The position numbers and the translations under genes are program-made. From Alphaproteobacteria bacterium (GTDB lineage: Bacteria; Pseudomonadota; Alphaproteobacteria; UBA7887): a stretch of DNA of 18,320 nt. Shown here one piece after another: positions 1-18,320 of this stretch; position 1 is the stretch's first letter; the number at the start of each line of letters is the position of its first letter. The stretch is from positions 1 to 18,320 of the forward strand of contig CBDCGL010000010.1 in the NCBI GenBank assembly GCA_965216755.1. The letters run 5' to 3'. A model generated the notes under the pieces. That model was given only the letters and a program-made list of their open reading frames with translations. It did no database searches and was not told the DNA's origin.

Positions 1-164
1 TCGCCGGACCGTAGCATTTTGACCACCTTCTCAAAAACCGGCCGCCGGGCCGATACCGCTGACAGCGTTTCGACATGAAGCTCATCGCATATGGCCTTAA
101 GGCCATCGATCTGGCGATCCGGCCTCTGTTCTTGGGTCGAGACCCTGAGGTAGCCAATCATCAT
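1..164 (-). CDS. Serine recombinase (resolvase/invertase family), 5' part only, truncated by the window edge
   Basis: Not in the ORF track. Manual translation of the minus strand from ATG at 164 gives MMIGYLRVSTQEQRPDRQIDGLKAICDELHVETLSAVSARRPVFEKVVKMLRSG, with the GYxRVST..Q...Q catalytic-serine motif and the later RP motif. Confidence 0.92.
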   Translation of the reverse strand, partial: MMIGYLRVSTQEQRPDRQIDGLKAICDELHVETLSAVSARRPVFEKVVKMLRSG

Positions 165-252
165 GCCCTGTTCGGCGCTTTGCGCAAATCTCAGCGCCCT
201 CCCCTTCCCTCGCTCCCAGTCACAAGCGATTTCGTGACGCTCTGAAGCGCCA

Positions 253-400
253 CATAATCGACCCTTTTCGTGGCAGTGGTTTCGATGTCGGCATTTTGCG
301 TTGCACAGAAACAGCGGCTCCAAATGCACCAACATCTTAAGCATTATTGTATCACAACAAATGATTGATATGGAAATTTCAACAAAAAGGGTCGATTATG
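253..400. repeat. Perfect 16-bp inverted repeat flanking a 116-bp spacer
   Basis: CATAATCGACCCTTTT (253-268) is the exact reverse complement of AAAAGGGTCGATTATG (385-400). The right arm contains the RBS-like AAGGG and the ATG at 398. Confidence 0.9.
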
Positions 401-754
401 AGCAAGGAATACAAATATCGTCGCATTAAAGACTTTGCGTATCCTATCGTTGTGCTGTCGTATCTGTGCAGCGCGTCAGCGGTGTTTGCCGAAACGCCTT
501 TCACGGCCAAGGTTTTCCTTGAGAAAATGAATTCTGATGAGCAATTCAACTACCTGATGGGCGCCATCGATGCGTTGGCCTATGCGCGGTATATGAAGGA
601 TGGCAAGCGCGAAGACGGTATGACCTGCATTGTCAATTGGTTCTTTGAGGGCACGCAAGGGCGCGTCCAAATCAATCAGGCCTTCGAAGAGTTTGGTGAC
701 TATCCGCCGGGCAACATTCTGTGGCACTTGGCTAAGAAACAGTGCGGAGAGTGA
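398..754 (+). CDS. Small exported hypothetical protein, loosely reminiscent of Rap1a-type immunity proteins
   Basis: ORF 365-754; ATG 398 preferred because AAGGG precedes it. Basic N-terminus, hydrophobic stretch and AVFA cleavage-like site, then YLMGAIDAL, an internal Cys and a C-terminal Cys. The family resemblance is inference only. Confidence 0.7.
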   Translation: MSKEYKYRRIKDFAYPIVVLSYLCSASAVFAETPFTAKVFLEKMNSDEQFNYLMGAIDALAYARYMKDGKREDGMTCIVNWFFEGTQGRVQINQAFEEFGDYPPGNILWHLAKKQCGE

Positions 755-1455
755 TGACAGGCCGGGTCTCAAGATTTGAGCTGCGTCGACGTTTCAATCG
801 AAAGGCTGATGAACAGCGGCGCCGGCAGGCGCGTGATCAGCAACGCCGAAAGAGGGAACAACGGGAGGACAAGGCGGACGCCATGTGCGACGCCTTGGTG
901 CAATTGGCCAGCTCATCTCAGCGGGCGTTCTGGGAAGAACGCATCGAACGGTTGGAAACCGCCACGGTCGCTGCTTTGCTTGACAATGACGCGCGTCTGC
1001 GCCGTGCACAACAAACACTGCGTGATCTGGAAAATCGCGCCTTCGTCCTGCCGGATGGCCGCCGTGTTTACAGAACTCAGGTGGGAGACCGTGTTTATGA
1101 TGAACAGGGCAACGCGATTCCCGCATCAGAACTCGACCCACGGGCGATTTCGCCTGAACGTCCAGACTGGAATGCACATCGGATCATTAAGGCTGAACAC
1201 AACGCCGCGCTGGCAGAACGTCAGGAACTCCTGGATTACCAGGCGAAGCTGGATCAGGCTCGCAACACGCTCGACGATAGGAATTTAACCGCGGATGCCC
1301 TCGAAGACCTTGGCGCCGACCTTGAAAGCAGCATGCCGGCGGCCGTGCGTCAGCAAATGGCTGAAATGGACGGGGCCGAGCCAAGACCGTTGCAACGCCA
1401 TCAGCCCCCTGCCCCGATCACGGTACAAATGGTGCCTCCGAACCCAAATCGCTGA
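754..1455 (+). CDS. Coiled-coil hypothetical protein with a central LPDGRRVY beta-rich insert
   Basis: ORF 742-1455; TGATG stop/start overlap at 752-756 implies translational coupling. Long charged helical segments and a Pro-rich C-terminal tail. Confidence 0.78.
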   Translation: MTGRVSRFELRRRFNRKADEQRRRQARDQQRRKREQREDKADAMCDALVQLASSSQRAFWEERIERLETATVAALLDNDARLRRAQQTLRDLENRAFVLPDGRRVYRTQVGDRVYDEQGNAIPASELDPRAISPERPDWNAHRIIKAEHNAALAERQELLDYQAKLDQARNTLDDRNLTADALEDLGADLESSMPAAVRQQMAEMDGAEPRPLQRHQPPAPITVQMVPPNPNR

Positions 1456-1498
1456 CATTTGGACATCACCTTTGGCCCAGAGGCTTGGTGACTGGGAG

Positions 1499-1555
1499 CT
1501 AATTGCTGCAATAGCCTTTCGAATAGCGAAGCGACTCGCGCGCGTGACCGGACTC
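1499..1555 (-). pseudogene. 3' fragment of a thermonuclease (SNase)-like gene split by the IS21 element
   Basis: Removing the IS and one target copy joins 4041 to 1548 in frame, giving ...MIES-GHARESLRYSKGYCSN* with the stop at 1499-1501. Confidence 0.72.
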
Positions 1556-1698
1556 TGTCAACCGGCATTGAATTGGGCCCCCCAATCGGCGTGCAAAGAG
1601 GACCCCCGTGTTGGCGTGTTTGAGGACGCCCGGAGGCGATGCGCGAAGCCATCAGGTTTGCGCAGTGCATTGCCGGAGGGCGCTTCGAGGAGGTTTTT

Positions 1699-2427
1699 TC
1701 AGGCGCGGTTTTTGAAGCGCCAGCTCTCATTGCCTGTTTCGACGATGTCGCAGTGATGTGTCAGCCGGTCAAGCAGTGCCGTCGTCATCTTTGCATCTCC
1801 GAACACGCTCGGCCATTCGCCGAAGGTCAGGTTGGTGGATACGATGATCGTCGTGCGCTCGTAGAGACGGCTGATGAGATGGAAGAGCAACTGACCGCCG
1901 GTCTGTGCAAAGGGCAGATAGCCGAGTTCATCGAGGATCAGAAAGTCCAGTCGGCACAGAAGGTCGGCCATGCGCCCTTGCCGGTCGGCGCGCGCTTCGG
2001 CGTCGAGCTTGTTGACGAGGTCGACGACATTGAAGAACCGTCCCCGCGCCCCGTCCCGAATGCAGGCGCGGGCGATGCCCACAGCGAGATGGGTTTTTCC
2101 TGTGCCGGTACCGCCGATCAGGATCAAGTTGCGCTGGTGCTGCAGGAATGCGCCGCCAGCCAGATCGCGCACCAAAGTCTCGTTGACCGGCGTCTCGTTG
2201 AAGTCGAATTCTTCGATCTCCTTGGCCAGCGGTAGCTTGGCGATGGTCATCTGATACTTGATCGAACGTGCTTGCTTTTCGCTGATCTCGGCATGAAGGA
2301 GGTCACCGATGATCTTCTGCGGTTCATGCTGGCGCTTTACAGCGCTGACGAGAATCTCGTCATAGGCGGCCTTCATGCCGTAGAGCTTGAGCTGTCCCAT
2401 CGCGTCGAGAACTTGCAGTCTTTCCAT
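1699..2427 (-). CDS. istB: IS21 helper AAA+ ATPase IstB
   Basis: Walker A GGTGTGKT, Walker [20 protein letters not shown] and SWR tail. Start placed at [10 protein letters not shown] (2427). Confidence 0.97.
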
Positions 2428-3925
2428 GGTTGGATCTCCTGAGGCTGTCGTAACGGGCACAATCGGCGGCAGGTTCACACTGAAGTCGCAGCGCTTCTGG
2501 CGTTGCGATGCTCACCGGTGGGCCGGGTTCTCTCTGCCGCGCCAGGATGTTGAGAATGACGTCGGCAGAAGACACGCCCTCGCGAAGCGCTTCGGCGCAA
2601 GCGGCCTCCACCGCCGGCAGACCGTCGGTCAGCACCGCGCCAAGGATGTCCACCATTTGCCGGTCACCGTTTGCAATGTTCCGCAGCTTCCGCCGCACCT
2701 GCTTCATGGCGGTTGGAAGCGACCAGTCCTTGAACGGTGCTCCATTGCGCAACGCACCGGGTTTGCGAGCAAGAACCGGGATGTAATGCCAAGGATCGTA
2801 GACCGTTTTGTCACGGCAGAAGACACGGGCATGGCGGCCGACAATCTGACCGCCTTGCCAGAACTCCACCTGTTCGGCATAGGCGCGTATCTCCACCGGC
2901 CGGCCAACGGCTGTGGCATTGACCGAGTAGCGGTTGCAATCAAACCGGACCAGGCAGGTCTTGGACACTGATGCCGGCACGGCGTGGAAGCCGTCGAAGG
3001 GACCGGTATAGGGGACAAGACTTGCGCGTTCGGCCTCGAACATTTCCCAGACAGTCTTGTCGCGCCTGTCCGGGTGTGGATGCGCCTTTGCCCAGGCGAT
3101 GCAGCGATCGAGCAGCCATGCGTTGAGGTCCCGGTAGGTCTTGAACCGCAGCCGTGGCGTGAAGAACCGACGACGTATGACACCGACTTGGTTCTCAACC
3201 TGTCCCTTCTCCCAACCCGAGGCCGGCGTGCAGGCCACCGGCTCGACAAGGTAATGCCCGCACATTTGCAGGAACCGGCGATTGTAGGCGCGTTCCCGGC
3301 CGACGAAGATTGCGTCGACCGCCGTCTTCATGTTGTCGTAAATGCCGCGCGCACACGCGCCCTTGAAGAAAGCGAAAGCTCGATCGTGGGCATCGAACAC
3401 CATCTCTTGCGTCTCGCGGGGGTAGGCGCGGACGAACGGCATCCGGCTATGGCAGAGCCGAACATGTGCCGCCTTCACCGTCGTGGTGACCCCGTTGATC
3501 AGGACAATCTCGTGGCTCCAGTCGAACTGATATGCTTCGCCCGGATCGAAGCTCAGCGGCACGAAGGCCGATGCAGACGCTGCGCATGTCTGCCGGATCC
3601 AGGATGCGGCATAGCGCCGAACCGCGTCGTATCCGCCTTCATAGCCAAGACCGCGGAGCTCTTCGAAAATACGAACCAGTGTTAAGCGCTCGCGCTTAGG
3701 ACGGCGCGCATTCTCCGTGAGCATGTGATCGAGCTCGTTCCGCCAGGGGCCGATCTTCGGCCTGGGCTGAACCGACCGCTCGTAAATGAATTCCGTCTTC
3801 CCGGAGCGGATCACTTTGCGGACAACCTTCCGCGAGACCTTCAGCTCCCGGCAAATCTGCTTGATCGGCTTCTGTTGTTGAAAATACGCCCGCCGGATCT
3901 TCGCGATCGTCTCCACTACCAGCAT
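2360..3925 (-). CDS. istA: IS21-family DDE transposase IstA
   Basis: N-terminal [18 protein letters not shown] and WEKGQVE motifs. Start placed at [12 protein letters not shown] (3925). Confidence 0.97.
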
Positions 3926-4040
3926 CCCAAACTCGGCCCCCGATTCGAATCGGGAGCACAATGGACCCTCGTATCAGGGAGGGGCCTTTTTGGACGCCGA
4001 TCACCCCAATACTGGGGTCCTTATTCCACGCCGATCTACA

Positions 4041-4242
4041 CGGACTCGATCATGAGGCGCCCGATATCACGACCGTCAGATAGCTCACATCGCGCGACAA
4101 TGCGTCTGTAATGGTCTGTATCTCGTTGGCGGCAGGAATGCCTCTTTCCCAAAACAAGCGCCTTGAGCGCCAACGTCGCCAAAATGGCCCACCCTACTGT
4201 TGACCAATTAAACATGGCGCATCCGAAGTATGCTGGTCCCAT
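4041..4242 (-). pseudogene. 5' fragment of the thermonuclease (SNase)-like remnant
   Basis: ATLALKALVLGKRHSCRQRDTDHYRRIVARCELSDGRDIGRLMIES matches the SNase pattern C..D.D.YGR.VA.C...DG.DI...M...G.A. The N-terminal DGDT and GIDAPE motifs were not found. Confidence 0.7.
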
Positions 4243-4887
4243 GAAGACCTAAGCTGCAATGAAGGGCGTGAAGTTGGTATTTCCTAATCCTGCTCGATAT
4301 CGCGTGATTCGCATCTGATCGGGTTTGCCACGGTCCGGCCCTCACCGGTTTAATGCACTACGGTGAGTCTTGTGGGCAAATGGTGCAGTTTGGAGCCAGC
4401 AGAGGCAGCAATTGACCTGGTTGTGGCCTAATTGGGCGTGGTCTATCGATGAGCACCCCTTGCGAGTCCGTAAAAGATCAGTGCGCGGTGCATCAGCAGC
4501 ACCGTTGGCGATGAATTGTAAGCCCCCTCCGCTGACAAGCAGATCGTCAAGAGTATCGGCCTGGAGTTTTGTTTTTAGGGAACCCCTATGCGAATCACGG
4601 CCACGCGTAGCGTGGTCATGGTTGTCTCTCGCATTCTGTTTTCAGTGTAACCCCAAAGCCGACCAAAGCGTTTCCGATAAGCGAACCTGTCCAAATTGAG
4701 CGCGAAGCGCTCCCTGCGGAAGCAGGTTGATTTGGAAAAGGTGAGCGTTCGGATAGCGTCGGGATGGCTGAAGGGGGCGCTGACCAACAATGAGGGATAA
4801 GAGTGGTTGTGGTTTTTTTTTTTTGAGAATGAGTTGGGAGATGTGTTTGCTGAGGTATGGCGTTGCGATAAGGCGCGTGGGTCGAAG

Positions 4888-4896
4888 TTATCCACA
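4888..4896 (+). promoter_or_regulatory. DnaA box in the replication origin
   Basis: Perfect TTATCCACA, followed by an AT-rich stretch and iterons. A one-mismatch copy ATATCCACA lies at 5059-5067. Confidence 0.85.
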
Positions 4897-4998
4897 GGTG
4901 TGCGTGTGTTAAGTTGTGTTAATAATAGTGTTAAGGGAATCCAGGGGGCCGGTAACACGTTGAAGTAAAAGTTGGAATCGTCACGAATTTACGAAATC

Positions 4999-5151
4999 GG
5001 TGGGTGATATCACGAATCTCGGTGGGTGATATCCGGATTTGAGTGGGTGATATCACGAATATCCACAGGATGGTGGGTGATACCACGAATAATGTTTGAC
5101 AATGGTGTGTGAAAGCACGAAAGTGACTGCATGGTGGGTGATATCACGAAA
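4999..5151 (+). repeat. Iteron array (oriV), six 19-bp direct repeats
   Basis: Consensus GGTGGGTGATATCACGAAT with copies starting at 4999, 5021, 5042, 5072, 5104 and 5133, immediately upstream of and overlapping repA. TTGACA at 5096-5101 lies between copies 4 and 5. Confidence 0.92.
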
Positions 5152-6207
5152 ACAGATCAGAGTTCACAATTTGCGCCAGATCGTCGCGTGCAACATGATC
5201 TCTTCATTTGCGACGTTGCAGACGCGGTTTTAAAAGATCTCATAGCGGAAATGGAGCATCCATTTTATTCACTATCAAAAAAACCCGAAACAACTGTGAG
5301 ACGTTACGAGCACAATGGTAATTGGATTGAAATAGTTCCAAGTGTAAAAGGATTAGCGACCATATACGATAAGGACATACTGATTTATTGCATATCGCAA
5401 ATTATGCACAAGATGAAAAATGGTGAGCCGTATGGTCAAAGAATAAAGATTAACGCTTACGATTTGCTGACATTCACCAATAAAGGCACGGGAGGGCGCG
5501 AGTATGCGGCGTTATGCGAGGGATTGGATAGGTTAGATGGTACCAGGATCCGGACGAATATTAAAACAGGCGATGAAGAGCAATTTGATACGTTTGGATT
5601 GATTGATGCCGCGACGGTGCGGCGGAAATACGGGTTGGATGGCCGTTTGATGCACTGTGAAGTAAAGCTTTCAGACTGGGTGTTTAGTGCTATCAAGGCG
5701 CAAGAGGTTTTGACGCTTCACAGGGACTATTTTCGGCTGAAGAGGCCAATAGAACGGCGTATTTACGAACTAGCCCGCAAGCATTGCGGAAAGCAACCCG
5801 AATGGCGCTGCTCCGTAGGTATCCTTCACAAAAAGTCGGGTTCAAAGGCGACGCTTAAAGAGTTTCGCCGCGCCATCCGGCGGCTCGTTGCTGATAATGA
5901 AATAGTTGCGAATGACGAGTTGGAGTTTCCTGACTATGCGGTGGAGCTGGATACAGGCGCCGATATGGTTGTCTTCAGCAACAAGGCGCTGGCGGCCAAC
6001 AAAGGTTTGTGCGCCATAGATTTGATCAGGCTTGACCCCGAAACTTACCATGATGCGAGAGAAATCGCGCAAGGTTGGGATGTTCACTACCTGGAACAAG
6101 AATGGCGCGACTGGATGGCCATGGGAAGCATGGACACCCCGGATAAACCGGACAGAGCGTTTCTAGGATTTTGCAGGAAATGGGTTGAGAGGCGGGGGCG
6201 TCCGTAA
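5131..6207 (+). CDS. repA: Plasmid replication initiator protein A (RPA family)
   Basis: DLFICDVADAVLKD, MEHPFYSLSKKP, GLATIYDKDILIY and ERRIYELARKHCG motifs typical of alphaproteobacterial RepA initiators, with adjacent iterons. Exact start codon uncertain. Confidence 0.93.
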   Translation: MVGDITKTDQSSQFAPDRRVQHDLFICDVADAVLKDLIAEMEHPFYSLSKKPETTVRRYEHNGNWIEIVPSVKGLATIYDKDILIYCISQIMHKMKNGEPYGQRIKINAYDLLTFTNKGTGGREYAALCEGLDRLDGTRIRTNIKTGDEEQFDTFGLIDAATVRRKYGLDGRLMHCEVKLSDWVFSAIKAQEVLTLHRDYFRLKRPIERRIYELARKHCGKQPEWRCSVGILHKKSGSKATLKEFRRAIRRLVADNEIVANDELEFPDYAVELDTGADMVVFSNKALAANKGLCAIDLIRLDPETYHDAREIAQGWDVHYLEQEWRDWMAMGSMDTPDKPDRAFLGFCRKWVERRGRP

Positions 6208-6256
6208 TGCAGGAACATCTTGGACGATCCGGCAAGGGTAGAAGCATTGAATAGAA

Positions 6257-6523
6257 TTACCCTTGTCCCCTGCCCTCTTCATACGCATCGAGCGCTCGGC
6301 TTAACAGACCGATAAGCCGCAGACCGTCGCGTTTGGCTATAGAACGGAATCTTGCGATTTCAGATGATGGGCCTTTGATATTTATTTGGCCTTCGGCTGG
6401 CTCACGACTTGGAAATCCGGAGGCGTGATCAATCGCGCGGCGCTGCGTGGATTCCGAACGCGCCTGCGCTCTCGGCTTGTCTATCCCCTCAAAATTTAAA
6501 GAAGCTCGCACTTGGGTCGACAT
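6257..6523 (-). CDS. Small ribbon-helix-helix protein, probable centromere-binding partner of ParA (ParG-like)
   Basis: 88 aa, coupled to parA by a TAATG overlap. Flexible N-terminus and C-terminal QINIKG...RFRSIAKRDG..LLSRALDAYE strand-helix-helix pattern. Confidence 0.78.
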   Translation of the reverse strand: MSTQVRASLNFEGIDKPRAQARSESTQRRAIDHASGFPSREPAEGQINIKGPSSEIARFRSIAKRDGLRLIGLLSRALDAYEEGRGQG

Positions 6524-7215
6524 TATGCGACAGCCTTTACATCAGATGAAGTTAGCGCTTTGAGCTTGGCCACGGTCTCAGCGGCAAACTCGTATACATT
6601 GGTGATAGCCTTGTCGGTGTTGTTGACTGCAGTTGGGTTGAGGCCACGTACACTGCCGCCGGTCGTGTAGATTGCTGAGAACGCATCACGTTCATTAATT
6701 TCGGTTGCATAGACATCGATGTGCGGATTTTCTCGAAACTGCCGTGAAATATGTCGCGCGGTCCGGGACTTTGCGACAACCCTGGTCCGCGTGAACAAGA
6801 CACTGTAGGGAATCTCTCGCCTAACTGCTCTGGCGTCCCTATGGACCTCGGCAATTACATCGAGCGCCGCGAGCGCGTCCTGCTGCTGTTCTTGCATCGG
6901 GATTATCACAAGGTCGGACTGACCAACCGCATAGCTGACCCGCCGATCGGCGACCCCTTCTAAATCAATAATGACGAATGGATCGGTGCTCGCCGCGTCG
7001 TCGATCTGATCAAGAATCGTTTTTTCGGAATCGTTGGTTAGAACCGTGAGCCTTCCTGGTTTTCCAGGCAAGGCTGACCAAGTCGTAATGGGATGACGCG
7101 GATCGGCATCAATAATGCTTACGTCTGCTTCTTCCGCCAGTTCACATGCAAGGAGCAAAGCGCTTGTGGTTTTCCCGGAGCCTCCTTTTGAATTTGCAAA
7201 TGCGATGATGGGCAT
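6523..7215 (-). CDS. parA: ParA-family Walker ATPase (short, type Ib-like)
   Basis: Deviant Walker A KGGSGKTT, IIDADP and VIIDLEG. Start placed at MPIIAFAN (7215); no N-terminal HTH. Confidence 0.95.
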   Translation of the reverse strand: MPIIAFANSKGGSGKTTSALLLACELAEEADVSIIDADPRHPITTWSALPGKPGRLTVLTNDSEKTILDQIDDAASTDPFVIIDLEGVADRRVSYAVGQSDLVIIPMQEQQQDALAALDVIAEVHRDARAVRREIPYSVLFTRTRVVAKSRTARHISRQFRENPHIDVYATEINERDAFSAIYTTGGSVRGLNPTAVNNTDKAITNVYEFAAETVAKLKALTSSDVKAVA

Positions 7216-7241
7216 GACAGCGCTAGATCCCGAGTTCATGG

Positions 7242-7387
7242 TATTTGAAAGTACGATACTTCAAGATACCGTACTTGACAGTACCCTACCTCAAAGTACT
7301 TTAGTCTACAATACCTCAAAGTATCCTACCTAAAGATATCTCAGGGTATCGTAGCTCCAGGTACCTTTAGATATCTAGCCGAAGTTA
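7242..7387. repeat. Centromere-like (parS/operator) array upstream of parA
   Basis: About 11 degenerate 12-mers resembling TACCTCAAAGTA, starting at 7242, 7257, 7272, 7287, 7297, 7312, 7327, 7337, 7352, 7362 and 7376. Exact copies at 7287 and 7312. Confidence 0.8.
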
Positions 7388-7406
7388 TGGAACCATAGGG
7401 CGGCCT

Positions 7407-8969
7407 TTATGAAAGCCCCGGCCCATCTGAGCCACCGCGCGACCGGCCGCGTCCGCGCGATCGCCCAACGCCTGTACTCTTGGCTTTGGCCTGCTTCTCA
7501 AGCTCGGCAACCCGCTTCGCCAGACGATCATGTCGGTTGCCGGTCTTGGCCTTGCGTTGCGACTTGTGCTTGGCTTCAAACACCTCGATCTGCCGCTCAA
7601 GGGCAGTCCGGTCGCGCTCACGTTCGGCCTCACGCAGCTGTAACAGCCGTTCTTCGGCCCGTTTTTGGTCTTCGTGGTGACCTTGGAGCATGCCGAGCTC
7701 ACGGTCACGCTGCCGCTCGTGCTCTTGCCGCAAGGGGACATAGCGCGCCCGTACAGCCTCCTGAAGCGCGTTTCTGGTTTTTTGGTAGTTAGACACCAGT
7801 TTTTCACGTTCGGCTCTCTGTGAGGCTCTGAGAGCGTTCCAGGCCGCTTCCCGGCGCCGGCGCGTCCGATGGGTAAAATCGACCCAAAGCAAAAGCCGTT
7901 GCGATAATCGACTCTGTTTGTCGCGTAACTCTGTCCGCTCCAATTCATGCTGCGCGCGCAGGGCGGCGAGGGCAGGGGCGTGCTTCTCTTTGGCGAAGGT
8001 CCGTGCCAACCGCGCTTCCTTGGCGCCGTCCTCCCGCAGCCGGGCCGCGTCCTTGGCAAAACCGCGTTTGAGCTGCCGCTCTTCCTGGGTGCGCACCCGC
8101 ACGGAGGCCTTGACCTCGCCCTCAATGGCGCGGTCTTTGACCTGTTGTGCGCGCTCATGCTGCGCCCACAGCCGGGTCTTGGCCTCCGGCGAACGCGCGG
8201 CCTTTTCCAGGTTGAAGGCGACGATGTTGTCGTGATGATCCCTGCGGGTTTGGCCGCCGTCGATTTGTGCATAATCGATCAGCCGGCCGGTGCCGGTCAT
8301 GACCAGCTTTGAACGCGGTTGATGCACGTTCGAATCAATGTGGATCGCCCGCGGGCCGATATGGATGGTGGGCTCGCGGTCGACGCCTTGATCGCGCAAG
8401 GACCGCCGATCAATACGGGCCTCATGGCCGCCCCGTTTGAGAGCGCGGTTACAGACCGTCTCCCAGCGCGCCCGGATCCAGTCAGCGGCCTTGAAGGAGA
8501 CCTCGCCGTCGCCGGTCTTCACCGACGGCAGACCCTTCTTTTCTCGGTCGCGGGCGGAATCGGACAGACACAGCACCCGTTTGCCGGTCCGTCTGTGCCG
8601 ATCCCGGATGACAATGTGGACATGCGGATTGAGCGCATCTTTGCCCGCTGTATGAAGCGCGGCATACCAGGACACATCTTCCGCACCCAGATCGCCCATC
8701 AGTTCGCGGACCAGAGCAATATTCTCGGCGTCCGAGAGCTCACGGGGCAGGGCGATCCGCAGCTTGTCGCACACCCGGGCGTTCTTGCGGTCCGCGCGCT
8801 CCTGGCCATCCATCCAGGTGCGCGCCGCTTGCGCATCCTCGGGCATATTGTGCGCCAAAATCGCTTCGGCCGCGTCCTCGCGGGCGATATAGCGAATATG
8901 CGCTCCCGCCGTGCCCGCCGCATGGGTCGTCCGGCCAATACTTCTGAGGTTGGCAGAGTAAATCGCCAC
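7407..8969 (-). CDS. mobA: MobA/MobL-family (MOBQ) relaxase with a long coiled-coil C-terminus
   Basis: AIY...AGAHIRYIAR (catalytic Tyr), ALPRELS, H...NPHVHIV, IDRRSL and PTIHIGP motifs; basic C-terminal tail. Likely GTG start at 8969 (ORF track start 8987). Confidence 0.93.
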   Translation of the reverse strand: MAIYSANLRSIGRTTHAAGTAGAHIRYIAREDAAEAILAHNMPEDAQAARTWMDGQERADRKNARVCDKLRIALPRELSDAENIALVRELMGDLGAEDVSWYAALHTAGKDALNPHVHIVIRDRHRRTGKRVLCLSDSARDREKKGLPSVKTGDGEVSFKAADWIRARWETVCNRALKRGGHEARIDRRSLRDQGVDREPTIHIGPRAIHIDSNVHQPRSKLVMTGTGRLIDYAQIDGGQTRRDHHDNIVAFNLEKAARSPEAKTRLWAQHERAQQVKDRAIEGEVKASVRVRTQEERQLKRGFAKDAARLREDGAKEARLARTFAKEKHAPALAALRAQHELERTELRDKQSRLSQRLLLWVDFTHRTRRRREAAWNALRASQRAEREKLVSNYQKTRNALQEAVRARYVPLRQEHERQRDRELGMLQGHHEDQKRAEERLLQLREAERERDRTALERQIEVFEAKHKSQRKAKTGNRHDRLAKRVAELEKQAKAKSTGVGRSRGRGRSRGGSDGPGLS

Positions 8970-8995
8970 CGCAGTCACACCCCACACATTTGCTT

Positions 8996-9360
8996 GCGAC
9001 AGCGTGCGTCACAAGGACGCACGCACCTGCCGCAATCGCCTGCGTGGGTGCACCTGCACCGGCGTATTGCGTCGGCCCGACGGGACGAAACACCCGATCG
9101 CACAGCACGGTCGCGACTCCGCGCCCACTGCGATCGCTCGCCCGTCCGGGCGAAACGCCATGATCCCCTCTGTCCCGTGCGAATCGCACATCCCTGTGCG
9201 AGACGCGGGGGGCGGGGTCATGGCCGGCGGCGACACGGTTGAATGCTGCAGTCACCGCCGCGTGCTGGCAAAATCGGCAGGGTCCGGACCGCGCATCTGC
9301 GGGATCCGGACGGAGCCGGTTTTGCACCGGCCGGCAGGGGTTCGATGCCCCAACGGCCGG
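8996..9360. other. Dense array of stem-loops between the relaxase start and oriT
   Basis: Stems at 9002-9010/9016-9024, 9158-9167/9214-9223, 9184-9190/9195-9201, 9268-9278/9315-9325, 9282-9288/9305-9311 and 9327-9333/9354-9360. Confidence 0.7.
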
Positions 9361-9374
9361 AACCGGAGGCGCAC

Positions 9375-9408
9375 GGGTTTGTGAAACAAACCCAAAAGTG
9401 CGCCCTCC
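9375..9408 (+). promoter_or_regulatory. oriT: MOBQ-type origin of transfer, predicted nick between 9402 and 9403 on the + strand
   Basis: GGGTTTGT-GAA-ACAAACCC perfect 8-bp hairpin followed by AAAAGTGCG^CCCT, the same layout as the RSF1010/R1162 oriT. Lies between divergent mobA and mobC-like genes. Confidence 0.9.
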
Positions 9409-9650
9409 ATCTATGCTCCCACGCTAACCTTTAAGATAGGGTTACCATAACGCACAACCAAGGGCTGCACGCACAGACACCGTCATCGCCCCAAGCACAG
9501 CATTCGCAAGGCATATATTCCCTGTGCCGTTTCTTGCACCGCCAACGACAAGCCAGGTGCGGGCAGGGAGCAGGTGGCTCTGACCTTGGGTCTCGCCGCA
9601 GCATACCCTATCTGTGAGACACCGATAACGAAACTGGAGCGGATGGGATC

Positions 9651-9923
9651 ATGACCGACGAACTGGAACGTCTGCTCGCCCGCAAGCGCGACCTCGAAGG
9701 CAAAGTGCGGGCGGTCCAGGCACGAGAACGGGCCAAACAAAAGAAACGTGACGCGCGGCGCGCTTTGATCGCCGGCCGTGCCGTGCTCAAAGCTGCGGCG
9801 AGCGACCCGGCCTTGTCGGATCAGATTGCTGCGGTGTTGGATCGCACGCTCGACAACAAGCGCGAGCGCGCCCTCTTCGATCTCGCACCACGTCCGGTTG
9901 ACGCCACGGAAGGGCAGGGGTAG
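9651..9923 (+). CDS. MobC/MobS-like relaxosome accessory protein
   Basis: 90 aa with the RE...KKRDARRALIAG.AVL...LDRTL...RERALFDL pattern of MOBQ accessory proteins; divergent from the relaxase across oriT. Confidence 0.82.
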   Translation: MTDELERLLARKRDLEGKVRAVQARERAKQKKRDARRALIAGRAVLKAAASDPALSDQIAAVLDRTLDNKRERALFDLAPRPVDATEGQG

Positions 9924-9956
9924 CGTCCGGGTGTTGCGGCGGACGCACCATTTTTT
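9923..9956 (+). terminator. Possible intrinsic terminator after the mobC-like gene
   Basis: GCGTCCG (9923-9929) pairs with CGGACGC (9941-9947), followed by ACCATTTTTT. Confidence 0.4.
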
Positions 9957-10000
9957 GGTGCGGCACGATCGGCCCAGATCCTCCCAACGTCTGCGGCAGG

Positions 10001-10035
10001 CCCGGTCTGCAGTACCTAACGCGCTGCAGACCGGG
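10001..10035. terminator. Perfect 12-bp stem between convergent genes
   Basis: CCCGGTCTGCAG (10001-10012) and CTGCAGACCGGG (10024-10035). No clear U-tract, so function is uncertain. Confidence 0.45.
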
Positions 10036-10074
10036 GGCGATGACGGCGCCAAGGCCGCCACCGCCCGCTTGGAC

Positions 10075-10284
10075 CTACGCGACCTTATTGGGGTAGAGCG
10101 TGAAGCCGTCCGACACCACTTGGGTGCCGTTGAGCTTCACATAGATCGCCCCTTTTTCCGGGTCGAGCCAAGCCGCCCCAATGCGCTCATAGACCGCGCG
10201 CCGGCCTTCGCCGTAGCGGATCTTGGCGACATGGGTCGGCTGTTTGCGCTCCCCGTCGGTCGATGTGTTTTGGTTGAAGTCCAT
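10075..10284 (-). CDS. Small beta-rich protein, DUF736-like, candidate ssDNA-binding protein
   Basis: 69 aa from ATG 10284 with strong RBS AGAAAGGA. YERIGAAW...G.IYVKL motif; the function is inference. Confidence 0.72.
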   Translation of the reverse strand: MDFNQNTSTDGERKQPTHVAKIRYGEGRRAVYERIGAAWLDPEKGAIYVKLNGTQVVSDGFTLYPNKVA

Positions 10285-10300
10285 GGTATTTTCCTTTCTG

Positions 10301-10540
10301 TTGGTGGCCTGGGACCATCCCGGGCCTTGACGCGCGGCCGCCCGCCGAAGCGCCGGCACAGGGGTCAGCATGTTTTGTGGGGGACCGTTAGCGGGCTTTA
10401 GGCGGCCCCCGCCGCCTTAGGCCCGATTGCGGGTAAAACATGTTGATGCTGCCGCCGGGGCTTGGGCAGGCTCGCGTGACAGATAGGACCGGGTGGTTCC
10501 CAGGTTGAAGTGGCAGGACAGAACAAAACCAGGCCACCAA
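10301..10540. promoter_or_regulatory. Long imperfect hairpin upstream of the 10284 gene, candidate ssDNA (Frpo-like) promoter
   Basis: Nested stems at 10301-10312/10529-10540 (perfect 12 bp), 10308-10323/10489-10504, 10365-10376/10435-10446 and 10392-10406/10411-10425. Confidence 0.62.
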
Positions 10541-10861
10541 AACCAGACCGACTGATCGCGTGCCGGCGCCGCCCTTGGCTGCAAATAGACGCGGCGACCA
10601 GGCCCATGGCGCCCGCGTCATGGCGGCCAAATTGGGGCAGGGGGCTGATCCGGAATAAGGTGTGATCTTGGGTCGCAACGGCACGGGATCGGCCCGTCGT
10701 ATGCGAACCATTCGCAGGGCTCCAAGTCGGGTGGGCGGCCTGCCGTCATCGGTCCCGGCCGTCTATTGCCGCTGCACAACCGGAGCACCACCTGTTAAAC
10801 CTGACTGTTGCCGCCCAAACCATGCGCGACTCTGGCGGACCAGGGCAGGGGAGGCGTCACG

Positions 10862-12382
10862 GTGCTCGATGACATTCCACGCGGTGTGCCGCAGCGCGGT
10901 GGTCGCGACACCCGACTCGAAGATCACATCACCCCGCGCGCGCAATTCCGCGGCGTTGACAAAATCCGTGACGCGCGCTCCCTTCGTCATGCCGGCAACA
11001 AGATCTTTCTGGGTGTGATCGATGGCACGGTCGAACGGCGGCGATTGCCCGACGGCCGGGCCGAGCGCTATGTCACCGGCGGCCAGCCGATCGGCAGTGC
11101 CGATGACCGCCATGCCATGTTGGTCGCCGGGTCACGTTCGGGCAAGGGCCGCTGTGTGGTCATCAACACCCTGCTTGACTACCAAGGCTCCGTGCTTGCC
11201 ACTGATCCCAAGGGCGAGCTCGCCAACATCACCGCCCGCCGCCGGGCCGAACAGTTGGGGCAGGGGGTCCATGTTCTCGATCCCTTCGCCATCACCGCCG
11301 CACCCATCCGCGATTATCGCTGCGGCTTCAATCCCCTCACCATCCTCAATCCCGAGAGTCCGACCCTCATCGAAGACGCCGGTTTGATCGCCGATGCCTG
11401 TGTCATTCCGGGGGGTGGCGACGTCCATTGGGATGACGCCGCCCGCAATTGGATCGAAACCCTCATCCTCCACGTCGCCACTTGGCCTGCTTACGAAGAC
11501 GCCCGGACCTTGGTGACCGTCCGCGAGCTGTTGATGCGCGGCGCGCCCTACGAGGGCAAACGCAGCTTCCACGCGTTGCAGGCCGAAATGGAAGACAATG
11601 ACGGGGCCGGCGACGCGGTGCCTGAAGGCGCCGCCGATTTCTTTGACAAGCCCGATGATGAACGCGGCTCGGTCCTATCGACCGCCCGCCGTCATTTGAA
11701 GTTCTTGTCTTACCAAGCGATCGCCGACGTGGTCTCGAGCCATGGCGTCGATCTCGAAGACCTCAAATACACGCCGACGACCATTTATCTGGTCTTGCCG
11801 GCCATGCGCCTTGGCACCTGCAATCGCTGGTTCCGCCTGTTTGTCAATCTCACTTTGGCCGCGCTCGAGAAAGTGCCCACCAAACCTGATCCGCCAGTCC
11901 TTCTGTGTCTCGATGAATTTCCGGTGATGGGTCATCTCAAAACCATAGAAGATGCGGCCGGCCAGATCGCCGGCTTCGGGGTGCGCCTGTGGGCGATATT
12001 GCAGGATCTGGGGCAGCTCAAAGCCCTCTATCGCGATCGCTGGGAGACCTTTATGGGCAATGCCGGCTTGCTGCAGTTTTTTGGCAACAACGACACCTTT
12101 ACCCTCGAATGGATCTCCAAGCGCTTGGGCAAGACCTCCTTGATCGTCACCCGCCGCGCGGAAGTTGCCCGCGCCGCCCAGGACCGCCAGGGCATCCAAG
12201 GCGAATCTTGGTCGATTGAGGTCCAGGATCTGATGACCCTCGAAGAGGTCGCGCGCTATTTCGGCCGCGATGACCGCTTTTGTCGTCAGCTCATTATTCG
12301 CGCCGGTGACGATCCCATGATCCTGCAGCGGGCCAACTATGACAGCCACGCCCTGTTTGCTGGAAAGTTCGATGATCTCTGA
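10862..12382 (+). CDS. Type IV coupling protein (VirD4/TraG family) lacking N-terminal transmembrane helices
   Basis: HAMLVAGSRSGKGR (Walker A), TDPKGEL, FNPL, LLCLDEF (Walker B) and LQDLGQLKALY. GTG at 10862 follows GGAGG; the ORF track start is 10808. Confidence 0.92.
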   Translation: MLDDIPRGVPQRGGRDTRLEDHITPRAQFRGVDKIRDARSLRHAGNKIFLGVIDGTVERRRLPDGRAERYVTGGQPIGSADDRHAMLVAGSRSGKGRCVVINTLLDYQGSVLATDPKGELANITARRRAEQLGQGVHVLDPFAITAAPIRDYRCGFNPLTILNPESPTLIEDAGLIADACVIPGGGDVHWDDAARNWIETLILHVATWPAYEDARTLVTVRELLMRGAPYEGKRSFHALQAEMEDNDGAGDAVPEGAADFFDKPDDERGSVLSTARRHLKFLSYQAIADVVSSHGVDLEDLKYTPTTIYLVLPAMRLGTCNRWFRLFVNLTLAALEKVPTKPDPPVLLCLDEFPVMGHLKTIEDAAGQIAGFGVRLWAILQDLGQLKALYRDRWETFMGNAGLLQFFGNNDTFTLEWISKRLGKTSLIVTRRAEVARAAQDRQGIQGESWSIEVQDLMTLEEVARYFGRDDRFCRQLIIRAGDDPMILQRANYDSHALFAGKFDDL

Positions 12383-13118
12383 CGCGGCGACATCCCTATC
12401 CGAGATCGACAGCCTTGACGGCTGGCCGCCGACGGTACCGCTGCGCCCTGGCCCGGGCTACCGCGTGCGTGCTGGCTATTGGAGCCCGAGCTGGCGCAAC
12501 GTGATTGCGGAACTGCGCATCTATGGCTTCTACGGTCTTGGCCTTGTGTTCGCCGTCCTGTGGCTCAAATTTGGTGTCTTCGGCACCATCTTGGCCTGGA
12601 CCGCGGGCGAGACGTTTATTGTCGCCATAGCCGGCGCGGCCGGCGCTTTCATGGTCGCCTTGGTTGTCAATCAGTGGTTGGCCGGCTGGCGCGGTGGCTA
12701 TGGTTTGGCGCCCCGTGGCAGCCGCACCTTGGAGGTCGAGTTCACCCCCGGCGCCTTCCGGATCAAAGTCGCCGGCCAGTGGCAGTGCTTTGAGGCCACG
12801 GCCCCGCATCAGTTCCTCATCGCTACCCATCAAAAGGCGCGCGACGAAGCACGGGAAGAAGCGCGTGCCAAGCTCATCGGCGTCGCCCAAATCCCGGAAC
12901 ATTACCGGCGCGCCTTTCAGCTCTGGCTCGATTATGGTGAGCAGCGCATCGAACTGGCATCGATCGCCGATGAGGTCATTGCCCGCGCCATTGTGCGCCG
13001 CTTACAAAGTCTCGATGCCTTGGTTCGGGCACCCGTTGCCGTCGGCGCTCGGGCAGGGGCGGGTGATCACACGAATCCGGGCGCCGCGCCGACCGGGGCC
13101 CGGCCACCCATCGACTGA
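12372..13118 (+). CDS. Hypothetical membrane protein (two hydrophobic segments plus a soluble C-terminal domain)
   Basis: Start overlaps the coupling-protein stop by 11 nt. Hydrophobic segments FYGLGLVFAVLWLKFGVFGTILAW and FIVAIAGAAGAFMVALVV. Confidence 0.75.
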   Translation: MISDAATSLSEIDSLDGWPPTVPLRPGPGYRVRAGYWSPSWRNVIAELRIYGFYGLGLVFAVLWLKFGVFGTILAWTAGETFIVAIAGAAGAFMVALVVNQWLAGWRGGYGLAPRGSRTLEVEFTPGAFRIKVAGQWQCFEATAPHQFLIATHQKARDEAREEARAKLIGVAQIPEHYRRAFQLWLDYGEQRIELASIADEVIARAIVRRLQSLDALVRAPVAVGARAGAGDHTNPGAAPTGARPPID

Positions 13119-13130
13119 GACTGGCGAGCG

Positions 13131-13568
13131 ATGAAGCCGCAGGCCTCACCGGGACGTGCCGCCTTTATCGGCACCGGTGCACTCATGCTTGCCTGGTATC
13201 TCACCCCCGGGCCAGGCTCTTATTGGCAGCAGTGGGTGCTCGTCGCCATCCTGGTTCTGGGCGGCGTTCAAGCCCTGATCCTCGCCATCCAGAATAGCGA
13301 AGGCCGGCCATGGCCGCGGTTAGTCCCCGGAACCGGCATCGCCAATGTCGGCCGCGTCATCTGGTTTCTGCGTCCGCCGCTTTGGATCCTCGCCTGGGCG
13401 CTGATCTTCACCGCTGTCTATATCTATGGCACGCCCCATCTCAAGTGGAACTACAGCTACCGGCCCGGCAACAACATCTGTGACTATGTTGGTTTCAACG
13501 GCATCGAACGTGTTCAAGCCGGCTGGTCGGTCTGTCCGACCATCATGTGGTTGCCGATCAATTGGTGA
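13131..13568 (+). CDS. Hypothetical membrane protein with three hydrophobic segments and a two-Cys C-terminal domain
   Basis: 12 nt downstream of the previous gene. C-terminus GTPHLKWNYSY...CDYVG..G...CPTIMWLP. Confidence 0.75.
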   Translation: MKPQASPGRAAFIGTGALMLAWYLTPGPGSYWQQWVLVAILVLGGVQALILAIQNSEGRPWPRLVPGTGIANVGRVIWFLRPPLWILAWALIFTAVYIYGTPHLKWNYSYRPGNNICDYVGFNGIERVQAGWSVCPTIMWLPINW

Positions 13569-13717
13569 CCAATTGGGGGCTAACAATACGTGATCATGGA
13601 CCGGGATAAAGACGGGATGGCACCAATGGCCAGTTTGCGACGTTTGTGCCGCTCAGGCTGCCGCTTGTATCACCTCGGATATCGGCAGCGTACCGGACGA
13701 ACGGCGCCGGAATTTAC

Positions 13718-14995
13718 TTAGCAAGCATCGTCCGGTTCTGCCTCGTAGAAAAGGCCGTCATAGGCAAAGGCGCTCTTGATCGCCTCGCAATCAGCATCAC
13801 TGACACCGGCGCGGCGCATGGTCGAACGCCAGTGCTCACGGATTGTAGTGGTGATTCGCGCGAATATGGCTTCGGCGTCTTCTTTGCTTAGCAAGAAGCG
13901 GCCATGCGCGCTGAGCATGTTTATCTTGTTGGCATAGCGGCCATAGCGTCCACACGCCATGGCCAGATCGCGCCGCTCGATGGCGATCGTGGGCGTCGGG
14001 GTCAGATCGAAAGCGGGGCTCAACCGCCAGGCACGCGTTTTGGCAATGACCGCATGGTTGCGTGGGTGATCATCGATATTGGAGACGGCCGCGTTAAAGC
14101 AGATACGTGCAAACAGTTCCCTGAGATCGGCTTCGGGATCGGCGCTGACGCGGCGGATTTCATCGGCGAGCAGAAGATAGGACCAGGTCTCGCGCTCATT
14201 CGGGCTGTCTGCGGTTTGCAGCAACGTCAGCGCGCTGACCATGCGGTGTCGGCGGTAGCCGTTTTCCGCGGCATCGCGATCAAAGCGGCGAACCAGTAAC
14301 ACATCACGGCCGCCGACGGTCTCGATGCGGCTGTCGGCGGCATTAAGACCGCAGTCTTTGGCGAGCGTTAGCATCGCGTGTTCGACACGCGGATGACTCC
14401 AGCGATCATCATTGCGGTTGAACTTTGCCAGCCACAGACCGTGGTCGTCCTGCACCACCGCCTTGGGACGTGCACCACCCATCGATGTGCCAAGCAGAAG
14501 CAGTTCTTGTGCTTGGGCAGCTGCCTCGCCGGCGCGATCTGGTTGGTCAGCAATGATGGCATCCGCCGCGCGCTGGAGCTTATCAAGGTCGAGCGTGCGG
14601 TTGAATTTTCTTTGCGGGGCAGGGGGCGCGACACCGAGACCGAAGCCGAGCGCGCCGGCGCGGTCGTCCGGACCTTTCATCAGGTAGTCGAATTCTTCCA
14701 ACTCTGCGAACCCGGCATGTTTCTCGATGACCCGCCGTCCCCAGAAATCAGGCATCGCATCACGGATCGCCCCGAAGAAGCCATCCATGCGCGCCGTCTC
14801 GTAGACCTGGTTCGATAGGCGCAGTTCAACCGGATCGAGTTCGACCGCATCGGCCCGCTCCCGGTAGCGGCGCCCATAAACGAATGTGCCGACAAAGCCG
14901 GGGCTGACCGACTCCAGCCGGAACCGTCCGGCGGTCACGAATTCCGTAGCGCCGGGCGGCACGATATAGACGTAGCATTCGCGCTCAGAAGTCAT
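13718..14995 (-). CDS. hipA: HipA-family Ser/Thr kinase toxin
   Basis: N-terminal coupling subdomain (FVYGRRY...LDP...FGAIRDAMPDFWG), P-loop GTSMGGARPK, RRFDR, catalytic NIDDHPRNH and LSPAFDL. Confidence 0.93.
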   Translation of the reverse strand: MTSERECYVYIVPPGATEFVTAGRFRLESVSPGFVGTFVYGRRYRERADAVELDPVELRLSNQVYETARMDGFFGAIRDAMPDFWGRRVIEKHAGFAELEEFDYLMKGPDDRAGALGFGLGVAPPAPQRKFNRTLDLDKLQRAADAIIADQPDRAGEAAAQAQELLLLGTSMGGARPKAVVQDDHGLWLAKFNRNDDRWSHPRVEHAMLTLAKDCGLNAADSRIETVGGRDVLLVRRFDRDAAENGYRRHRMVSALTLLQTADSPNERETWSYLLLADEIRRVSADPEADLRELFARICFNAAVSNIDDHPRNHAVIAKTRAWRLSPAFDLTPTPTIAIERRDLAMACGRYGRYANKINMLSAHGRFLLSKEDAEAIFARITTTIREHWRSTMRRAGVSDADCEAIKSAFAYDGLFYEAEPDDAC

Positions 14996-15326
14996 CGCTC
15001 AATGTCCTTGGCGGTCCGGCCGTCTTCGGGCTGCGCGCGCGTTCCAGTGTCTTTCCTTCTTCGTCTCGGTCCGGGTCCGCGACCGCACGCATATCGCCCA
15101 GCAATCCCATGGCCCACAAAGCGCCGATATAGGCGGCGATACCGGTGCTCGGCTTGCCATGCTCAATGTCGGCCACGACGAAGCGCGAAACCCCGACACG
15201 CCGGGCCAATTCGTCCTGCGAGAGCTTCCGCCGTATTCTGGCCCTGCGGATGTTGCGGCCCAGCCGCTCCAGGGAGTCCTGGACGGCGGCGGGCGGGGCC
15301 TTGCTGATCTTGCTTGTGCGGGGCAT
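14985..15326 (-). CDS. XRE-family HTH protein, HipB-like antitoxin
   Basis: LGRNIRRARIRRKLSQDELARRVGVSRFVVADIEHGKP HTH; its stop overlaps the hipA start by 11 nt. Confidence 0.9.
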   Translation of the reverse strand: MPRTSKISKAPPAAVQDSLERLGRNIRRARIRRKLSQDELARRVGVSRFVVADIEHGKPSTGIAAYIGALWAMGLLGDMRAVADPDRDEEGKTLERARSPKTAGPPRTLSDDF

Positions 15327-15340
15327 GTTGTTTCTAATCT

Positions 15341-15451
15341 ACATTTATCAATCAAATATTGCTTCAAAACATCATTGCCTGGAATTCATCTGCCTGTCAA
15401 GCGCGACGCGCGAATTTTGTTGGCTTTAATTTACATATACGACTTAAATGT
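15341..15451. promoter_or_regulatory. Two candidate operators upstream of the HTH-hipA operon
   Basis: ACATTTA-N5-CAAATAT (15341-15359) and ACATATA-N5-TAAATGT (15433-15451) flank a minus-strand TTGACA at 15395-15400. Confidence 0.6.
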
Positions 15452-15721
15452 TGCCTGAACATATCATTTCGCTGGCTTAGCGCACCCTGCCTCGCCCGAG
15501 GCTCCGCAGGGCCGGACTCTCTTGAACCGAGCCCCTACGGCTCTCCGCCATCCGGCTTCGATCCCGCGCTCGATGGTCGGCACCGTAGCGGCCTGACTAC
15601 TCATCGATGGCGCAACTCATCTGAGCCGCCGGACGAAGACGTCACGTTGACCAAGGCGCTCAGCACAAAAGTGCGACAGATCGCGTCCCTGGCCGAGCGC
15701 CGCCGTCAGGGTTGGAGCCGG

Positions 15722-16132
15722 TCATCCACCGGTTCTTCTTTTCAAGGCTGCAGCGGCTTGTGCAAGGGCCTTTTCGTTGTCAGTGATCGCGCCCGCGCTG
15801 CGACTCGCTTCGGCGTAGACCGACAGCGGCCAATTTGCGACGAACCATTTGTCTCGCTCAACAGGAAGCCCGATGGTGCCACGAATGCTCTCGATTTCCG
15901 AGATTCGAACGGAACCAATTTCAGGACACTGCACGCCGAGATCGCAAAGACCGAAAGCAATGTCCGGTTCTTCGGGGTCGAGCTCTGTCAGCAACCAGGT
16001 CGCTGCCCCATCAGGGGCAAACAATTTCACGACGGGACAAAAATCGATCTCGTTTTTGGTACCGCGCACGGGATCCTGCTTGGCGCCGTTAGCCAGCAAA
16101 GTGTTCTGGATTTGTTTGGTCAATAGTTTCAT
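15722..16132 (-). CDS. DUF2958-like protein
   Basis: LLANG...PVVKLFAPDGAATWLLTELDP...AFGLCDLG..CPEIGSV.ISE...GLPVERD motifs recognised from the family; strong RBS AAAGGAG. Confidence 0.88.
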   Translation of the reverse strand: MKLLTKQIQNTLLANGAKQDPVRGTKNEIDFCPVVKLFAPDGAATWLLTELDPEEPDIAFGLCDLGVQCPEIGSVRISEIESIRGTIGLPVERDKWFVANWPLSVYAEASRSAGAITDNEKALAQAAAALKRRTGG

Positions 16133-16136
16133 GGTT

Positions 16137-16312
16137 CACTCCTTTTTGTTGGTGGTTTTCTTCAAACGCGGGAGTGAACAGCCGGCCGCATAAGGCGGCG
16201 GGTCAAGGCTCAACACGGCCGGCGCGCAGCGCCGGGTGGTGCGGGCGGGGCCTTGACGCGGCGGCGTGGCCGGCTACGACCCGTGATGATTGAAGAAACC
16301 GGCAGCGGAGTG
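16137..16312. promoter_or_regulatory. Long hairpin with embedded -35/-10 elements, candidate ssDNA (Frpo-like) promoter
   Basis: Stems at 16137-16142/16307-16312, 16157-16165/16290-16298, 16180-16189/16266-16275, 16202-16209/16250-16257 and 16219-16225/16229-16235. TTGACG (16253-16258)-N16-TACGAC (16275-16280) on the 3' arm. Confidence 0.72.
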
Positions 16313-17569
16313 GCTGAAGCGATGATCAATCCGGGACCGGTGGGGTGTCTGGCGGCACAATAGTGCGCTTGAACCGCTTTGCAGCGTGGGTTGGCCCACC
16401 GTCCGAAATAGCGAACAGGACCCCACGCCCTAATTGTACTTTCGGCAGGGTTGGCCTGATCGGCCCATTCTCAACGAAAATGAGTCGATTCTCTCGGCCT
16501 CGAGATGTCTCTGCGGATTCCTTGTTGCACTATCGTAACAACACGCAGAGGACCGGCGCAGGGGCTCGTAAGAACGATCGTTCCAGGTGCATCGGATCCA
16601 AAATCGACCGGGGCCGGATAGGGGTGATTTCCGGAATGCTGCTTATCACACCAAAATGGGCTCCCTAACGTCACCGGGCGCGTAAAGGATATGCGAACGG
16701 TTATGGCACGATCGCAAGGCTCCAGCTTCCGCCGAAGCGCTCCACCACCACTGCGGGCGACGAATCTCTGTTACTGACCAAAAAATGATGTTACTATCAT
16801 GCTAACATCAATGATAGCGTGTGCCGATGGAATGGGGGGAACCAAAAGCACCGTTTCAGCGTTTACAATGCACGTGGGCTGAAACGCTTTGTTCCGTGCC
16901 GCTGGGCAGCAAATGCGGCCCGATCATCACGGCTAACTCCACTATTGGTTGTCTTGCCGAATTGTGGGCACGAGCGCATTTGCGGCATTCTTATGAGATC
17001 CCGTACCGGTCCATCCGCTTACGACACACCGCGGCTGTGCTGCCCCTCCGCGCTCGGCATCTGTGCGCATTGAATGGACGCTGTCCAACCCAAAAACACT
17101 GACGGAGGGCCACGACCTTACTCACAAAGCTCATGTTCGGATGGTTTTGGTTTGCGGGATCACGCTTTTCTGATTGGGATCCCGACGCCACCTACAGAAA
17201 TTCGATCTTGTATCCTGCAGCGCCTCGCGGAGACGCTATTCATTTGTGCGTGCCGTTTGGTTAGCGAATTACGCTAATTAACTGCATTGCGCCCCCGTTC
17301 TGGAATAGCCGGTTTCATAGGTTTGATTCTTGACATCTCGATTCGTTCATCGCGATGGCAACAGTATTGCTGGCTTCGAACCCGCTCTTCACTTGCTATG
17401 AATGACTTAACCGCCACGCCGGCTAAACTCTTGTTTTGTAACGCGAACAATCGCCACATCATTATTAGTGTCCTAGTTCATATTCTACGAATCACTTTCG
17501 TGTGTCGTGATGCACACTTGCAACGTATACTGAATCACTAAATGTTGAATGCGTCCGGTGGAGGGGACC

Positions 17570-18320
17570 ATGTCAGAAGATATCTGGTCGGTTTTGGATT
17601 ATCCGCGGGACGATATCAATGGTCCGCATGGTTTTTTGGTTGGCGATCCAGATGGCGCGTTATTGGGAGCCGATAGCGGCGACGCCCCTGACGAATCCGC
17701 AGCCTACGACCTTCTCAGGGATCTTGTTGATGATGAAGTTGCCCAATCTGAAAGAACCGAGCAGAACGGCAATGGAACGCACAAGGAACTTACTGGAAGC
17801 AATAGAAACGACAAGCTTTCAGGAAGTCCTGGCGCTGATTTTCTCCGAGGACGTGGTGGCAATGATTACATAAATGGTGGCAAGGGCCCGGACATCCTTC
17901 TCGGAAATAACGGTAACGATACGATATTGGGCGGCCTAGGAGCCGACCTATTGGATGGGGCGATGGCCATGATCGTTTGCTTGACGGCAAGGGCGCGGAT
18001 GTTCTCTTGGTGGCCCCGGCAACGACAGGTTGCTGGCAAGCCTTGGCGCCGATTTTCTAGACGGCGGCCCGGGCAATGATCACTTAGTCGGCGGAAAAGG
18101 TGCCGACACGCTTCTCGGAAAGGGCGGCAAGGACAACCTCAATGGGGGTCCTGGCGCCGACCTCCTGGATGCTGGGAAAGGCAACGACCACCTTAGCGGC
18201 GCAGACGGGCCGTGACGGTCTCATCGGCGGTGAAGGTCACGATAAACTTCTCGGAGGTCAAGGCTCTGACCTCATGCTTGGTCGCCAAGGGAACGATTTC
18301 ATATCCGGCGGCAACGGTCG
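17570..18320 (+). pseudogene. RTX/hemolysin-type Ca-binding repeat protein, three frameshifts, truncated by the window edge
   Basis: ATG 17570 follows GGAGGGG. Tandem GGxGxDxLx nonapeptides continue across frame changes near 17957-17960 (-1), 18009-18010 (-1) and 18207-18209 (+1). Either a pseudogene or an intact gene with sequencing errors. Confidence 0.8.

Follow-up and report, generated by a model that had tools for sequence, protein, structure and literature searches.

The recombinase gene, its divergent operon and their plasmid backbone

The stretch of DNA we analysed (the window) is the whole of an 18,320-bp contig, C10, from an alphaproteobacterial genome of ~5.0 Mb assembled into 11 contigs, one of 4.85 Mb and ten of 4–26 kb. 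C10 carries a plasmid backbone, with genes for RepA (RPA family), ParA, a MobA relaxase and a TraG coupling protein, and its left end is occupied by the 5' part of a small serine recombinase gene (positions 1–164, minus strand, 54 codons) which is truncated by the start of the contig. Divergent from this is an operon on the plus strand whose first gene, orf118 (398–754), encodes a small protein which begins with a signal-peptide-like segment and has two invariant cysteines, and whose second (742–1455) encodes a charged, unnamed protein with a likely ATG at 754 overlapping the orf118 stop. The second gene has no Pfam family, and a homologue of it is found in the same position in a related locus, L007.

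A paralogous copy of the backbone is found on a second contig, C5 (locus L004), in which C5:13425–17907 corresponds to window positions 1–6799 with ~4.3 kb shared at 93–95% identity. The recombinase, orf118, orf237, RepA and ParA are common to both copies, and the first 214 nt of C10 are identical in C5. The further genes of C10 include a HipA-like kinase gene with a small upstream ORF (13718–15367), both on the minus strand and possibly a toxin–antitoxin pair, two ORFs with RTX calcium-binding repeats which end the contig (17549–18318), and an IS21-type element (1555–4040) with istA (2360–3961) and istB (1699–2478) on the minus strand. This element is 100% identical to three chromosomal copies and is absent from the C5 backbone, where the stretch matching its position holds an SNase-like gene; C5 also carries a second serine recombinase gene (at 4630–5187, 35% identical).

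The full-length recombinase (192 aa) was taken from C5:13010–13588, which is the sole complete assembled copy. It has Pfam Resolvase (E 6.4e-38) and HTH_7 domains, and the closest solved structure is that of the Gin invertase (E 9.7e-36, 126 bits), with the gamma-delta resolvase matched at E 1.4e-16 (64 bits) and gamma-delta/Tn3 resolvases generally at E 1e-16 to 1e-15. None of the NCBIfam models reached its cut-off, and the protein falls well outside the Mpi family (NF009949; 50 bits against a cut-off of 272). These matches place the protein among the small serine recombinases that combine an N-terminal catalytic domain with a helix-turn-helix at the C-terminus, and its nearest known relatives appear to be the invertases.

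Further analysis of orf118 identified no Pfam or NCBIfam family, but the protein is a member of an unnamed family for which 699 cluster representatives are retrieved at E ≤ 0.001. Its homologues occur in seven of the two-site loci described below and adjoin a relative of P0004 in five of the six genomes of the class having one, and the orf118 family travels with this recombinase clade. A word-index search returned only the paralogue of orf118, and the 22 further genomes searched from the same family and order gave no homologue. The AlphaFold2 model of the protein has five helices after the leader (pLDDT 82.6) and retrieved nothing from Foldseek at E ≤ 0.001. Structural matches found by VIA-align to HdeA (Z 7.0), Rap1a (3zfi, Z 6.5) and Tai4 (6ije, Z 5.2) were set aside as too low for helical bundles, and the Pfam Rap1a model did not match orf118 even at E ≤ 10. 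It should be noted that orf118 has a language-model score of 0.90 to a cluster with Pfam Rap1a in 15% of its members, and these leads, which are weak and convergent, might hint at Rap1a/Tai4-type periplasmic immunity proteins.

An inverted repeat between the two divergent genes

The recombinase gene and orf118 are separated by a region containing an inverted repeat with arms of 19 nt at 253–271 and 382–400 which are 95% complementary (one mismatch) with 110 nt between them. The original prediction had described an exact 16-bp repeat at 253–268 and 385–400 with a 116-nt spacer, a right arm including the start of the gene at 398, and a recombinase gene starting 89 bp from the left arm, and all three descriptions are accurate: the repeat search returned the exact core at these positions, the right arm spans an AAGGG stretch as well as the ATG at 398, and the minus-strand recombinase frame has its start at 164. 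This is the sole exact inverted repeat of at least 12 nt with a 20–150-nt loop in the 18,320-bp window, and an exact 16-mer repeat with such a loop was obtained in one of 400 simulated windows (first-order Markov). Neither arm is altered in the C5 copy, whose spacer differs by three substitutions (287, 302 and 319) and lies in the same orientation as that of C10.

A further 76 exact inverted repeats of at least 16 nt with 20–150-nt loops are found on the chromosome of the same genome, and repeats of this kind might arise by chance or represent the ends of a miniature transposable element. We consider such an origin extremely improbable for the repeat in the window, given how rarely simulation produced it, the lack of a visible flanking direct repeat and the match of both arms to a motif conserved in other genomes (see below). 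The 16-mer arm is also confined to the C5 and C10 copies within the genome, and this restriction to two paralogous copies contradicts a miniature transposon.

The repeat arms lie within two 26-bp sites

We collected loci encoding relatives of the recombinase or of orf118, and iterated a 26-column matrix seeded with the right arm of the window until it settled on a pair of sites in each of nine loci. When the matrix was built without the window and then scored over all 18,320 bp, positions 379–404 ranked first (20.6 bits) and 249–274 second (20.3 bits), with the next-best position at 10.4 bits, and the same leave-one-out procedure recovered both sites in seven of the nine loci. Across the 5.0-Mb genome, the C10 sites and their C5 counterparts are the four best matches and form the only pairs 60–200 bp apart.

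Each site consists of two 12-bp half-sites flanking a central dinucleotide (the core), which is the geometry of the hix sites. The proximal site (249–274) holds the left arm of the repeat and has the core AC at 261–262, while the distal site (379–404) holds the right arm, has the core GT at 391–392, and carries the Shine–Dalgarno-like stretch and start codon of orf118 (398–400, at offset 19 in the site). The two sites are inverted with respect to each other and 130 bp apart from centre to centre, and lie in the promoter region that immediately precedes the recombinase gene, the centre of the proximal site being 98 bp from the recombinase start. The window contains exactly four half-sites of at least 6 bits, which make up the two full sites, and no third full site was found in it above background. 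We note that hix-type sites are described as 26 bp long with a 2-bp staggered cut at the centre (PMC4817059). It is very probable that the arms are recombinase sites, and binding of the recombinase to both is predicted; that the two sites interact with each other is likely, if less assured. Literature searches, with subscription journals outside their coverage, returned no description of this family of 26-bp sites.

Reading the region by eye, we also noticed that the stretch from the proximal site to the recombinase gene contains a small dyad (219–238; 5-bp arms with a 10-bp gap), which has the third-ranked matrix score, at background level, and holds the region's only extra half-site-like word (one compared with 0.59 expected); a three-subsite layout as in res was not found in the window. 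The dyad shares a 12-mer with the spacers of two other loci, L008 and L041, and was rejected as a conserved accessory site as its matches in other loci were at the level of shuffled controls.

Paired sites recur in related loci and have matching cores

In each of 37 related loci, we called the two sites 60–200 bp apart whose weaker member scored highest, and regarded the pair as credible when both sites scored at least 7 bits at this distance. A credible two-site layout was found in 16 of the 37 loci, using a matrix that had been trained on some of the very sites called with it. In 14 of these (the exceptions being L038 and L063) the two sites share one central dinucleotide when read in the inverted sense, compared with four of the 21 loci without a credible pair. 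Eight of the 14 matches have asymmetric cores (GT, GA, AA and AG types), and in no case do asymmetric cores match in the direct sense; the other six are AT/AT, and being palindromic are uninformative on orientation. For the 14 loci that were called first, 13 of which match, permutation gave a null mean of 2.42 with none of 10,000 permutations reaching 13, though this overstates independence as the loci are related by descent.

The covariation is concentrated at the centre of the site, with positions 13 (matching in 14/14 loci; null 4.4) and 14 (13/14; null 7.7) in excess. Positions 17, 3 and 24 are also above the permutation null, the last two matching in the direct sense as well, and the remaining variable positions are at null level in these 14 loci. 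Covariation at positions 3 and 24 is as might be expected for a locus-specific protein contact. Sister loci in the recombinase tree have different cores which are nonetheless matched within each locus, as seen in the window (GT), L007 (GA) and L040 (AA), and again in L048 (GT) and L047 (AG).

Matching cores in the inverted sense are predicted by recombination between the two sites because a core mismatch blocks the rejoining of strands, and a single core change in one hix site is reported to block ligation in the inverted orientation (PMC4817059). Such matching is not expected of a repression loop, an accessory site or an RNA stem, and our best reading of the paired sites in the window is therefore an invertible promoter segment. 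Core-dinucleotide covariation of this kind may also offer a means of recognising partner recombination sites from sequence, without the need for read data.

The original prediction had also raised an mRNA leader in which a transcript starting to the left of 253 would allow the left arm to pair with the right arm, so hiding the ribosome-binding site and AUG of orf118. Both the Shine–Dalgarno-like stretch and the AUG do lie in the right arm, and positions 245–410 fold with the arms paired at –48.4 kcal/mol (z –4.0), which was equalled by none of 200 shuffles. Against this, once the two central positions, the motif-fixed ones and positions 3, 17 and 24 are set aside, the arm positions in the 14 loci match in the inverted sense no more often than by chance, with matches at positions 3 and 24 equally frequent in the direct sense, and there is no plus-strand promoter-like site upstream of 253 in our promoter scan. 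Furthermore, the distal site lies ~75 nt or more from the start of the cargo gene in L008 and L041, and related recombinase genes have a lone copy of the site upstream of them. Without stem-wide compensatory changes and with single-copy sites elsewhere, the leader is not supported, and we regard an RNA switch as very improbable.

The centre-to-centre distances in the 16 two-site loci are 76, 96, 107, 117, 119, 127 (three loci), 128 (four loci), 129 (two loci), 130 and 140 bp. These have a resultant length of 0.86 at a period of 10.5 bp, which can be taken as supportive only as many of the loci are related. The pattern suggests that the sites are aligned on the same face of the helix, and this would fit looping or synapsis alike.

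Relatives with a single site and the case for a static region

Recombinase relatives at 38–49% identity mostly have one strongly palindromic site 100–144 bp upstream of the gene start, and this single-site group includes L046, L049, L051, L043, L057, L067 and eight more, all with Gin-like genes in other Alphaproteobacteria. The single site is followed by repeated half-site-like words (12 compared with 2.6 expected in 14 loci) which are also evident by eye, and the upstream region can be read as a res-like region with three parts; the literature we searched holds no description of such a region at the loci of Gin-like recombinases. In the window and its closest relatives, which have two sites, extra half-site words are not enriched (9 compared with 6.5 expected in 14 loci). 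In the recombinase tree, 13 of the 15 rows labelled single-site fall in one 17-row clade (support 98/89) which includes no two-site rows.

This kinship raises the possibility of a static operator pair or an atypical res in the window, where the recombinase would loop the spacer and repress both divergent promoters as a resolvase does at res, one of the sites would serve as the crossover for plasmid multimer resolution, and the segment would never be inverted. The setting is appropriate, as the window carries plasmid backbone genes for RepA, ParA, MobA relaxase and TraG (to which C5 adds the SNase-like gene), and the small serine recombinases of the ParA–MRS and CinH–RS2 systems, with sites of ~106 bp or longer, resolve plasmids (PMC5698047). 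Close relatives have the single palindromic site and extra half-sites described above, the distal site covers the likely transcript start as well as the orf118 start codon, and helically phased spacing suits a repression loop equally with a synapse. Yet core identity, which neither a loop nor an accessory site requires, is found in 14 of the 16 loci with paired sites, and whenever asymmetric cores match they do so in the inverted orientation. The two sites also agree in their 26-bp geometry, two-site loci show no enrichment of accessory half-sites, and identical crossover-competent inverted sites would invert unless this were prevented. We consider a static region the main alternative, though a less probable one, and should it be correct, the region would be an ordinary autoregulatory operator pair for the recombinase. 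A simpler form of this idea, that the arms are just two res subsites, stands in so far as the arms are recombinase sites, and falls short in that there are no extra accessory half-sites and both sites have the geometry of a crossover site.

Promoter-like elements and the orientation of the spacer

The 104-bp spacer between the two sites (275–378) has an AT-rich half adjoining the distal site (AT content 0.71 compared with 0.50 in the other half), in agreement with the AT-rich right side noted originally. A scan of positions 1–900 listed no promoter site, and the weak promoter-like pair proposed for the plus strand, TTGTAT (347–352) and TATGGA (369–374) with 16 nt between them, is present but lies below the threshold of the scan. 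By crude scoring, this pair falls behind the best promoter-like element of the spacer, an extended –10 on the minus strand (TG at 354–353, hexamer at 351–346) directed towards the recombinase gene. In L008, the same crude scoring gives a strong promoter-like element beside the proximal site directed towards the cargo gene, and the different directions in L008 and the window could represent two states of one kind of switch. The IHF core consensus is matched just once in the 18,320 bp (0.32 expected per window), within the spacer at 358–370 on the minus strand; this match was dismissed as a conserved bend as the consensus is found in only two of 14 spacers, and at differing places.

No inverted copy of the segment was seen in C5, C10 or low-depth public contigs. 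The latter are Logan contigs from three runs of one study, which at a depth of ~2–4 have no power to detect a minority orientation, and include one 1,534-nt contig from run X1 (depth ~3) spanning positions 1–696, which covers both arms along with the spacer, oriented as in the assembly, in the C5-like version and without joints. No run listed as containing the region is recorded as RNA. Searching PLSDB with the DNA of the window region gave no match, while L040 matched only itself and L008 matched one relative with 77% identity (L041) which shares its orientation. Relatives of G132 yielded two more loci, neither of them a close orthologue with which orientation could be compared. Alignments of spacers between loci gave no score of at least 30 in either orientation, and past inversions could not be traced by this approach.

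In 12 of 14 loci it is the half of the spacer facing the cargo gene that is AT-rich, and from this shared polarity it follows that spacer orientation in the assemblies is not random. Such a bias would fit a static region, for which the single orientation of every copy seen is a further argument, or a strongly biased switch alike.

A proposed invertible promoter segment

The explanation we prefer is that the two inverted crossover-type sites allow the neighbouring Gin-like recombinase to invert positions 263–390 as an invertible promoter segment, a reading which we hold to be about evenly poised given the sequences available. Recombinase dimers at 249–274 and 379–404 would meet by looping out the 104-bp spacer, and cuts at 261–262 and 391–392 followed by strand exchange would leave 263–390 inverted. 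With identical arms, inversion would leave the start codon of orf118 and its ribosome-binding stretch as they are, and the two states would differ only in the direction of the promoter. In the assembled state the best promoter-like element faces the recombinase gene, and in the inverted state it would face orf118; that inversion in this way toggles a promoter between the two genes is a possibility we advance with more reserve than inversion itself. The bound sites would probably double as operators for both genes. Of the Hin/Gin-type invertible promoter suggested originally, the Gin-like protein, the inverted 26-bp sites and the covarying cores have been substantiated, whereas an inverted copy has not been seen.

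Hin and Gin invert segments of 1–4 kb, and the 130-bp segment here is far below this size. In other respects the resemblance to Hin/hix, Gin/gix, Cin and Pin is close, with a small serine recombinase that has a C-terminal helix-turn-helix and is closest to Gin, and two inverted 26-bp sites beside the recombinase gene with identical central two bases, the matching of which Hin-type systems require to rejoin strands (PMC4817059). Hin is also reported to require a 60-bp enhancer, according to the title of reference 48 of the same paper. The proposed inversion, which is deduced from sequence, differs from that by Fis-dependent invertases in having no room for an enhancer in the 104-bp spacer and no Fis-sized HTH_8 protein in the genome, where all six HTH_8 matches are in frames of 467–510 aa. 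Any inversion would on these grounds proceed by a Fis-independent route, and an unrelated bending protein might be involved.

In size, the segment is more like the invertons identified by PhaseFinder, more than 75% of which are under 300 bases (PMC11602134), and short promoters are flipped by a serine recombinase in Bacteroides (bioRxiv 10.1101/2022.10.31.514637). The Mpi system and these invertons share with our locus a short segment bounded by inverted repeats and a small serine recombinase, though the promoter here is a candidate only. Differences include the low score of our protein against the Mpi model (given above) and the one target locus next to its own gene, where Mpi has many distant ones. 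Unlike the invertons of Bacteroides, the segment is found on an alphaproteobacterial plasmid and has the start codon of the controlled gene within a site. The resemblance to Tn3/gamma-delta res, ParA–MRS and CinH–RS2 is in the location of the sites, in a divergent promoter region directly upstream of a recombinase gene on a plasmid, and for Tn3/gamma-delta res in the existence of recombinase relatives with a res-like three-part site. Here, in contrast, there are only two sites, which are inverted and have crossover geometry and matched cores, and accessory half-sites are not enriched; the 130-bp spacing moreover exceeds the entire 114-bp Tn3 res with its three dimer sites (PMC2602789).

Serine invertases and short invertons are already known, and what is new within the literature we searched is the layout, the kinship with res-type regions and the embedded start codon. 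A more speculative and somewhat doubtful extension is that one clade of alphaproteobacterial serine recombinases, related to ordinary resolvases that use a three-part res, has swapped the accessory sites of res for a second inverted crossover site, giving a self-contained toggle of ~130 bp varying in steps of ~11 bp in which one promoter would alternately drive the recombinase gene or the gene for a conserved small periplasmic protein whose ribosome-binding stretch and start codon are provided by the site. If inversion is confirmed, this would be among the smallest serine-recombinase switches, free of a Fis enhancer and carried by environmental alphaproteobacterial plasmid backbones; a single protein clade would then display a clear succession of steps by which an inversion switch evolved from res-type resolution sites, and the orf118 family would be a candidate phase-variable periplasmic factor.

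Start codons within the sites

The position of the orf118 start codon in the window is not an isolated case, as an ATG-started ORF of at least 50 aa begins at offset 19–20 inside the distal site in six of 15 loci, with three more starting at GTG or TTG. With ORFs beginning inside it, the distal site doubles as a translation start region in these loci. One locus from the metagenome scan, L033, is a decayed copy of the module in which the recombinase lacks ~43 residues at its N-terminus and the orf118 homologue ~26, and the entire intergenic region including both sites has been deleted (L033 1–1200). We also noted by eye an ATG within the proximal site of L040 (2434–2500) that is in frame with the recombinase gene, and in this locus the recombinase might itself start inside a site.
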